Counted from the first letter of the stretch, positions 1 through 64,000 are shown. The stretch is 64,000 nucleotides of DNA from Candidatus Melainabacteria bacterium 17Bon1m (GCA_032128875.1 JAVLKG010000001.1:64001-128000); one strand, 5' to 3'. Notes: generated from the sequence alone by a model not told the origin. Translations and numbers: made by a program.

Positions 1-310
1 AGCCGAAAACGCCGTTTGGAGGCACGACTTTCCAGAGCTGGCGGACATATACTTCGTCCGAGAAGTTGGAAAGCATGATGATGCCGGTATTCGGCAGGGA
101 ATTCAAGATTTGCTCGGCAGCCTTAATGCCCGAGAGATGCGGCATTTTGATATCCAAAAAGACCAGTGGCGGCTTCAATTTGGCTGCCATATCTACGACT
201 TGTTGCCCATCATGGGCTTCTTCCACCGGCAAATTGTCGGGGAAATGCTCCGTGAGCAGGCTCTTAAGCCAGTTGCGGTCTCTTTCTTCATCATCAGCGA
301 TGAGTATCAT
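1..310 (-). CDS. Response regulator receiver domain, probably NarL/LuxR family; 3' end runs off the window
   Basis: Translated by hand from ATG 310: MILIADDEERDRNWLKSLL...VVDMAAKLKPPLVFLDIKMPHLSGIKAAEQI...IIMLS. It has the acidic pair and the DIKMP phosphoacceptor, and overlaps the kinase stop (ATGA). Not in the ORF track. Confidence 0.9.
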   Translation of the reverse strand, partial: MILIADDEERDRNWLKSLLTEHFPDNLPVEEAHDGQQVVDMAAKLKPPLVFLDIKMPHLSGIKAAEQILNSLPNTGIIMLSNFSDEVYVRQLWKVVPPNGVFG

Positions 311-2196
311 GTTGCATCCACCTTTTTAACTGGGTTTTCGTCCATGTTTATCTTAAGGCTCAATTCAGTGCCTGAGGGAAACTTGACAGGCTTTTTCCAC
401 TCAACCTGAGCGCCTATTAATTGAGCGCGCTGGCGAATGTTGAGTAGTCCGTGTGAATCCTTGCGGATCAGTTTTGGGTCGATGCCCCTTCCATTGTCCG
501 TGACGGCGATCGTCAGCTGTTGGTCGATTTTCTCTATCTTTAGCTCGACGACCGATGCTTTGGAATGTTTCCCCACATTATTCAGCGCTTCCTGGACAAT
601 TCGATAAAGCTGCAGTTTCGTGAAATTGGTGATCTTGTAATCATCGTGTCCGTCTCCGTCCATGAAATTGCCTTCGATTTCGTGGTCGCGAGTCAGTATC
701 GAAAGCAAGTTTTCCAGCGCTGATTTAAACCCCATAGTCTCGAGAACCGAGGGGTGCAGATCGTTGATTACACGGCGCATCTCAATGACGGCCTGGTCGA
801 GTTTTTCTCTCATTTGTCTGGGCACTGGATTGTCATCGAGGTCGGCAGAAAGCTTATCCGCCATGCGCGCGACCGCCGAAAGTGCGGGCAGAGTTTCATC
901 ATGCAAATCTTCAGCGATGCGCTGTCTTTCTTCCTCGGCGCGCACTTGCATTGACTCTCGAGCTTGCGCGAGTTCTTTGTTTCGCTGCCGTAAGTCAGTA
1001 TCCAAATAAATGAATGTTCCCAGTGAAAAACCGAGGGTAAGCACTGCCAGCGGTGGCACAACAGGAAGCGCCATGTGAAAGCCTTCGAAAAGAATTTGCG
1101 CTGTTCCTACCAACACCATTCCAGAAGTTAGATAGGTGGCGGTTCTTGTGCTTAGTGGCAAGATTGACGCAACCGCCCCGAATGCAGCGCCGAGAAGAAG
1201 CAACAAGTGGTGCGCGATGTTTTTGGGAAAACTGTATATAACCTGATTGTCCAGCAGTGTTTGAATGGCGTCTGCATGCATGACCACGTCGGGAACATTG
1301 TCCTCCAGAGGCGTGCGTCTTTTGAATGGTTCTTCCCGTCTCTTTGTGAAGGAGCAGCCGATCATCACAATTCTGTCTTTGAATTTGCTTCCGTCAAAGT
1401 CGCTTTCGAGCACATCGCGGAAGGAAACGGACGGATATTGAATCCGGCGGAAATTGATGTATGCAGGCTGATCTGATTGGAAGTTCAAGATCTGCGTCGA
1501 GGGACCAACACCTTTGATTTGGCGGTGCAGATTGATGACTGCTTCTGTCAAAGACGGCACCGGGGCTGCGCTTATAGATGAAGTATCGATGTCGCCTTGC
1601 GAATCTCGGTAATTGACTGGCAGCCTGCAAATCAAGCCGTTGTTCTCTTGAATCAGCTCGTCATAACCATATGCGCGGACGTTGTTCATAATCGTCCGGC
1701 TCGGTAAATCCGTGCTGCCCTCGAGGCTGCCGAAAAGTCCGATCACTACATTGTTGTATTTGCGAATCACGCTAATCAAGTCTGTGTTTGCCGCGCCGCG
1801 CAAATCCAGGTCGATCACAATAATCGCTGGCCCCTTCTTCTCTATATTCTCAATCGCTGTTGCGAGAACACTTTGCGCGTGGTCATCGTTGAAGCGGGCA
1901 ATACCGATGTCGAATTGAGATAAGTCGTCGAAGTCTATGATGCTGATGTCTCGCGACTCAGCCGGGCGTTGGACGGCTGAGTACAATTTTTGCGAAACTC
2001 GATAGCGCCACTCCAACATGCTCAGTTCCATGCTTTCCAAAACCGTGGACTCAGCGAGTAATAGTGTTGCTACGCATCCTGCCAGCGCTCCCCAGAACAA
2101 TCTCTGGAAAAGTAAGCTATCTCGCCCATGTATCCACATGGACGGTATCAACAGTCGTTTTATAGATGCGAGTAACACCCTCATCCTGGTCCCCAA
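307..2196 (-). CDS. CHASE2-domain membrane sensor histidine kinase (HisKA_3/NarX type)
   Basis: N-terminal TM, CHASE2-like region (IIDFDD...IIVIDLDL...KDRIVMIG...HADAIQTLL), 3 TMs, H-box ERQRIAEDLHDE, N-box YRIVQEALNNVGKHS, G-box DNGRG. Confidence 0.9.
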   Translation of the reverse strand: MGTRMRVLLASIKRLLIPSMWIHGRDSLLFQRLFWGALAGCVATLLLAESTVLESMELSMLEWRYRVSQKLYSAVQRPAESRDISIIDFDDLSQFDIGIARFNDDHAQSVLATAIENIEKKGPAIIVIDLDLRGAANTDLISVIRKYNNVVIGLFGSLEGSTDLPSRTIMNNVRAYGYDELIQENNGLICRLPVNYRDSQGDIDTSSISAAPVPSLTEAVINLHRQIKGVGPSTQILNFQSDQPAYINFRRIQYPSVSFRDVLESDFDGSKFKDRIVMIGCSFTKRREEPFKRRTPLEDNVPDVVMHADAIQTLLDNQVIYSFPKNIAHHLLLLLGAAFGAVASILPLSTRTATYLTSGMVLVGTAQILFEGFHMALPVVPPLAVLTLGFSLGTFIYLDTDLRQRNKELAQARESMQVRAEEERQRIAEDLHDETLPALSAVARMADKLSADLDDNPVPRQMREKLDQAVIEMRRVINDLHPSVLETMGFKSALENLLSILTRDHEIEGNFMDGDGHDDYKITNFTKLQLYRIVQEALNNVGKHSKASVVELKIEKIDQQLTIAVTDNGRGIDPKLIRKDSHGLLNIRQRAQLIGAQVEWKKPVKFPSGTELSLKINMDENPVKKVDAT

Positions 2197-2250
2197 AAAA
2201 GCAGTTTCACCTGCTCCAACTGTAGTCTAGCGCGGTCGTTTCGGCAATTG

Positions 2251-2265
2251 GCTGGGGTAAACCCC
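2251..2265. promoter_or_regulatory. Palindromic site GCTGGGGTAAACCCC upstream of VIT-vWA paralog 1 and the CHASE2 kinase
   Basis: The identical 15-mer recurs at 7335-7349 upstream of paralog 2. A related GGGAAAACCCC lies at 2401-2411. Confidence 0.55.
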
Positions 2266-2515
2266 GGAACTGCTGAGCCCTTCCTCCTTGCATCCAGATA
2301 CCCTTTTACCCCGGAAATTGGCATGCGCGCTATCGCAAGCATATAGCTCACAGGCCGGCAAATTGTAGGCATATAGATTGATGCACCCAGGTCACGCTTC
2401 GGGAAAACCCCAGAGCGGGACACCTCTTCTTCCCAAAGACTTGCCGCGCTGTAGTCCGTAGTCTGGTTATAGGAGTGCCCAGGCATTTTTTGCGGCAATT
2501 GACGAGGTATTAGAT

Positions 2516-5059
2516 ATGAAGCGTTTGGCTCTTGCATCCATGCTGGCGGTGGGCATTGGTTTGCTGCCACCCCCACAAGCATCTCGGGCATCAGGTTTTA
2601 TTGTTGTAGACCCTTCTTTTGGCGGAGGCGCCGCTGTTATGGCTCCGGTGCCTGCCATCGGTGTGCCGCCTGTGCGCCCTGGCGTCGTCCTTCGCCCGCT
2701 GACACCACGGATTGGAAGACCCGTTGTTACTCCGACGCCGCCTGCTCGCCCGATTTTGAAGGGAGGCGTTGCATTCGGTCTTCATATGGAAGCCGAGTCA
2801 ATAAAAGTGGACATCACCGATCAAGTGGCGAAAACGTATATTGTTCAGACTTTCAAAAACGACACCGATCGCAATCTCGCCGGCACCTATTTATTTCCTT
2901 TGCCTGAGGACACCACATTTAGTTCTTTCTCTTTGCACATTGACGGCAAACCGGTGGAAGGGAAAATACTCGAAGCGGCGGAGGCGAGGCAGCAATATGA
3001 AACCATCGTGCGCCAAATGGTTGATCCTGGATTGCTCGAATATGCGGATCATAAAACAGTAAGAGCGCGAATTTTTCCAATTCCCGCGCATGGAACGAAG
3101 AAGGTCGAGCTTGAATACACGCAACTGTTAAAGGCTGAAAACGGGCTTTTAAAATATCAGTTCCCGCTTAAATCCAAGGGGGGAGACGATCCTGTCGGCG
3201 AAGTAAAAATCGACATGAAGCTGCAGTCAAAACAAGGGTTGCGTACAATCTGGTCGCCAACGCACTCGATCACATCCTCGCGCTCGACAGACAGTCTTGC
3301 TAAAGTCGCTTTTCTCGGCAGAGGAATCGTGCCGGATAAGGACTTTCTTCTCTATTACAGCGTTTCCGACAAGTCGATGGCGGCCAATGTCTTAACTCAC
3401 AAAGCTGTTGGTGAAGACGGTTATTTTCTGCTGACCTTGTCACCGCCGATGAAATCAGAACAAGTCGTGGCGAAGGATATAGTCCTGATTGCTGATACTT
3501 CAGGGTCGATGCAAGGTGAGAAAATAGTCCAGCTAAAACACGCTCTTAAGTATGTTGTAAACGCGCTCAATCCTGCCGATCGATTCTCGATTGTTCAATT
3601 CAATACTGATGCTGAAGCGCTCAAATCACAATTGATGCAGGCGACCCCAGAGAATAAAAAAGCCGCTGTTGCATTCATCGACGACCTTGATGCTCGCGGT
3701 GGTACCAACATTGGCGACGCTCTATCCATGGGAACGACCATGTTGAGCCAAGCAACTGATCGCCCCGGATTTCTCGTCATGATGACCGATGGCGAACCCA
3801 CTGTGGGTGATACGGAGATCGGCAGTTTGCTCAATAAAGTGAAGTCGAAGCGCGACATTCGCGTGTTCGATTTTGGCGTTGGCAATGACATCGATACTCG
3901 GTTGCTCAATCGTTTGGCAGAAGAAAATCACGGAACAGCTCAGTATGTTTCTCCTGAAGAAAACATCGAGACAGCTCTTTCCAGTTTTTATCAAAAGATC
4001 AAGAGCCCGGTCCTGAGCGATGTTTCAATAACCTATGACGGCATCCAAGTCAAAGACACATATCCGCGTTCTGTCAAAGATATTTTCCAAGGAACACAGG
4101 TTTTGATTCTAGGAAAGTACAAAAATGGAGGCAACGCGCATCTCAACATCTCCGGCAAAGTAAACGGAGTCGCGAAAGCTTATAGCTTTCCGCTGTCTTT
4201 TGCTTCGCAGGAAGCAGGTCATACTTATTTGCCGCGTTTGTGGGCAATGCGCCGAATCGGCTATTTGACCGAAGTTGCGAAGGCTAATGGTGACAATCGC
4301 GAAGTCGTCGATGAGATCGTCGGTCTTTCTAAAAAGCACGGCATTATCACTGCGTACACTTCTTTCCTGGCTACCGACCCTAACGAGGGCAGACCGATGG
4401 CACGACCGGTTCCACGGCCGATTAGTGCCTTCAACGGAGCTCCACGGCGTATGCGCGCCGAGGATGCGCGTCCTGTCATGAGTTTTGTACCCGGTGGCGG
4501 TGGCGCATCATTTGGCTCTTCTGCATCCATTGGTTCTTCCGCCGGACCCGGTGTTTCCGGACGTGTAGCCGCCAAGGCACGTTTCTATAGAGCCCCAGCA
4601 ATGAGTGCCATGCCCGCGCCCTCCGAGGAAGATTCTGCCGTCGCTTACGAGGGCGCTGGAGACAAGGCAGCCAGCTTTAACGGTCGATGGCTCAAGAAAT
4701 CCGAGGCGTCCTATTCGCTGGCGCGTCAGATTGCTCAGGCTCCGTATAATGGCGCGGCTGCGGTCGCTAGAGAGAAGGAGCTTCTGAAGCTAAAAACCAA
4801 AGACGTCATTTCTGACCGCGAAAGCAAGCAATCCGGTATGAAGTGGATTGAGGGCAAAACCTTCTATCTGCGCGACGGATTTTGGACCGACAGCGCGCTT
4901 TTGGAAGGCTCTCACCTGCAGCCGGAAGTGATTCAGTTCGGTTCGACAAAATATTTCGAACTGGTGAAGAAACATCCAGGCATCACGAAATTCCTCGGAG
5001 CTGGACCAAAAGTCATGGTTCTTTTCGAAGGTAAGTGCTTGAAAATCGTTACACCATAG
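2516..5059 (+). CDS. Secreted VIT + von Willebrand factor A domain protein (inter-alpha-trypsin inhibitor-like), paralog 1
   Basis: Signal peptide, VIT region (AKTYIVQTFKN...GTYLFPLPE), MIDAS DTSGSM, TDGEPT, LPRLWAMRRIGYL, C-terminal KTFYLRDGFWTD. Confidence 0.9.
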   Translation: MKRLALASMLAVGIGLLPPPQASRASGFIVVDPSFGGGAAVMAPVPAIGVPPVRPGVVLRPLTPRIGRPVVTPTPPARPILKGGVAFGLHMEAESIKVDITDQVAKTYIVQTFKNDTDRNLAGTYLFPLPEDTTFSSFSLHIDGKPVEGKILEAAEARQQYETIVRQMVDPGLLEYADHKTVRARIFPIPAHGTKKVELEYTQLLKAENGLLKYQFPLKSKGGDDPVGEVKIDMKLQSKQGLRTIWSPTHSITSSRSTDSLAKVAFLGRGIVPDKDFLLYYSVSDKSMAANVLTHKAVGEDGYFLLTLSPPMKSEQVVAKDIVLIADTSGSMQGEKIVQLKHALKYVVNALNPADRFSIVQFNTDAEALKSQLMQATPENKKAAVAFIDDLDARGGTNIGDALSMGTTMLSQATDRPGFLVMMTDGEPTVGDTEIGSLLNKVKSKRDIRVFDFGVGNDIDTRLLNRLAEENHGTAQYVSPEENIETALSSFYQKIKSPVLSDVSITYDGIQVKDTYPRSVKDIFQGTQVLILGKYKNGGNAHLNISGKVNGVAKAYSFPLSFASQEAGHTYLPRLWAMRRIGYLTEVAKANGDNREVVDEIVGLSKKHGIITAYTSFLATDPNEGRPMARPVPRPISAFNGAPRRMRAEDARPVMSFVPGGGGASFGSSASIGSSAGPGVSGRVAAKARFYRAPAMSAMPAPSEEDSAVAYEGAGDKAASFNGRWLKKSEASYSLARQIAQAPYNGAAAVAREKELLKLKTKDVISDRESKQSGMKWIEGKTFYLRDGFWTDSALLEGSHLQPEVIQFGSTKYFELVKKHPGITKFLGAGPKVMVLFEGKCLKIVTP

Positions 5060-5097
5060 GTAGTGGCATTTCGATTCTGCTGCGTGTCACGCATTTT

Positions 5098-6648
5098 CTA
5101 CTGCGTGGCACGCACCTTTTCTTGCGGAGTCGGATCTTTAGAGCGGCCGAAAGGCACTCTAAACCAGAATGTAGAGCCTTCATGCTTCTTGCTGTGCACG
5201 CCGATATCACCGCCCATCAAGTCAACATAGCTTTTGGCGATACTCAGACCGAGACCTGTTCCGCCGAACAGCCTCGTTGTGGAAGGATCAGCTTGTACGT
5301 ACGGTTGGAAGAGGCGCTCGATGGTGTCTTCGCTCAGTCCAATTCCAGTGTCCGTTACTTTGAATTCGATTAAGAGTGTATTGTCTTTCGCCTCGACAAG
5401 ATTTGCCGATATGTAAACAGAACCCTTCTCTGAGAATTTAACGGCGTTGCTAGCGAGGTTTAGCAAAATCTGCCTGATTCTCAATTCGTCACCGGAAATA
5501 GTTTCCGGAATATCGGGATCGACAATTGAGCGCAGTGTCAAGCCTTTCTTGGTGCGCTCAGGGTTGATCATTCGAATTACGTCAATGATTGTTGATCGCA
5601 AAGAGAAGTCTCTGTACTCAAGATTTACCTTGCCTGCTTCAACTTTCGAGAAGTCCAGCAATTCGTTTAGGACGCTGAACAAACTCTGAGAAGCCTCCAA
5701 AACTGCATCAGCGATACTCTGTGCTGATTCCGGCAACTCTTCTTCTTGAGTGAGGATCTCAGCTAATGCAATGATGCCGCCTAAGGGGGCGCGAATTTCA
5801 TGACTGACTGTTGAAATAAAACTGCTCTTTAACCTGCTTGTTTCTTCGAGAGTCAACAGTTGTGCTTGCAACGTGTCATTCTCATCTCGCAACCTTTTAT
5901 TCTTGGTTATATCGCGAAGGATTGTCGATGCACCAATCACTTCCCCGTTGCTCCCGAATATGGGAGAGATTGTGAGGGAGACGTCTATGCGTTCTCCGTC
6001 TTTTCTAAGACGAATCGTCTCATAAGGCTGTATTTTTTCGCCTTTTCTCAGCTTTTCCAAAAGACGCGGCTCTTCGTCAGGCATCTCAGGTGGTATCAAT
6101 ATTTCTATGGACTTTCCGACCATCTCGTCTGCGGTATATCCAAAAATCTCAGTTGCGCCCTTATTCCAAGTTTGAATAATACTGTTCAAATCCTTGCTGA
6201 TAATGCCGTCTTCCGAAGAATCGACTATCGCTGCGAGCATGGCCCGGTCGCGAGAAGTTTTAGATTGATTGGTAATATCGCGCGCGATTTTCGACCCGCC
6301 CACCAGTGTTCCAGACTCGTCATACACTGGAGAAACCGTCAGGGAGATGTTGATGAGCTGCCCATCTTTACGACGCCTAATGGTCTCGTAATGTTCGATT
6401 TTTTCACCGCGTTTCAGCTTGGAGATAATCTCGTCTTCTTCAGAAAGCAGATGTTCCGGTATCAGGGTGGTAATTGATTTTCCGACCATCTCCTCGGCTG
6501 TGTAGCCAAAAATACGCTCAGCTCCTCGATTCCAGGTCTGAACGATGCTTTGCAGATTTTTACTAATAATGGCATCTTCGCTAGACTCGACAAGTGAGGC
6601 TAGCAATGACTGCATCTGACTGGCGTTCAGCCGATTTAAATCTCCCAT
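5098..6648 (-). CDS. Cytoplasmic two-PAS histidine kinase
   Basis: Two near-duplicate PAS/PAC repeats (SSEDAIISK...WNRGAERIFGY), H-box SHEIRAPL, N-box NLASNAVKF, G-boxes DTGIG and GGTGLGL. No receiver domain. Confidence 0.92.
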   Translation of the reverse strand: MGDLNRLNASQMQSLLASLVESSEDAIISKNLQSIVQTWNRGAERIFGYTAEEMVGKSITTLIPEHLLSEEDEIISKLKRGEKIEHYETIRRRKDGQLINISLTVSPVYDESGTLVGGSKIARDITNQSKTSRDRAMLAAIVDSSEDGIISKDLNSIIQTWNKGATEIFGYTADEMVGKSIEILIPPEMPDEEPRLLEKLRKGEKIQPYETIRLRKDGERIDVSLTISPIFGSNGEVIGASTILRDITKNKRLRDENDTLQAQLLTLEETSRLKSSFISTVSHEIRAPLGGIIALAEILTQEEELPESAQSIADAVLEASQSLFSVLNELLDFSKVEAGKVNLEYRDFSLRSTIIDVIRMINPERTKKGLTLRSIVDPDIPETISGDELRIRQILLNLASNAVKFSEKGSVYISANLVEAKDNTLLIEFKVTDTGIGLSEDTIERLFQPYVQADPSTTRLFGGTGLGLSIAKSYVDLMGGDIGVHSKKHEGSTFWFRVPFGRSKDPTPQEKVRATQ

Positions 6649-6843
6649 TTCGCCGACTGCCTTCCCGCCCCTTTCGGATCCCCTGTGCTCTATGGACTAG
6701 GCGTGCGGAACCCACTGAAAGTTCCAGCTATTACAGAACTATAATAGCTGGAAAATCGGTTGTCACATTGTGCAATTGGATACGAACAGTTTGCCATTCG
6801 CCGTTTATTACACTTAGTTGCTTCCTGCGGCAGCCTGGAGGCT

Positions 6844-7182
6844 TTACTGCGGCACTGTTTGAGCTGTTCCTGCAACCGATCGAGCCGGTTTGTCCAATTT
6901 TGACACCGGCGGTGCGTCGCCCTGAGCTACAACATTTGGCTTGATGACAAAGTTTTGGTACGCATAAACGACGCCTGAAACGGCTGAGGCGATAAGAGCC
7001 ACTATCAGCATGCTGACGAAAGTCGAGCCTGGTTCATGAACGCCTGTGAGCTGACTAATTCGCCTTTTCAGCTCCGGATCGTCCGGATGGTACCAGACTA
7101 GATTCTGGCGCGTGCATCGTGCGCAGCGAGTCGAGTACTTTTTCATGACGTTGCCGCAGTCCGCGCACAGAATGACTTTCAA
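6844..7182 (-). CDS. Hypothetical zinc-ribbon membrane protein
   Basis: CADC...CARC pair followed by one hydrophobic helix (FVSMLIVALIASAVSGVVYAY). TTG start with GGAG upstream. Confidence 0.6.
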   Translation of the reverse strand: MKVILCADCGNVMKKYSTRCARCTRQNLVWYHPDDPELKRRISQLTGVHEPGSTFVSMLIVALIASAVSGVVYAYQNFVIKPNVVAQGDAPPVSKLDKPARSVAGTAQTVPQ

Positions 7183-7334
7183 CTGAAATCTCCGCCAATA
7201 CCAGTGTCTATTTTATTAGTCTTTGAACTCAGGTTAAATAGCCTCACGCGGGATGTCAAGTTGAATTTCCTGAATATTTGGCTGTTTGCGCAATTAATTT
7301 GGCTTTAGCGTAGAGATCGAAGAGCGGGTAAAAA

Positions 7335-7351
7335 GCTGGGGTAAACCCCAG
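7335..7351. promoter_or_regulatory. Palindrome CTGGGGT-AA-ACCCCAG upstream of VIT-vWA paralog 2
   Basis: 7-2-7 inverted repeat sharing 15 nt with the 2251-2265 site. Confidence 0.55.
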
Positions 7352-7477
7352 TTTGCTAAGCACGCTTATCCTGGCGAATCAGGTGCAGGGATTCCGTAAG
7401 CTGATAGAGCGGCATTCCGCCTAACCGGCTGCTTTGCTCGTTTGAAGTAGTCGCGGCGAAGACAATGAGGTCAGATA

Positions 7478-9855
7478 ATGAAAACTGTTGCACTGGCATC
7501 TATTGCGGCTCTTGCCGCCAGCCTGGCGCTGCCCGCCCAGGTGTTCGCCTCTGGCTGGATTGTAATCGACCCGATTATGGGTGGCAGACCCGTTCCCCGA
7601 CCGATTGTCAGACCGGTGCCCGGTCATACACCTGCCGTTCCGGCGCCAGGAAGACGTCCTGTCCTCCAAGCTTCTGTAAGTTTCGGGCTGCACCTGCAAG
7701 ATGAAGAGGTAAAGGTCGACATTGTTGATCAAGTCGCCAAAACGTACATCACACAGACGTTTTCCAACGATACCGACAGCAATCTTGCCGGCACTTATCT
7801 TTTTCCGTTGCCAGAGGACACTACTTTCAGCTCTTTCTCCTTGCACATTGACGGAAAACCGGTTGAAGGAAAAATCTTGGAAGCAAACGCTGCGCGCGCA
7901 GAGTACGAGCAAATAGTTCGACGCATGGTCGATCCAGGCCTTTTGGAATTCGCTGATTACAAAACAGTGAGAGCGCGCATTTTCCCAATTCCTGCCCACG
8001 GCACAAAGAAAGTTGAATTGGAATACACTCAAGTTTTGAAAGCAGAAAATGGAATGCTCAAGTATCGTTTTCCTCTGAAAGCGGAAGGTGAGGCTGAGCC
8101 GGTCGACAAGATCAAGATGAATGTGAAGTTAGCAGGAAAAGCGCCGCTTCGCACCATTTGGTCGCCAACGCATACAGTCGAATCTGCGCGAAAGGGTGAT
8201 ACGGAAGCTACTGTTTCTCTGGCACAGGAGAACGTTGTGCCGGATAAAGACTTCCTGCTCTATTACAGCGTCTCCGACAAAGATGTTGCAGCCAATTTAC
8301 TCACACATCGCAAGACCGATGAAGATGGTTATTTCTTGATGACGCTTTCTCCGCCGGTGGCAGTGAAGGGGGCGGTCGCCAAAGACATTGTCATAGTCTC
8401 GGATACGTCTGGCTCTATGCAAGGCGACAAGATGGAGCACAGCAAAAAGGCATTGAAGTATATAGTCGATGCACTTGCGCCTGAGGATCGGTTTAGCCTT
8501 GTTCAATTCAATACGGACACAGACGCATTCAGCACGAAACTTTTGGCTGCCAATGCGGACAACAAGAAAGCCGCAGGGAAATTTATTGAAGAACTTGATG
8601 CACGTGGCGGCACAAACATCAGCGACGCAATTTCAATGGGAACGGCAATTCTCGGCGATGATTCTTCTAGACCGGCATACTTGGTTTTAATTACTGACGG
8701 CGAGCCTACAGTGGGCGAAACCATCATTGAAAACTCTTGAAGAGCGTCAAGCCAAAACGCGATGTTCGGATATTTGATTTCGGTGTCGGCTATGACGTAA
8801 ACACTCGTTTGCTCAATCAACTTGCTGCAGAGCATCATGGAACGGCGCAATATATTGAACCGAGCGAGAGTCTGGAAGTGGCTTTGAGCAATTTCTATCA
8901 GAAAATTAAGAGCCCGGTTTTGAGCGATGTCAAAATTGCTTACGACGGAATTCAAGTAAAAGATGTCTATCCGAAAGAAGTAAAGGATATTTTTGCTGGT
9001 CAGCAAGTACTGCTGATCGGGCGCTACAAGGGTGAAGGCAAAGCATCGTTAAAGTTGAGCGGTCGCCTCAACGGTGAAACCAAGGAATATGCATTCCCGG
9101 TGGAATTCGCAAAAGAAGATACCGGTCATTCTTACTTGCCTCGGATTTGGGCTATGCGAAGGATCGGCTATTTGACTGACGTTGCGCATGCAAATGATGA
9201 GAGCAAAGAAGTTGTTGATGAAATCATTGCACTTTCGCAGAAGTATGGAATCATCTCGGCTTATACCTCTTATCTCGTAACTGATCCCAGCGAAAATAAC
9301 GGCTCGTTTAGACGGCAAAACATACCCGGCGCAGTCAGTTTCGGTGGCGCTGCCAGACCCAGCTTCCGTGTTGATGAAACGAGAGTTCGCGGCGGTCTTG
9401 TTCCTCCGCCACCACCGGTAGTGCCGATGGGGATGTCCTCGACAAATTTGGCAAAGCGGGAAGCCGGTTCTGCAGCCAGATTTCATTATTTGAAAGTTTT
9501 CTCCGACTTCGATCACAAAGCGGAAAGCGGTCAGAAGGCTGTCTTGGTCGCGAAAACGTTGAACGAACTCAAAGAGTCCAACGCAATCGATAAACAGGAT
9601 CTGATGGCTGGAGAAATGAAAACAGTTGAAGACAAGACCTTTTACATGGTCAGCGGCTTCTGGACGGAAAGCACTTTTAAAGCAAAGGCCGCTGATATCA
9701 AAGTCAAGGAAATCAAATTCAATAGCGATGAATATTTCGCATTGATGAAATCAGTTCCAGGAATCACCAAGTTCTTGTCAGTCGGCAAACAGGTGATTGT
9801 CGAGTTCAACGGCACCTGGTACAAAATTGTCCAACCCGGTGATGCTACCGGCTAG
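7478..9855 (+). pseudogene. Secreted VIT-vWA protein, paralog 2, split by a 1-nt frameshift at about 8730-8733 (ORFs 7478-8740 and 8737-9855)
   Basis: Both ORFs are colinear with paralog 1. Adding one A to GAAAAC gives ETIIEKLLKSVKPKRDVRIF, matching paralog 1 DTEIGSLLNKVKSKRDIRVF. May be an assembly error rather than a true pseudogene. Confidence 0.8.
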
Positions 9856-9902
9856 GGCAATAGGGAGAACTCCGAAGGCAATGGACCTCTCCTAAACGGA
9901 AA

Positions 9903-9939
9903 GCGGGCGCCACTAAACATGGTGCCCGTTTTTTCTTTT
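9903..9939 (+). terminator. Rho-independent terminator
   Basis: GCGGGCGCCA-CTAAACA-TGGTGCCCGT stem followed by TTTTTCTTTTT. Confidence 0.8.
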
Positions 9940-9947
9940 TGATTACT

Positions 9948-10559
9948 TTATTGCGGTTTATCTGTAACTTCGACTTTCCAAAATGCAAGATCGTTGGTTC
10001 GCACTATGTCTTTGATTCGATCAATTGTAAGTACATTGGAATCGAAGGTGACATGAGCGACTGCGTAGCGTGGAAGTTTGCCGATTGCGTTGCTGGTTTC
10101 TGTTTCCGAAGCTTTCATTTGCGATGGTAATTCGACAGAAGCATTGATCACTCCTTGCGTCTTTTGAAATCTCGCCGCAAGAGCTTTTAAGCACGCCGGG
10201 CACAAAGAGCCGGAAAGCCTCATACTTGCTTCTTTTACATTTGGTTTTGCAGATATGGTCTGCTTCTGTTTCTCTTTGAAAAACTGATTAGCAGCGCGTT
10301 CGCGAGAGCCGGGATCTTCGGATTTTGATTGCGATTGACCGGCAGAGGTTTTGCTTGGTCCGGGGACCTCAATGGAAAAGACCGGCGGAGGAGTTTTTCC
10401 CGTGTCACCCTTCCCTTTCTCAGCAGACTTTGGAGAGATTTGTATCTGAATATCCTGCTTTTGCGAGTTCGGACTCTGCGCGAACGATTCGAAGACCGTG
10501 AAATGCATTGTGATTGCGAGCGATGCGCAGAAGTAAATAGAAATCTTTTTTGCCAACAT
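9948..10559 (-). CDS. Exported heavy-metal-associated (HMA-like) domain protein
   Basis: Signal peptide, low-complexity linker, then LSGSLCPACLKAL...GVINASV...AHVTFDS, an HMA-type CxxC pattern. Confidence 0.65.
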   Translation of the reverse strand: MLAKKISIYFCASLAITMHFTVFESFAQSPNSQKQDIQIQISPKSAEKGKGDTGKTPPPVFSIEVPGPSKTSAGQSQSKSEDPGSRERAANQFFKEKQKQTISAKPNVKEASMRLSGSLCPACLKALAARFQKTQGVINASVELPSQMKASETETSNAIGKLPRYAVAHVTFDSNVLTIDRIKDIVRTNDLAFWKVEVTDKPQ

Positions 10560-10781
10560 TTTGTCGCCTATTTTGCCTCTTCTCCTAAAACACAGTTTAA
10601 CTGGGTGGCTGCCTTAATTGCGCCTCATCTGTCTGTTGTCGACTATTGCGTTTGGTGACGATTAAAGAGTCGTGAATCTGTGCGGAGAATGCCGAAAACA
10701 GACAGTTTCTTAAGCTAACAAAGCCCACTCATTGATATGATGTACCTTTAAAGGTTGTCACTAGTGGAAGTCCAGGGATCA

Positions 10782-12758
10782 ATGCACACCCTAACAAAAC
10801 AGCCGACGTCATTTTTAGATGCTATCACCGGTCCTGCCGAGTTGAAGCAAATGTCGGTTGAAGACCTGCAGATGCTCGCAGGCGAGATTCGTCATGAGAT
10901 AGTCAGCAGTTTGTCGCGAACAGGTGGGCATTTAGCCTCAAACCTGGGAATCGTTGAAATCACTCTGGCGCTCCATCGCGTTTTCAACACTCCCAAAGAT
11001 CAAATTCTTTGGGACGTCGGACACCAAGCGTATGTGCACAAGATGCTCACCGGCAGGCGCAATCGATTTGATACCCTGCGTCAGTTCAAAGGTTTGAGCG
11101 GTTTCGTCACACCTGTAGAGAGTGAACACGATGCGTTTGTAGCAGGGCACAGCTCTACTTCCGTCTCTCTTGCAGTGGGCATGGCGATCGCGCGTGACCA
11201 TTTGAAGCAAGATCACAAGGTTATCGCTGTGATTGGTGATGGTGGTTTGACCGGCGGCATGGCGCTTGAAGCTATCAATCATTTGGGTCACATTCAGAAG
11301 AATGTTTTGATAGTGCTCAACGACAACGAAATGTCCATCAGTGAGAACACCGGTGGATTGGCGTTGTACATGAAGCGCATCAAGGAAACTTTCTTTTATC
11401 GCGACATCAAAGAAAAGCTTGATTCGATCGAAGGCAGTCTCGATAAAGTTCAACTGACTGCAGGCATTTGGGACATGATTCTCGAAGTGAAGAAGCAGGC
11501 CAAAGAGCGCTTCGACACTCCCGGTATTGTTTTCGAAAAACTAGGCATCAACTATAGCGGTCCCATCGATGGACACGATGTCGATGCTGTCGTTCAAGCG
11601 TTCGAGGCAGTTAAGGATAAATCAGCGCCACAGATTGTTCATCTCATTACCTGCAAAGGCAAGGGCTATCAGCCGGCGGAGGATGATTCAATCAAATACC
11701 ACGGCGTGCCTGCGTTTAGCTTAGAGCCGCAACTCAGCGAGAAGGTCGATGAGTCGCCAAAACCAAAACCCAAGACTTATTCAGACGTGTTCACTCAGGC
11801 ATTGATTGACGTCGCCAAAGATGAACCAAATCTGGTGGCAATCACTCCGGCAACTGCCGAGGGCAGTGGCTTGGTTAAGTTCGGCAAGGCTTATCCTGAG
11901 CGCTTCTTTGATGTGGCAATCTGCGAGCAGCACGCAGTCACTATGGCTGCCGGTATGGCAAAAGCCGGATTGAAACCGGTCGTTTCCATTTACTCCACTT
12001 TCTTGCAGCGCGCGATGGATCAGGTTATTCACGACGTCGCCATTCTCAATCTGCCTGTCGTCTTTGGTGTTGACCGCGGCGGTCTGGTCGAAGATGGTGA
12101 AACCCACCAGGGTGTGTTCGACATCGCTTACCTCCGCAGCGTGCCCAACTTCACTGTTTTGGCACCGAAAGATGCCGCTGAACTCAGAGACATGGTCTAT
12201 ACAGCAGTCAAGGAGAGCAAAGGTCCGGTAGCCATCCGCTTCCCCCGGGATAAGGCTGTTGGCGCCACCGCCGATGGTGAATACAGTGGAACCCCGTCTA
12301 ACCAACCACGCTTGATCGAACCAACGCATTGGGAGATTTTGCAACAAGGTGTGACCAGCAAGAAAGACCAAAAGCCTGCTGTAGTTTTGGCTTATGGTTC
12401 GATGGTCGACGTGGCGCGTCAGGCTCTTGAAACGATTGAGTCGAGTGTAAAACCAACCTTGGTCAACGCACGTAGTGTCAAACCACTCGATGTAAATTTG
12501 TTGGGTGAGCTTTTGCGCGACGGTCATGACACCTTCTTCACCATTGAAGAGGGCTGCCTGTCAGGCGGTTTTGGAGCTGCAGTTCTTGAATGGATGAGTA
12601 CTGCCGGGCAAGAAATTTCCGACGGTCTGCCCCGCGTAATTCCGATTGCAATTCCAGATCAGTTTGTAGAACACGGCGCACGCGCCATTCTTCTCGACTT
12701 GAATGGACTGAGCAAAGAGAAGATCGCTCAGCGTATTGAGAAAGTACTTAAAAAGTAA
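10782..12758 (+). CDS. dxs: 1-deoxy-D-xylulose-5-phosphate synthase
   Basis: GGHLASNLG, WDVGHQAYVHK, GHSSTS, TPP motif GDGGLTGG...NDN, IYSTFLQRA, DGETHQG. Start placed at ATG 10782; the track starts at TTG 10755. Confidence 0.97.
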   Translation: MHTLTKQPTSFLDAITGPAELKQMSVEDLQMLAGEIRHEIVSSLSRTGGHLASNLGIVEITLALHRVFNTPKDQILWDVGHQAYVHKMLTGRRNRFDTLRQFKGLSGFVTPVESEHDAFVAGHSSTSVSLAVGMAIARDHLKQDHKVIAVIGDGGLTGGMALEAINHLGHIQKNVLIVLNDNEMSISENTGGLALYMKRIKETFFYRDIKEKLDSIEGSLDKVQLTAGIWDMILEVKKQAKERFDTPGIVFEKLGINYSGPIDGHDVDAVVQAFEAVKDKSAPQIVHLITCKGKGYQPAEDDSIKYHGVPAFSLEPQLSEKVDESPKPKPKTYSDVFTQALIDVAKDEPNLVAITPATAEGSGLVKFGKAYPERFFDVAICEQHAVTMAAGMAKAGLKPVVSIYSTFLQRAMDQVIHDVAILNLPVVFGVDRGGLVEDGETHQGVFDIAYLRSVPNFTVLAPKDAAELRDMVYTAVKESKGPVAIRFPRDKAVGATADGEYSGTPSNQPRLIEPTHWEILQQGVTSKKDQKPAVVLAYGSMVDVARQALETIESSVKPTLVNARSVKPLDVNLLGELLRDGHDTFFTIEEGCLSGGFGAAVLEWMSTAGQEISDGLPRVIPIAIPDQFVEHGARAILLDLNGLSKEKIAQRIEKVLKK

Positions 12759-12850
12759 ATGGCCGGAGCGCCGGCTCAGCCGGCATCTAAAAGGCGCACG
12801 CAATGAGCCTCCACTCAATGCGCCTCGACGAAACGCGTCCCGCTCTCAGA

Positions 12851-12876
12851 CCGGGCGATGCATGACATCGCCCTTC
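12851..12876. repeat. REP-like palindrome CCGGGCGATG-N5-CATCGCCC
   Basis: The same family occurs at 16028-16053 and 63823-63849. It lies between the convergent dxs and recR genes. Confidence 0.65.
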
Positions 12877-13473
12877 TTACAGCTCGCGGCGGCCTTCGAG
12901 GGCTTTCGATAACGTCATGTCGTCGGCGTATTCTAGGTCGGCACCGACTGGAAGACCAAAGGCTAGTCTCGTTATCCTTACATTGAATGGCTTCATTAAA
13001 CTGGAGATATAGAGCACTGTCGCATCACCTTCGACTGTTGGATTGATCGCAAGAATAAGTTCGCGAACTTGATCGTCGTTTACCCGATTGACCAATTCCC
13101 TTATTGTGAGCTCGTCTGGGCCTTTCCCTTCCAGGGGTGAAATCAGTCCTGTGAGAACGTGATACAAGCCTTTGAACTCGCGCGTTCTTTCAAGCGCAAT
13201 TACATCTCGCGAGTCAGCCACCACGCAGACTTGCTGTCTATCCCGTCTTTCGTTAGTGCAAAGTTCGCACGGATCGGCTGCGGACAAGTGAAAACAATGG
13301 CTGCAATTGCGCACTTTTTCTTTGGCATCAACCATCGCATCAGCGAATGATTGAACCGAATCATGCGTCATGCCCAGCACATGAAAAGCCATGCGCTGGG
13401 CTGATTTAGGACCGACACCGGGCAGCTTTTGAAATTCTTCGATAAGCCTGGCCAGCGGCGGTGTGAAATACAT
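12877..13473 (-). CDS. recR: Recombination mediator RecR
   Basis: [11 protein letters not shown] HhH motif, C4 zinc finger CSHC...CELC, Toprim YHVL...ISPLEG...NPTVEGD, LEYAD. Confidence 0.97.
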
Positions 13474-13526
13474 TGTTTGTTTCCTGAGTTAGAAACTAGT
13501 TCCCCTTGTAGAAACCGTTTCTCTTA

Positions 13527-13844
13527 TTAGAAACCCATACCAGGAGGCAGCATGCCGCCCAGGTTCTTCATTGCTTGCTGCTCGCCGGCTTGCTTGGCTC
13601 TGTGGCAAGCGTCTTTGATTGCAGTAACAATCAAGTCTTCAAGCATCCCGATATCTTCCGGATCGACTGCCTCAGGTTTGATTTTGATGCCGGTGAAATC
13701 GAGCGCGGCAGTGCAGGTGACTGTAACTGCGCCGTTTCCTGCAGTGCCTTCGATTTTGGTCTTGGACAATTCGTCTTGAATCTTCTGCATTTCGGACTGC
13801 ATCTTAGCCAGGTTGCCCAGCAGTTGGTTCATGTCAGGTTGCAT
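13527..13844 (-). CDS. ybaB: YbaB/EbfC nucleoid-associated protein
   Basis: MQKIQDEL...GTAGNGAVTV...DPEDIGMLEDLIVTA, directly upstream of recR. Confidence 0.93.
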   Translation of the reverse strand: MQPDMNQLLGNLAKMQSEMQKIQDELSKTKIEGTAGNGAVTVTCTAALDFTGIKIKPEAVDPEDIGMLEDLIVTAIKDACHRAKQAGEQQAMKNLGGMLPPGMGF

Positions 13845-14136
13845 AAATTTCTCCGTCGCCGCGAGGGCTAATTGTGAGCTGGGATTGCCGACTGAGGTTA
13901 AATCAGACCGCCGGCAACGAGTAGATAAGATTATAGGCTGTCGAGCCCAGGCGCCCCGGCTCTTATGTGGGACGGTAAATGTTTCTTAAGGAGAAAACGC
14001 GCATCTAAGGCTCGCTTGGCGACAAGTATCTATACTTAAGCAATCGTGGAGCAGCAAAAAGTTCGCCTGCCCGCGTGAAATGGTGAATTCGTCAGCTATT
14101 GGCGTCCAGTACTGCTTTCAAGAGAAGTGACTGTTT

Positions 14137-14319
14137 ATGCAAGACTTTGAAACATCAACTGAAAACAACGAGACCGCAAACGAAGAGCGTGAGCCCGCCT
14201 ACGCGCGTGTCAACGCTGCAGCGAAGCAAGTCTTCAAGAAGTTCGTTCTGTTCGTATCGTTTGGCCCTGGCATATTGGGGTTCCTGTGGTTACTTGGAAA
14301 AGTATTCAAACCTCGCTAA
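14137..14319 (+). CDS. Small hypothetical membrane protein
   Basis: 60 aa with an acidic N-terminus and a C-terminal hydrophobic helix. Overlaps the start of the acyltransferase. Confidence 0.35.
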   Translation: MQDFETSTENNETANEEREPAYARVNAAAKQVFKKFVLFVSFGPGILGFLWLLGKVFKPR

Positions 14320-15185
14320 AAGACCCGCTTAAGGCGTTGGAAGAGCGAAATCCATCGTATTACGCCCGTTATGCGGGCGTTGAAGACGAGTTCGGCTTCA
14401 ACTTGGAGACATTCGCCAAGTGGGAGCCGGTTTTCCGTTTTTGCTATGAAGAGCACTTTAAGGTACGGGTTCGCGGCATTGAGAACATTCCTTCGGATGG
14501 CTCAGCGCTCCTGATCGGCAACCATTCCGGACTTTTGCCCTTGGATGGCGCCATGATTACGATCGCTATGAGTAATCAACATCCAGCACCCAGGCGAGTG
14601 AGGTACATGATCACCGACTGGTTTTTCACATTGCCCGGCATAAATGAGTGGATGGCCGAAACTGGCCAGGTACGAGCGACTTTGGAAAACGCTCGCAAAC
14701 TCGTCGATAACGATGAGCTAGTGGGCATTTACCCAGAGGGCTTGAGGGGCGTTGGTAAAACGTTCAAAGAGCGCTATAGAATTCTGGATTTCCATCCGGG
14801 GTTTGTGCAACTTGCAATCGAACGCCAAGTTCCTTTGATCCCTGTTGCCACCGTAGGTGGTGACGAGATTTTTCCCAACTTCGTCAACGTCAAGACGTTT
14901 GCGCAAATGTTGAAAATGCCGTTCTTCCCTGTCACGCCGGCATTCCCTTGGTTGCCTTTCCCACTTATGTTCGTCCCGTTGCCCGTCAAATGGATGATCA
15001 ACATACATAAGCCGATCAAGCTCGATTATCCGCCTGAGAAGGCGAAAGATAGGAAGCTTTGTTTGAAGATCGCACGTGAGATTCAGTACGACATCCAGAG
15101 AGATTTAAACCGCTTGCTCAAAGAGCGAAAATCGGTTTTTTCCGCCTGGACCGAAGATGATAACGGAAGGAGTGAAACACCGTGA
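14286..15185 (+). CDS. Lysophospholipid/glycerol acyltransferase family protein
   Basis: GIENIP...LLIGNHSGLLPLDG catalytic His/Asp motif, IYPEG, GFVQLA, PLPVKW. Confidence 0.9.
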   Translation: MVTWKSIQTSLKDPLKALEERNPSYYARYAGVEDEFGFNLETFAKWEPVFRFCYEEHFKVRVRGIENIPSDGSALLIGNHSGLLPLDGAMITIAMSNQHPAPRRVRYMITDWFFTLPGINEWMAETGQVRATLENARKLVDNDELVGIYPEGLRGVGKTFKERYRILDFHPGFVQLAIERQVPLIPVATVGGDEIFPNFVNVKTFAQMLKMPFFPVTPAFPWLPFPLMFVPLPVKWMINIHKPIKLDYPPEKAKDRKLCLKIAREIQYDIQRDLNRLLKERKSVFSAWTEDDNGRSETP

Positions 15186-16000
15186 AAGCCTTTGCTACAA
15201 GACACAAGCAGTTCATCCGCAACTCGCACAAAAGCGAAGATTATTTCGGCTTTGAGCTGCGTACACTGGCAAAACTGGAACCCGGATTGAAATTCCTCTA
15301 CGAAGATTGGTGGAAAGTCGAGTTCAAGAATCTCGATGCCATTCCGAATGAAGGTCCAGCGCTCATTGTCGGTAATTCCACCGGTCTTGTACCGTGGACC
15401 GCTATGATGCTCATCTATGCTCTCATGTCCAGAGAAAACCCGCGCCGCGTGCATGTGGTATGCGACATGGACTGGATTGAAGACGAGAGAGTTCACCACT
15501 TCTTGCGCGAACTCGGCTTTGTGCCGTGGTCTTCGGACAATGTAAAACGCTTGCTTGCAAGAGGCGAGATCGTTGCCACCTTCCCGGAAGGCATTGCCAG
15601 CACTCAGAAGACTTTCTCTCAGAGATATCGCCTCGGCGACTTCGACTGGACCCGCCTGCTGTCTGGTGTTGAAGAAGGCGTGAAGATTATTCCGCTTGCT
15701 ACTCTCGGACTCGATGAGGCAGTACCGGTTCTCTTCAATGCAGACAAGATTGCAAAACTCCTCAATATGCCTGCGTTTCCGGTGACTCCGTTCTTCCCGT
15801 TCTATCCATTCCCGGTCAACCTTTTCAGCTTGCCGGTTAAGTGGAAGATGGCTTTCCTGGCACCTTCCCAATACAAGAAGGAAACCAATCGCGACAAGGT
15901 TGAGGAGCAAGCGAAAGCACAGGCTCGCTATCTGGAAGGCGAAATCCAGGCGGAAATCAACCGTATGCTGCGCGCTCGCACGCATACATTCGCAAGATAA
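15182..16000 (+). CDS. Acyltransferase-family paralog lacking the catalytic His/Asp
   Basis: Colinear with the upstream gene (DYFGF, AIPNEGPALIVGN, FPEG, LPVKW), but GNSTGLVPWT replaces GNHSGLLPLD. GTGA overlap. Confidence 0.8.
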   Translation: MKAFATRHKQFIRNSHKSEDYFGFELRTLAKLEPGLKFLYEDWWKVEFKNLDAIPNEGPALIVGNSTGLVPWTAMMLIYALMSRENPRRVHVVCDMDWIEDERVHHFLRELGFVPWSSDNVKRLLARGEIVATFPEGIASTQKTFSQRYRLGDFDWTRLLSGVEEGVKIIPLATLGLDEAVPVLFNADKIAKLLNMPAFPVTPFFPFYPFPVNLFSLPVKWKMAFLAPSQYKKETNRDKVEEQAKAQARYLEGEIQAEINRMLRARTHTFAR

Positions 16001-16270
16001 CCTGGGAGAGCCGGCGGTTCGCCGGCTCCGGGCGATGGATTGCATCGCCGCTATAGAAAAATGGGCGCGTGCAACGCGCCCTCACGCCTGCTTGCGGAGG
16101 GCGCGGCTTTGCGCGTCAGATACGGACGAGAGAAGGACGCCGAGGAGGCGTCCGGAGCGAGTGTCGGATGCGTGCGGAGGACGAGCAAAGCGAGTCCGGA
16201 GCGCCTATATGAGGTTCGCGCCCCGAATGGTCTTTCGACCAGATGGAGCGCGTTCCTTGTAGGGGGGTTA
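16001..16270. repeat. GC-rich multi-hairpin intergenic element (REP/BIME- or MITE-like)
   Basis: Stems GAGCCGGC/GCCGGCTC, GGCGATG/CATCGCC, GCGCCCTC/GAGGGCGC, GGACGCC/GGCGTCC and TGGTC/GACCA between convergent genes. Confidence 0.5.
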
Positions 16271-16358
16271 TGGGTTTGTGGGATTGAATCGTTTAACTTT
16301 TGGGTTTCCTTGGGCGTCGAGCGCCCCATTCTTCGGTGCAGTAGAACCTTCGGCTCGC

Positions 16359-16979
16359 TTACGCGGTGCGCAGCGCTTGCACTTCTTCCAACATGCGATA
16401 CAGAGTCTTATAGGCTCTCGTTTGCACGTATGGGTTTTCATCCGTAGCAAGAATGCGCAGGATGGCGACCGGCACATGGTAGCTTTCAGCCAAACGGACT
16501 CTTACGTCCGGGCTCTCATCACGAGCAAGCTTCCAGGCGGTTTTAATAGAGATATTCATGTTTTCCGCAACGGCCGCACGCACCTGGGCTTCGTCATGAT
16601 TTGCCAGTTTTGCCAGTGTAGTTGTGTGCGTACGCGGGTTTTCTGCAATGCGCTCTAACAATCTTTTGGAGCTGTCATTGGAAAGGTGCTCGAGCACTGG
16701 GGGCGGGGTATTAGGATTAATCGCCAGCAGCCATCTGATTCGCGCAGCTTCAGCTTCTACACTTTTCTTCGAATCTTTCTCGACCGGACGCTTCGCAGCT
16801 TGGAAATCAACTTCATTACACAGCAGCACTTTTAACGCCTCCCTGATTTGGGTTTCCGGGGAGTCCCACCGGAAACGATAAGCGAAGGATAGGTCATACT
16901 CTCCTCCGTCCCTCGCACGGCCGCCAGCCTCTGGCAAATATGGGTTTCCGAAAAATGATTCAATTCTGTTGATGTTCAT
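16359..16979 (-). CDS. LRV/HEAT-like repeat protein 1
   Basis: Repeats LAINPNTP, IAENPRT, VRAAVAEN, VRVRLAES, DENPYV. Confidence 0.8.
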   Translation of the reverse strand: MNINRIESFFGNPYLPEAGGRARDGGEYDLSFAYRFRWDSPETQIREALKVLLCNEVDFQAAKRPVEKDSKKSVEAEAARIRWLLAINPNTPPPVLEHLSNDSSKRLLERIAENPRTHTTTLAKLANHDEAQVRAAVAENMNISIKTAWKLARDESPDVRVRLAESYHVPVAILRILATDENPYVQTRAYKTLYRMLEEVQALRTA

Positions 16980-17069
16980 GAAATTGAATACGTCCGGTTG
17001 CCCACCACCGTATATTCAAATTATTACTTAGAGTTAAGCATCGCCGGGATAAGCCCATATATATCTTTG

Positions 17070-17330
17070 TATAGGGTCCGGTATGGGTTTATGGTTTTTG
17101 GGCAAAAGGCGACAAAAAACGGGGACGCCAGCCCCCGTTTCCATTGCGCATATTTCCCCTGCCAGCGAACTTAGCGGTCGGTCACCCGACGTATAAATTT
17201 CCCTATAAGGTTTCGGTGTTCTCTATAGGTTCGGATTCTTATACCTGACCTTCCTACCCGAACTCCTATTTCCGAACTCCTATATTTAGGTCCGGGCGTT
17301 AAATGGCTCGTGCGTAGTTGTATAGGTTCG
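17070..17330. promoter_or_regulatory. Array of TATAGG..TCGG-like motifs in both orientations
   Basis: About 7 copies, including the direct repeat CCGAACTCCTAT at 17258-17269 and 17272-17283. Confidence 0.45.
17114..17140 (-). terminator. Rho-independent terminator downstream of LRV protein 2
   Basis: The minus strand reads AAACGGGGG-CTGGCGT-CCCCG-TTTTTT. Confidence 0.65.
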
Positions 17331-17910
17331 AGAAAAATCGATTGACCTGGGTCATTGGACTTTGTCCCGTCTCTTCCACCAATTGCATCAGGCGCTTGCG
17401 AGTTTCATTCGCCCGGAATTGCTTCCATGACGCGGACTCGCCCACAACGCTGCGGGCTGCTTCGACGCGCTCTAGAGTCTTGACTGCGCGAGAAGCAACA
17501 TAAGGATTATCGTCTTCAGACAAAGCTTTGAGGATTGCTTCGGGCAAGCTGTGATTCTCAGCCAAACCAAATCGCACATCAGCGTCTTCGTCCATGACCA
17601 GCATCCAGAGTGTTTCTCGGCTCGTATGGTTGTTCTCTGCAGTTGCCAGCCGCACATGTGCTGAAGGATGTTTCGCCAGTTTGTTCAGCAAGTACGGCGG
17701 GCAATTCGCATTGCCTGCAATGAGTTCAAGAATTATTGGACCTGCTGTTCTGGAAAGTGCTTCGAGCACATCTGGTGTTGTGTTCAAACTAGTTGCGATA
17801 ATGCGATCGCTCACGATGTCGTCTTTGCCGGACATCTGACCATTTTGTCTCGACTCGCACGCGGAAGAAATAAAAGTCGCCGTGCACAACGTGCTGAAAA
17901 TGTTCATCAC
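17299..17910 (-). CDS. LRV/HEAT-like repeat protein 2
   Basis: IAGNANCP, VRLATAEN, DEDADVRFGLAENHSLP, DDNPYV. Confidence 0.8.
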   Translation of the reverse strand: MMNIFSTLCTATFISSACESRQNGQMSGKDDIVSDRIIATSLNTTPDVLEALSRTAGPIILELIAGNANCPPYLLNKLAKHPSAHVRLATAENNHTSRETLWMLVMDEDADVRFGLAENHSLPEAILKALSEDDNPYVASRAVKTLERVEAARSVVGESASWKQFRANETRKRLMQLVEETGQSPMTQVNRFFSNLYNYARAI

Positions 17911-18388
17911 AATAAACTCTCCTCTTCTAGGTAAGAAGCGGGGTGGGGGTAGCCCCTCTTATGTATTGCCTGACTGCCGTGCTCTGTTCTATACGCGGTC
18001 TGCCGAAATTGGACAGAGGCGCCCAAATTTGTTTGGTCAGACACCACTATTGATACCGCGGTAAATCGATTAATCGCCGGTTGTGATTACAACTATAGTG
18101 TTAGCCCGAACGGGTGAGTGGGTGAAACCAGCAATTAATCGGGGTTTTCAGAGCGTTCTATTGCTTTCTTTTTGATAACCAATCCCGCAATCGCTTGATG
18201 CACAAAGGAAGAAGGACGCACTTCTTCTATCCTATATATGGTATCTCGGTGGTAACACTGGCGAAAATGCTGGGTTTTCCCTGTATAGCAATATACGGAT
18301 CGCTATATCCACGGAGCAGGTGGTGGCACTAGGATAGTAATGTGGGCGTTGTTGGGTGTGAGTTACGAGTAAATGAGGTTCGGTTCAA

Positions 18389-18889
18389 ATGGAACAACGT
18401 AATGGAAAGGCTCAAGGCAAAGAGTCTGCCACCTCGTCTGCTCTAGGGAGTGAAGAGATGCGAACAAAACTTGCCATGGCTGTGAATCCTAATACACCTT
18501 CGAAAGTGCTTTCCGATTTGGCTGAAACAGCCCCGGAGTGCATTTTGGAACGCATTGCGGAAAATCCGCGGGCATCTGCTGATACCCTGTCCAGACTGGC
18601 AGCGCACTGCTGTGCTGCGGTGAGAGTAGCTGTTGCTGAAAATACTAATACTGTGCTAGACGTGCTGCTTGAGCTGGTTCAAGATGAAAGCGTCGACGTT
18701 CGTTATAGCATCGCTGAGAATCACAGCATGCCATTCGGCATTTTGGAAAGTTTGATCGATGATGAAAATCCTTATGTTTCCATGCGTGCGCGCAAGACTC
18801 TTGCTCGGCTGGTGGAAAACAATGTTCGCCATGGAAGATTCAAAATTGGCACCACTGAGGTCATCGAGCCAAAATTCCAAACCGGCTAA
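18389..18889 (+). CDS. LRV/HEAT-like repeat protein 3
   Basis: AVNPNTP, IAENPRAS, VRVAVAEN, DESVDVRYSIAENH, DENPYV. GAGG RBS. Confidence 0.82.
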   Translation: MEQRNGKAQGKESATSSALGSEEMRTKLAMAVNPNTPSKVLSDLAETAPECILERIAENPRASADTLSRLAAHCCAAVRVAVAENTNTVLDVLLELVQDESVDVRYSIAENHSMPFGILESLIDDENPYVSMRARKTLARLVENNVRHGRFKIGTTEVIEPKFQTG

Positions 18890-18919
18890 TACTTTTTGTC
18901 GGCTTGGATAATCAGCGTG

Positions 18920-18942
18920 GGGCGCATTGTATGCGCCCTTTT
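18920..18942. terminator. Hairpin/terminator between convergent genes (REP-like)
   Basis: GGGCGCAT-TGT-ATGCGCCC followed by TTTT. Confidence 0.6.
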
Positions 18943-18943
18943 A

Positions 18944-19645
18944 TTACTCATTCTTTGATCTAATTCTGCTGTCCGAAGTGATTTGACCGTCGCGCATGCG
19001 CACAATTCGTGAGGCGCGATTTGCCACTTCGCCGTCGTGTGTGACCAAAATTACCGTGATCCCCTGCTCCACGAGGTCGTCGAAGAGAGCCATAATTTCT
19101 TCGGCGGTGTGGCTGTCTAATGCTCCTGTCGGTTCATCCGCGAGCAGAATTCGCGGCTTGTTGACGATGGCGCGGGCAATAGAAACCCGCTGCTGCTGCC
19201 CACCGGAGAGTTGCGTTGGGCGGTGGTACATGCGTTGTTCTAGCCCGACTTGCTGGAGAGCAAATTGCGCACGAATGGTCCTTTGCTCTTTGTCGACGCC
19301 CGCATAAACCAGAGGAAGCATCACGTTTTCGATAGCAGTCATCGAAGACAATAAATTGAACTGTTGGAAAACAAAGCCAATCGTTGTGTTGCGAATCGCA
19401 GCTAATTCGTCATCACTCAAATTGAAAACATCTTTGTGATTGAGCAAATATCGACCTTCCGTCGGTCTGTCTAAACAGCCGATTAAATTCATCAGCGTCG
19501 ATTTGCCGGAGCCGGACGTGCCCATTATCGCAACATAATCACCGTCTTCGATCGAGAGTGTTAGCTGCTTTAATGCGTATAGCGGCTCTTCACCCATCTC
19601 GTAGACGCGGCTTATGTCGTGGAGTTCGACAACGTTGTTGGCCAT
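18944..19645 (-). CDS. ABC transporter ATP-binding protein (MacB/LolD family)
   Basis: GTSGSGKS, GFVFQQFNL, LSGGQQQRV, LADEPTGALD, VTHD. Confidence 0.95.
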   Translation of the reverse strand: MANNVVELHDISRVYEMGEEPLYALKQLTLSIEDGDYVAIMGTSGSGKSTLMNLIGCLDRPTEGRYLLNHKDVFNLSDDELAAIRNTTIGFVFQQFNLLSSMTAIENVMLPLVYAGVDKEQRTIRAQFALQQVGLEQRMYHRPTQLSGGQQQRVSIARAIVNKPRILLADEPTGALDSHTAEEIMALFDDLVEQGITVILVTHDGEVANRASRIVRMRDGQITSDSRIRSKNE

Positions 19646-20871
19646 TACTCTGTCCTCAGGGCGACGATCGGATCAAGCAACGCGGCTTTTCGTGCCGGAT
19701 AGATGCCGAAGAAGAGCCCGATGCCGAAGGAAACCGCGAAGGCCAGAAATACCGAATACGGTGTGACGATACAAGTCCAGTTGGCGAAGCGCCCAATCCA
19801 GTCAGAGCCAAGCATGCCCAGCGCGATGCCGAGTAACCCACCAGTGACGGAAAGAATTATTGCCTCGAGAACGAACTGCCAGAGTATGTCGCCAAATTTC
19901 GCGCCGATTGCTTTTCTGATTCCAATTTCTCTAGTGCGCTCAGTGACCGACACGAGCATGATATTCATGATGCCGATGCCGCCTACGACAAGCGAGATAC
20001 CGGCGGTGGCACCAAGCAGCAGTGAAAAAACGCCGGTTATAGACTGCGCGGTCTGCATGATGTCCATTTGAGTGCGAATCTGAAAATCGTCTTGGTCTGG
20101 CGATTTTATGCCATGGCGCAGGCGAAGGAGATTGGTAATTTGAAACTGCGCCTGTAAATCTTGTCCATCTTTTGCGCGGGCCAAAACCATTTTTACGGCT
20201 TGCCCGGTTACGGTGTTTAGGCCAAATAGAGTGCTGTAGCCGGTTGTAATCGGAATGAAAATCTGGTCGTCCATGTCGGTCATTTGGTTAGCGCCTTTTT
20301 TCTCCATGACGCCAATCACCTGGAAGAGTTCTCCCCTAATCAAGATCTGCTTGCCGATGGCGGATTCATCAGGGAAAAGGTCTTCTCTCACGGTATCGCC
20401 AATCGCACATACGCGCGTGGCGTCTTTCATATCATCAGCTGTGAAAAAACGCCCTCGAGCCGGGTGAAAATTGCGCACCTCAGGATACGCAGGCTCCGTG
20501 CCTAATACGGTGGTAGAGGTGTTGTATTCACCGTGTTGAACCTGGAAAGAACTTTGATATTGTGCAGCTACTTCGTCGACAGAAGGGCAAGTGTCCTTGA
20601 TTGCTTTTGCATCTTCATACGTCAAAGTGGGCGCCGTTCCTTGCCCTTGAGAGATGCTAGCGGTGCTCGCAGCGCCTGGACGTACATATATAAGATTTAC
20701 GCCCAGGGATTGAACTTGTTTTTCAGCTTCTTTCTTTGCGCCTTCGCCGATACCCATCAGCGTAATTACTGATGCTATGCCGATGACGATGCCCAGTACT
20801 GTGAGGCTGCTCCGCAGCTTATTGCTCAAAATACCTTGCCAGGCAATATTGATTAGCTCTCTAAACCCCAT
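19645..20871 (-). CDS. ABC transporter permease (MacB/FtsX family)
   Basis: NKLRSSLTVLGIVIGIASV, GGIGIMNIMLVSVTERTREIGIRKAIGA, YPARKAA..DPIVALR. Confidence 0.95.
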   Translation of the reverse strand: MGFRELINIAWQGILSNKLRSSLTVLGIVIGIASVITLMGIGEGAKKEAEKQVQSLGVNLIYVRPGAASTASISQGQGTAPTLTYEDAKAIKDTCPSVDEVAAQYQSSFQVQHGEYNTSTTVLGTEPAYPEVRNFHPARGRFFTADDMKDATRVCAIGDTVREDLFPDESAIGKQILIRGELFQVIGVMEKKGANQMTDMDDQIFIPITTGYSTLFGLNTVTGQAVKMVLARAKDGQDLQAQFQITNLLRLRHGIKSPDQDDFQIRTQMDIMQTAQSITGVFSLLLGATAGISLVVGGIGIMNIMLVSVTERTREIGIRKAIGAKFGDILWQFVLEAIILSVTGGLLGIALGMLGSDWIGRFANWTCIVTPYSVFLAFAVSFGIGLFFGIYPARKAALLDPIVALRTE

Positions 20872-20888
20872 GCCGAGCGAGTCCTGTG

Positions 20889-22481
20889 CTAACGTCCGAA
20901 GCCGCGGGGAATCATGCCGCCGCCTGCTCCGCCGCGACCACCTCTGCCGCCCATTCCGCCGGGTCCGCCCATTCCGCCGCCGCGACCAAGATAGCCTTCT
21001 TTCTCGAGGTGTTCTTTAGACAAGCCTTTGAAAACGAAATCGCCTTCCTTCAATCCAGCCAGCACAACAATGTTTCTATCTACAGCCGCGCCGGTCTTAA
21101 CCTTCTTGAATTCAGGGTTTCCGTCTTTATCCGGAATGTAGACGCCTGTTTCTCCGCGGCGCGATACGACGCAAACGGCCGGTATCATGAGTGCGTCGTC
21201 TTGCTGTCCGACTAAGAACCCTGCACTGACGTTCATGCCGGAAAGCAGCTTATTGTCAGGGTCATCAATGATCTCGGCGTGTACTTCGAAAGTCGTCACG
21301 TTCATGGTCACGATTGCTGCCGGTGCAATTTGCGTCACTTTTCCATGGAAGGTTTTATCCGGGAAAGACGTTGCGACGATCTCAACCTCTTGTCCTATGC
21401 GGATCTTAGGCACATTCGCTTCAGAGACCTGCGCCACCATTTCTAGTCTTCCAGCAAGAGAGACGATAGAACTCGACGTAGCCGAGGTCGTGGCTGCGGA
21501 GGTTGTTGGCGTGACAATCGCACCTATGTCAGCGTACTTTTGCGTGATGATGCCGTCGAACGGAGCTTTGATACGCGTGTCATTGCGCAGGCTTTCCAAA
21601 TATTGCAGGTTGCCTTTTGACTGTTCGGATGAGTGATAAGCTGCTGAGATATCTTCTCTTCGGAATCCTGCTTGCATCAATTTGTATTGTTGCTCCAAAG
21701 CCTCGCTATCTGCCTGGCTCTGCGCTTTTGCTACTCGAGCCTGGGCGAGTTCGCGCTCAGCCGCATCGAGTTGAGCATGAGTTACTTGAGCTGCGGTCTC
21801 AGCATCGATACTTGTTTGCTCGGAAATTGCACCGCTCTTTGCCAGAAACGCTTGAGCCTTTGCAAATTGCTCGTTGCGCTTGAGCTGCGCCTTTAGCGCT
21901 TCCATTTGCGCGGACAATCTGCTGATGTTTTGTTCAGCATTGCGCACGCCTTCTCTGGCTCGCTGCTGCTGAAAGCGCGCTTGCAAAACTTCCTGCGGGC
22001 GATTGCCGTTTTTCATCTTATTGCTGTTGTCGACTGACGAGAGCCAAGCGCCGCGCGCCGCCTCGATTTGCCCAGCAAGGTTGCTGTCGTCCATCAACGC
22101 GATTACTTGTCCTTTCTTAACGCGGTCGCCTTGAGTTACATAGAGTTCTTTCAAAAGCCCGGTTTGCTTAGGGCTGATTTTGACTTCGCGAACCGGCTTT
22201 ATTAGTCCAGTTGCTATGACCTTCAAAGTGGCTGTGCCACGTTTTACCTGTGTCGCGTCTTTCTTCCATTCTTTATTTGTCTTCGGCGTCTGAGTGAAAA
22301 AGTAAGTGCCTGCGGCAGCAGCGACGACCACAACTGATGCGATTATCCAGATGCGTTTTTTGCCGCGTCTCTTCTTTGTAGCTTCCGGCCGTGCGCTTGT
22401 GGCGATATTCAATGATTCTGTTTCGCGACTTGCTTCGCGCGCTGCTTCTTTAGGATTCAAGAGCTGTTGCAACCAATTCAT
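20889..22481 (-). CDS. Efflux periplasmic adaptor (MacA/HlyD-type membrane fusion protein)
   Basis: N-terminal TM, lipoyl halves (VTQGDRVKKGQ, IKAPFDGII), long coiled coil, Gly-rich tail. Confidence 0.92.
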   Translation of the reverse strand: MNWLQQLLNPKEAAREASRETESLNIATSARPEATKKRRGKKRIWIIASVVVVAAAAGTYFFTQTPKTNKEWKKDATQVKRGTATLKVIATGLIKPVREVKISPKQTGLLKELYVTQGDRVKKGQVIALMDDSNLAGQIEAARGAWLSSVDNSNKMKNGNRPQEVLQARFQQQRAREGVRNAEQNISRLSAQMEALKAQLKRNEQFAKAQAFLAKSGAISEQTSIDAETAAQVTHAQLDAAERELAQARVAKAQSQADSEALEQQYKLMQAGFRREDISAAYHSSEQSKGNLQYLESLRNDTRIKAPFDGIITQKYADIGAIVTPTTSAATTSATSSSIVSLAGRLEMVAQVSEANVPKIRIGQEVEIVATSFPDKTFHGKVTQIAPAAIVTMNVTTFEVHAEIIDDPDNKLLSGMNVSAGFLVGQQDDALMIPAVCVVSRRGETGVYIPDKDGNPEFKKVKTGAAVDRNIVVLAGLKEGDFVFKGLSKEHLEKEGYLGRGGGMGGPGGMGGRGGRGGAGGGMIPRGFGR

Positions 22482-22540
22482 AGATGTAAACAGTAATGAT
22501 TAAATCGACGCAGTCCCGAAAAACATGTTCCGTACATATT

Positions 22541-24541
22541 CTAGTATTGCAAACTGCCCGCAGAACTAATTTTTGGCGGTTTTGTCGTCGTTAGCGCCCC
22601 CACCGAAATCATACCTGTATCTCGCAGAAGCTGAGCCTGCGAAATGTTGTAGGCGATAATCGCCTGAGCCTGTGAGGTCAAAGAGTTGATGTAGTCTCTC
22701 TGCGCTTGGATAAGCTCCAAGTTGATGCCCTGCCCGTAGCGCAGGCGCAGGTTGGCGAGGCGGAGCTGTTCGCTGGATGAAAAGACCGCTTCTCCGGCGA
22801 CGTCGACCTGTTCGGACGCCGTGAGCATATTGAGGTACGAGTTGTGGATTTCCTGGAGAACACTCAGAAGAGTCTGGTTCGACTGGAGCATTGCCTGGCG
22901 AGCTAGCGCTTTTGCGGAGAGTGTTCGCCCTACATCCACTACGCCCATTCCGTCCAAGTTCCAGCTCAAATCGAAGCCGCCGCTGAAGGATCTGCCGCCG
23001 TTTCCGCTAATGCCGATGCCGCCGCCGCCGCCACCGGTTGGGATGATGACGGTTGAGCCGGAAAGACCGGAGTTATTGCCACTGCCGCTGCCATTGCTGC
23101 TGACTGTGCTGTGAGTCTTTGATACGAAGAATTGGAATGTCGGGTAGAGCGGTGAGGCAGCGACTTGAACGTTGCGCCGAGCGGCAATTCTCAGCTCTTC
23201 AAACTGCTTTAGTTCTGGACGTCTCTTCGACGCAACCGAAACCAATTGATTTATGTTCCATTCTTGGTCGACCAACTTAGCTTCTACTGCTCGCAATTCT
23301 TCTGGATAGATGTTCGACGAAATATTTGCATTCATTGCGACCGCTAACTGAATCGCGGACTGACGAACAAGAACTTCCTGCTGGAGAAGCGCCTGTTTGT
23401 CGAGCGCCAACTGGGTTCGCGACTGATAGATCGCAAAATTGGTACCGACGCCTGCCTCTTTCAACTGCTCGTTGAGGGCCAGCTGCGCGCGCGACAATTC
23501 CACTGATTTCACGCGGATTTGCAGGAGCACATGGTTGAGGATCAGCTCGTTATAGCGACGATAGACCTCGAGCAATGTGTCATTCACAGTGGCTCTATAA
23601 CTGCTTTTCGCCGCTTTTGTTCTATTCAAATTTACGAGCGCATTGTAAAAAACACCTCCGCCCTGAAAGACCGGAAAACGCACCGTAGTTGAATCCGTGA
23701 AGGTATTTGTGATGGGCGGTCTTTGACTGTCGACCTGTTGGTAGCGGAAAGTCTGAGTGAAATCAGGTAAAAACTGACCAAGCGAGCTCACGAACAAATA
23801 CTTTTGCGAATCGAAGCCGGCGTCGGAGATGCGGATAGGAAGGCTGTTGTAGAGCGCGTAATTGAGGCAGTCTTTGAGTGGAACGATTTCATTGTAGGAA
23901 GCTTCGAGTCTGATCGCAGGCAGCTTCCGTTTACCGATCGGCAAAAGTTGTGACATCGGAACAGGGTCGAGTGTAACCTCTCGCGCCTTCTCCAGGTCCT
24001 GTCCTTGCAGCTGCGGATCGCTGGATACGCCCGTGAATGGGGCGCGCGGAGTTGGCGTCGGATACAAATCCTCGAGTTTCGTTCCGGCAGGAGGGTTCGT
24101 GAGGAAACCCGTAGGTGGCGGCGTAGAAGTCGGCGGTGCCGGAATGTCCTGCTGGGCACGCGCCGCGGGATCCGTCAGGGTTTTTTGCAGAGCCGGATCC
24201 GTTTGAACTTTATTCAGATAAGCGTCTTCTTGAGATTTTTGAATCGCCGGATCGACACCAGAATTTGGTCGAATCCATCGCGGCGACTGCGATTGGACCA
24301 AAAGCGGATTCACGCGTGATTTCAATAGTGCCGGGCTAGTCACAGTGGAGGGCTGACTGGCTGCCGAATTGGTTAGTCCGGCATTGGTGTCGGCCGCTCT
24401 TCCTTGAGGCGTTGCTCCAAGCAGGGCCAGGGTTGCCGCCGTCAGAATGAAAGGTGTCGTCCGCAGTGAAGTGGTCATGTTTCCAGATGGGAGCCCAAGA
24501 CTTTGAATATCCTGACAAGTGCCAAGTTGTTCGAGCCCCAC
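22541..24541 (-). CDS. TolC-family outer membrane efflux protein
   Basis: Signal peptide (probable start ATG 24478), Pro-rich N-terminal extension, two OEP repeats (RRPELKQ, LRYGQGINLELIQAQ). First gene of the MFP/ABC operon. Confidence 0.88.
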   Translation of the reverse strand: MGLEQLGTCQDIQSLGLPSGNMTTSLRTTPFILTAATLALLGATPQGRAADTNAGLTNSAASQPSTVTSPALLKSRVNPLLVQSQSPRWIRPNSGVDPAIQKSQEDAYLNKVQTDPALQKTLTDPAARAQQDIPAPPTSTPPPTGFLTNPPAGTKLEDLYPTPTPRAPFTGVSSDPQLQGQDLEKAREVTLDPVPMSQLLPIGKRKLPAIRLEASYNEIVPLKDCLNYALYNSLPIRISDAGFDSQKYLFVSSLGQFLPDFTQTFRYQQVDSQRPPITNTFTDSTTVRFPVFQGGGVFYNALVNLNRTKAAKSSYRATVNDTLLEVYRRYNELILNHVLLQIRVKSVELSRAQLALNEQLKEAGVGTNFAIYQSRTQLALDKQALLQQEVLVRQSAIQLAVAMNANISSNIYPEELRAVEAKLVDQEWNINQLVSVASKRRPELKQFEELRIAARRNVQVAASPLYPTFQFFVSKTHSTVSSNGSGSGNNSGLSGSTVIIPTGGGGGGIGISGNGGRSFSGGFDLSWNLDGMGVVDVGRTLSAKALARQAMLQSNQTLLSVLQEIHNSYLNMLTASEQVDVAGEAVFSSSEQLRLANLRLRYGQGINLELIQAQRDYINSLTSQAQAIIAYNISQAQLLRDTGMISVGALTTTKPPKISSAGSLQY

Positions 24542-24797
24542 AAGATCCTAGCAGTGAAGCCGTAACAAAGACATGCAATCCTGAAATTCAGCCAGCTTTT
24601 TCTTGAAATGGGCGTGAGCTATGCAAATTCGGCGGTTTACGAATACTCCGACGTGCTTATGGCAGGGGCTGTTCCGCCTTGAATCTAAGTCTTCGTTAAG
24701 CATGTAGCTTCGCAGTTGCTTGTTGTCGAGAGGGTGAATTGGTTATGATCTCTGCAATAGCCCATAAGAGCACAGGATACTTAATTCCAAATTCACT

Positions 24798-25745
24798 ATG
24801 GCAACGCAGAATCGAGACATTCAAGGAATTCTTCAGGGACTTTTCAATTTCTCTGTCGCAAAGAAATTGCGCTGGTATTTGCTAGTCATTGCGGCCTGCT
24901 CGTCTATCATCGCAATCGTCTCACCGCAGTTGATTGAAGGCAAAAGAGTTATGGAGGCAAACTCCAGTCTTTTCGCCGGAATTATTCTCTCGATGTTGCT
25001 CGTCTTCCGTACCAACAGCGCATATGACAGATGGTGGGAAGGGCGACGCGCTTGGGGGCAACTGGTTAATGATTTGCGAAATCTTTCCATCAAGTACTAC
25101 GAGTTTGTTCGCCCTAATTTGCAAGAGCGCGAAATCTTTGCCGCTCTCCTGATTCGCTTTGCCGTGGGAATGAAGGATCACCTGCGCCTTCTCGATTCGT
25201 CGCACTCGCGAGCACCTGAATGCGACAATCCGGTGAGCGAGCATCCAATGCTAATAGTGGAAGAGATTTATGCCGTGCTCGATCAAAAACGGCGTGAAGG
25301 ACGGCTCAATGACCTGATGTTCAATGTGGTCGATCCACATGCGCGTGCTCTCCTCGATATTCTTGGAGCCTGTGAACGCATCGCGACCTCACCGATTACA
25401 GAGTCGCACAAGAGCATCATCTTGCATATCATCGTCACTTACTTGCTGTTCGTTTCCTTCGCTTTGGCTCCGGACTTCGGCATGTGGAGCGTGCCGGTCG
25501 TGCTCGTTGGTGCGTACATGGTGCTAGGTCTTGAGATTGTCGCTGAGGAGAAGGAGCATCCGTTCGGCACTGCTGAAGAGGATTTACCACTGGACAGAAT
25601 CTGCAACAACATTGAGCGCTCTGTCAACAAACTCCTTCTTTGTGACAGCCTGTTAGAGCGAGACATCGAATGGGGGCATACTGTCCGTGTTTTGCAAAAC
25701 TCTGATATTGAGCTGTTGCCCAAACAAGCAACGAGATCGGTTTAG
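24798..25745 (+). CDS. Bestrophin-family ion channel (YneE-like)
   Basis: LLVFRTNSAYDRWWEGR..WG.LVN, GACERI..PI, E.PFG..DLPLD. Confidence 0.9.
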   Translation: MATQNRDIQGILQGLFNFSVAKKLRWYLLVIAACSSIIAIVSPQLIEGKRVMEANSSLFAGIILSMLLVFRTNSAYDRWWEGRRAWGQLVNDLRNLSIKYYEFVRPNLQEREIFAALLIRFAVGMKDHLRLLDSSHSRAPECDNPVSEHPMLIVEEIYAVLDQKRREGRLNDLMFNVVDPHARALLDILGACERIATSPITESHKSIILHIIVTYLLFVSFALAPDFGMWSVPVVLVGAYMVLGLEIVAEEKEHPFGTAEEDLPLDRICNNIERSVNKLLLCDSLLERDIEWGHTVRVLQNSDIELLPKQATRSV

Positions 25746-25762
25746 TTACGCGGGATAGAAAA

Positions 25763-26605
25763 TTGCAAGTAGTAGAAACACAAAAAAACGAAGTCCCAAG
25801 TATAAAAGTGAATGCAGTAGATAAGGTCTACTCCATTTGGTTTTTGACCTATTTCATTCTCTCCTCGATTTTTTTCAACGCCATTACTGCGCTGATAACG
25901 CTTGTCACGTTCCCCTTTGATAAACGAAGACGCCTTGTTCATATGGCGTCTTGTGTTTGGGGTTCACACTATCTGTATATGAACCCATTCTGGAAGTACA
26001 AGGTAGAAGGCGCTGAGCACATCGATCCAAACAAGACTTACATCATCATTGGAAATCACTCTTCGTACTTCGACATTCTTGTGTGTTATACGTTGTTCCG
26101 CTGTTTCAAGTTCGTATCGAAAGAAACCATTTTCAAGATTCCGCTGATTGGATGGAACATGTATTTGAATGAGTACGTGAAAATTCGGCGCGGCAATTTG
26201 TCGTCCATTAAAGAGATGATGGCAGTCTGCAAGAACTGGCTCAAAATGGACGCATCGGTCATGATGTTTCCCGAAGGAACGCGAACAGAAACAGGTGAAT
26301 TGCTGGCATTCCGCGCAGGTTCTTTCAACCTGTCGCTCGAACTTGGAGTGCCGATCGTTCCCATCGTGATCTACGGAACCTATGAGGTGTTTCCCAAAGG
26401 TCGCAACGTAGTCAAAATGCAGCAGACAATTCGAGCAAAAGTCTTGCCTCCACTAATGCCTGAAGACTATGCTGGTAAGCCTGGCAAGATGAAAGATGAC
26501 GCTTTCAAATTGATGAGCGACACATTGCACGAAATGCGTTCGCAATATCAAATCGGCACCACGGCCGGTGCTGAAGAGAAGCTGGTCGGAACGAAAAAAG
26601 ACTAG
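25763..26605 (+). CDS. plsC: 1-acyl-sn-glycerol-3-phosphate acyltransferase (PlsC family)
   Basis: NHSSYFD (HX4D), FPEGTR, VPIVPI. Confidence 0.85.
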   Translation: MQVVETQKNEVPSIKVNAVDKVYSIWFLTYFILSSIFFNAITALITLVTFPFDKRRRLVHMASCVWGSHYLYMNPFWKYKVEGAEHIDPNKTYIIIGNHSSYFDILVCYTLFRCFKFVSKETIFKIPLIGWNMYLNEYVKIRRGNLSSIKEMMAVCKNWLKMDASVMMFPEGTRTETGELLAFRAGSFNLSLELGVPIVPIVIYGTYEVFPKGRNVVKMQQTIRAKVLPPLMPEDYAGKPGKMKDDAFKLMSDTLHEMRSQYQIGTTAGAEEKLVGTKKD

Positions 26606-26626
26606 ACTCGAATCTGCTGTTTAAGT

Positions 26627-27763
26627 TTAATCTCTTTGCTGGCAGTTGCGGTAGACGCTGACGATAGCAGTTAGTGCATTCCGGTCACCAACTTTCTTGC
26701 CGAGCGTCATTGCGCGTTCAAGAACTTTCCTTGCTTCTCCATAATTGCCGTTGTTATACAGTGCAGCTCCGCAGTTGTAGTATGCCGCCATGAGATTGTC
26801 GGATGCAGGACTGTATGAGCTGTCCAGCCGCAAGATTTCATTCAATACGATAATCGCAGAGCCGCTGTCGCCGTTGGTGATGCAATTGGCTGAGGCTCTG
26901 CACAGCTCGTGGCACGTATTGCGCAGATCCAATCCTTTGGCTCGGACGCCGTCGATGATTTTCTTCGCCGCATAGACGACATTCATTGTTGTGCCGTCGC
27001 GCGCGGTCAAGCTTACGTTGGGATTCTCCGGCACTACTTCGGACATGTCACCAGGTTTTGTGTTCGGAATGAGAACGGTTTTGTACATCACATCCGCTCT
27101 TCTAACACTATGTCCGAGTCCGAGCGCGTGTCCAAGTTCGTGCATAGAAGCCCATCGCATCGCTTTCAAACCCAAGTGCCTCTTGTCGAAAGTCGTGAGC
27201 ATCGAAATCTTTGCGTGATCAATTCCTTCTCCGGGAATTACTTTCGGCCACGTCGCGCCGATTGCATTAGTGTGTGAGAGGTCCGGCGTTAGTTCCGTCG
27301 TCCAATTGACTTCGATATCCGAGTCCGTCTGTTGCTCAACAATCTGAAAGCAAATTCTATTTTCTGTTGCTTTCGCCCATTCGTCGCAGGCTGTTTTGAA
27401 TTCATCTACGTAGCGAGCGTCATATCCTGGCACTTCATCCGACGGATGAAAGTAGACCTTAAGAGGCATACGTTTGCTTTGCCAGGATTCCATGAATTCC
27501 ATGCCGGCGACGTAATTGTCTGTTGGACTTTGTAGCAGCCGGTCCGGTGCTCGCCGTGCCTGTTGTGGTCTGCGAGCTGCAGGCGCCGCGGTTGCGGTAA
27601 CAGTTGTGTTTAGAAGCGAAGAGCAAAAAACGATAAGTAGAACAGGGATTCCTGCGCAACTCAATGCAGAGGCGCGACCAGCGCACGAGCGTGCGGGCCA
27701 AAGTCTCGGGTTCATATTTGGTTTTTGTCCTGGCGAACTACTAAAAGGGCGTCCGCCACACAC
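26627..27763 (-). CDS. Matrixin-family metalloprotease with C-terminal TPR-like helices
   Basis: HELGHALGLGHS plus Met-turn DVMY. The C-terminal AYYNCGAALYNNGNYGEA is TPR-like. Start uncertain. Confidence 0.85.
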   Translation of the reverse strand: MCGGRPFSSSPGQKPNMNPRLWPARSCAGRASALSCAGIPVLLIVFCSSLLNTTVTATAAPAARRPQQARRAPDRLLQSPTDNYVAGMEFMESWQSKRMPLKVYFHPSDEVPGYDARYVDEFKTACDEWAKATENRICFQIVEQQTDSDIEVNWTTELTPDLSHTNAIGATWPKVIPGEGIDHAKISMLTTFDKRHLGLKAMRWASMHELGHALGLGHSVRRADVMYKTVLIPNTKPGDMSEVVPENPNVSLTARDGTTMNVVYAAKKIIDGVRAKGLDLRNTCHELCRASANCITNGDSGSAIIVLNEILRLDSSYSPASDNLMAAYYNCGAALYNNGNYGEARKVLERAMTLGKKVGDRNALTAIVSVYRNCQQRD

Positions 27764-27913
27764 TATTACTTTCGCGCGAGGTTTCCAATAGGGTTTTCCC
27801 TATCTCGCACATCAGAGTTCTGGGAGCTTTCGCGTTTAATCTTTGAGCCAAACTCTTGCCACATAAAAAGTTCAAGGTGACGGTGGAAACCCTTCTCTTT
27901 TTTGTGAGGAAAC

Positions 27914-28489
27914 ATGGCGGAAGCGGACTTTTGCGCATCCATTGCGCAGGCGACTCAACCCCAGGCGACAATTAGTAAATCATCTGCTGGAAAAGCCTTT
28001 CCTTCAGCGGCAGATGGCGCCTCTAGCTTCGTATATCTTGGAGAACTCGAACAGCTGGTCGGGCTGTGCGCCTGGTGGGCTTTTAAGACCTGGGGTAAGT
28101 ACAATCGGGCATACACTTTCACGAAGAGAATAGAGAGTTTCGCGCAGCACTGCAATCTCGACGAAATCCCATTCACTGTTTTGTACTTGAGTGAAGAAGG
28201 GTTGCCGCTCGGTATGGCGTCACTTCGGCCGAACGATGGCATTAGACCCGAGGTCGGTCCTTGGCTTGGAAGCGTGTATGTCGACCCGTCGGTTCGTCGT
28301 CTCGGCATCGGCGCGCAGCTTGTGAAAGAGATTGAGCGTAAAGCGAAGGAGATTGGATACGACAAAATCTACCTTCTTACCTACGAAGAAACGCTTCCGA
28401 ATTGGTATCTGAAGTTGGGTTGGAAAGAAGTCGGTGAAGACGTATGTCACGGCAATCCAGTCACCGTGATGGAAATCGATTTGAAATAA
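27914..28489 (+). CDS. GNAT N-acetyltransferase
   Basis: PWLGSVYVDPSVRRLGIGAQLV acetyl-CoA motif, WYLKLGW. Confidence 0.88.
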   Translation: MAEADFCASIAQATQPQATISKSSAGKAFPSAADGASSFVYLGELEQLVGLCAWWAFKTWGKYNRAYTFTKRIESFAQHCNLDEIPFTVLYLSEEGLPLGMASLRPNDGIRPEVGPWLGSVYVDPSVRRLGIGAQLVKEIERKAKEIGYDKIYLLTYEETLPNWYLKLGWKEVGEDVCHGNPVTVMEIDLK

Positions 28490-28496
28490 ACCGCGA

Positions 28497-28946
28497 CTAC
28501 TTCTTCAGAGCTGGCTCTTTCTTCATTGCGTCGATGCGCTTTTGCAATTCTTGGTGGCTCACTGTTTCTTTGTGGGTCGCAATCCACCAGTAGTTGCCCC
28601 ATTGATCTTGCACACCGCCGGAGCGATCGCCATAGAATTGGTCGGCTGGTTTGTGAACGCATGTCGCGCCGTTCTTCAAGGCGCGATGGTATGTAACGTC
28701 AGTATCTTCAACGTAGACATAAATTCCTGCGGGCATTGCTTTATATTCTTCGCACGCTTCGCCGAGCATCAATTTAGAATCTCCGATTCTGATTTCCGCA
28801 TGCGCGATTTTGTCGCCATTACGAAAGCACTCAGTGGTGCTGCCGTCAAAAGTTTTTTCGACGAATTCAATGAACTTGGCTGCATCTTTGACGATCAAGT
28901 AAGGGGTCAGCACATGTTGTCCTTCTGGAATCCACTTCTTTTGCAT
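28497..28946 (-). CDS. VOC/glyoxalase-bleomycin resistance family protein (PhnB-like)
   Basis: LTPYLIVKDA, HAEIRIGDS, DQFYGDRSGGVQDQWGNYWWI. Confidence 0.92.
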   Translation of the reverse strand: MQKKWIPEGQHVLTPYLIVKDAAKFIEFVEKTFDGSTTECFRNGDKIAHAEIRIGDSKLMLGEACEEYKAMPAGIYVYVEDTDVTYHRALKNGATCVHKPADQFYGDRSGGVQDQWGNYWWIATHKETVSHQELQKRIDAMKKEPALKK

Positions 28947-29088
28947 GAGTGATATCTCCTAACTCGAATGCGGTATGGCGAGCAATTGTGCGTCGCCTTA
29001 TGCACAAGAACGGCACCAGCCGCCCAGGTAAGGCGTCATTTTAACCGTTCGTACTACCGTTCGTGTTGCCTGACAACGAGGTTTAACG

Positions 29089-30567
29089 TTAATGCTGGAC
29101 GCCTTCCGAAGTGAGGCTGGCTTCCCAGTCCTCTGGTTCGTAACGCAATCTTTTCGCCTCGAATCGGTCTGCTTCAGCTTCAACTTTGTTTCCCAAGCGG
29201 TCGTTGACGATGGCTCTATGAAAGTATGCGGCGCTAGGGTCATCAGACATTTGCGCTGCCTTTGTGAGGTCTTCGTACGCTTTTTTGTTGTCTCCCAAGA
29301 GGAAATAGCAGACGCCGCGAGTATCTAAAGCGGGCGATAAACTTGGATTTAGTTTCAAAGCTTTATTGCAATCTTCTATGGTTGTTTCCAACTTTCCAAA
29401 ACTTGCATTTATCCACGCGCGGCTGTTGTATGCAGGCGCAAATTTTTGATCAATTTCTAAAGACTTAGCAAGATCTGCAATTGCTCGTTCTCTGTTTCTT
29501 TGTAAGTGGTAGACGTTTGCGCGCGCCCAGTACACTTCCGGTCGATCTGGAAACAAACTTACTAGGGTGTCGCAATCTTTCAGTGCATCATCGAAGCGTT
29601 TCAATTTGACATAAGTGTCGCAGCGCTTCAACAAAATCGTCACGGTTTTAAATCGGTTTGCCGCTGCGTTCAAATAAGGCAGTGCTTCCTGGTACTTGCG
29701 CTGTTTGAGCAAAGGCAAAGCGTCTTGGTAGTCGAGCATAGCGAGAAACTGCGATTTTGATCGAACATTGAAGTATTCTGCACTGGTGCCAAGGATAAGC
29801 GCAGTCAACGAAAGACCAACGACTGCAGCATCTCTTTTGCCCCATGCCGATTTCAGATCTTGGCGGAAGAAGTGCGAAAGTAGAGTTCCGGCGAGAAATC
29901 CGCCCATGTGCGCTGCATTGTCGACGCCTGGAATAAATGCGCCATAAACGCAGCTAAGAACTACTGCGACCATCAGCATCACACGTGCTGGGCGCATAAT
30001 TTCTTTAACTGTAAATCCGCTTCCTAAAATTGAGTGTTCTACGAAACAGCCAAAGAGACCCATAAGCGCGCCTGATGCACCGGCGCTCACGTTGAACGCG
30101 TCCCAAACCAAGCTCGATAGCGAACCTGTAATCCCGGAGATCATATATAGGGCGAACATTCTTCGGCTGCCCAAGAGGTTTTCGACATAGGGACCGAGGT
30201 TGAACAGAACATAGAGATTTACGGCGAGGTGGAAAACGCTCGCATGTAAGAACGTGTTGCTAATGATTCTCCACGGTTCTCCACCTAAGGTGAGAGGACC
30301 ATAGTTTGCGCTCCAATCAATCAGCGTCTGCATTGAAGGATTGATCATCGAGCGAAAATTGGTCATCGCCACGAGCGTGATGAAAACAATCATGTTCGCC
30401 GCGAAAATTGCACCTGTGACTGGCGCTTGCTGCAAAAGCGTCTTAGCTTTCAACCCGCGTTGTGCAATTTCAGATTCAGAAAAGGGTTTACCTGCCTTTG
30501 GCTTCTCCAAAGATCCAGTAACCTTCTGTTCTTCTGTTTGCGATTGAGCCTGTTGCTCGTCGGACAT
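29089..30567 (-). CDS. Rhomboid intramembrane serine protease fused to TPR repeats
   Basis: WRIIS..FLHASVFHL..N, GASG, AHMGGF, then several TPRs (YWARAN, AYNSRAW, DTRG). Confidence 0.9.
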   Translation of the reverse strand: MSDEQQAQSQTEEQKVTGSLEKPKAGKPFSESEIAQRGLKAKTLLQQAPVTGAIFAANMIVFITLVAMTNFRSMINPSMQTLIDWSANYGPLTLGGEPWRIISNTFLHASVFHLAVNLYVLFNLGPYVENLLGSRRMFALYMISGITGSLSSLVWDAFNVSAGASGALMGLFGCFVEHSILGSGFTVKEIMRPARVMLMVAVVLSCVYGAFIPGVDNAAHMGGFLAGTLLSHFFRQDLKSAWGKRDAAVVGLSLTALILGTSAEYFNVRSKSQFLAMLDYQDALPLLKQRKYQEALPYLNAAANRFKTVTILLKRCDTYVKLKRFDDALKDCDTLVSLFPDRPEVYWARANVYHLQRNRERAIADLAKSLEIDQKFAPAYNSRAWINASFGKLETTIEDCNKALKLNPSLSPALDTRGVCYFLLGDNKKAYEDLTKAAQMSDDPSAAYFHRAIVNDRLGNKVEAEADRFEAKRLRYEPEDWEASLTSEGVQH

Positions 30568-30649
30568 TCGCTGCCTGCCGGGTTCGTGTACAAGGGACGA
30601 TCATATCTGATCGAGGTCAAAGAAAGCGTAAAGATAACACCTCGACGGG

Positions 30650-30677
30650 TTGACAAAAGTGGTAGACGACTGGTCTA
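30650..30677 (+). promoter_or_regulatory. Sigma70 -35 hexamer overlapped by a TetR/NemR-like operator
   Basis: TTGACA at 30650-30655 and palindrome TAGAC-GACTG-GTCTA at 30663-30677. Confidence 0.6.
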
Positions 30678-30697
30678 ATCGAAGGAGCGAATTTGTT

Positions 30698-30754
30698 ATG
30701 GTCTGGCACTGCCCATATTGTCAGTTTCCTATTGGTTTGAAATTTGAGGGATAA
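30698..30754 (+). CDS. Putative 18-aa leader peptide [18 protein letters not shown]
   Basis: AAGGAG at 30682-30687, ATG 30698, TAA 30752-30754. Lies between the operator and the aldo/keto reductase. Confidence 0.4.
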
Positions 30755-30818
30755 TCATCCCCTTAAATTGCTGCCGCATTTTCGGCGCCCAATTTGTCAT
30801 TTGTTCGGAGGGAATCGC

Positions 30819-31796
30819 ATGGAATATAGAGACCTAGGTAATTCAGGGCTAAAGGTTTCTGCCGTCGGTTTGGGCTGCATGAGTATGAGCTGGGCGTATG
30901 GAACACCTGATGAGGCTGAAGGAATTCGCACCATCCATCGCGCGCTCGACATTGGAGTTAATTTTCTCGACACGGCTGAAATTTATGGTCCGTACACGAA
31001 TGAAGAACTTGTTGGTAAGGCACTAAAAGGTCGACGCGATAAAGCAATCGTTGCCACCAAATTTGGTTTCAACATTGAAAATGGCGTAGCGAAAGGAGCC
31101 AATAGCCATCCTAAGCACGTTAAGGAAGTTGCGGATGAATCGTTGAGGCGACTTGGTATTGAGCATATCGATCTTTTCTATCAACATCGCGTCGATCCAA
31201 AAATTCCTATTGAAGAAACAGTTGGGGCGATGTCGGAGTTGGTGGAAGCTGGAAAAATCAGATATCTAGGATTGTCTGAAGCTGGGCCCGAGACTCTAAG
31301 ACGCGCGTGCAAAGAACATCAAATATCCGCACTTCAGTCTGAGTATTCGCTGTGGGAAAGAGGATTGGAGGAGCGTATTATTCCTGCGGCTCGTGAGCTT
31401 GGAATTGGTATCGTTGCTTACTCTCCTGTGGGGCGCGGATTTCTCACCGGTGAAATCAAATCGTTCGAAGATATTCCCGAGGACGATTATCGTCGCAGCG
31501 ACCCACGCTACCAGGGCGAAAATTTCAAGAAGAATTTGAAACTAGTCGATCTGGTGAAGAAGGTCGCAAGCAAGCATGGTGCGACAGCAGCTCAAGTCGC
31601 GATTGCTTGGTTGCTGATGGTCGGCAAAGATATCGTTCCGATTCCTGGGACCAAGCGCGTCAAATATCTCGAAGAGAATTCGGCCGCGTTTTCTCTAAAA
31701 CTCGACCAAGAAGATTTAGAAGCTTTAGACACTCTTGCGCAACGTACATCTGGCGAGCGGTATGAACCGCGTCGCATGGCAATGATTGAGAGATAA
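30819..31796 (+). CDS. Aldo/keto reductase
   Basis: [43 protein letters not shown]. Start at ATG 30819 after GGAGG. Confidence 0.95.
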
Positions 31797-31846
31797 GAAT
31801 TCGAACCGCGCCGCAAGGCACTTATTTAAAACAACACGAAGAGGTT

Positions 31847-32887
31847 ATGAAAATGGAATTTAGACAACTTGGACGTTCGGGGTTGAAAGTGCCGGTGTTG
31901 AGCTTTGGTGCTGCCACATTCGGTGGCAATACTGAGCTTTTCAATGCTTGGGGACAAACAGATGTGAAAGAAGCGACTCGCATGGTCGACTTCTGTCTCG
32001 ATGCCGGAGTCAATTTCTTCGACACTGCTGACATTTATTCGCGCGGTGCGTCGGAGGAAATTCTCGGTAAGGCGATCCAAGGAAAGCGTGACCGCTTGCT
32101 GATTTCGACCAAAGCAACTTTCAGAATGGCCGATGGTCCAAACGATCTCGGCTCTTCGCGCCACCATTTGATCAAAGCTTGTGATGCGAGTTTGAAACGT
32201 CTCGGAACTGATTACATCGATCTCTATCACATGCATGGATTCGATGCTCTGACGCCAGTCGAAGAGGTTTTATCCACTCTGGAAACACTTGTGCAAAGCG
32301 GAAAAGTTCGATACATCGGATGTTCGAATTTCTCGGGATGGCATCTCATGAAGTCACTTGATGTGTCTGAGAAATATGGCTGGTCCAGATATGTTTCGCA
32401 TCAAGCGTACTATTCGCTGATTGGCAGAGAGTTTGAGTGGGAGTTGATGCCCTTGGCACTTGATCAACAGGTCGGCACGATGGTTTGGAGTCCGCTAGGA
32501 TGGGGGCGACTCACCGGCAAGATTCGCAGAAATGCGCCACTGCCGGAAGTTAGTCGTTTGCACAAAACCGCTGATTTCGGCCCACCCGTCAACAATGAAT
32601 ATCTCTATGATGTGGTCGACGTGCTCGATGAGATTGCAAATGAAACCGGCAAGACAGTGCCGCAGATTGCTCTCAATTGGCTTTTGCAGAGACCGTCGGT
32701 GGCAAACGTTGTAATTGGCGCACGTAACGAAGAACAGTTGAAGCAAAATCTCGGCGCTGTTGGTTGGAAATTGAGCGAGGACCAGATTGCGCGCCTGGAC
32801 GCGGTGAGCGAGCCGACGCCAGCGTACCCATACTGGCACCAACGTCAATTCGTCGAGCGCAATCCGCTTCCGGTAGCAGTTAAATAA
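31847..32887 (+). CDS. Aldo/keto reductase
   Basis: LGRSGLKV, DTADIYS, SLKRLGTDYIDLY, GCSNF, WSPLG. Confidence 0.95.
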   Translation: MKMEFRQLGRSGLKVPVLSFGAATFGGNTELFNAWGQTDVKEATRMVDFCLDAGVNFFDTADIYSRGASEEILGKAIQGKRDRLLISTKATFRMADGPNDLGSSRHHLIKACDASLKRLGTDYIDLYHMHGFDALTPVEEVLSTLETLVQSGKVRYIGCSNFSGWHLMKSLDVSEKYGWSRYVSHQAYYSLIGREFEWELMPLALDQQVGTMVWSPLGWGRLTGKIRRNAPLPEVSRLHKTADFGPPVNNEYLYDVVDVLDEIANETGKTVPQIALNWLLQRPSVANVVIGARNEEQLKQNLGAVGWKLSEDQIARLDAVSEPTPAYPYWHQRQFVERNPLPVAVK

Positions 32888-32921
32888 CCCGACGAAACCA
32901 TACGTTGGTCAAAAGTTACTG

Positions 32922-32945
32922 GCTGCCACCAAATATGGTGGCAGC
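32922..32945 (+). terminator. Hairpin after the aldo/keto reductase pair
   Basis: GCTGCCACCA-AATA-TGGTGGCAGC perfect 10-bp stem with a weak T-tract. Confidence 0.55.
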
Positions 32946-33190
32946 TTGTGTCAAGCGCTGGAAAGCGCCAGCCCGTGGGCTTCTGTTCGGAAACCCGCAG
33001 TAGTTGGCGCTTTTGAAATGCTTGACAAGGGTTTGGCGCCGTGGTTTAGTTGAAGAATGCAAGTGAGACCTGCGTGGGTCGCTTAACCCTATATGCCGCC
33101 GCTATATCTGTTGCGGTGGGTCATTTTTGGTTCTCATTTGTACAGTAAAACTCAGCAGACAAAATCACGTATCACTCTCGGAGCTACTTG

Positions 33191-33253
33191 ATGATCAAGA
33201 GTTTTTCAACCTTAAAACTTCGACTGGCCGAGGAAAGAGGGCCGCCTGTCTAG
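33191..33253 (+). CDS. Putative 20-aa peptide MIKSFSTLKLRLAEERGPPV with an RGPP arrest-like motif
   Basis: GGAG 7 nt upstream of the ATG, TTGACA at 33022-33027, downstream hairpin 33285-33316. Confidence 0.5.
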   Translation: MIKSFSTLKLRLAEERGPPV

Positions 33254-33284
33254 GTTTTAACCACCATCAAATAATTACATCGTA

Positions 33285-33316
33285 AGAGAGAGCAGCCGGA
33301 TCCAACTGCTCTCTCT
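33285..33316. terminator. Strong hairpin, possibly a bidirectional terminator or attenuator
   Basis: AGAGAGAGCAG-N10-CTGCTCTCTCT. Confidence 0.6.
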
Positions 33317-33417
33317 GCGTACTTTAAGGGCTTTTCTGCGATCCCTGGATTCATGCCGAGCTGTCATTGTGGAATCCCTTCTGGACTCCCTTGCAGACTC
33401 CTGACTCTTCGCTCAAC

Positions 33418-34440
33418 TTACTTACTAATCGGTTGCTCAATCTTGTGTTTGAAGACTTTTAGCAGAAAATAGAAAGACGGAAACAACAGCACCGCCCCGG
33501 ATGCGATCGCGCCGAGTAGAAGTGTTTGCGTCGAAGCGGCACCCTGTGCGTTGTTGATGGTCATTTCAGGGCGGATCATATAGGGGTACTGTGCAAGACC
33601 CCAGCCCCAGAGGATGAGCGTTACTTGCCCTGCAGCAAAAAATCTAGCAGGGTGAAACTTGCGTTGGAATAAAGCTATTAATGAGGAGATTGCGCAAACA
33701 GCGGTTGCGGCTTGCAGCAAAATGCTCCACGAACTGTTCGCTAGAGATTCTCTGAGTCCTGGCGCAGAACCTTCTGCAAGGACAAACACCAAGAGTGCAA
33801 GCATCGCGCAAGCCAACTGCGCTCCGACAGCACGCTTTTGAAAGTCAGTTCGCAATTCATCGGTGGGCGCATATACAGTCGAATAGACAGCCGCAAGAAA
33901 CGAGAATAAGGCGAGCGCGAATCCACCTACGGCAAAACAAAACGGAGTGCACCACGGGGCGATATATACCTCTGCGAATGTCTTACCTGTAATGTCAGCG
34001 GAGATTTTTCCTTGAGAAATTGCACCCACCGATATTCCAAGCAGAACCGGCGTAATCAGGCTTGCAACTGCGAATATGCGTCCCCAGCGCCTTTGTACGT
34101 GGTCTTTGTGGCTGTCGTATTTGCGGAAAGTGAAAGCGGTACCTCTGGCGATAATGCCCAAGAGCAGCAGCGTCAGTGGTACGTGCAAAGATATTGAAAG
34201 CAAAGAGAAGGCTGCAGGAAACGCAGAGAAAAGTATCACAACCACAAGTATGAGCCAGACGTGATTGGCTTCCCAAATCGGACCAATTGCACCTGCAATC
34301 AAGTCACGCTGCTCTTGAGCGCGTTTCCCAACCGCAAAAAGATCCCAGACGCCACCGCCATAATCGGCACCACCCATGAGGGCATAGAGATTGAGGGCGA
34401 TCATCATAACTATCGCCAAATAGAGAGCAGCATCAGGCAT
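33418..34440 (-). CDS. cydB: Cytochrome bd oxidase subunit II
   Basis: GGADYGGG, IGPIWEANHVWL, multiple TMs. Overlaps the cydA stop. Confidence 0.93.
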   Translation of the reverse strand: MPDAALYLAIVMMIALNLYALMGGADYGGGVWDLFAVGKRAQEQRDLIAGAIGPIWEANHVWLILVVVILFSAFPAAFSLLSISLHVPLTLLLLGIIARGTAFTFRKYDSHKDHVQRRWGRIFAVASLITPVLLGISVGAISQGKISADITGKTFAEVYIAPWCTPFCFAVGGFALALFSFLAAVYSTVYAPTDELRTDFQKRAVGAQLACAMLALLVFVLAEGSAPGLRESLANSSWSILLQAATAVCAISSLIALFQRKFHPARFFAAGQVTLILWGWGLAQYPYMIRPEMTINNAQGAASTQTLLLGAIASGAVLLFPSFYFLLKVFKHKIEQPISK

Positions 34441-35752
34441 GATCGCTCTCCTTCACCGGATCTAGACTGTGAGAAAACTCTCTGAAGAGTAATGCAACGA
34501 CAATCACTGCCAGCGCTATATATACGAACAAGAATGTTGTGAAAGGCAGCCATAGCCCAGGCATAGGCGTGACAGCGTGGCTGGTCCTCAGCACCCCGTG
34601 TATTACCCAGGGCTGTCGACCAAGCTCAGTAACCATCCAGCCTGATTCAATTGCTAAAAGTCCCAGCGGACTGATGCAAACTAGCGTTTTGAGAAAAACA
34701 GTTGAATCCGGTAGTTTCTTTGTCTTCGCATACAACGCGCCTGCCCAGAGTGACACCAAGCCCATAATGACACCGCATGCAACCATGATCTGGAAGTTCA
34801 GATGAACAAGCAGCACCGGCGGCCAAACATCTCTCGGGAAATCGTTGAGACCTTTCACTTCTGCGTCCAATTCGTGAAACGCGAGTACGCTGAGCATCTT
34901 CGGTAATTCTATTGAAAAAGGCGTTTCCCTTTTGTCAACATCAGGTAGACCTCCGATACGAAGCGGTGCACCGCGCATGGTGTCGAATTGTCCTTCGAGC
35001 GCAGCCAACTTGATTGGTTGAGTATGCGCTACCATCTGCGCCAAGATGTCGCCGCTCAACGGCTCAGCGAGCGCCATTGTGCATCCCAAAGCCAGGCAAA
35101 TGCCCAGGGCGCGCCGGTGAAAAACATTCTGCTTATCGCGCAACAATAGAAATGCATGCACGCCTGCCGCCAACAATCCGATCGCTGCATATGCAGCAAT
35201 CAGCATGTGTAAAACCTGTGGGAATGCTGCTGGACTGGTCATCGCCATAATCGGATCAATCTCTGTCGCGACATTGCCGACAAGCTTGAATCCTACCGGC
35301 GCATTCATCCATGCATTAGCGATGACAACAAAAACCGCCGACAATGCACCGCTCAATGCGACTATGCATCCGGAAAGCAAGTGCATCGACTTGCTTACTT
35401 TATCCCAGCCGTACAGGTAAATCCCGAGAAAGATAGCTTCTGTGAAAAACGCATATCCTTCTAACGCAAAAGGCAGACCGATGATTGAGCCTGCCCATTT
35501 CATAAACTCCGGCCATAACAGCCCTAGTTCGAAAGAAAGTACCGTGCCTGATACCGCTCCCACGGCAAACAAAACAGCCGTGCCACGCGCCCAGCGTTTG
35601 GTAATCGATTTATAAATCTCGTCGCCGGTCTTCAGCCATAAAGCTTCGGCTATAACCATCATTAAGGGCAAGGCAATGCCTGCCACGGCAAAAATGATGT
35701 GGAATGCCAAAGAGAAGCCCATCTGGGCTCGCGCAAAAATCAGGTCACTCAC
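34433..35752 (-). CDS. cydA: Cytochrome bd oxidase subunit I (short Q-loop)
   Basis: AFHIIF (heme b595 His), GAVSGTVLSFE, ANAWMN, QPIKLAALEG, TELGRQPW. Confidence 0.95.
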   Translation of the reverse strand: MSDLIFARAQMGFSLAFHIIFAVAGIALPLMMVIAEALWLKTGDEIYKSITKRWARGTAVLFAVGAVSGTVLSFELGLLWPEFMKWAGSIIGLPFALEGYAFFTEAIFLGIYLYGWDKVSKSMHLLSGCIVALSGALSAVFVVIANAWMNAPVGFKLVGNVATEIDPIMAMTSPAAFPQVLHMLIAAYAAIGLLAAGVHAFLLLRDKQNVFHRRALGICLALGCTMALAEPLSGDILAQMVAHTQPIKLAALEGQFDTMRGAPLRIGGLPDVDKRETPFSIELPKMLSVLAFHELDAEVKGLNDFPRDVWPPVLLVHLNFQIMVACGVIMGLVSLWAGALYAKTKKLPDSTVFLKTLVCISPLGLLAIESGWMVTELGRQPWVIHGVLRTSHAVTPMPGLWLPFTTFLFVYIALAVIVVALLFREFSHSLDPVKESDHA

Positions 35753-35925
35753 CCTTCGTCACCTCCTTTTTTTCAAGGAGACCTCATTGCGGGTTTGATC
35801 GTGTCAATAGTAGACCTAATTCAATCAGCAATGTTAAAAGGTTGCGAATGATGAATTGCAAAGCGAGCGCCGGAAGAGAAAAACTGAGAAGGACACACAG
35901 CGAAGGAAACTGGCGAATAATTGAA

Positions 35926-36882
35926 TCACTCTGAGCCGTCTATAGCGTGGCGAATTTCAGCAAGTGGTGCTCGGTCGTCGAATGCTACTGTTTCGCCTGA
36001 TTTGACGACTCCAAGTTTGCGCAAATAAGCCGGCACATCGATACTGACGGGCTGCTCACCCATTTTTGTATACAGCGGCTGTAAAACACTGATTCCAAGT
36101 CCTTTATCGCCCGCTTGCACTGCCTCTTCAGCGTCCCAATTCGAGGCTGCAGTTCCGCCCTGTTTTGCGATAGACCGTAAGGCGTCTTCCAGTCCGACGC
36201 GATTGTTGGTTCGTTGCCTGATCTCAACATCAGCAAGAAGGCAATAGAGCGCACCACCCCAATAAATGCGGTCGAAGTTGCGTGCTGAGCGCAAACCACC
36301 CTCTCCTTGGCGCGGCAAGCCTTTGGGAAGATTGGTCAGCAGGTCGCCCCAGACTTCTTCGGGGGAAAGATTGCCGATGCGCATTCTTCCAATTGGCTCT
36401 ACATAAGTTGCAATTCCTTCTGAGAGCCATCGTTTGTGGTGGCTCACAACGGGAAAGGCTAGATGCATCAGCTCATGTGTGAGAGTCCAGCTGCTTCTCA
36501 AATTGCGCCTGGTCGTGTTTTCTCCGATGTTGATCGTGACGACGCCGTAGTCCTCATCGTCATCATAGGTAGATGTGCCAAAGCCTATACCGTCATCGTC
36601 ACTCGGGACGAAATTTATCACGGTCTTGTGTATAGGAAAAGTACCGTAGTATGCCGTAACTGCTTTAGCTGCGTCGCGGACGTAAACGGCCAGATCGGCT
36701 TTACTGACTGAAAGTGGACCGTCTTCCACGTTAAAGAAGATTTGCGAGTTGCCCACGGTGATCATTTGCTGGGATTCTTTGCCGCTGCTTGATTCTGTTG
36801 GTTGCCCAGCAAACTGCGAAACAACCAACGCCAAGAAGAGCATCCCCGTCTGCAGATTTTGCGCCAATCTGGATGTTTTCAT
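35926..36882 (-). CDS. Exported gluzincin-type metallopeptidase-like protein
   Basis: Signal-like N-terminus from ATG 36882, THELMH, WLSEGIATY, IYWGGAL. Confidence 0.75.
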   Translation of the reverse strand: MKTSRLAQNLQTGMLFLALVVSQFAGQPTESSSGKESQQMITVGNSQIFFNVEDGPLSVSKADLAVYVRDAAKAVTAYYGTFPIHKTVINFVPSDDDGIGFGTSTYDDDEDYGVVTINIGENTTRRNLRSSWTLTHELMHLAFPVVSHHKRWLSEGIATYVEPIGRMRIGNLSPEEVWGDLLTNLPKGLPRQGEGGLRSARNFDRIYWGGALYCLLADVEIRQRTNNRVGLEDALRSIAKQGGTAASNWDAEEAVQAGDKGLGISVLQPLYTKMGEQPVSIDVPAYLRKLGVVKSGETVAFDDRAPLAEIRHAIDGSE

Positions 36883-37037
36883 GCCAGCACTCGAGTGTTT
36901 TATGCAAGGAAAAATGACGGTCTGTTTGTCGCCAGGGTTCCTGTTGTTTTTACTATTGCATGAAAATAGCTTTCGCATGAAATTGCTGCCTCTGAATGAT
37001 TGGATTCGACTCAAGGGGTGCAATTGCTTGGGCTGTT

Positions 37038-38138
37038 TTAGCCTTGACGTTTTTCTAGCATGCGATAACGCGAGGTGTCACCTTCCGCTGATAGTTCTTT
37101 TCTTTGTCTCTCAAACAGATAGTGAGATACGGTCCACTCTGTGCCGTTTTTGTAGCCCCAGAGTTCTGCACATGCAAGAAAGAAAAGTTTCCAAAACGCC
37201 CACCACTGTTGAGCATTATCCGCTCCATAGGTTTGCGACATAATTTCCATCACTTCTTTGCGCTTGCCTTTCATCGTTTTCAACCAGGCTTCTGCCGTCT
37301 TCTGGTAATGGGTGCCGGGCACAGACCACTGTTCAACGATGCGAACGTCATCTTGGAAGTAGAGAAGCAAATCCTCAGAAGGCATTGTGCCTCCCTCGAA
37401 AAAATTACGTGTCAGCCAATCTGTCCCGTCGTTGTCTTCGTAGTGGTATGCGAAGTGTTTGTGAGTGAAGATATGAATAAACAATTTGCCGTCAGGTCGA
37501 AGCCAACGGCTGACTTTAGCTAGCATCGCTTGGTAGTTTTTCAAATGTTCGAACATTTCCACTGACACGATTCTGTCGAATTCGAGCTCGGTATCAAAAT
37601 TGGCAATATTCGCTGTGACTACGGTCACATTGCGTAGCCCACGTCTTTTCACTTCTGAGTCGATAAACTCTTTCTGAGTCGCTGAATTGGAAAGCGCGAC
37701 AATATTCGAATTTTTGAACTTCTCTGCCAAAAAAATTGATAACGAGCCCCAACCACAACCGAGATCCATCACTGTTTGTCCATCTCTCAAGTCGGCTCGT
37801 TGGCAATACTTTTCGAGCATGTTTATCTCAGCCTGCGCAAGGCTTTTTGTATCCTCCAGCCAAAGCGCAGAACTGTATTTCAGGCGTGGTCCTAAAACCA
37901 ACTGGAAAAAACTAGCCGGTACTTCGTAATGCTGTCGGTTGGCTGAATCCGTATGAATGGCGATGGGGCTGCGCTTCAATTCTTTGACGAAATCCATAAC
38001 AGCTTTCTTCTGCAACTCGGTAGTTGGCCTGGATTCAGTGCGCAGTTTTTGAGCCAGCATCTTTCGTATTCCAGCTCTGATAATCCACTCAGGTACTCTG
38101 TCTGTGGCTATTACCTTATACATCCAATCAGTCGACAT
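37038..38138 (-). CDS. SAM-dependent methyltransferase, CFA synthase/CNMT-like
   Basis: ANRQHYEVP, LGPRLKYSS, DLGCGWGSL, VSVEMFEH, FFEGGTMPS. Confidence 0.9.
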   Translation of the reverse strand: MSTDWMYKVIATDRVPEWIIRAGIRKMLAQKLRTESRPTTELQKKAVMDFVKELKRSPIAIHTDSANRQHYEVPASFFQLVLGPRLKYSSALWLEDTKSLAQAEINMLEKYCQRADLRDGQTVMDLGCGWGSLSIFLAEKFKNSNIVALSNSATQKEFIDSEVKRRGLRNVTVVTANIANFDTELEFDRIVSVEMFEHLKNYQAMLAKVSRWLRPDGKLFIHIFTHKHFAYHYEDNDGTDWLTRNFFEGGTMPSEDLLLYFQDDVRIVEQWSVPGTHYQKTAEAWLKTMKGKRKEVMEIMSQTYGADNAQQWWAFWKLFFLACAELWGYKNGTEWTVSHYLFERQRKELSAEGDTSRYRMLEKRQG

Positions 38139-38156
38139 TGACCTTATCTCCTGTCA

Positions 38157-38960
38157 TTAACGGCTAGGCGATTTTTTAAACCAAGGAAAAAATGCACTCG
38201 TAGTTTGTTGATATTGGCGATATTCTTCGCCGCGAGATTTCAGCGATTGCTCTTCTGTGATTTTGATACCCGTCATCTTTGTCAGGAAAAACAGCATCAG
38301 CAGTGGACAGTAGACAGTGTAAGGACCGAGCGGAGCGGGTGATGCCAATACGAATATCCCAACCCAGACGACAAATTCGAAAAAATAATTGGGATGTCGG
38401 CTGTAATTCCAAAACCCCTGCGAGCAAACTTTGCCTTTATTTTCCGGTCGTAACTTAAATCTGCGTAGCTGCTCATCGGCTATAGATTCTCCGATTGTTC
38501 CTACCAGGCAAATCGCTGCACCAACAACTTCGACGATGCGAAGGTTCGAGTATCCATCTGAAGCTGCGACGAGGAATGGCGGTGACAAAATTGTGATTAA
38601 GGCACCCTGAAAGAGAAAGACCAAGTACATCATTATGTCCGCTCGTTCACCCCACTCGGTGCGCAACGCCGCGTAACGAGAGTCTTCATGGGGATGTTCT
38701 TTAGCAACGCGGCGAAAAAGGTGGTACGTGAGTCGAAAGCTCCAGGGTATGACGGCAGTCAGCAACAAAATTTTTCTTTCGGAAAAACCTTGAGAGGTCA
38801 TCGCGAAAGCAATTGAGATCAGACCAAAACTCGCAGCCCAGAATACATCAATGATGCCTGCGTTTTTGATTGCTTTGCTGAAGAAAAACAGCCCAGTCAG
38901 CGCCGTTGACACGACACCCAGCAGTATCAATTCCTTCATTGCTAGTTCTGCAAACGTCAT
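38157..38960 (-). CDS. DUF1295 / steroid 5-alpha-reductase-like membrane protein
   Basis: IIDVFWA, EDSRY, ESIADEQL, GFWNYSRHPNYFFE, YRQYQQTTSAFFPW. Confidence 0.9.
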   Translation of the reverse strand: MTFAELAMKELILLGVVSTALTGLFFFSKAIKNAGIIDVFWAASFGLISIAFAMTSQGFSERKILLLTAVIPWSFRLTYHLFRRVAKEHPHEDSRYAALRTEWGERADIMMYLVFLFQGALITILSPPFLVAASDGYSNLRIVEVVGAAICLVGTIGESIADEQLRRFKLRPENKGKVCSQGFWNYSRHPNYFFEFVVWVGIFVLASPAPLGPYTVYCPLLMLFFLTKMTGIKITEEQSLKSRGEEYRQYQQTTSAFFPWFKKSPSR

Positions 38961-38983
38961 TTCACACCAAGTGTAGGAAAACT

Positions 38984-40306
38984 CTAAATTCTCTGCTCAG
39001 CAATCGAAAGATTATTTGGTCTGGTATAAACTGCTTGAACTGCTGATATGTTTCGCATTGCAAAAGCAGCGCTGCAGTATTTGAAGTAATAGTTCCATTT
39101 GCGGATGAAGCGCTCATCAAATCCGAGGGCTCTCACGTCATCCTGTTTTTTGTTGAAATTCTCGTGCCAAATGTCTAAAGTTTTGGCATAACTCAGTCCA
39201 ATATCTTCAAGCTCAAATAGATTTAGAGAACCGGTTCTATTCAATGCTTCCGTTACTCTGCCTATAGATGGAAGCAGCGAACCAGGAAAGATGTATTTCT
39301 GTATGAAGTCCACGTTGTCCCGCAAAATCTTGTATCGACTGTCCGGGCAGGTAATCATCTGTAGACCCACCAATCCATGGGGTTTTAGAAGTCGATTGAT
39401 AGACGCGAAATACGTTTCCATAAATTTGTCGCCCACAGCTTCGATCATTTCAACCGAAGCGATCTTGTCGAAGATGCCTTCCATGTATCTGTAGTCGCAA
39501 AACTGAATTTCGATTTGAGATGAAAGTCCGGACTCTTCGATTTTTTCTTTGGCGTAAGCGAACTGTTGCTCCGAAATTGTAATTGTCGTTACACGACAGC
39601 CGTATTTCTTGGCTGCGTGGATTGCCAGTGTTCCCCACCCGCTGCCGATTTCGAGAAGATGGTCTGATGGCGTCAATTTCAATTTCTGGCACATCGAATC
39701 AATCTTTTCCATTTGTGCTTCTTCAAGAGGCATATCCGACCGCGTGAATTTTGCGCTCGAATATGTCATCGTTGGGTCGAGGAAAAGTGCAAATAGCTCA
39801 TTGCTCAAGTCGTAGTGCGCGCTGATGTTTTTCCTGCTACCTGTAATACTGTTATCTCTTAACAGGTGCGTCGCGCGGTTGAGCCAGCCGAGCGAATTCA
39901 TAAACATCTTCTTGCCCGCAGAGCCTTCAAAAACTGTTGAATCTTCAAGGTTCAAAATGAACCATGAAATTACCGATTTGATATCCGGAGTGTCCCAGTC
40001 CCCGTCCATGTACGACTCGGCGAAACCGATGTGACTGTATAGAAGACACTTATCGAAGAAATCATGGTTGTGAATAAATATCTGGGCCGAGACGTGCTTG
40101 TCCTCTTGGCCGATGGTCACTCTTAAACCATCCGCGCATTTAATCTCCATTCGCCCGCGGCGCATTTCCTTCAACGCGGAGAGCACCAAATCACGGCTGA
40201 GTTTTTGTCTTCCCTTTGGTGGTGCAATAACAGGGCGCTCCAGCGCACATTCACGGACTTGCTCAGATGTCGCTTGTGACGATTGAGATTTCGTGGCAGA
40301 ACTCAT
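38984..40306 (-). CDS. Cyclopropane-fatty-acyl-phospholipid synthase family methyltransferase (UfaM-like)
   Basis: GFAESYMDGDW, NISAHYDLSNELF, MTYSSA, LEIGSGWG, EMIEAVG, FIQKYIFPG. Confidence 0.92.
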   Translation of the reverse strand: MSSATKSQSSQATSEQVRECALERPVIAPPKGRQKLSRDLVLSALKEMRRGRMEIKCADGLRVTIGQEDKHVSAQIFIHNHDFFDKCLLYSHIGFAESYMDGDWDTPDIKSVISWFILNLEDSTVFEGSAGKKMFMNSLGWLNRATHLLRDNSITGSRKNISAHYDLSNELFALFLDPTMTYSSAKFTRSDMPLEEAQMEKIDSMCQKLKLTPSDHLLEIGSGWGTLAIHAAKKYGCRVTTITISEQQFAYAKEKIEESGLSSQIEIQFCDYRYMEGIFDKIASVEMIEAVGDKFMETYFASINRLLKPHGLVGLQMITCPDSRYKILRDNVDFIQKYIFPGSLLPSIGRVTEALNRTGSLNLFELEDIGLSYAKTLDIWHENFNKKQDDVRALGFDERFIRKWNYYFKYCSAAFAMRNISAVQAVYTRPNNLSIAEQRI

Positions 40307-41235
40307 TGGACTGCTCCTTTGTATGTATGTGCGGTCAATTTTTCATTTGCATCGGCAGACTCGTTAGTTTTATCTTTCAGTGAGCGATGAGGATTGAGTA
40401 AAGCGGTCTGAGCAGCGACTTTCTCTTCTTTCATAAAGAATGGTACTTTCTTCATCCACAACAGCAACGCATGAAAGTGGATAAGTCCGATGACACCAAA
40501 TGTGATGAATGGATATCTTAAGGAGCATAAAAGAAGATTGGTGTCGCTTAGCTCTAGTCTGCTGCCCTTGAGGCTGCTGACCAATGTTGTCGCACCAATC
40601 ATTAAAGGGTTAGGACCCGTATTTGAATTTCCCTGAATTTGAGCTGAACCAAATTTTGTATTGATGTGAATTTCGATTTGTTCGTCAGGGCTGCTGCATA
40701 TGAATTCAAAGTAGTCGTCCACCTGGCTGAAGGGTGAGACATAGAATTCTTTTGGCGCGGTCAGCCTGAAGGTCGCCTTTCCTGTCTTATCATCTGATGC
40801 TCGCGGTAGAAGAAAGGGTTTGCGCTCCAAGAATGTGTTTCCGACTTCTGCCACCGCTAGCAGTGGCTCGCCCGATTTGTCGTATACGAAGTAAATCGAT
40901 ACGGGGTTAAAAACATATCCCAAGAATCTTAAGTTTGTGAGAAGCAAAACGCGTCCGAGCTCTTGAGCGAAGCCCTTTTCCAACAGGAAAGCAGCGAGCT
41001 TTTCTTTAGTCGCTACGGGCGTTACGGCAAAGTGGTCTTCGTCATTAAGCTGGTAAATTGCACGCCTGTTTATTTTCGCAAGTTTTAATCGCCGATTGAT
41101 TTCTTCTGCTTCGTCGAGATCGACCATGAACATGAAGAGGCCATATTCAAAACTATGCCTTTTCGGTAGCAGCCGCTGGTGGCTTACATTTACTCGGTAA
41201 ATACAAGAATTAAGCGTGCTTGCATCCGTCAACAT
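40303..41235 (-). CDS. DUF1365 family protein (UfaO-like)
   Basis: HQRLLPKRHSFEY, LRFLGYVFNPVSIY, AEVGNTF, KEFYVSPF, IHFHALLLWMK. Real start is probably ATG 41235, overlapping the upstream stop. Confidence 0.88.
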   Translation of the reverse strand: MLTDASTLNSCIYRVNVSHQRLLPKRHSFEYGLFMFMVDLDEAEEINRRLKLAKINRRAIYQLNDEDHFAVTPVATKEKLAAFLLEKGFAQELGRVLLLTNLRFLGYVFNPVSIYFVYDKSGEPLLAVAEVGNTFLERKPFLLPRASDDKTGKATFRLTAPKEFYVSPFSQVDDYFEFICSSPDEQIEIHINTKFGSAQIQGNSNTGPNPLMIGATTLVSSLKGSRLELSDTNLLLCSLRYPFITFGVIGLIHFHALLLWMKKVPFFMKEEKVAAQTALLNPHRSLKDKTNESADANEKLTAHTYKGAVQ

Positions 41236-42503
41236 ACCGGTGCTACCTCTCTTTTGAGCTGGCGGCATAGAGTGAGTGCAGATGTGAATGCATCTTCGTG
41301 AAAGCCGTATTTGAAGTAGCTGCCGCAGAATAAAAGCTGTTGACCTGGCTGATTGTTTAGTTCTTGCAGTCGGGCTTGTGCAGCAATCGAGTCGAGCGTA
41401 TAAGTAGGATGCTTGTACTTGATCTGTTTGATAATTTTGCTTGGGTCTATGATTGCATCTGAGTTCAATGAGACAAAATAATCGCGCTTCTGAGAAACAC
41501 CTTGCAGTCTGTTCATCCAATAGTGCGTTGTTGGTGGTGCATTGTCATCTACTGTTTTGCCGAATCGATAATTCCACGCCGCCCAACATCGCTTCGTTTT
41601 TGGCATAACTGATGTGTCTGAGTGTAGCGTTGCATCGTTGGTTTGATAGGAGAATTCCTTCAACAATTCAATTTCTAGTGCGGTAGGTCTGTCGATCAAT
41701 TCCAGAGATTCATCTGCATGAGAGGCTAGAATCACTTGATCGAAGAACTCTTTACCGTGCGGTGTTGTCACACATATTGAGCTGTTTGTTCGTTCGATTT
41801 GAAGGACCGGAGAGTTCAATCTGATGCGATCTGAGAATGGCGCAATCAGTTTTTTCACATACTCTCTCGACCCGTTTACCACCGTAAACCACTTAAGATG
41901 ACCATTCAGACCTGAGTTGAACCGGTGATTGTGAAAGAATCTCAGCAATGTGGAGACTGGAAACGATTTTGTCGCTGATGGCGGCATCGACCAGATTGCC
42001 GATGCCATCGGGACGAGGTACATGTCTAGCAAGACGTCGCCAAAGGTGCGGTAGCGGACGTATTCTGCTACTGTCAGAGCCTGGACGCTTTCGTTGCTAA
42101 CGTCTGCCTCTGCTTGTGTGTTAAACCGATTTAGATCGAGCATTAGTTTCCAAAAACGAGGAGAGACAAGATTTTTTCTCTGTCCAAAAACCTGATTGAT
42201 ACTAGAACCGCACCACTCGATGTTGTGCGCGTGACTTTGAACGCTTATCGACATGTCCGTAGGTTTTGTGTCTACATTTAGAGATTGGAACAATCTGGTC
42301 AGATTTGGATAGGTCTCATGGTTAAAGACCATGAAACCTGTGTCGATGGCGATAGTTTGTCCATCCTCATTGGCATCCACGGTGTTGGTATGTCCACCCA
42401 CGTAGGAATTCTTCTCGAAAATTGTCAGGTCATAATCCTTGTGCAGATTATGAGCGCAGCCGAGTCCGGCTATTCCAGTTCCTACAATGGCGAGACGCTT
42501 CAT
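41229..42503 (-). CDS. FAD-dependent oxidoreductase, amine oxidase-like (UfaD-like)
   Basis: AIVGTGIAG, GGHTNT, DTGFMVFN..TYPNL, WAAWNY, FCGSYF.YGFHEDA. Confidence 0.9.
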   Translation of the reverse strand: MKRLAIVGTGIAGLGCAHNLHKDYDLTIFEKNSYVGGHTNTVDANEDGQTIAIDTGFMVFNHETYPNLTRLFQSLNVDTKPTDMSISVQSHAHNIEWCGSSINQVFGQRKNLVSPRFWKLMLDLNRFNTQAEADVSNESVQALTVAEYVRYRTFGDVLLDMYLVPMASAIWSMPPSATKSFPVSTLLRFFHNHRFNSGLNGHLKWFTVVNGSREYVKKLIAPFSDRIRLNSPVLQIERTNSSICVTTPHGKEFFDQVILASHADESLELIDRPTALEIELLKEFSYQTNDATLHSDTSVMPKTKRCWAAWNYRFGKTVDDNAPPTTHYWMNRLQGVSQKRDYFVSLNSDAIIDPSKIIKQIKYKHPTYTLDSIAAQARLQELNNQPGQQLLFCGSYFKYGFHEDAFTSALTLCRQLKREVAPVC

Positions 42504-43597
42504 ACAGCAATCTCCTGCTTGTCCGATTCAAATTCAGATGGTGGTGAAATTTTGTGTGGAGGTTGTTGTGCCTCTCGAGGGTGTTTGTGGAGATCAGTTA
42601 CCAGCCCGACTGCCTCCATCATGCGTAAGGCGTAGTATGTGACATCGATTTCCCACCAGAAAATACCTTGTCTAGCCGCTCCCGGAAATCGATGATGGTT
42701 GTTATGCCACCCTTCACCAAGGGTGATCAACGCTAGGGCTAGATTGTTTTTGCTTTCGTCGTCAGTTGCAAATCGTCTACTGCCAAAAATATGCCCTACA
42801 GAGTTTATGCAGCATGTCCCGTGAAACAGAACTACAGTGCTGACGAAGAATCCCCAGACTAATAGCTGCGGACCTGATGTTTGTAGCTGCGGACAGAATA
42901 TTTTGAGCATGTCGCCGACGATAAGAAGTGTGAGTGCTAAGAGAAATGGAGGCACCCAATCAAATCGATTGACGAGGACCAGTTCTGGGTATTTGGCTAG
43001 ATCAGGAATTGCGCTGTAGTCTGTGGGGATGTTCGCACTGGATGTTATCCATCCTATGTGTGACCAGAGAAAACCTTTTTGCACGGGAGAGTGCACATCA
43101 TTTTCTTTGTCCGATTCTCTGTGGTGGGTGCGGTGGTGTGCCGCCCACCATAATGGTCCGCGTTGTCCCGAGGTGGCTCCCCATACGGCGAAAACAAATT
43201 GCATAAATCGAGAAGTCGAGAATGAACGATGCGAGAAATAACGATGGTAAAAGCCGGTTATAGCAAACATCCGCAGCCAATAAAGACTGATTGCGACAAA
43301 CAAAGTGAAAATGCTCGGTTTGACCCAGAATGCCGCAAGACATGCAGCATGTAGTGCGATAAAAGGAATGCAGCGAGACGGCTCCACTGTTTTAGCTCTT
43401 GCACGAACAACTTCTGCGCCTTCTGCAAAGTAATCTGAGTCAAGGGATCGAATCAGGTTCGACAGAGAATTTCGCGCACGCGACAGCAAGTCGCTTCTTC
43501 CACAACTCACCGGCTTGATCTCCTGGGTATGAACTTCCACCATTAGCGTAGTTTCCAACCGTGAACGAGCTGTGAACCGGCTGACCTCGCGGTTCAA
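42500..43597 (-). CDS. Membrane acyl-CoA (delta-9 type) fatty acid desaturase
   Basis: His boxes YHRYFSH, HHRTHH, WHNNHH, plus WWEID. An alternative start is ATG 43543. Confidence 0.92.
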   Translation of the reverse strand: MNREVSRFTARSRLETTLMVEVHTQEIKPVSCGRSDLLSRARNSLSNLIRSLDSDYFAEGAEVVRARAKTVEPSRCIPFIALHAACLAAFWVKPSIFTLFVAISLYWLRMFAITGFYHRYFSHRSFSTSRFMQFVFAVWGATSGQRGPLWWAAHHRTHHRESDKENDVHSPVQKGFLWSHIGWITSSANIPTDYSAIPDLAKYPELVLVNRFDWVPPFLLALTLLIVGDMLKIFCPQLQTSGPQLLVWGFFVSTVVLFHGTCCINSVGHIFGSRRFATDDESKNNLALALITLGEGWHNNHHRFPGAARQGIFWWEIDVTYYALRMMEAVGLVTDLHKHPREAQQPPHKISPPSEFESDKQEIAV

Positions 43598-43600
43598 AAT

Positions 43601-44548
43601 CTAAACAAGGGCTGTATTCAATGCTTGGGCCGGGGCCCAGAAGTTGCGAATTTTTTCGATCGCAAGTTCTTTTCCGCGTGCTTCTACTTCAATCCACCCG
43701 ACATCGGCAAAACAATCGGGCATTACATCGATGAAATCGCTGTGTCTGCGGTCGTGAAGCCCGGTTGTGCCGTTCGAAATATGGACTAGCTGCCAGTCTT
43801 CATTTGGGTGCCAGGTGCTTCGCGCTGCTTCCATTGCTTTTCTAATTCCTGGATCCGTGTAATCGAGGCATTTTTCCATGATCAGATGGTGATGAGCGTC
43901 AAAAATCATGCTCAGGCCAGTCTCGCAACAGATTGAAAGAATTGTGTTAGACGAATATGAAATTTCGTCGTTCTCCAGGGTCAGGCGGCTGCGAATAGTC
44001 TCGGGAAGCTCATTGATAGTGCGTTTTAGAATTTTCTCGTTGCCCCTTTTGCCGCCATGAATAATGATGGCGTTGTAAGCGCTTCTGGAAAGCCCCATCA
44101 TGTCGAAAATATCGGCATGCATCTGCAGCACCGTAATGCTATTGTCAATGACTTTCTGCGAGTCCGAGCTGAGCACGACAAACTGGTCTGGGTGCGCAAC
44201 GATACGTACGCCAAGACTTTCGGCGGTGCTGCCGATTTTTGAGAGTTGTTTTGCAAATGTCCGAAGTATTGTCAGTCCTTCAGGTGTGTCTGCGAAAGGG
44301 AAGATAGATGAAGGCATGCGATATAGCTTGATCTTGCGCTCTTGGCAGAAATGCAGTGCCTTCTCGAGCATCTGTAAGTTATCCGAGTAAATACTCGAAA
44401 TTACACGCGCTCGCTCCTCTTCACCTAAGGACAAATAGCGCGTTCTGGTTACGGTTCGATATCGAATCTCCTCACCGAACGAGATGCAGACCAGACCTAA
44501 TTCTGGGCGGCCTAATGGTTTTTCACCTTTTTGCACCTTTCTTGGCAT
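43601..44548 (-). CDS. uvsE: UV DNA damage endonuclease
   Basis: LGLVC, LYRMPSSIFP, HPDQFVVLSS, IIIHGG, RLTLENDE, FDAHH, HISNG, HSDFI, EVEARGKE. Confidence 0.9.
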   Translation of the reverse strand: MPRKVQKGEKPLGRPELGLVCISFGEEIRYRTVTRTRYLSLGEEERARVISSIYSDNLQMLEKALHFCQERKIKLYRMPSSIFPFADTPEGLTILRTFAKQLSKIGSTAESLGVRIVAHPDQFVVLSSDSQKVIDNSITVLQMHADIFDMMGLSRSAYNAIIIHGGKRGNEKILKRTINELPETIRSRLTLENDEISYSSNTILSICCETGLSMIFDAHHHLIMEKCLDYTDPGIRKAMEAARSTWHPNEDWQLVHISNGTTGLHDRRHSDFIDVMPDCFADVGWIEVEARGKELAIEKIRNFWAPAQALNTALV

Positions 44549-44650
44549 ACACGTACCATGTCACTTGTTTGAGCTTGACAAAAACAAGTGAACGTCAGGT
44601 GAACAGGCAGTGATAACATTGTGACCGCTTGGATCCTGAGAGGTCTTCTC

Positions 44651-45007
44651 ATGAAAGAAAAAATCACTGTCTACGAAAAACCGACCTGCAGTAAGTGCCG
44701 CGAGGTGGACAAAATATTGCGGGAAGCGGGAGCCGACTACGAGAAAATCAACTATTACGTTCAGCCGCTTTCTCAGACCAAACTGACTGAATTGCTCAAA
44801 AAGATGGGCATTCCAGCGCGCGACCTTTTGCGCACCAGCGAAGCAACATACAAGGAGTTAGGTCTCGCAAAGGCTGAATTAAGCGATAAAGAGATAGTCG
44901 CTTTGATGGTGAAACACCCCGAGCTCATTCAGCGACCAATTGTCGAACGGGGCGATAAGGCGGTTCTGGGGCGACCGGTGGAAAACATTCGCCCTCTGTT
45001 GAAATAG
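44651..45007 (+). CDS. ArsC/Spx family reductase
   Basis: ITVYEKPTCSKCR, HPELIQRPIV, AVLGRP. ATG 44651 follows GAGG. Confidence 0.88.
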   Translation: MKEKITVYEKPTCSKCREVDKILREAGADYEKINYYVQPLSQTKLTELLKKMGIPARDLLRTSEATYKELGLAKAELSDKEIVALMVKHPELIQRPIVERGDKAVLGRPVENIRPLLK

Positions 45008-45036
45008 TAGTTTGGATAAGATGCCGCGCCTATTGT

Positions 45037-45843
45037 CTAGTTGGTTGGCGTGACGATGCCTGCTTTGGCTTCCAGGTCTTGCTCTAGTTTGAATAGATTG
45101 AGTTGGGTTTCGAACGCTGACGGTGTCACGCGCACATCACCGTTGAACGGATCGTCGTATGATGCCAGCAAGAAGAGGTTTAAGCAAATCACCAGACTGA
45201 CCATAGAAACCATGATTATTTGAATTTTCAAGTTTTCTGCGGCGAAGAAATAAGTGAAGAGAATGGTTGCTGCTCCACCCAGGAAAAGCACTGCCCATAG
45301 TACTTTCGGCAGACCAGCGTGGAGTGCCTCGATGCGCATTCTGCGACTGTTGCCGAGACTTTCCATCGCGTCCAAAAGCGCAGTCTGAGTATTACTCTGT
45401 CTTTGAGTTGTTGGTTCGTATGTGGTACAGACGTTCCATAATTGTCTGTAGATGACCCACGCTTTCGGGCTATCTTTATGCAGCGCGAGCATAGCCCACT
45501 CGTCGTTAACTACTTCGTATGCGTACTTGTAGCAAAGATCGCGCAATCGATCGTGGTTTGCTTTTGGCAAGCCTTCGGCAAGGCGAAATACGTTAGCCAG
45601 AGAGGAGGCTTCTTGTTGTACGGTTTCTCTGGCTTCGCCGAAGCGCTGCATTGAATCTGCCACCATAAAACCGAGTAGCACAGCGAAGAGCATCGCGACA
45701 AACTGAGAATACGGGTCGGTGATATCGTGCTGTCCTTTAAGCTCAGGATGGTATTTATCGAGCCATCTTCTTGCGACGAGCAATCCGAGGACTGAAAATA
45801 TAACTACACCAAGTGTGATAAGCAGTCCTTGTACCAAAGTCAA
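45037..45843 (-). CDS. DUF4239 / bestrophin-like membrane protein
   Basis: LFAVLLGFMV, QEASSL, YEVVNDEW, RRMR, DDPFNGDVRV. Confidence 0.75.
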   Translation of the reverse strand: MTLVQGLLITLGVVIFSVLGLLVARRWLDKYHPELKGQHDITDPYSQFVAMLFAVLLGFMVADSMQRFGEARETVQQEASSLANVFRLAEGLPKANHDRLRDLCYKYAYEVVNDEWAMLALHKDSPKAWVIYRQLWNVCTTYEPTTQRQSNTQTALLDAMESLGNSRRMRIEALHAGLPKVLWAVLFLGGAATILFTYFFAAENLKIQIIMVSMVSLVICLNLFLLASYDDPFNGDVRVTPSAFETQLNLFKLEQDLEAKAGIVTPTN

Positions 45844-45946
45844 GCTCCTATATTCTCCATTTCGAAATTACGCTAACACGCAGCGCGGAAGCACTTCAAT
45901 AGCAGTCCATTATCGCAAGGTTGTCGAAAGCTTGTGTGAGAGTTTA

Positions 45947-47119
45947 CTACTCTGTTTTGCTTTGACCCGGCTCGCTGGATACTAAAATCTCCAGGGTCAG
46001 CTTGGCGCCTTTTCCTTGTTGAGAATCAAACCAAACTCTGGCTGGATAGATGCACGCGATCAATTCGGAGCGCTCACGAATGATACTGGAGCCGCTGCCG
46101 CCTGCGCGCGTGCGCGGCGCTGGTTTTTCCGTGTCATACCCGACGCCGTTGTCGGCGATGGTCATGGTAAAGACCTTTTGGATAAGCTCAATGGACAGCG
46201 TCACTTCAGATGCTGACGCGTGTTTGGCTATGTTGTTAAAACATTCCTGCGCGATCCGATAGATGTGGAGTGAAACCTCCTGCGGAAAGTCGGGAAGCAC
46301 CGGCGGGCATACAAAATTAGTCCTGCAGCCTACTCTGGTGGAAAGGCTACTGCAAAGCTCTTCGATCATCGGGCGTAAGCCGCAGTCTTTCAGATCTCGC
46401 GGCGACAACTCCTGGCATACATCGCGCAATCTCTTGGCAATCTCGTCGAGCACTGAAACTGCTTCCTCTGTTGACAATGGTTTGCCGCCAGAAACAGATC
46501 TTCTAAGCAGCATTACATTGCCAAGAACTACATCATGCAGATCGCGGGCAAGATTATTTTGAATCGCTTCTTGCTGGTCGACGATTTTTTGTACAAGCGC
46601 ATGCTTTTCTGCAACCAGCGATCTGACTGTTCCGGCAAAGCTTTGCCCTCCTGCAATCAACCGCATCGGTTCGGGCATGTCATCGAAGTCATGTCGAGTG
46701 CGCCCGACGACGTCTTTGAATAATCCGCGCATCAGCGCATTCATTTCGTCGCCTGTGACGATCACGTCGTTTACCATCCAGGCGCCGGAGCCGCCATCAT
46801 GTACTCGCAGCGTGAGCTTTGCGCGCGATGGCAATTCGCTGCTCGGCAAATTCATCAATTCCGTTGCCGGCAAAATAAAAGCTTCAACAAGTCCCGCGCG
46901 ACCGCGCATACTGAGCGCCCATTGCGATGTTGCCACCACTAAGCGTTTGGGTGCGTTTTCCACACCGTCTGCAACGATAACACGCTGCGTCGTCATCTTG
47001 AGCAACTCGTCGTGCACTGTCGAGTTGTAGCGTTTGCCCAGAAGCGTGAAAAACTCTTGCAGAGAATTCAGCAGAACTTCTGAGGCTTCTTCGCGTTGTT
47101 TGTTTTCCAACTTGCTCAT
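45947..47119 (-). CDS. Soluble HisKA_3-type sensor histidine kinase
   Basis: LARDLHDVV, YRIAQECFNNIAKHA, DNGVG. No TM and an unrecognised N-terminal domain. Confidence 0.85.
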   Translation of the reverse strand: MSKLENKQREEASEVLLNSLQEFFTLLGKRYNSTVHDELLKMTTQRVIVADGVENAPKRLVVATSQWALSMRGRAGLVEAFILPATELMNLPSSELPSRAKLTLRVHDGGSGAWMVNDVIVTGDEMNALMRGLFKDVVGRTRHDFDDMPEPMRLIAGGQSFAGTVRSLVAEKHALVQKIVDQQEAIQNNLARDLHDVVLGNVMLLRRSVSGGKPLSTEEAVSVLDEIAKRLRDVCQELSPRDLKDCGLRPMIEELCSSLSTRVGCRTNFVCPPVLPDFPQEVSLHIYRIAQECFNNIAKHASASEVTLSIELIQKVFTMTIADNGVGYDTEKPAPRTRAGGSGSSIIRERSELIACIYPARVWFDSQQGKGAKLTLEILVSSEPGQSKTE

Positions 47120-47754
47120 GGTGCAGGATCCAGTTTGCCATACCCATTGTCTACAGCCCAGGCGATGAGCGCCTCCCTGCTTTCGACACCTAACTTGTCC
47201 AAGAGCGCATCAACTTGTTTGCGCACTGTTTCGGGTGATGTAAATCGCTTTTCGCCAATCTCTTGATACTTCATTCCGCGCGCCAATAGTGTGAGCAAGT
47301 GCTGTTCTGCACCGGTGACTTTGGGATGTTGAGTTTTGTCGAGTTCGGCAGAAATGACAGGTACATTGCCGGTCGCCACCTGCCTTATCGCGTCGGCGAC
47401 TTTAGCGATGGGCTCTGACTTTAAAAGATATCCGGATACGCCTGTTTGCAAAACGATCTGCAAAATTGCGGCGCGTGCATCACCGGAGAAAACAATTACG
47501 CGCGTGTCTTGTAGCGCGCAAAATGACTCGGTGAGCGACTTCGGACCTTCCGAGTCGGGCAAATGCAGATCGAGCAAGACTATATTGGGATGCAGATTTT
47601 TCGCGAGGTTCAATCCTTCTTCGCTGGTGGTGGCGATTCCAGCGACTTCAAAATCGGCTTCAGCAGAGAGTTCGCTGCGCAATCCTTTGAGCGTTGCTTC
47701 GTGATCTTCAACGAGCAGGATTTTGATTTTTGATTTGGTCTGCTTTTTTGTCAT
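47116..47754 (-). CDS. NarL/LuxR-family response regulator
   Basis: ILLVEDH, LLDLHLP, GYLLK, HTH LARGMKYQEIG...TVRKQV...KLGV. Confidence 0.92.
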   Translation of the reverse strand: MTKKQTKSKIKILLVEDHEATLKGLRSELSAEADFEVAGIATTSEEGLNLAKNLHPNIVLLDLHLPDSEGPKSLTESFCALQDTRVIVFSGDARAAILQIVLQTGVSGYLLKSEPIAKVADAIRQVATGNVPVISAELDKTQHPKVTGAEQHLLTLLARGMKYQEIGEKRFTSPETVRKQVDALLDKLGVESREALIAWAVDNGYGKLDPAP

Positions 47755-47869
47755 TGATCTTGTGAGACAAAGGTCTTGAGCGAACCTGCGTTATCCTGCA
47801 CGTTGCAAACTTCGGCGATCTCTCAAACGAGTTAACCGCTTATCAGTTTACGGTATTCCGGCAATAAGT

Positions 47870-48652
47870 CTACTTCGAGTCCGCTGTAGTCGGCACTTGT
47901 GCTTCGACTTCCTTGTATTCGACCGCGATAATGGTGACGTTGTCCGGCGCGTTTCTATCCAAAACCATCTTCAGCAGTTCGTCGCACGCTTCCTGAGGAA
48001 CCGTGTGATTGGCGACTGTCGGACCAAGCTCATCGGGCTTCACAACTTCGGAGAGTCCATCGGTGCAAAGGATGATCCAGTCTTTGTCTTGCAACTGCTT
48101 CGTCGAATAATCGACCTCGACATTCTCCTCGTGACCGAGGCATCTCGTGATCAAATTTCTGTACGGATTCACAGCGCATTGATCAAGCGTCAGCTGTCCG
48201 CGCAAGTGCATCTCCATAACCACCGAATGGTCGATGGTCAGAACATCAGCCTTGCCCTCGCGTACCAAAGTTGTTCTCGAATCGCCGGCGTGGGCGATGT
48301 GCAATAAGCCTTCCTCGCCAAATACCGCCATCACAATGGTCGTTCCCATCGTCTTTTTGTCGTCGCTAGCGTCGGCAGCTTGTTTTACTGATGTGTTCGC
48401 CTCTGCGACGGCACGCCGCATCCAGGCTTCAACCGCTTGCGGGTCGGATAAATTGGGTTTTTCGGAGAGCCAGAGTGTCTCGACTGTTTCCACCGCCAAC
48501 CGGCTGGCGAGTGCCCCACCGGTTTCGCCGCCGACGCCGTCGCAAACGACCAGGCAGCGTTCATCTTCGCTTATATAAAAATTGTCCTGGTTGTCTTTGC
48601 GCTTCAGTCCCACATCGGTAACGCCTGCGCTCTTCCAGGTCAAATTGACCAT
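47870..48652 (-). CDS. PP2C-family Ser/Thr protein phosphatase
   Basis: TDVGLKR.DNQD, VCDGVGG, MGTT, HAGDSR, DHS, LCTDGL, DNVT. Confidence 0.93.
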   Translation of the reverse strand: MVNLTWKSAGVTDVGLKRKDNQDNFYISEDERCLVVCDGVGGETGGALASRLAVETVETLWLSEKPNLSDPQAVEAWMRRAVAEANTSVKQAADASDDKKTMGTTIVMAVFGEEGLLHIAHAGDSRTTLVREGKADVLTIDHSVVMEMHLRGQLTLDQCAVNPYRNLITRCLGHEENVEVDYSTKQLQDKDWIILCTDGLSEVVKPDELGPTVANHTVPQEACDELLKMVLDRNAPDNVTIIAVEYKEVEAQVPTTADSK

Positions 48653-49161
48653 AAAATCCTCTCTTGTCCCTTAATCGCCACAGCGGTTGTCATTCCGCTT
48701 TCTCGCCTTCCTATCATTCTATTGCCCAGCCCTCACATCCGTGTATTCCCGAAAACGGGTATTTCGTAGAAGCTAACTCTGTTTGGGTTTTCGGGTTTTC
48801 CAATGTCCGGAGCCCGATAAAATTTCCGGTCGGCAGGGCTTTGCCCACGTAAACAGTCTTGAATCCATGCAATGGGACGACCGGTGTGGCTTTGAAAGGT
48901 TCCAACCCCATTAATTGCCGTGGGACATTAACTAAATCGCCCGCCAGTTTTGACATTCGGGCGTTTTCGTGGCATACTGAGGTTAATCTTGGCAGGTGAG
49001 GTCTCCAGCGGCTCATAAATGTCATGACGGTAAATTAGCCCAGCGGGCTACGACGAACTCAAATTTAGAAGTTCATTCCTCAGCGCAATCGGCGCGGCTA
49101 TTGGAAACAGCTGGCAGTCAGCCACTGAAACAAGAAGTTTGAAGACAAAGGAAAACTGACA

Positions 49162-50331
49162 TTGCAGAAATTTGCGGAGCTTGGCTTGTCCAAGCCGGTT
49201 TTGGCTGCCCTGCAGGACGCAGGAATTAGCGAACCAACAACAATTCAAAGACGAACTATCGGCGTAATTCTGGACGGACACAATCTGCTTGCCTCTGCCG
49301 AAACAGGCTCTGGTAAGACCGCAGCGTTCGGGCTGCCGATTGTTGAGTGCTTGCAAGAACCAAGTGATAAGCCCCGGGCGCTAGTCTTAGTCCCGACGCG
49401 CGAACTGGCTGTGCAAGTAAGCTCACAGTTCAAACTATTCAGCAAGAATTTGAAATTAAAAGTAGTCACCTTATATGGTGGCGCAGGTATGGATCAGCAG
49501 TTGCGTTCGCTGCGTGGAAATGTCGACATTATTGTTGCAACCCCGGGCAGACTCAACGATTACCTCGAGCGCAAAGCTGTCGACTTGAGCAAAGTTGAAA
49601 TGTTGGTGCTCGATGAAGCCGACCGACTTCTTGATCTTGGTTTTATGCCTCAGGTTCGGCGGATTATTTCCAAGGTGAATAAAGAACGTCAGACTTTGAT
49701 GTTCTCTGCGACTATTGATGATCGTATAGCTAGGCTCAGTAACGAGTTTTCAGAAGACCCTGTGATCGTCAAAGTGAATACAGAACGCGTTGATGCTGCA
49801 ACAGTCGATCAACAGTTCGTTCATGTCACTGAGTTCAATAAAGACGCTCTACTGCTGAAACTGCTCAGCGATTTCGGCGCTGAAGCCGTGCTTGTATTTA
49901 CTCGCACTAAGCGCAAAGCCGGCTGGGTCAGCGATCGTTTGCAAGACGCAAAAGTCATTGCGGAAGAAATTCACGGTGATTTGTCTCAGTCGCAGCGTGA
50001 GCGAGCGCTGAAAAAATTTCGAACCGGTGAGATCGCAGTGCTTGTTGCTACCGATGTAGCCGCACGCGGACTGGACATTCCGACTATCAGTCACGTGGTC
50101 AATTATGATCTTCCTGACACACCTGAAGATTACGTCCACAGAATCGGACGTACCGGTCGCGCCGGCAAGTCTGGAACAGCTGTTTCCTTTATCTCGGAAG
50201 AGCAGCGTCACCTGGTGCGAGACATTGAGAAGGTGGTCGGAAGACAGTTTGAGTCGACCGGAACAAACGGTGCTCAACCGGAAGTGCGTAAAGTCCTTCC
50301 AGCACGCCGATTCCGCCGCGGACGCAGATAA
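49162..50331 (+). CDS. DEAD-box ATP-dependent RNA helicase
   Basis: Q motif, ETGSGKT, PTRELA, TPGRL, DEAD, SAT, ARGLD, HRIGRTGRAG. TTG start. Confidence 0.95.
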   Translation: MQKFAELGLSKPVLAALQDAGISEPTTIQRRTIGVILDGHNLLASAETGSGKTAAFGLPIVECLQEPSDKPRALVLVPTRELAVQVSSQFKLFSKNLKLKVVTLYGGAGMDQQLRSLRGNVDIIVATPGRLNDYLERKAVDLSKVEMLVLDEADRLLDLGFMPQVRRIISKVNKERQTLMFSATIDDRIARLSNEFSEDPVIVKVNTERVDAATVDQQFVHVTEFNKDALLLKLLSDFGAEAVLVFTRTKRKAGWVSDRLQDAKVIAEEIHGDLSQSQRERALKKFRTGEIAVLVATDVAARGLDIPTISHVVNYDLPDTPEDYVHRIGRTGRAGKSGTAVSFISEEQRHLVRDIEKVVGRQFESTGTNGAQPEVRKVLPARRFRRGRR

Positions 50332-50343
50332 TCTGGCTTTTCG

Positions 50344-51288
50344 TCATTTAACGGCTGCAGGTGCAGGCGCTGCGGATGCGCGTCTTTGCTCGTAAGCTTT
50401 TACATTGCAATACGCGATTTCCAGAATTGGAACCGTCACATTTTTCTCTTTCGCTTTGTCTATCAAATCGCCAATGATTTGATCGGCTTCTACGTTGTTG
50501 CCGCGTTCAACATCTCTGCACATTGATGCCGCAAGCGTCGACGCCGGGTCGGACAATCTTCCGCACATATTTTTGACGAAGCTATCCGGTGGATTGCATC
50601 CGTGTGCGCGCGCAACACTTACGCACTCTTCAAACAGTTTTGTAGCAATCTCTGGTCCGCCGGGTGAGCGAGCAACCTCACCAACATTGGCTCTCATCAG
50701 CGTTGTCAGCGCTGCAAGCGATGAAATCATTACCCACTTTTCCCAAATGTCGGCGATTATTGTCTCGCTTGCTTTCGATGTACAGTTTGCCGGCTCGAAC
50801 ATCTTTTCTATTGCACTAATGCGCTCGCTTGGCTTTCCATCGAGTTCTCCGAACTTTATGGTGTGCATGTCATTCAAATGCGCAATGTTTCCGTCTGCAT
50901 CCATTGTTGCTGCAATTATGCAAAAACCGCCGATGACGCGCTCTGCACCAAAACGAGATTTGAGTTCTTCAAAATGCCGCATTCCGTTGAGAAGCGGAAG
51001 TATTGCCGTTTTTTCTCCAACTGCCCCGCTAATTGCATCGAGTGCGCTTTGCAGATCATAGGCCTTGCAGGAGAGGATAATGAGGTCGAAAGGCTCCGTC
51101 GCCTTTTCGATGATCTTCAAATCCGTTAAAAGACTATCGCCATATTTGCTCTTAATCGACAATCCGCGCTGGCGTAAATCCTTTGCTCGCTGGGCGCGTA
51201 GAAGGAAAGTCACATCGGCTCCCGTCTCCAGTAGCCTGCCGCCGAAATAGCCGCCTGTTGCGCCAGCTCCCAGTACCAGGGTTCGCAT
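50344..51288 (-). CDS. panE: 2-dehydropantoate 2-reductase
   Basis: VLGAGATGGYFG, CKAYDL, LLNG, WEKW, ASMCRD, VEAD. Start ATG 51288 follows GAGGAG. Confidence 0.9.
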   Translation of the reverse strand: MRTLVLGAGATGGYFGGRLLETGADVTFLLRAQRAKDLRQRGLSIKSKYGDSLLTDLKIIEKATEPFDLIILSCKAYDLQSALDAISGAVGEKTAILPLLNGMRHFEELKSRFGAERVIGGFCIIAATMDADGNIAHLNDMHTIKFGELDGKPSERISAIEKMFEPANCTSKASETIIADIWEKWVMISSLAALTTLMRANVGEVARSPGGPEIATKLFEECVSVARAHGCNPPDSFVKNMCGRLSDPASTLAASMCRDVERGNNVEADQIIGDLIDKAKEKNVTVPILEIAYCNVKAYEQRRASAAPAPAAVK

Positions 51289-51549
51289 ACGTGTCTCCTC
51301 AATCGCCAATCCCACAAGTTTAGTACCCAAACAACAAAAAAGGACGGCTATATACCGCTTGAACGTATTCAATGCCAGAAATTGCGGACCTTTAGGCACT
51401 TTAAGTTTAACGCTGTGGTAACTTTCATGTTTATGCTCTATAAAGTAAAGGGATTTCCTTCGGCGACCCGGCGCCCGTGCTTGTCAAATGTCCGAAGCCA
51501 TTTCGGACAACGGTGACAGAGAGTTTCTTCGTGGAATCGTGGGTAACCA

Positions 51550-52632
51550 ATGAAGTTCTCAGACAATCTTTTATCAACCAGCACATACTTCAAACTTTTA
51601 GCCGAGTCTATTCCGAATTTCGTCTGGACAGCGGATTCTTCCGGCTACTGCGACTACTTCAATCAGCGCTGGTACAACTACACTGGCTGCAACGAGAGTG
51701 AGTCAACAGGCTGGGAGTGGCAAAAATGTATTCACGAAGACGACTTGCAACGTTGTCTGATGCGCTGGAAAGCAGCCATCGCCTCCGGCGAGGGGTATGA
51801 GACCGAGTACCGAATCCGGCGTCACGACGGTATTTACCGCTGGCACATCGGGCGAGCTCTGCCTGTCAAAGATGCAGAAGGCAATATAGTGAAGTGGTTT
51901 GGCACTTGCACAGACGTGCATACGCAAAAAACTCTCCTTGAAGAGCGCGAGACATTTGCTGCTGCGATAACGCATGATCTGAAATCACCGCTTGTTGGTT
52001 CCAATTTGATCTTGGAAGTTTTGCTTTCCGAGAAGATTGGAGGACTCAATGAGAAGCAGCTCGATTTGATTTCGCAGATTCTGGCGAGCAATCGAAATAT
52101 TCTCTCTCTCTTGCAATCACTTCTTGAATTTTATCGAGAAGATCAAAACTTGCAGAGTCTCTATATCGAGAGCTTGGATCTTGGAACCCTCGTTACAGAT
52201 TGTGTTAGCGATATTCAAGTGCAGGCTGAATCTCGCAATATAAAGCTCAGCGTAGAAAGCCTCGCTGAGCCTTGTACTGTCTCAATTGATGGTCTTGCAA
52301 TCAGGCGTGTTTTGCAGAACCTGTTAGACAATGCAATCAAGTTCACCGCAGATGGTGGCGAAATTAAGGTGCATTTGTCGTCCGACGCGCAATTTTTCAA
52401 GCTGGTAGTGGAGGATTTTGGTGCGGGCATTGAGAAAGATGTGCAATCCACACTCTTTCAGCCTTTCACGCAAGGTCCAACGGGGCGACGGTATACCCTT
52501 GGCTCGGGGCTTGGACTCTACTTGTGTAGGCAAATTGTCGAGGCTCATCAAGGCCGCATTACATGCGAAAGTGAGTTGGGAGTTGGTTCTAAGTTTATCG
52601 TTCTCTTGCCCTGCACGAAAAACGGTGTATAG
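51550..52632 (+). CDS. PAS-domain histidine kinase
   Basis: PAS_3-like YFNQRWYNYTG...IHEDD...YRWH...KWFGT, THDLKSPL, NLLDNAIKF, GSGLGL. Confidence 0.92.
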   Translation: MKFSDNLLSTSTYFKLLAESIPNFVWTADSSGYCDYFNQRWYNYTGCNESESTGWEWQKCIHEDDLQRCLMRWKAAIASGEGYETEYRIRRHDGIYRWHIGRALPVKDAEGNIVKWFGTCTDVHTQKTLLEERETFAAAITHDLKSPLVGSNLILEVLLSEKIGGLNEKQLDLISQILASNRNILSLLQSLLEFYREDQNLQSLYIESLDLGTLVTDCVSDIQVQAESRNIKLSVESLAEPCTVSIDGLAIRRVLQNLLDNAIKFTADGGEIKVHLSSDAQFFKLVVEDFGAGIEKDVQSTLFQPFTQGPTGRRYTLGSGLGLYLCRQIVEAHQGRITCESELGVGSKFIVLLPCTKNGV

Positions 52633-52848
52633 ATTGTGACATTGAGACCTTATCTCTGTGCGGGATTCGCATTTTGAAAGGTAGAAGAAAAACTCGTGAT
52701 TTACACTGAAATTAGGCCGCAAGAAATTACCGCGTTATTCGAAGATGCTACCGCGTGAGCGTTTCGGGTGAGGTTAGTTTTTAGTTTCAAGCGTATAGTA
52801 GAGATAGCGGCAACTTTTGGGCAAGGTTTGTCCGCTTGAGGTATCCGT

Positions 52849-53217
52849 ATGGACAATGAGGAATCTCTCGCTGTAGAGATATCGCCAGAGGCGCAGAAGT
52901 TTCTGCGAAATCATATTCAGTCAGTCTGGCAACTTGAACTCATTCTCTTCATGAAAGAGAAGGGCAATGCTTTGTCCGTCACTGAGATTGCATCGAAGCT
53001 GTATTCGAATCCTCGTGTAATCGAAACCGCGCTTACGGATTTCGTTCGCGGTGGGATCATAAAAGAGAAAGAAAGCCAAAATGTCTACGCGTTCGATCCT
53101 GATTCTGTCGAAATGACGAATGCCATAGAACAAGCGGGAAAAGCGTACGCAAACAAAAGGCTGTCAGTTATCAACTTCATTTTTTCAAAAACTGACGGCG
53201 ATAAAAAACGCGCATGA
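52849..53217 (+). CDS. Hypothetical winged-helix-like protein
   Basis: FLRNHIQSVWQLELI...EIASKLYS...LTDFVRGGII. GAGG RBS. Confidence 0.7.
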   Translation: MDNEESLAVEISPEAQKFLRNHIQSVWQLELILFMKEKGNALSVTEIASKLYSNPRVIETALTDFVRGGIIKEKESQNVYAFDPDSVEMTNAIEQAGKAYANKRLSVINFIFSKTDGDKKRA

Positions 53218-53257
53218 CTACGTACATGGCGCTATTGAAGTGCCTGTTATTTGTCTG

Positions 53258-54025
53258 CTATTTGCCTGTTTTGTGAAACTCTAAATAGTATTGATATGGA
53301 AGAAACTCTTTGTCGTTGGAGAGTGAATAGCCTGACTCCTTAAGTTCTGCGATCACTTCGCTTTTATCTATGCGGTGATCCTTTGGCGGACCTACTGGAG
53401 ATTTTTCCGTGAAGTCTATGATAACGAGTCTGCCATCAGGTGTCAGCGATGACTGCAAGTCTTTGAAATATTGAACACGATCGTCGATGTGGTGGAACGT
53501 GTCGACTATCAACACGAGATTCACTTTCTCAGGTAATTCAGGCTTTGATGTTTTGATTTCGAACGGAACTACATTCTTGGTGTGTTGTCTCTTCGCTTCT
53601 TCAGCCAGAAATGTAAGCATATCTTTCTCGACGTCAGCCGCGTAGATTTTTGATTCTGGTTGCGCCTTTGCGATGCGGAAAGAGAAGTAGCCTGTTCCTG
53701 CTCCTATGTCTGCGACGATGTCTTTTGGCTGAACGTGCAAAGCTTCAACAACTTGGCTCGGCATCTGCCACTTGTCGCGCGCGGGATCATCGAATACTTT
53801 TACCCAGCGTTTTGCATCTTTGAATTCGCGATGGTATCCAGCCTCGTGCCCCTTCTTGTGATGCACGTGTTCTTTTTTTTCTTCCGGTGTTTTTTCTTTT
53901 AGATTTTCTGCTGCCGCCTCTGCTGCCGGCGCGCTATCGTGCGCTTGTGTTTCTTGCGCACCAAAACCAAATGAGGCAGAAATCGTTAGTGCCAATATGA
54001 GACTAAAAGGTTGAACTGATTTCAC
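53258..54025 (-). CDS. Exported class I SAM-dependent methyltransferase
   Basis: Signal peptide, His-rich stretch, RDKWQ.P, VADIGAGTGYF, FHHIDDR, LPYQY. Confidence 0.88.
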   Translation of the reverse strand: MKSVQPFSLILALTISASFGFGAQETQAHDSAPAAEAAAENLKEKTPEEKKEHVHHKKGHEAGYHREFKDAKRWVKVFDDPARDKWQMPSQVVEALHVQPKDIVADIGAGTGYFSFRIAKAQPESKIYAADVEKDMLTFLAEEAKRQHTKNVVPFEIKTSKPELPEKVNLVLIVDTFHHIDDRVQYFKDLQSSLTPDGRLVIIDFTEKSPVGPPKDHRIDKSEVIAELKESGYSLSNDKEFLPYQYYLEFHKTGK

Positions 54026-54247
54026 CGTTTAACGCACCATTCCTTTTCAAAACTTTGGTCCTATTGTAAGCGAATAAAGTTGTACGCGACTAGCGGCACC
54101 AGGTAGGAGTTCTGATTCTGAGAAGCGCCAAGCGGTTGGATTTCATTTGCGTCTCGGCTTGACTTCCATTAGAATGCGATTCTGTCGTTTCGCCAACCTG
54201 ATATGATGGTTTAACGACATCTCTCCCTTCATTGAGAGGATAGGACA

Positions 54248-54487
54248 ATGCAATACTTTAGAGCACAAACTAACTCCTTTTGAATCGTCCAGCAAGCGAA
54301 GACGCGGGTTCCCGTCTGAGTCACGGGTTAAGCGTGGACGACGTATTGTTCATGGTGATAAAGAACTTGTAGAGAAACTCGGTCGCAAGGACTTGTGTCC
54401 GTGCGGCTCAGGACGCCGGTTTCAAAGGCTGCTGCATGACTAGCGGCCGCTTTTGACGGCATCAATCGAGATCACTACTTTAGATAA
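54248..54487 (+). CDS. Small basic SEC-C metal-binding protein, about 78 aa, readable only via three +1 frameshifts
   Basis: RBS GAGAGGA/AGGA, ATG 54248. Joined product [78 protein letters not shown]. Shift sites 54278 (TTT TGA), 54420 (TTT CAA) and 54451 (TTT TGA). Confidence 0.75.
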
Positions 54488-54503
54488 TCGCGTTCAGCGA
54501 AGC

Positions 54504-54527
54504 GTAGGGGCGGCATAAATGCCGCCC
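54504..54527 (+). repeat. GTAG-type REP-like hairpin
   Basis: GTAG-GGGCGGCAT-AA-ATGCCGCCC, flanked by GCGAAGCG on both sides. Confidence 0.6.
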
Positions 54528-54585
54528 AGCTTTGCGAAGCGAAACTTTTTGAATCCCAACATTCGTTTTGTCAAAGGAGACAAAC

Positions 54586-56169
54586 ATGATTCCACATGCG
54601 GAAATAAGAGCGAAGCATGATCGCTCATGGTCCTTTAGGTTGTTGGACGCCCTCCTTCACAGTCGACCGGAAGAAGACATCGGAGAAATTATTGAAACAA
54701 TTGCCGCGCTAGACGATCCACGGCTGGTGCCGCCTATGGTGCGTCTTTTGGAGGATGCTTCACAGCCCGCGCATCTAAGAGAATTTGTCAGCGAAGTCCT
54801 TGGGCAAATGTGCACAGGATGTTCAGAAGCAGATAGGCGCAGATGGTGGAGTTCAGGAGATCGGATTTTGCGCAGGCATGCGATTATTGAAGCTCGCACC
54901 TCTGAAGCTGACATTCTCATTCCGATAGCAAGAGATCCCAGTCATGAATTCCATCTTGATGCAATCAATAGTTTACTGTTTGGATTTGAAGAACCGGAGC
55001 AGCAGCGACTTTCTATCCAGGCACTTTCTCATCCGAATCCCGGAGTACGTATGGCAGCAGCGAACAACCTCAAATGGGAAGAACCATTTGAAGCAGAAAG
55101 TGCACTTCTCGAAGCTATTTCTGACCCAGTGTTTGACGTGGCCGATCGAGCTCTGACTACCATCTCATGGTTTCGCAGTCAGAAAGTTTTGACAGGCTTG
55201 GCGGAGCTGCGGTACTGCGCAGCTGAGGACTTTCGCGAGGAGGTAGAGGGAGTTTTTGAATGCCATAAGCAGGAATTCGAAGACGCCCTGAGCGACCTTG
55301 AAGGAGAGTCCAAAGAGTTTTTTCTGACTTGGTTAAAGCCAATAGAAAATCTAGTTTCGCTTGAGTGTCCGCGAGTCAGCGAGCAATCTGTTGAGGAATT
55401 GTCCCAACTATCTACAGAGCCTTTACCGAAGGCAAATGCTCCTGAAATTCAACGACTTAGGTCTTCCGCATTGGAGATTATGCGCTTCTATGATGATGCG
55501 GATGGCTGCTGGATTGAAAAGCAATCTTGGAATTCACCTTTTAACTGGGAAGAAGTGGGTGTTTTTGACCGACAACGACTCGCTAGATACTTCCTAAATC
55601 ATACCGATCATCTCGTTAGAGAAATGGCTTGTACACCTCTATCTCTCTGGAATTTCGGTGAAGATCTTGAAGCCTTGCTCGAAGATAGATGCGGTGGAGT
55701 AAGAAAGGCGGCTGCGTTTGCGATGCGAAGAGTAACCCCAAGTCGCTTGATTGCACTTAGTCTCTGGAATCTCTATCAGAATGTAAACAGCACAGGCTAT
55801 TGCGCAACCGAAACGCTTGAATCCTACGTCGTACATGCGCCAGCCATAGGTTTAGAAGATACCTTGTTTGAAATTGCTCAAAGCGACAGACGGCAGAACA
55901 GAAGGTCTTCGGCAATTGCCCTGTTGTGCACTCTTTATGCTGATGTGCATTTGATAAAATTGCTTGGGCTGCTCGGCGAGCCGCCGTTGCTTACTTGGGC
56001 GATTCACGCGCAACTGATTGACTATTGCGCAGAAAAACGAATCTCTACGCCTTTCTTTGCTGACCTCTCGCAAGTTGATGATCTGAATTTGCAGCGGTCG
56101 CTAGCTGGGGCTGTTCCCCATCTCCAGCCCGTTATTCTCAAGGGGGTATCATATGCAGCGAAAACCTGA
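54586..56169 (+). CDS. HEAT-repeat protein of unknown function
   Basis: ALSHPNPGVRMAAANNL, LLEAISDPVFDVADRAL, LLEDRCGGVRKAAAFAM. AAGGAG precedes ATG 54586. Confidence 0.75.
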   Translation: MIPHAEIRAKHDRSWSFRLLDALLHSRPEEDIGEIIETIAALDDPRLVPPMVRLLEDASQPAHLREFVSEVLGQMCTGCSEADRRRWWSSGDRILRRHAIIEARTSEADILIPIARDPSHEFHLDAINSLLFGFEEPEQQRLSIQALSHPNPGVRMAAANNLKWEEPFEAESALLEAISDPVFDVADRALTTISWFRSQKVLTGLAELRYCAAEDFREEVEGVFECHKQEFEDALSDLEGESKEFFLTWLKPIENLVSLECPRVSEQSVEELSQLSTEPLPKANAPEIQRLRSSALEIMRFYDDADGCWIEKQSWNSPFNWEEVGVFDRQRLARYFLNHTDHLVREMACTPLSLWNFGEDLEALLEDRCGGVRKAAAFAMRRVTPSRLIALSLWNLYQNVNSTGYCATETLESYVVHAPAIGLEDTLFEIAQSDRRQNRRSSAIALLCTLYADVHLIKLLGLLGEPPLLTWAIHAQLIDYCAEKRISTPFFADLSQVDDLNLQRSLAGAVPHLQPVILKGVSYAAKT

Positions 56170-56186
56170 ACTCTGAAGGAAGCGCA

Positions 56187-56618
56187 ATGGCAACCGAGAA
56201 AATTGCTGAAGAAACTGCAAAGCAAGTAGCGGACTACATGCTCACGCATGATCGCGCCAGCCGGCATCTCGGCATAAAAATCGAGAGCGTCGACGAAGGT
56301 GTTGCTGTTTTGTCGATGACCGTCCGTGACGATATGCTCAACGGATTGGACATTTTGCATGGCGGCTTCACCTTCTCGCTGGCGGATTCGGCGTTTGCAT
56401 TCGCATGCAATTCTCGAAACAGAAAGACAGTTGCGCTTAACTGCACGATCAATTTTGTTGCCGCCGCAAAGGTTGGCGATGTCTTGACTGCGACTGCCCG
56501 CGAAGTATCGCTGAGCGGCAGAACCGGTGTTTATGATGTTTCTGTGAAAAACCAGAATGGGGAAATTGTCGCCGAGTTTCGTGGGACATCATATGGCACA
56601 AGCTCGAACGTGATTTAA
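56187..56618 (+). CDS. paaI: PaaI hotdog-fold acyl-CoA thioesterase
   Basis: DRASRHLGI, DMLNG..ILHGGFTFSLADSAFAFACNS, RTGVYDV, AEFRG. Confidence 0.9.
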   Translation: MATEKIAEETAKQVADYMLTHDRASRHLGIKIESVDEGVAVLSMTVRDDMLNGLDILHGGFTFSLADSAFAFACNSRNRKTVALNCTINFVAAAKVGDVLTATAREVSLSGRTGVYDVSVKNQNGEIVAEFRGTSYGTSSNVI

Positions 56619-56755
56619 GCGTTCTTCTGCCAAGTGCTTCTTACATATATAGGATGCAGGCAACTTTCAAAAATAAATTCCTAGACTAGGCTTCTTCGGC
56701 ATAAAAATGCTCGGATGACACGCCTGGTGGGCCGTTTTGGCTTGTTTTTGGTTGA

Positions 56756-56883
56756 AATTGGACTGTGTAGTCTAATTGGCTGTGGTGTTTCGAGTTGGAC
56801 TAAAAGCCTTGCTGGTGCGTCGATGGCGGTCGTTTTGGCGCTTGCGAAATTAGGAGTTGACAAACTAGACTGGACTGGCTAGT
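56756..56883. promoter_or_regulatory. Promoter with two TetR-type operators (TAGAC-N6-GTCTA consensus)
   Basis: TGGAC-TGTGTA-GTCTA at 56759-56774, TTGACA at 56857-56862, TAGAC-TGGACT-GGCTA at 56866-56881. Confidence 0.6.
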
Positions 56884-56913
56884 ATGAATGTATGCACCGG
56901 CGAGGTAATACCG

Positions 56914-57246
56914 ATGAACCAGACAGTACTCGACCCAGCCCACCAACAATCTGTTTGCCAGCAATCCAGCCCACGTTCATCGGTATCCTCGTGCGAGGCA
57001 CCTCCATCTTCCCAGAGATGCAGCTCAGCTACCCAGGCTAAAAAGACGTGTTCTAGTTCTTATTACACTCTTTCGTTTCTAATTCCATTTACTGCAGTCA
57101 CTTCGTACTATGCAATCGATTGCAACAACTGTATGGGTGTAGCGGTGCTGACCGGAGCCCTTGCCGGTGGCTGTGGTTATACCATCTACAAATTGACCAA
57201 ATTGGTCAGGCACTCACGTTTCTCAGGACATTCGCACAGCAGCTAG
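56914..57246 (+). CDS. Small Ser/Cys-rich membrane protein of unknown function
   Basis: GAGG precedes ATG 56914 (the track starts at 56884). Two hydrophobic segments joined by DCNNC. Confidence 0.55.
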   Translation: MNQTVLDPAHQQSVCQQSSPRSSVSSCEAPPSSQRCSSATQAKKTCSSSYYTLSFLIPFTAVTSYYAIDCNNCMGVAVLTGALAGGCGYTIYKLTKLVRHSRFSGHSHSS

Positions 57247-57384
57247 ACAGAACAGTCTCCATGAGACAGCAGGTAGGCCAGTGGGTTCGCAGGGGTGCAA
57301 CGCACTGGTCTATTTGTCTCAAGGATTCTGCAGAGAGTAAGTTGTGGTGTGAAGTCTGTAAGTAAAAGTTGATCGATGCGACAG

Positions 57385-57420
57385 CAAGTTCGTGGTGACG
57401 ACCGCGAACTTGTTTTGTTT
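57385..57420 (+). terminator. Rho-independent terminator
   Basis: CAAGTTCGTGGT-GACG-ACCGCGAACTTG followed by TTTTGTTT. Confidence 0.75.
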
Positions 57421-57503
57421 GTGAGTGCAACTGGAATCGGCGCGCATCGTTGAGACGCACAACGCTGCTGAGTTATTTTTGCTCCGCGTTTTTGCTTGAA
57501 AAA

Positions 57504-58163
57504 CTAACTCGACTGCTTGCCTTGCTCGCCTGCAAACAAAACCATGTCAACTATTGAATTGATGAGCCTTTCACGCGACATAGGCATCGCATGTTTTCCG
57601 TGCATTACTTCTTGCAAAATCACAAAATTGATTAGCGCGCCATGGATGATTCTTGCAGTTGCCTCTGGATCTGAAAACCTAACTTGCTCATTTGCGCGTA
57701 AATACGCAGCCAATTTCTCGATGCCTGGTTTTACCATGTGCGAAACATAGAGTTCGGACAATTCAGGGAAGCGCCCGGATTCGCCGATGATAAGCCGGAG
57801 AAGGGAAACGTACTCCCAGTCGTCCATGCGAGAAAGTGTTATGTGTGCGATTTTGCGAATGAAACTGCGAGCATCAAGCGCAAGAAGGTCGGCGGTCAAA
57901 CCTGCAGAGACAAAATGATCGAGCAATCGATCGATCAATGCGCTGAATAAACTATGTTTGTCTTTAAAATGGCTATAGACCGTCTGTTTTGCAACGCCTG
58001 CTTCTGCCGCGATTGCGTCCATGCTTGCGGAATAACCTTGAGCAAGAAAAACTCGCAACGCGCCTTCGAGAATTTTCTCTCTCTTTTCTGATAGTCGAGT
58101 TACGTTGTCTTTGCCTTCTTCTGGCGCTCGGCTATTGGAAGTAGGTGCTGGTCGGCTGTTCAA
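57504..58163 (-). CDS. TetR/AcrR family transcriptional regulator
   Basis: KREKILEGALRVF..GY..SMDAIAAEAGVAKQTVYSHFKDK, RLIIGESGRFPEL. Confidence 0.93.
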   Translation of the reverse strand: MNSRPAPTSNSRAPEEGKDNVTRLSEKREKILEGALRVFLAQGYSASMDAIAAEAGVAKQTVYSHFKDKHSLFSALIDRLLDHFVSAGLTADLLALDARSFIRKIAHITLSRMDDWEYVSLLRLIIGESGRFPELSELYVSHMVKPGIEKLAAYLRANEQVRFSDPEATARIIHGALINFVILQEVMHGKHAMPMSRERLINSIVDMVLFAGEQGKQSS

Positions 58164-58186
58164 ATCGGCTCCGCATTTTGAGAAGT

Positions 58187-58202
58187 CATACTGACTAGTC
58201 TA
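58187..58202. promoter_or_regulatory. Putative TetR autoregulatory operator
   Basis: CATAC-TGACTA-GTCTA about 25 nt upstream of the TetR start, matching the 56759 and 56866 sites. Confidence 0.5.
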
Positions 58203-58268
58203 GCATTTGCAAATGCAGTTGTGAAGAGCTTTTCGGTTGAATTCAGCTAATGAATTCAACCAGTTGGC

Positions 58269-60419
58269 CTACTTCCTTTTCATGCTCAGAGAGATGCGTT
58301 TTCTGTCCTTGTCCACTTGCATCACGACGACGCTAACTTGCTGGTTGACCTTCACGAATGTGGATGGATCTTTGATGAATTTGTCTGCTAATTCACTGAC
58401 GTGCACTAGTCCATCTTGGTGAACGCCGATATCGACAAACGCTCCGAAGGCTGTCACGTTGGTGACGATTCCGGGAAGGCGCATGCCCTCTCTTAGATCA
58501 TTAATGCTATGAATTCCGTCGGCAAACTTCACTGGCTCTAGCTGCGAGCGCGGGTCGCGCCCTGGCTTTTCCAATTCTTTGATGATGTCTTTCAGCGTCG
58601 GGAGCCCGACTTCTTTATCGACATACTTGTTGATCTCGACTTTTGCTGTATTTGATTCATTGTTGATGAGCGCCGCTACGCTAAACCCTGCATCTTTCGC
58701 CATGCGCTCTACGAGCTCATATCGCTCGGGGTGAACAGCGCTCGTGTCCAGTGGATTTTTTGCATCGCGAATGCGTAAGAAGCCAGCGCATTGCTCGAAT
58801 GCTTTTGGACCCAAGCGAGGAACTTTCTTCAGTTGCGCGCGACTGGCGAAGGCGCCGTTTTCGTCTCTGTATTTGACGATGTTGGCGGCGATCTGTGGAC
58901 CCAGTCCGCTTACATATGAAAGCAACTGTTTACTTGCCGTGTTTAACTCTACGCCTACGGCATTCACGCAACTAATGACTGTGTCGTCGAGGCTGCGCTG
59001 TAACGCTGTTTGATCAACATCGTGCTGATATTGCCCGACACCGATTGATTTTGGATCTATTTTGACGAGTTCCGCCAGAGGGTCCATCAGTCTGCGACCA
59101 ATCGAAACTGCGCCGCGCACGGTGATATCGTAGTCGCCAAATTCTTCACGTGCAATTTCAGATGCCGAGTAGATTGACGCTCCGCTTTCATTGACGACAA
59201 CGATAGGAATATTTGGCAAGCCCGCGTCTTTGTAGTTTATGCCGCGCAAAAATGACTCCGTCTCGCGGCTGGCAGTGCCATTGCCCAAAGCTATAGCTTC
59301 TATGCTGTGCTTCTTCAAAAGTTCGATTACTTTCTGTTCTGCTTTGGAGGCTTGCGATTGATTATTTCCTTCGAAGAGCGGATAGATCACATCGTGATGA
59401 AGCAAAGCACCCTGGCGATCTAGGCAAACAATCTTGCACCCTGTACGAAAGCCTGGGTCCACGGCAAGCACTGCCTTTTGCCCAAGTGGTGGCGCCATCA
59501 GCAGTTCACGAACATTTCGGACGAAGACATCAATTGCGCCCTCGTCCGCGCGTCCTTTCAAATTTGCTCTCAACTCTGTTTCCATCGCTGGAGCGAGTAG
59601 ACGTTTGTACGAATCCTGCGCAGCTAACCTGCACTGTTCCCAGCTACGGTTGCCGCCTTTGACGAATCGGCGCTCCAGCATTTGTAGAGCTTCTTCTTCG
59701 GGCGGGTTGATTTTGAGTTTGAGAAATCCTTCCGTCTCTCCGCGCAGCATCGCTAAAATTCTATGCGAAGGAATTGAAGTGACATTTTCTGTCCAGTCAA
59801 AATAGTCTTTAAACTTCGCACCTTCTGTCTCTTTCCCCTTGACCATTAGCGATGAGAAAGAACTTCGTGCAAACCAAAACTTGCGCATTTCTTTGCGCGC
59901 ATGTTCGTCTTCTGCAATCCATTCAGCAATAATATCTCGAGCGCCCGCTAATGCATCTTCAGCCGAGGCGACGCCCTTCTCTGCATCTATATAACGCGCA
60001 GCTTCGGTCGGTGGATCTTTTGGACTGCCTGCGAATAACTCCTTTGCGAGCGGCTCTAAGCCTTTTTCTCTTGCTGCAGATGCGCGTGTTTTCCGCTTTG
60101 GTCTGAATGGTAGATAAACGTCTTCCAGTTCTGTGAGCGTGACAGCCTTTTCAATTTTTGCTTTTAGCTCATCAGTCAGTAGGTTGCGCTCGGTTAGCGA
60201 CTCGAGGATTGACTGACGGCGTTTGTCGAGCTCTTCCAGTTGCGCTTGGCGGTCGCGAATTTGCGCGATCACGACCTCGTCCAAACTCCCAGTAACTTCT
60301 TTGCGGTAGCGAGCGATAAAGGGAATCGTCGCACCTTCTGACAGAAGAGCAAGGGTGGCGCGCACCTTTGCATTTTCGAGTTTTAGCTCTGCTGCAATTT
60401 TTTCTACGTAATCGCTCAT
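58269..60419 (-). CDS. tex: Tex/YhgF RNA-binding transcription accessory protein
   Basis: GATIPFIARYRKE, DPGFRTGCK, GNGTASRET, VNESGASIYSAS, SIGVGQYQHD, C-terminal S1 domain FGAFVDIG. Confidence 0.96.
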   Translation of the reverse strand: MSDYVEKIAAELKLENAKVRATLALLSEGATIPFIARYRKEVTGSLDEVVIAQIRDRQAQLEELDKRRQSILESLTERNLLTDELKAKIEKAVTLTELEDVYLPFRPKRKTRASAAREKGLEPLAKELFAGSPKDPPTEAARYIDAEKGVASAEDALAGARDIIAEWIAEDEHARKEMRKFWFARSSFSSLMVKGKETEGAKFKDYFDWTENVTSIPSHRILAMLRGETEGFLKLKINPPEEEALQMLERRFVKGGNRSWEQCRLAAQDSYKRLLAPAMETELRANLKGRADEGAIDVFVRNVRELLMAPPLGQKAVLAVDPGFRTGCKIVCLDRQGALLHHDVIYPLFEGNNQSQASKAEQKVIELLKKHSIEAIALGNGTASRETESFLRGINYKDAGLPNIPIVVVNESGASIYSASEIAREEFGDYDITVRGAVSIGRRLMDPLAELVKIDPKSIGVGQYQHDVDQTALQRSLDDTVISCVNAVGVELNTASKQLLSYVSGLGPQIAANIVKYRDENGAFASRAQLKKVPRLGPKAFEQCAGFLRIRDAKNPLDTSAVHPERYELVERMAKDAGFSVAALINNESNTAKVEINKYVDKEVGLPTLKDIIKELEKPGRDPRSQLEPVKFADGIHSINDLREGMRLPGIVTNVTAFGAFVDIGVHQDGLVHVSELADKFIKDPSTFVKVNQQVSVVVMQVDKDRKRISLSMKRK

Positions 60420-60430
60420 GCGCTGCTGAA

Positions 60431-61060
60431 CTAAACCTCCGGTCGTACCATTACAAAACGCTCTTTGATTTCGCAGTATTCCATGCCTGCCAGACGTCCG
60501 ATTGGCTGCAGGACATTGATATCGACCCGTCCGTTTTTATAGACTGATTCGTGCAAGTGCGCGCACTGAACCCTTCCCAGAACTAAATTGCCGGCTCCCG
60601 GGTGTTCGCCAAATGAGATGACTTGATGCAATTTGCACTCGAAATTGATAAGAGACTCTTGGACGCGAGGTGGCGCGATATGTGTCGATGTAGCAGCCGT
60701 CAGTCCTGCTTTTTCAAACTCGTTGACGCCATGTGCATAGCTGCCGCTGCTTTGATTCATCTGCTCGGCGACTTGCTTGCTAACGATGTTTACGACGAAT
60801 TCTCCAGTGTCCTGGATGTTCTTTAGGGTGTCTTTCGGAATGCCCTTTTGGGTTCCCTCATAAACTTCAAGCTTGAGCGCGGGCGAAAAACACAATACGG
60901 GTGGATTCGAACTTGCAACTGTGAAAAAAGAGAATGGTGCGAGATTGGCAATGCCGTCTTTGCTCAGTGTGGAAACCCAGGCAATTGGACGAGGCAATAT
61001 ACTTCCGATCAGGATCTTGTAAAACGCATCTGGTGCCGCTTTGTCGAATTCAACTATCAT
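60431..61060 (-). CDS. Flavin reductase-like (DIM6/NTAB) protein
   Basis: ILPRPIAWVST, NLAPFSFF, KDTLKNI..GEFVVN, PIGRLAG. Confidence 0.9.
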   Translation of the reverse strand: MIVEFDKAAPDAFYKILIGSILPRPIAWVSTLSKDGIANLAPFSFFTVASSNPPVLCFSPALKLEVYEGTQKGIPKDTLKNIQDTGEFVVNIVSKQVAEQMNQSSGSYAHGVNEFEKAGLTAATSTHIAPPRVQESLINFECKLHQVISFGEHPGAGNLVLGRVQCAHLHESVYKNGRVDINVLQPIGRLAGMEYCEIKERFVMVRPEV

Positions 61061-61102
61061 TGGACTCCTGACTCTCCTCTCACATTTTCGGTTTTCAAAA
61101 AC

Positions 61103-61594
61103 CTAATTTTCCGACTTGCAGATATCACCCATGGTGGCATTGACGGCTTTGACGTAATCGTCCGGTGCAATCAAAATTTGTTTGCCACGAACGCCCGCCG
61201 AAATCGAAACGCGCTCGTATAAAGTAATCGTTTCGTCTACGAACACCGGGTATGGCTTCTTGCAAGCAAGCGCTGTAACACCGCCGCGAATGTATCCGGT
61301 GAGTGCTTCGACTTCCTTTAGCGGAACAACCTTTACATCAGAATTGCCGCTTAGTTTCGCTAGCGCTTTTAGGTCTAAGCTCATGCTTCCCGGTACGACG
61401 CCGAGGCACACTCCGGTTTTATCGCCGCGGGCTACGAGTGTTTTGAACACTTGATCAATCGGAAAATCTATTTTCTTCGCGACAGTTTCCGCAGTTAGAT
61501 CATCCGGATCCACTTCGTATTCTCTCAGCTCATAGCTTATTTTGAGATTGTCCAGCAAGCGAACAGCGTTTGTTTTCATTGGTGCCTTGCTCAC
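61103..61594 (-). CDS. ybaK: Cys-tRNA(Pro) deacylase
   Basis: KTNAVRLLD, VFKTLV, TGYIRGGVT, SAGVRG. Confidence 0.92.
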   Translation of the reverse strand: MSKAPMKTNAVRLLDNLKISYELREYEVDPDDLTAETVAKKIDFPIDQVFKTLVARGDKTGVCLGVVPGSMSLDLKALAKLSGNSDVKVVPLKEVEALTGYIRGGVTALACKKPYPVFVDETITLYERVSISAGVRGKQILIAPDDYVKAVNATMGDICKSEN

Positions 61595-62382
61595 TTCAGC
61601 GGTTGCTGAAAAAAACTTTCCAGGTCAGATTTGCTCATTCCGCCACCAACGTCAGCGAAGTACAAAGACGCCTTGTCGTTAGTCCTTCTGTAGTCTTTCG
61701 GCACGCTGAACGAAACCGTTGATGCAGGGATGGTTTTGATAGACGTCGTAAGCAATGCAATCTCCATGTGATTTCCCTCGCGCTGACTGACACTGATAGG
61801 AAAACCACATTTTGCCGGCACCAGGTAATGCTTGCTCCAGAATTCAACGACTGCTTGATCGCATGGTGCCTTTTGCAAGCAGATGAAATCAGCGACTTTT
61901 ACTTTTTGCCCCTTCACCATTTGATAGCCGAAGTAATGGTTGCAAGGCTGACCGTCTACAGTTAGTTTGTCTAAGAGCTCAACGGACGATATATCGATGG
62001 AGGGCAGTCCGCGCCTGTTCCACGTCAGCCAGCCTTTAGCAGTGTCGCGAAAATAAACCTTGTTTTCCGAATTAAGCATATTTACTTCGTCAGGCTTGTT
62101 CTTGTCCCAAATCGTGTATCCGAACTTTGCACGGACGTTGAGCCCATCCCCGACCTTCATTGAAAAGGGTCCGAAGGTTGCGCTTCTTCCTTGAATTGCG
62201 ATGGCAGTTTTTGCACTAGTCTGAGGCTTTTGCGCCTTAGTCTGCTTAGGCGCGGCGAAAGCTACGGCTGTGGAAACAAGACCCACAGCTACAGCGCCGA
62301 ATAGAGCTGCCTTTGTGCCAAACAAGACGTATGTTCTCTTGGAAACGCGCACAGATGCCGAGACATAAGTATAAATGCTCAA
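61591..62382 (-). CDS. Secreted hypothetical protein
   Basis: Signal-like AAVAVGLVSTAVAFAA, beta-rich body, C-terminal FSVPKDY. Confidence 0.65.
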   Translation of the reverse strand: MSIYTYVSASVRVSKRTYVLFGTKAALFGAVAVGLVSTAVAFAAPKQTKAQKPQTSAKTAIAIQGRSATFGPFSMKVGDGLNVRAKFGYTIWDKNKPDEVNMLNSENKVYFRDTAKGWLTWNRRGLPSIDISSVELLDKLTVDGQPCNHYFGYQMVKGQKVKVADFICLQKAPCDQAVVEFWSKHYLVPAKCGFPISVSQREGNHMEIALLTTSIKTIPASTVSFSVPKDYRRTNDKASLYFADVGGGMSKSDLESFFQQPLK

Positions 62383-62407
62383 TAGGCAAGATGAGGCGAA
62401 TTGTGAG

Positions 62408-63004
62408 TTATGAAACCGAAATCGAATAAAGTGTTTTGGGTTTGAAAAACTGCATCAGCGGCGCGCAGTGTTCGAGAACAGAGCCGTCTTCTAGGACTTC
62501 AAATGATGCTTTGCTCGGATGGGTGGGGAATTCTTTCCAGTCATATCCATGTCGCTTCCAGCCGTGTTCTTGCCAGGGAGCGTCCGGATTTTCTCGGCTT
62601 TTCTTTATGACAAGTTCTGGTGTGGCTGTGTCGGCGAGTGATGGGATTATGTCTTTGGTGACCGCCGTAATGGCGCAAACTAGCTCGCCCTGTTCGTCAT
62701 ACTTAAATCCGTGGGAGCGTCCCTGTCCGTCTGATTTAAACAACAAGCGCTCCTGTCCGTCTTGCAAAATGCCTTTGATAAGCATGCCGCCTCGGTCCAG
62801 GTCGCAAACCAAGATGGATGCAAAACAGCCGAGCTCCGTCTTTTGCTGCAAGTCCCAGGCGTATCGATTGAGTTCTGCAAAAGCAGTTGTGTAGCGATAT
62901 GCGATTGCTTGTTGCAACAGCAATTCATTCTGCCCATACATCGATTTCGTGGACCCGACAAGGCTTACTTCGTCGATGAATCCAGAATTTTGGTCTACGC
63001 TCAT
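62408..63004 (-). CDS. Hypothetical protein
   Basis: 198-aa ORF with AGGAG RBS, co-oriented with its neighbours. No motif recognised. Confidence 0.6.
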   Translation of the reverse strand: MSVDQNSGFIDEVSLVGSTKSMYGQNELLLQQAIAYRYTTAFAELNRYAWDLQQKTELGCFASILVCDLDRGGMLIKGILQDGQERLLFKSDGQGRSHGFKYDEQGELVCAITAVTKDIIPSLADTATPELVIKKSRENPDAPWQEHGWKRHGYDWKEFPTHPSKASFEVLEDGSVLEHCAPLMQFFKPKTLYSISVS

Positions 63005-63171
63005 GCTCGCATCGCTCCTGTTTTAGAGGCGCAAACTGTTGTGAATGATGGCTGCCAGATGTCTAGTAAATGCTTTTGGAGGCTAGCAGTATTCAAGCTT
63101 TGGATAATGACACGAGTGTGACAAGTCGTCGGGAGCTTGCCGCGTGTCGTTTTCAGCTTTCTGATCCAGTT

Positions 63172-63762
63172 TTACTCGCAGGTCTGACCGTGTTTTTTAA
63201 AGTAATCCTGGTGGTAGTCTTCCGCGTCATAGAATTTGCTTGCCGGCTCAATTGCCGTGACTATCGGCTTCGAAAACCGATGCGCGTCATTCAATTGTTT
63301 CTTCAGCTGCAGTGCTTCTTCCTTTTGCGATTCGTCAGTGTAGAACACTACCGATCGATACTGATCGCCGACATCGGGTCCTTGGCGATTCAATGTTGTT
63401 GGATCGTGATTTGCCCAAAATACTTGCAAGAGTTGTTTGAAAGTCGTCTTCTTCGGGTCGTACTCAACCTCAACGGTTTCAACATGTTTGGTCGTGTGAC
63501 TGCAGACTTGTTCGTAAGAAGGGTTTTTTATGGTGCCGCCGGAGTATCCGACTTTCGTTTTCACAACGCCCGGAGCTTTGCTAAAAATGTATTGTACTTT
63601 CCAAAAGCAACCGGCGCCGAAGTAGGCGGTTTTCAGTCCTGAGTTTGTGGAATTGGTTGCGGGTGGTGACTTTGCTTCGGCGATGTACGAGCAAACCAAC
63701 ATGCCTGCCGGTGCGAAAGCAACTACCGCTCCCGCGAGCAAAAGATTAACTATCTTGTTCAT
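63172..63762 (-). CDS. msrA: Peptide-methionine (S)-S-oxide reductase with signal peptide
   Basis: AYFGAGCFW, VGYSGG..NPSYEQVC, HDPTTLNRQGPDVGDQYRS, AEDYHQDY. Probable start ATG 63762. Confidence 0.92.
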   Translation of the reverse strand: MNKIVNLLLAGAVVAFAPAGMLVCSYIAEAKSPPATNSTNSGLKTAYFGAGCFWKVQYIFSKAPGVVKTKVGYSGGTIKNPSYEQVCSHTTKHVETVEVEYDPKKTTFKQLLQVFWANHDPTTLNRQGPDVGDQYRSVVFYTDESQKEEALQLKKQLNDAHRFSKPIVTAIEPASKFYDAEDYHQDYFKKHGQTCE

Positions 63763-63822
63763 TGCATCCCCTTTCAGCCCAATCTCAATATATCCGATCG
63801 TTAGGGGGTGTGCACGGTCAGG

Positions 63823-63849
63823 CCGGGCGATGCATGGCATCGCGCCTAC
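63823..63849 (-). repeat. GTAG-type REP element
   Basis: The minus strand reads GTAG-GCGCGATG-CCATG-CATCGCCC-GG. Confidence 0.65.
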
Positions 63850-63850
63850 A

Positions 63851-63925
63851 CTTACTCTCCGAAACCGGCGTCGCGCTTACTGTCCCAAACCGGCGTCGCG
63901 CTTAATCTCCCAAATTGGCGCCGTT
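63851..63925. repeat. 25-bp tandem repeat, three copies
   Basis: CTTACTCTCCGAAACCGGCGTCGCG / CTTACTGTCCCAAACCGGCGTCGCG / CTTAATCTCCCAAATTGGCGCCGTT. Confidence 0.85.
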
Positions 63926-64000
63926 TCCATTACCCGCGCCATTTCTATCATCATCGCCGTTTTTCTTCGCCGCTGCTTTTGCAGCGAGTTCTGCTGTGGA
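63902..64000 (-). CDS. 3' end of a gene entering from beyond the window
   Basis: Open frame STAELAAKAAAKKNGDDDRNGAGNGNGANLGD* with TAA at 63902-63904. Confidence 0.5.
   Translation of the reverse strand, partial: STAELAAKAAAKKNGDDDRNGAGNGNGANLGD

Follow-up and report, generated by a model that had tools for sequence, protein, structure and literature searches.

A gene for a small SEC-C protein lies on the plus strand at positions 54248 to 54487 of the window, by which we mean the whole 64,000-nucleotide stretch of DNA analyzed here (positions 64001 to 128000 of contig C1 in the Candidatus Melainabacteria bacterium 17Bon1m assembly, G000, whose 35 contigs total 7.55 Mb at a completeness of 93%). 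When UUUY is read as one step, this interval yields a joined peptide of 78 residues (P0001). Comparative sequence evidence indicates that the gene is real and selectively maintained and is neither an assembly error nor a pseudogene, and its best reading, which is very probably the right one, is serial programmed +1 ribosomal frameshifting. The initial annotation had proposed one hidden SEC-C gene expressed through three serial +1 shifts on UUU with re-pairing of tRNA-Phe. This proposal is supported by the comparative evidence, and the positions given for the ribosome-binding site, the ATG at 54248, and the sites TCC TTT TGA, CGG TTT CAA, and CGC TTT TGA C were confirmed to the base. Programmed +1 ribosomal frameshifting is a known mechanism; what is new is the number of obligatory sites (three, and up to four in relatives) within fewer than 80 codons, the pairing of UUU_Y with both stop and sense codons, and the spread over many phyla in one small family.

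The layout of the gene and its flanks is given below, where the 11 loci are the analyzable Obscuribacteraceae loci, namely, the window and 10 other species, in five genera.

54200 to 54209, plus strand: possible -10 element (GATATGATGG), weak and without a match in the strict promoter scan
54234 to 54240, plus strand: Shine-Dalgarno sequence GAGAGGA, 7 nt before ATG 54248
54248 to 54283, plus strand: leader frame, ATG and 10 codons followed by TGA; the 11-codon length is constant in the 11 loci
54275 to 54284, plus strand: putative shift site 1, TCC_TTT_TGA_A, +1, tRNA-Phe from UUU to UUU; ACTCCTTTT is invariant in 11/11 loci
54282 to 54422, plus strand: segment B, frame +1, through CPCGSGRRF; coding-type variation across the 11 loci
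54417 to 54426, plus strand: putative shift site 2, CGG_TTT_CAA_A, +1, from UUU to UUC, within the SEC-C motif; from the alignment of 11 relatives
54424 to 54453, plus strand: segment C, frame +2, giving the last two metal ligands; gapless alignment to uninterrupted homologues
54448 to 54457, plus strand: putative shift site 3, CGC_TTT_TGA_C, +1, from UUU to UUU; UGA_C context as in prfB
54455 to 54487, plus strand: segment D, back in the starting frame, with the TAA at 54485 to 54487
54508 to 54527, plus strand: hairpin GGGCGGCA-TAAA-TGCCGCCC after the gene, seen in the sequence, inside a 32-nt repeated stretch (54496 to 54527)

The start frame of ATG 54248 is ended by the TCC TTT TGA at 54275 to 54283. 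The GAGG of the Shine-Dalgarno sequence (11/11 Obscuribacteraceae loci), the ATG, and ACTCCTTTT are invariant, and the other leader codons vary without codon phase (7, 6, and 7 variable columns at the three codon positions in the 11 loci). Given this constant length, these fixed elements, and the phaseless variation between them, the leader looks like a spacer that brings ribosomes to site 1. Family-wide, a Shine-Dalgarno-like motif stands ahead of 67 of 75 leaders (from the 11 Obscuribacteraceae loci and 77 loci taken from the best 80 of at least 558). The middle frame had been described as having no ATG, GTG, or TTG of its own, which is correct for the stretch before 54393 and incorrect at 54393 itself, where a TTG encodes the Leu before CPC.

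Relatives carry GATATAATG or GCTATAAT at the same distance as the window's GATATGATGG, about 41 nt 5' of the ATG. A strict promoter and terminator scan of 54030 to 54600 returned 0 promoters and 0 terminators, the hairpin downstream not being a canonical intrinsic terminator, and an Rfam search of 53900 to 54700 returned 0 families at E values up to 1. The 32-nt stretch that contains the hairpin has a one-mismatch match to a second contig in each of four public runs and, because of these matches, appears to be a short dispersed repeat in the organism or the community. The methyltransferase gene upstream (53258 to 54025, minus strand) encodes a signal-peptide-like hydrophobic start followed by a Lys/Glu/His-rich region, and its position beside the SEC-C gene is conserved in the genus.

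A search with P0001 matched 24 of 61 genomes including G000 itself; among the other genomes, 8 of 12 from the same genus and 14 of 36 from the same family gave a match. The three-frame layout is found in all 11 analyzable Obscuribacteraceae loci, with site 1 present in 11/11, site 2 in 10/11, and site 3 in 10/11. Site 2 reads TTT_CAA in 8 of these loci and TTT_TAA in 2 (L007 and L009), and it is in frame in L005 (CGT TTT AAG AGC TGC TGT). Site 3 reads TTT_TGA in 10 and is in frame in L014 (AGC TTT GAC GGT). These two natural in-frame versions fix the exact junctions at sites 2 and 3, respectively, and 15 uninterrupted homologues from other phyla (12 loci translated with the standard code plus 3 proteins from databases) can be aligned to the joined peptide of the window without a gap at either junction. 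The number of +1 sites required is three in 4 of the family loci, the window among them, and four in the other 7. The last Phe codon of the window is followed in frame by AGA TAA; at this position most relatives, and most of those within the family of the window, show a fourth +1 site (TTT_TAG_R), a feature beyond those in the initial annotation. Two loci were left out of the 11-locus counts. L006 (G007:C37), from the same genus, contains a tandem duplication of 30 nt; KGCCISSGRF is repeated in it, a second TTT_CAA is gained, and reading the gene would take five +1 steps. L016 (G036:C6) retains the leader, TCC_TTT_TGA, and the beginning of segment B (30-odd residues) but lacks a C-x-C motif after that and is probably a truncated relic.

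The substitutions among the 11 loci are of the coding type in each of the three frames. Segment B has 16, 13, and 41 variable columns at the first, second, and third codon positions, and 28 of its 44 variable codons differ only synonymously; the corresponding values are 5, 3, and 9 columns and 4 of 9 codons for segment C and 4, 2, and 7 columns and 4 of 8 codons for segment D. The third position thus holds 41 of 70, 9 of 17, and 7 of 13 variable columns in B, C, and D. Reading the segments in the two wrong frames leaves 0 to 2 synonymous-only codons (0 to 1 in segment B) and places stops in 1 to 10 codon columns. These patterns indicate that segments B, C, and D are under purifying selection, each in its own frame, and the recurrence of the layout in other species together with coding-type substitution in each frame puts it, on this comparative evidence, far beyond chance. 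Alignment of homologues had been proposed as a check in the initial annotation, and in that alignment the breaks recur at the same codons with coding-type substitution continuing in each frame. The third shift, trusted least at the outset, is now well supported by the in-frame copy in L014 and by the third-position variation of the tail in its own frame.

Three frame breaks within 240 nt, every one on a T run, are what a decaying pseudogene or an assembly error might present. The contigs of four public runs contain 0 indels over 54000 to 54700 and a single substitution, T>A at 54030, outside the gene, which upholds the earlier view that the breaks are not random errors. Runs X2, X4, and X7 each provide one near-identical piece across this interval and may derive from the sample that gave the window's DNA, the sample of X2 and X4 being flagged as a candidate source, and X11, from another study, covers it with two overlapping contigs. 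Different species and genera also keep identical breaks, the changes in each frame being of the synonymous type, and the gene is better conserved than its neighbors: the joined peptide is 85 to 91% identical within the genus, compared with 42 to 84% for the syntenic neighbors (60 to 84% for the methyltransferase upstream on the other strand and 42 to 53% for the HEAT-repeat gene downstream). The contigs and the codon counts already refute decay or error as far as comparative data can, and we give this explanation next to no probability. Runs X2 and X4 are recorded as transcriptomic RNA-Seq; they have contigs of 33 to 42 kb at even depth and appear to hold genomic DNA. Because of these long, evenly deep contigs, the RNA-labeled runs look like DNA and are uninformative on transcription of the SEC-C gene.

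The three-shift design is a family trait over many phyla and is not special to the Candidatus Melainabacteria bacterium 17Bon1m genome, a point that also goes beyond the initial annotation. A pattern scan using one genome per species found at least 599 stretches and at least 558 confirmed relatives, of which the best 80 were kept; removal of two duplicates of known relatives and one weak match left 77 loci for analysis. The matches listed come from Planctomycetota (the most), Acidobacteriota, Gemmatimonadales, Binataceae, Bdellovibrionales, Cyanobacteria, Alcanivoracaceae, Massilia, Caulobacter, Abditibacterium, Deinococcales, Thermoleophilia, Chloroflexi, Verrucomicrobia, and others. Massilia horti, Massilia pinisoli, Caulobacter sp. 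CCUG 60055, Stieleria magnilauensis, and Acidobacteriaceae bacterium KBS 96 are among the candidate cultured hosts of the gene. One to three +1 shifts are needed in 76 of the 77 loci from the best 80 of at least 558, the number of required sites per gene being 0 in 1, 1 in 5, 2 in 30, and 3 in 41. The states of the individual sites in these 77 loci, again from the best 80 of at least 558, are as follows.

Site 1: leader ending in N_TTT_Y in 64 of 77
Site 2: in frame in 64; +1 in 12 (TTT_CAA in 11 and TTC_AAA in 1); +2 in 1
Site 3, shifted: +1 in 53 (TTT_TGA in 41, TTT_CGA in 6, CTT_TGA in 2, and four from Acidobacteria)
Site 3, remainder: in frame in 23; -1 in 1
Site 4: last Phe followed as TTT_TAG, TTT_CAG, or TTT_CCG, with R(E/D)-stop in the +1 frame in 59

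Pooling the 11 family loci with the 77 from the best 80 of at least 558 gives an N_TTT_Y leader in 75 of 88 loci, with CGA (40), TGA (29), CAC (3), CAT (2), or TAG (1) as the A-site codon. The in-frame copies of site 4 end in F-R-(E/D)-stop, which confirms the true C terminus. In the four Acidobacteria, the site 3 shift probably occurs at a CTT_YGG a few codons upstream. Thirteen loci lack a simple site 1; at least five of them have a T7 run, which calls for either one -1 step or a pair of consecutive +1 steps. Loci L031, L038, L044, L046, and L060 are among the odd site 1 variants, several of which have T7, and further odd variants are the +2 offset at site 2 of L093 (TTT_TC_AAG) and the -1 offset at site 3 of L052. 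A tblastn search with the middle-frame piece found no match among 50,697 phage records, and in a set of 72,556 plasmid records its matches were two plasmids of Candidatus Manganitrophus; the plasmid feature table omits pseudogenes, so that "no feature" at these matches is little proof.

In the proposed mechanism, ribosomes would start at ATG 54248 behind the strong Shine-Dalgarno sequence and translate the 11-codon leader of free sequence, and production of the full 78-residue, basic SEC-C zinc-knuckle protein (Cys-x-Cys...Cys-Cys) would need three +1 shifts. At each site, peptidyl-tRNA-Phe (anticodon GAA) on the P-site UUU would re-pair one base downstream, on UUU or UUC, with the A-site codon starting with the spare pyrimidine. 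This codon is UGA at sites 1 and 3 and the common codon CAA at site 2, where two relatives have UAA. Unshifted ribosomes would terminate immediately at sites 1 and 3 and six codons later at site 2, and the resulting peptides would be without a complete metal site. With serial sites, output would be the product of three slippage probabilities, giving very low basal expression and a steep rise as +1 slippage becomes likelier; a lack of RF2, slow decoding in the A site, and damaged or undermodified tRNA are candidate causes of such an increase. In the initial annotation, the full protein had been proposed to appear only upon failure of frame maintenance or of RF2 termination, a condition that may apply. 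Three serial events of ordinary efficiency would yield very little protein.

The composition of the junctions is consistent with this mechanism. At sites 2 and 3, whose junctions come from alignment rather than from the search pattern, a U or C serves as the spare base and follows UUU or, rarely, CUU. Of the 22 shifted junctions at site 2, 21 are TTT_C or TTT_T and one is TTC_AAA; of the 63 at site 3, 59 are TTT_T, TTT_C, or CTT_T, and the remaining four are the Acidobacteria with CTT_Y a few codons upstream. A spare pyrimidine after UUU is the signature of P-site tRNA-Phe (GAA) re-pairing in the +1 frame. The A-site codon is the spare pyrimidine plus the codon of the next residue, so that a following Glu (GAR) makes it UGA or CGA, Lys (AAR) CAA or UAA, Asp (GAY) again UGA or CGA, and Arg (AGR) UAG or CAG. 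The UGA codon is a stop in G000, whose own prfB needs a CTT_TGA_C shift; that gene (G000:C7, approximately 10,950 to 12,041) reads TAT CTT TGA C and has no obvious Shine-Dalgarno-like run just before the site. The motif by itself does not look very shifty in G000: TTT before TGA at the ends of long open reading frames (ORFs) is not avoided (18 seen versus 16.6 expected), and TTT_CAA occurs in frame 813 times, CAA being a common codon at 21.2 per 1,000.

No Shine-Dalgarno-like stimulator was recognized before the shift sites. RNAalifold on the 11 loci gave a covariation term of +0.84 and compensatory pairs at 3 of 45, none of them at the shift sites; the two helices that it drew (Shine-Dalgarno to site 1 and site 2 to site 3) were not accepted as evidence, no compensatory pair lying in either. 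The Shine-Dalgarno sequence GAGAGGA (54234 to 54240) is complementary to the UCCUUUU of site 1 (54275 to 54281), with which it is predicted to form a helix of 7 bp; neither side varies among the 11 loci, which makes covariation uninformative, and in other phyla the TCC is replaced by TGC or TTT.

We infer that the correction is made by the ribosome rather than by RNA polymerase or editing. Every site lies on a short T run, as would be expected if transcriptional slippage or editing dropped the spare base from the RNA and ordinary triplet translation followed, yet the runs are only T3 or T4, and known transcriptional slippage needs longer homopolymers than these. Moreover, the spare base at site 2 is a C after TTT in 8 of the 11 relatives, and the contigs of the RNA-labeled libraries are identical to the DNA, though those libraries themselves look like DNA. 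Correction at the RNA level is, in our judgment, very unlikely. Much the same low probability attaches to the idea that the frames are never joined and give separate short products, namely, the leader of 11 residues and possibly a piece of the middle frame begun at a noncanonical start such as the ATA at 54240. Two 61-amino-acid Melainabacteria proteins (P0029 and P0034) are indeed annotated with non-ATG starts and end at or just past site 2, and Planctomycetes have an in-frame ATG directly before SKRRR. Against this, the window's middle frame has no ATG, GTG, or TTG before 54393, the metal motif would lose its last two cysteines, and segments C and D, which have no starts of their own, show coding-type constraint and are collinear with the uninterrupted homologues.

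A special tRNA with an enlarged anticodon loop that reads UUUY as a quadruplet would account for the whole peptide, obtained in the window and its relatives by a four-base UUUY step, and for the T7 variants at site 1 (TTTT, TTTC, GAG). Such a tRNA is extremely unlikely: ARAGORN found 68 tRNAs in the 7.55-Mb genome, none with a four-base anticodon and only two ordinary tRNA-Phe GAA genes, long ORFs contain 13,306 in-frame TTT codons with C or T as the next base, and the family is spread over many phyla. ARAGORN also reported tRNA-like genes with a two-base anticodon in a six-base anticodon loop at G000:C3:1007950-1008023, L027:637-724, and L037:1002-1075, two of which sit in tRNA clusters by the SEC-C gene in Alcanivoracaceae genomes. 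Serial slippage of tRNA-Phe on the ribosome remains the preferred reading.

The joined peptide scores 27.7 bits against Pfam PF02810 (SEC-C; cutoff, 20.4 bits; E = 2.5e-6) over profile positions 1 to 18 of 19, in agreement with the SEC-C zinc motif called at the outset, and the middle frame alone scores 22.6 bits over positions 1 to 13 of 19 only. The metal ligands C50, C52, C61, and C62 are invariant in 23 aligned sequences, and the window's C61 and C62 are reached only past the site 2 shift; this four-ligand SEC-C site is a predicted zinc knuckle. A PDB profile search matched the SEC-C stretch only (YchJ-C, 9l6b_C, E = 4e-8; SecA metal-binding domain [MBD], 1sx0, E = 1.3e-6), and the N-terminal 45 residues and the DG..R..YFR tail had no PDB match by sequence. 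The predicted structure of the uninterrupted homologue set (A5) has a mean pLDDT of 54.7, with values above 70 only in the knuckle (residues 41 to 60), and the model suggests that the basic N-terminal half is probably disordered by itself.

Databases hold the family as 55- to 61-residue fragments with invented starts or truncated ends, an annotation problem exposed by the present analysis, under the names "nucleic acid-binding protein," "SEC-C (metal-binding) domain-containing protein," "YecA," and "YchJ." By tblastn, 13 of 79 loci have Hen1 or RtcB no more than 3 kb away: Hen1 directly follows on the same strand in 7 and is about 2 kb off in 2 more, and RtcB is downstream in 2 and upstream in 2. 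The 74 downstream neighbors include Hen1 (6), RtcB (2), and RNA ligase (2), and nothing was seen more than twice among the 73 upstream neighbors; Hen1 was found in 0 of 14 control genomes. Genes for tRNA or transfer-messenger RNA (tmRNA) occur within 3 kb in 10 of 60 loci, three of which are in same-strand tRNA arrays of 7, 6, and 18 genes. The 64-kb window contains no tRNA gene, and the Hen1 and RtcB genes of G000 lie elsewhere than the window. The neighborhood hints at RNA repair, and the product probably binds nucleic acids or the ribosome as a factor tied to that process, as suggested by analogy from the gene neighborhood in other phyla and the database names.

To our knowledge, very few bacterial cellular genes depend on programmed +1 frameshifting. 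We found no description of a SEC-C gene family needing +1 frameshifts in the literature covered, outside which lie many subscription papers and supplements, and no report of a known SEC-C protein that needs frameshifting, including in searches on Hen1/Pnkp, YecA, and YchJ. The first 300,000 characters of a 2016 review (PMC5009743) contain neither "SEC-C" nor "SecA" nor "zinc," and the main text of the 2013 GeneTack survey contains neither "SEC-C" nor "zinc"; that survey clustered at a BLASTp E value of 1e-50, which a 78-residue protein presumably could not reach.

If the reading is true, a gene family in hundreds of species from many phyla carries two to four obligatory +1 shifts in fewer than 80 codons. 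It would offer natural cassettes (UUU_UGA, UUU_CGA, UUU_CAA, and UUU_UAG) with in-frame relatives as built-in controls. If the shifts are regulatory, the maintenance of the reading frame would be linked to RNA repair, and serial recoding sites would build a steep switch. It is possible, though we consider it rather doubtful, that the UUU_Y sites form a multiplicative, switch-like gate in which a modest rise in +1 slippage brings a large rise in product, and that the zinc knuckle binds the ribosome or tRNA and works with Hen1-Pnkp or RtcB repair. Such a gate, made of frameshift sites, would be a sensor of damage to translation that is widespread in bacteria, and it may feed back on its own slippage.

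The textbook case of a bacterial +1 programmed frameshift is prfB. As proposed for the window gene, it relies on +1 P-site slippage beside a UGA followed by C (site 3 is UUU_UGA_C), and a failed shift ends translation early; two relatives have CTT_TGA at site 3, as prfB does. According to the 2016 review (PMC5009743), UUU_U replaces CUU_U in a minority of prfB genes. The two systems differ in that prfB has one site with a Shine-Dalgarno-like stimulator just upstream, whereas here three to four sites fall within 78 codons with no stimulator found, and one site of the window has the sense codon CAA in the A site. The prfB product, RF2, also reads the stop at its own shift site. Autoregulation of this type does not apply to the window gene, whose product is a predicted SEC-C zinc-knuckle peptide and not a release factor, the RF2 gene being on contig C7.

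The UCC_UUU_CGU of influenza PA-X is an experimentally proven +1 site (PMC3498833). It resembles site 1 in having the same E- and P-site codons (UCC_UUU), a pyrimidine-first A-site codon, and a +1 shift with tRNA-Phe re-pairing on UUC (PMC3498833). Site 1 is N_TTT_CGA, often preceded by TCC, in 40 of the 75 loci, which is likewise similar to PA-X. PA-X differs in belonging to a eukaryotic virus and in using a single site to produce an alternative C terminus, whereas the shifts here are bacterial, serial, and obligatory, with half of the sites abutting stops. In Euplotes, more than one frameshift site can occur in a single gene. The +1 shifts of Euplotes, like those proposed for the window gene, occur at a slippery codon before a stop (PMC10235951, PMC4759687). 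They are genome-wide and reported without a regulatory function (PMC10235951, PMC4759687), whereas the shifts described here are, on present evidence, limited to a single small gene family whose bacterial hosts, unlike Euplotes, otherwise terminate normally at these stops. With respect to the product, the motif G-R-x-D-x-C-P-C-G-S-G-x-x-F-K-x-C-C is shared with the SEC-C domains (PF02810) of the SecA C terminus, YecA, and YchJ, of which the SecA MBD is reported to bind zinc, SecB, and ribosomes (bioRxiv 10.1101/613315). Unlike in SecA, YecA, and YchJ, the SEC-C motif of the window stands in a very basic protein of 78 residues.
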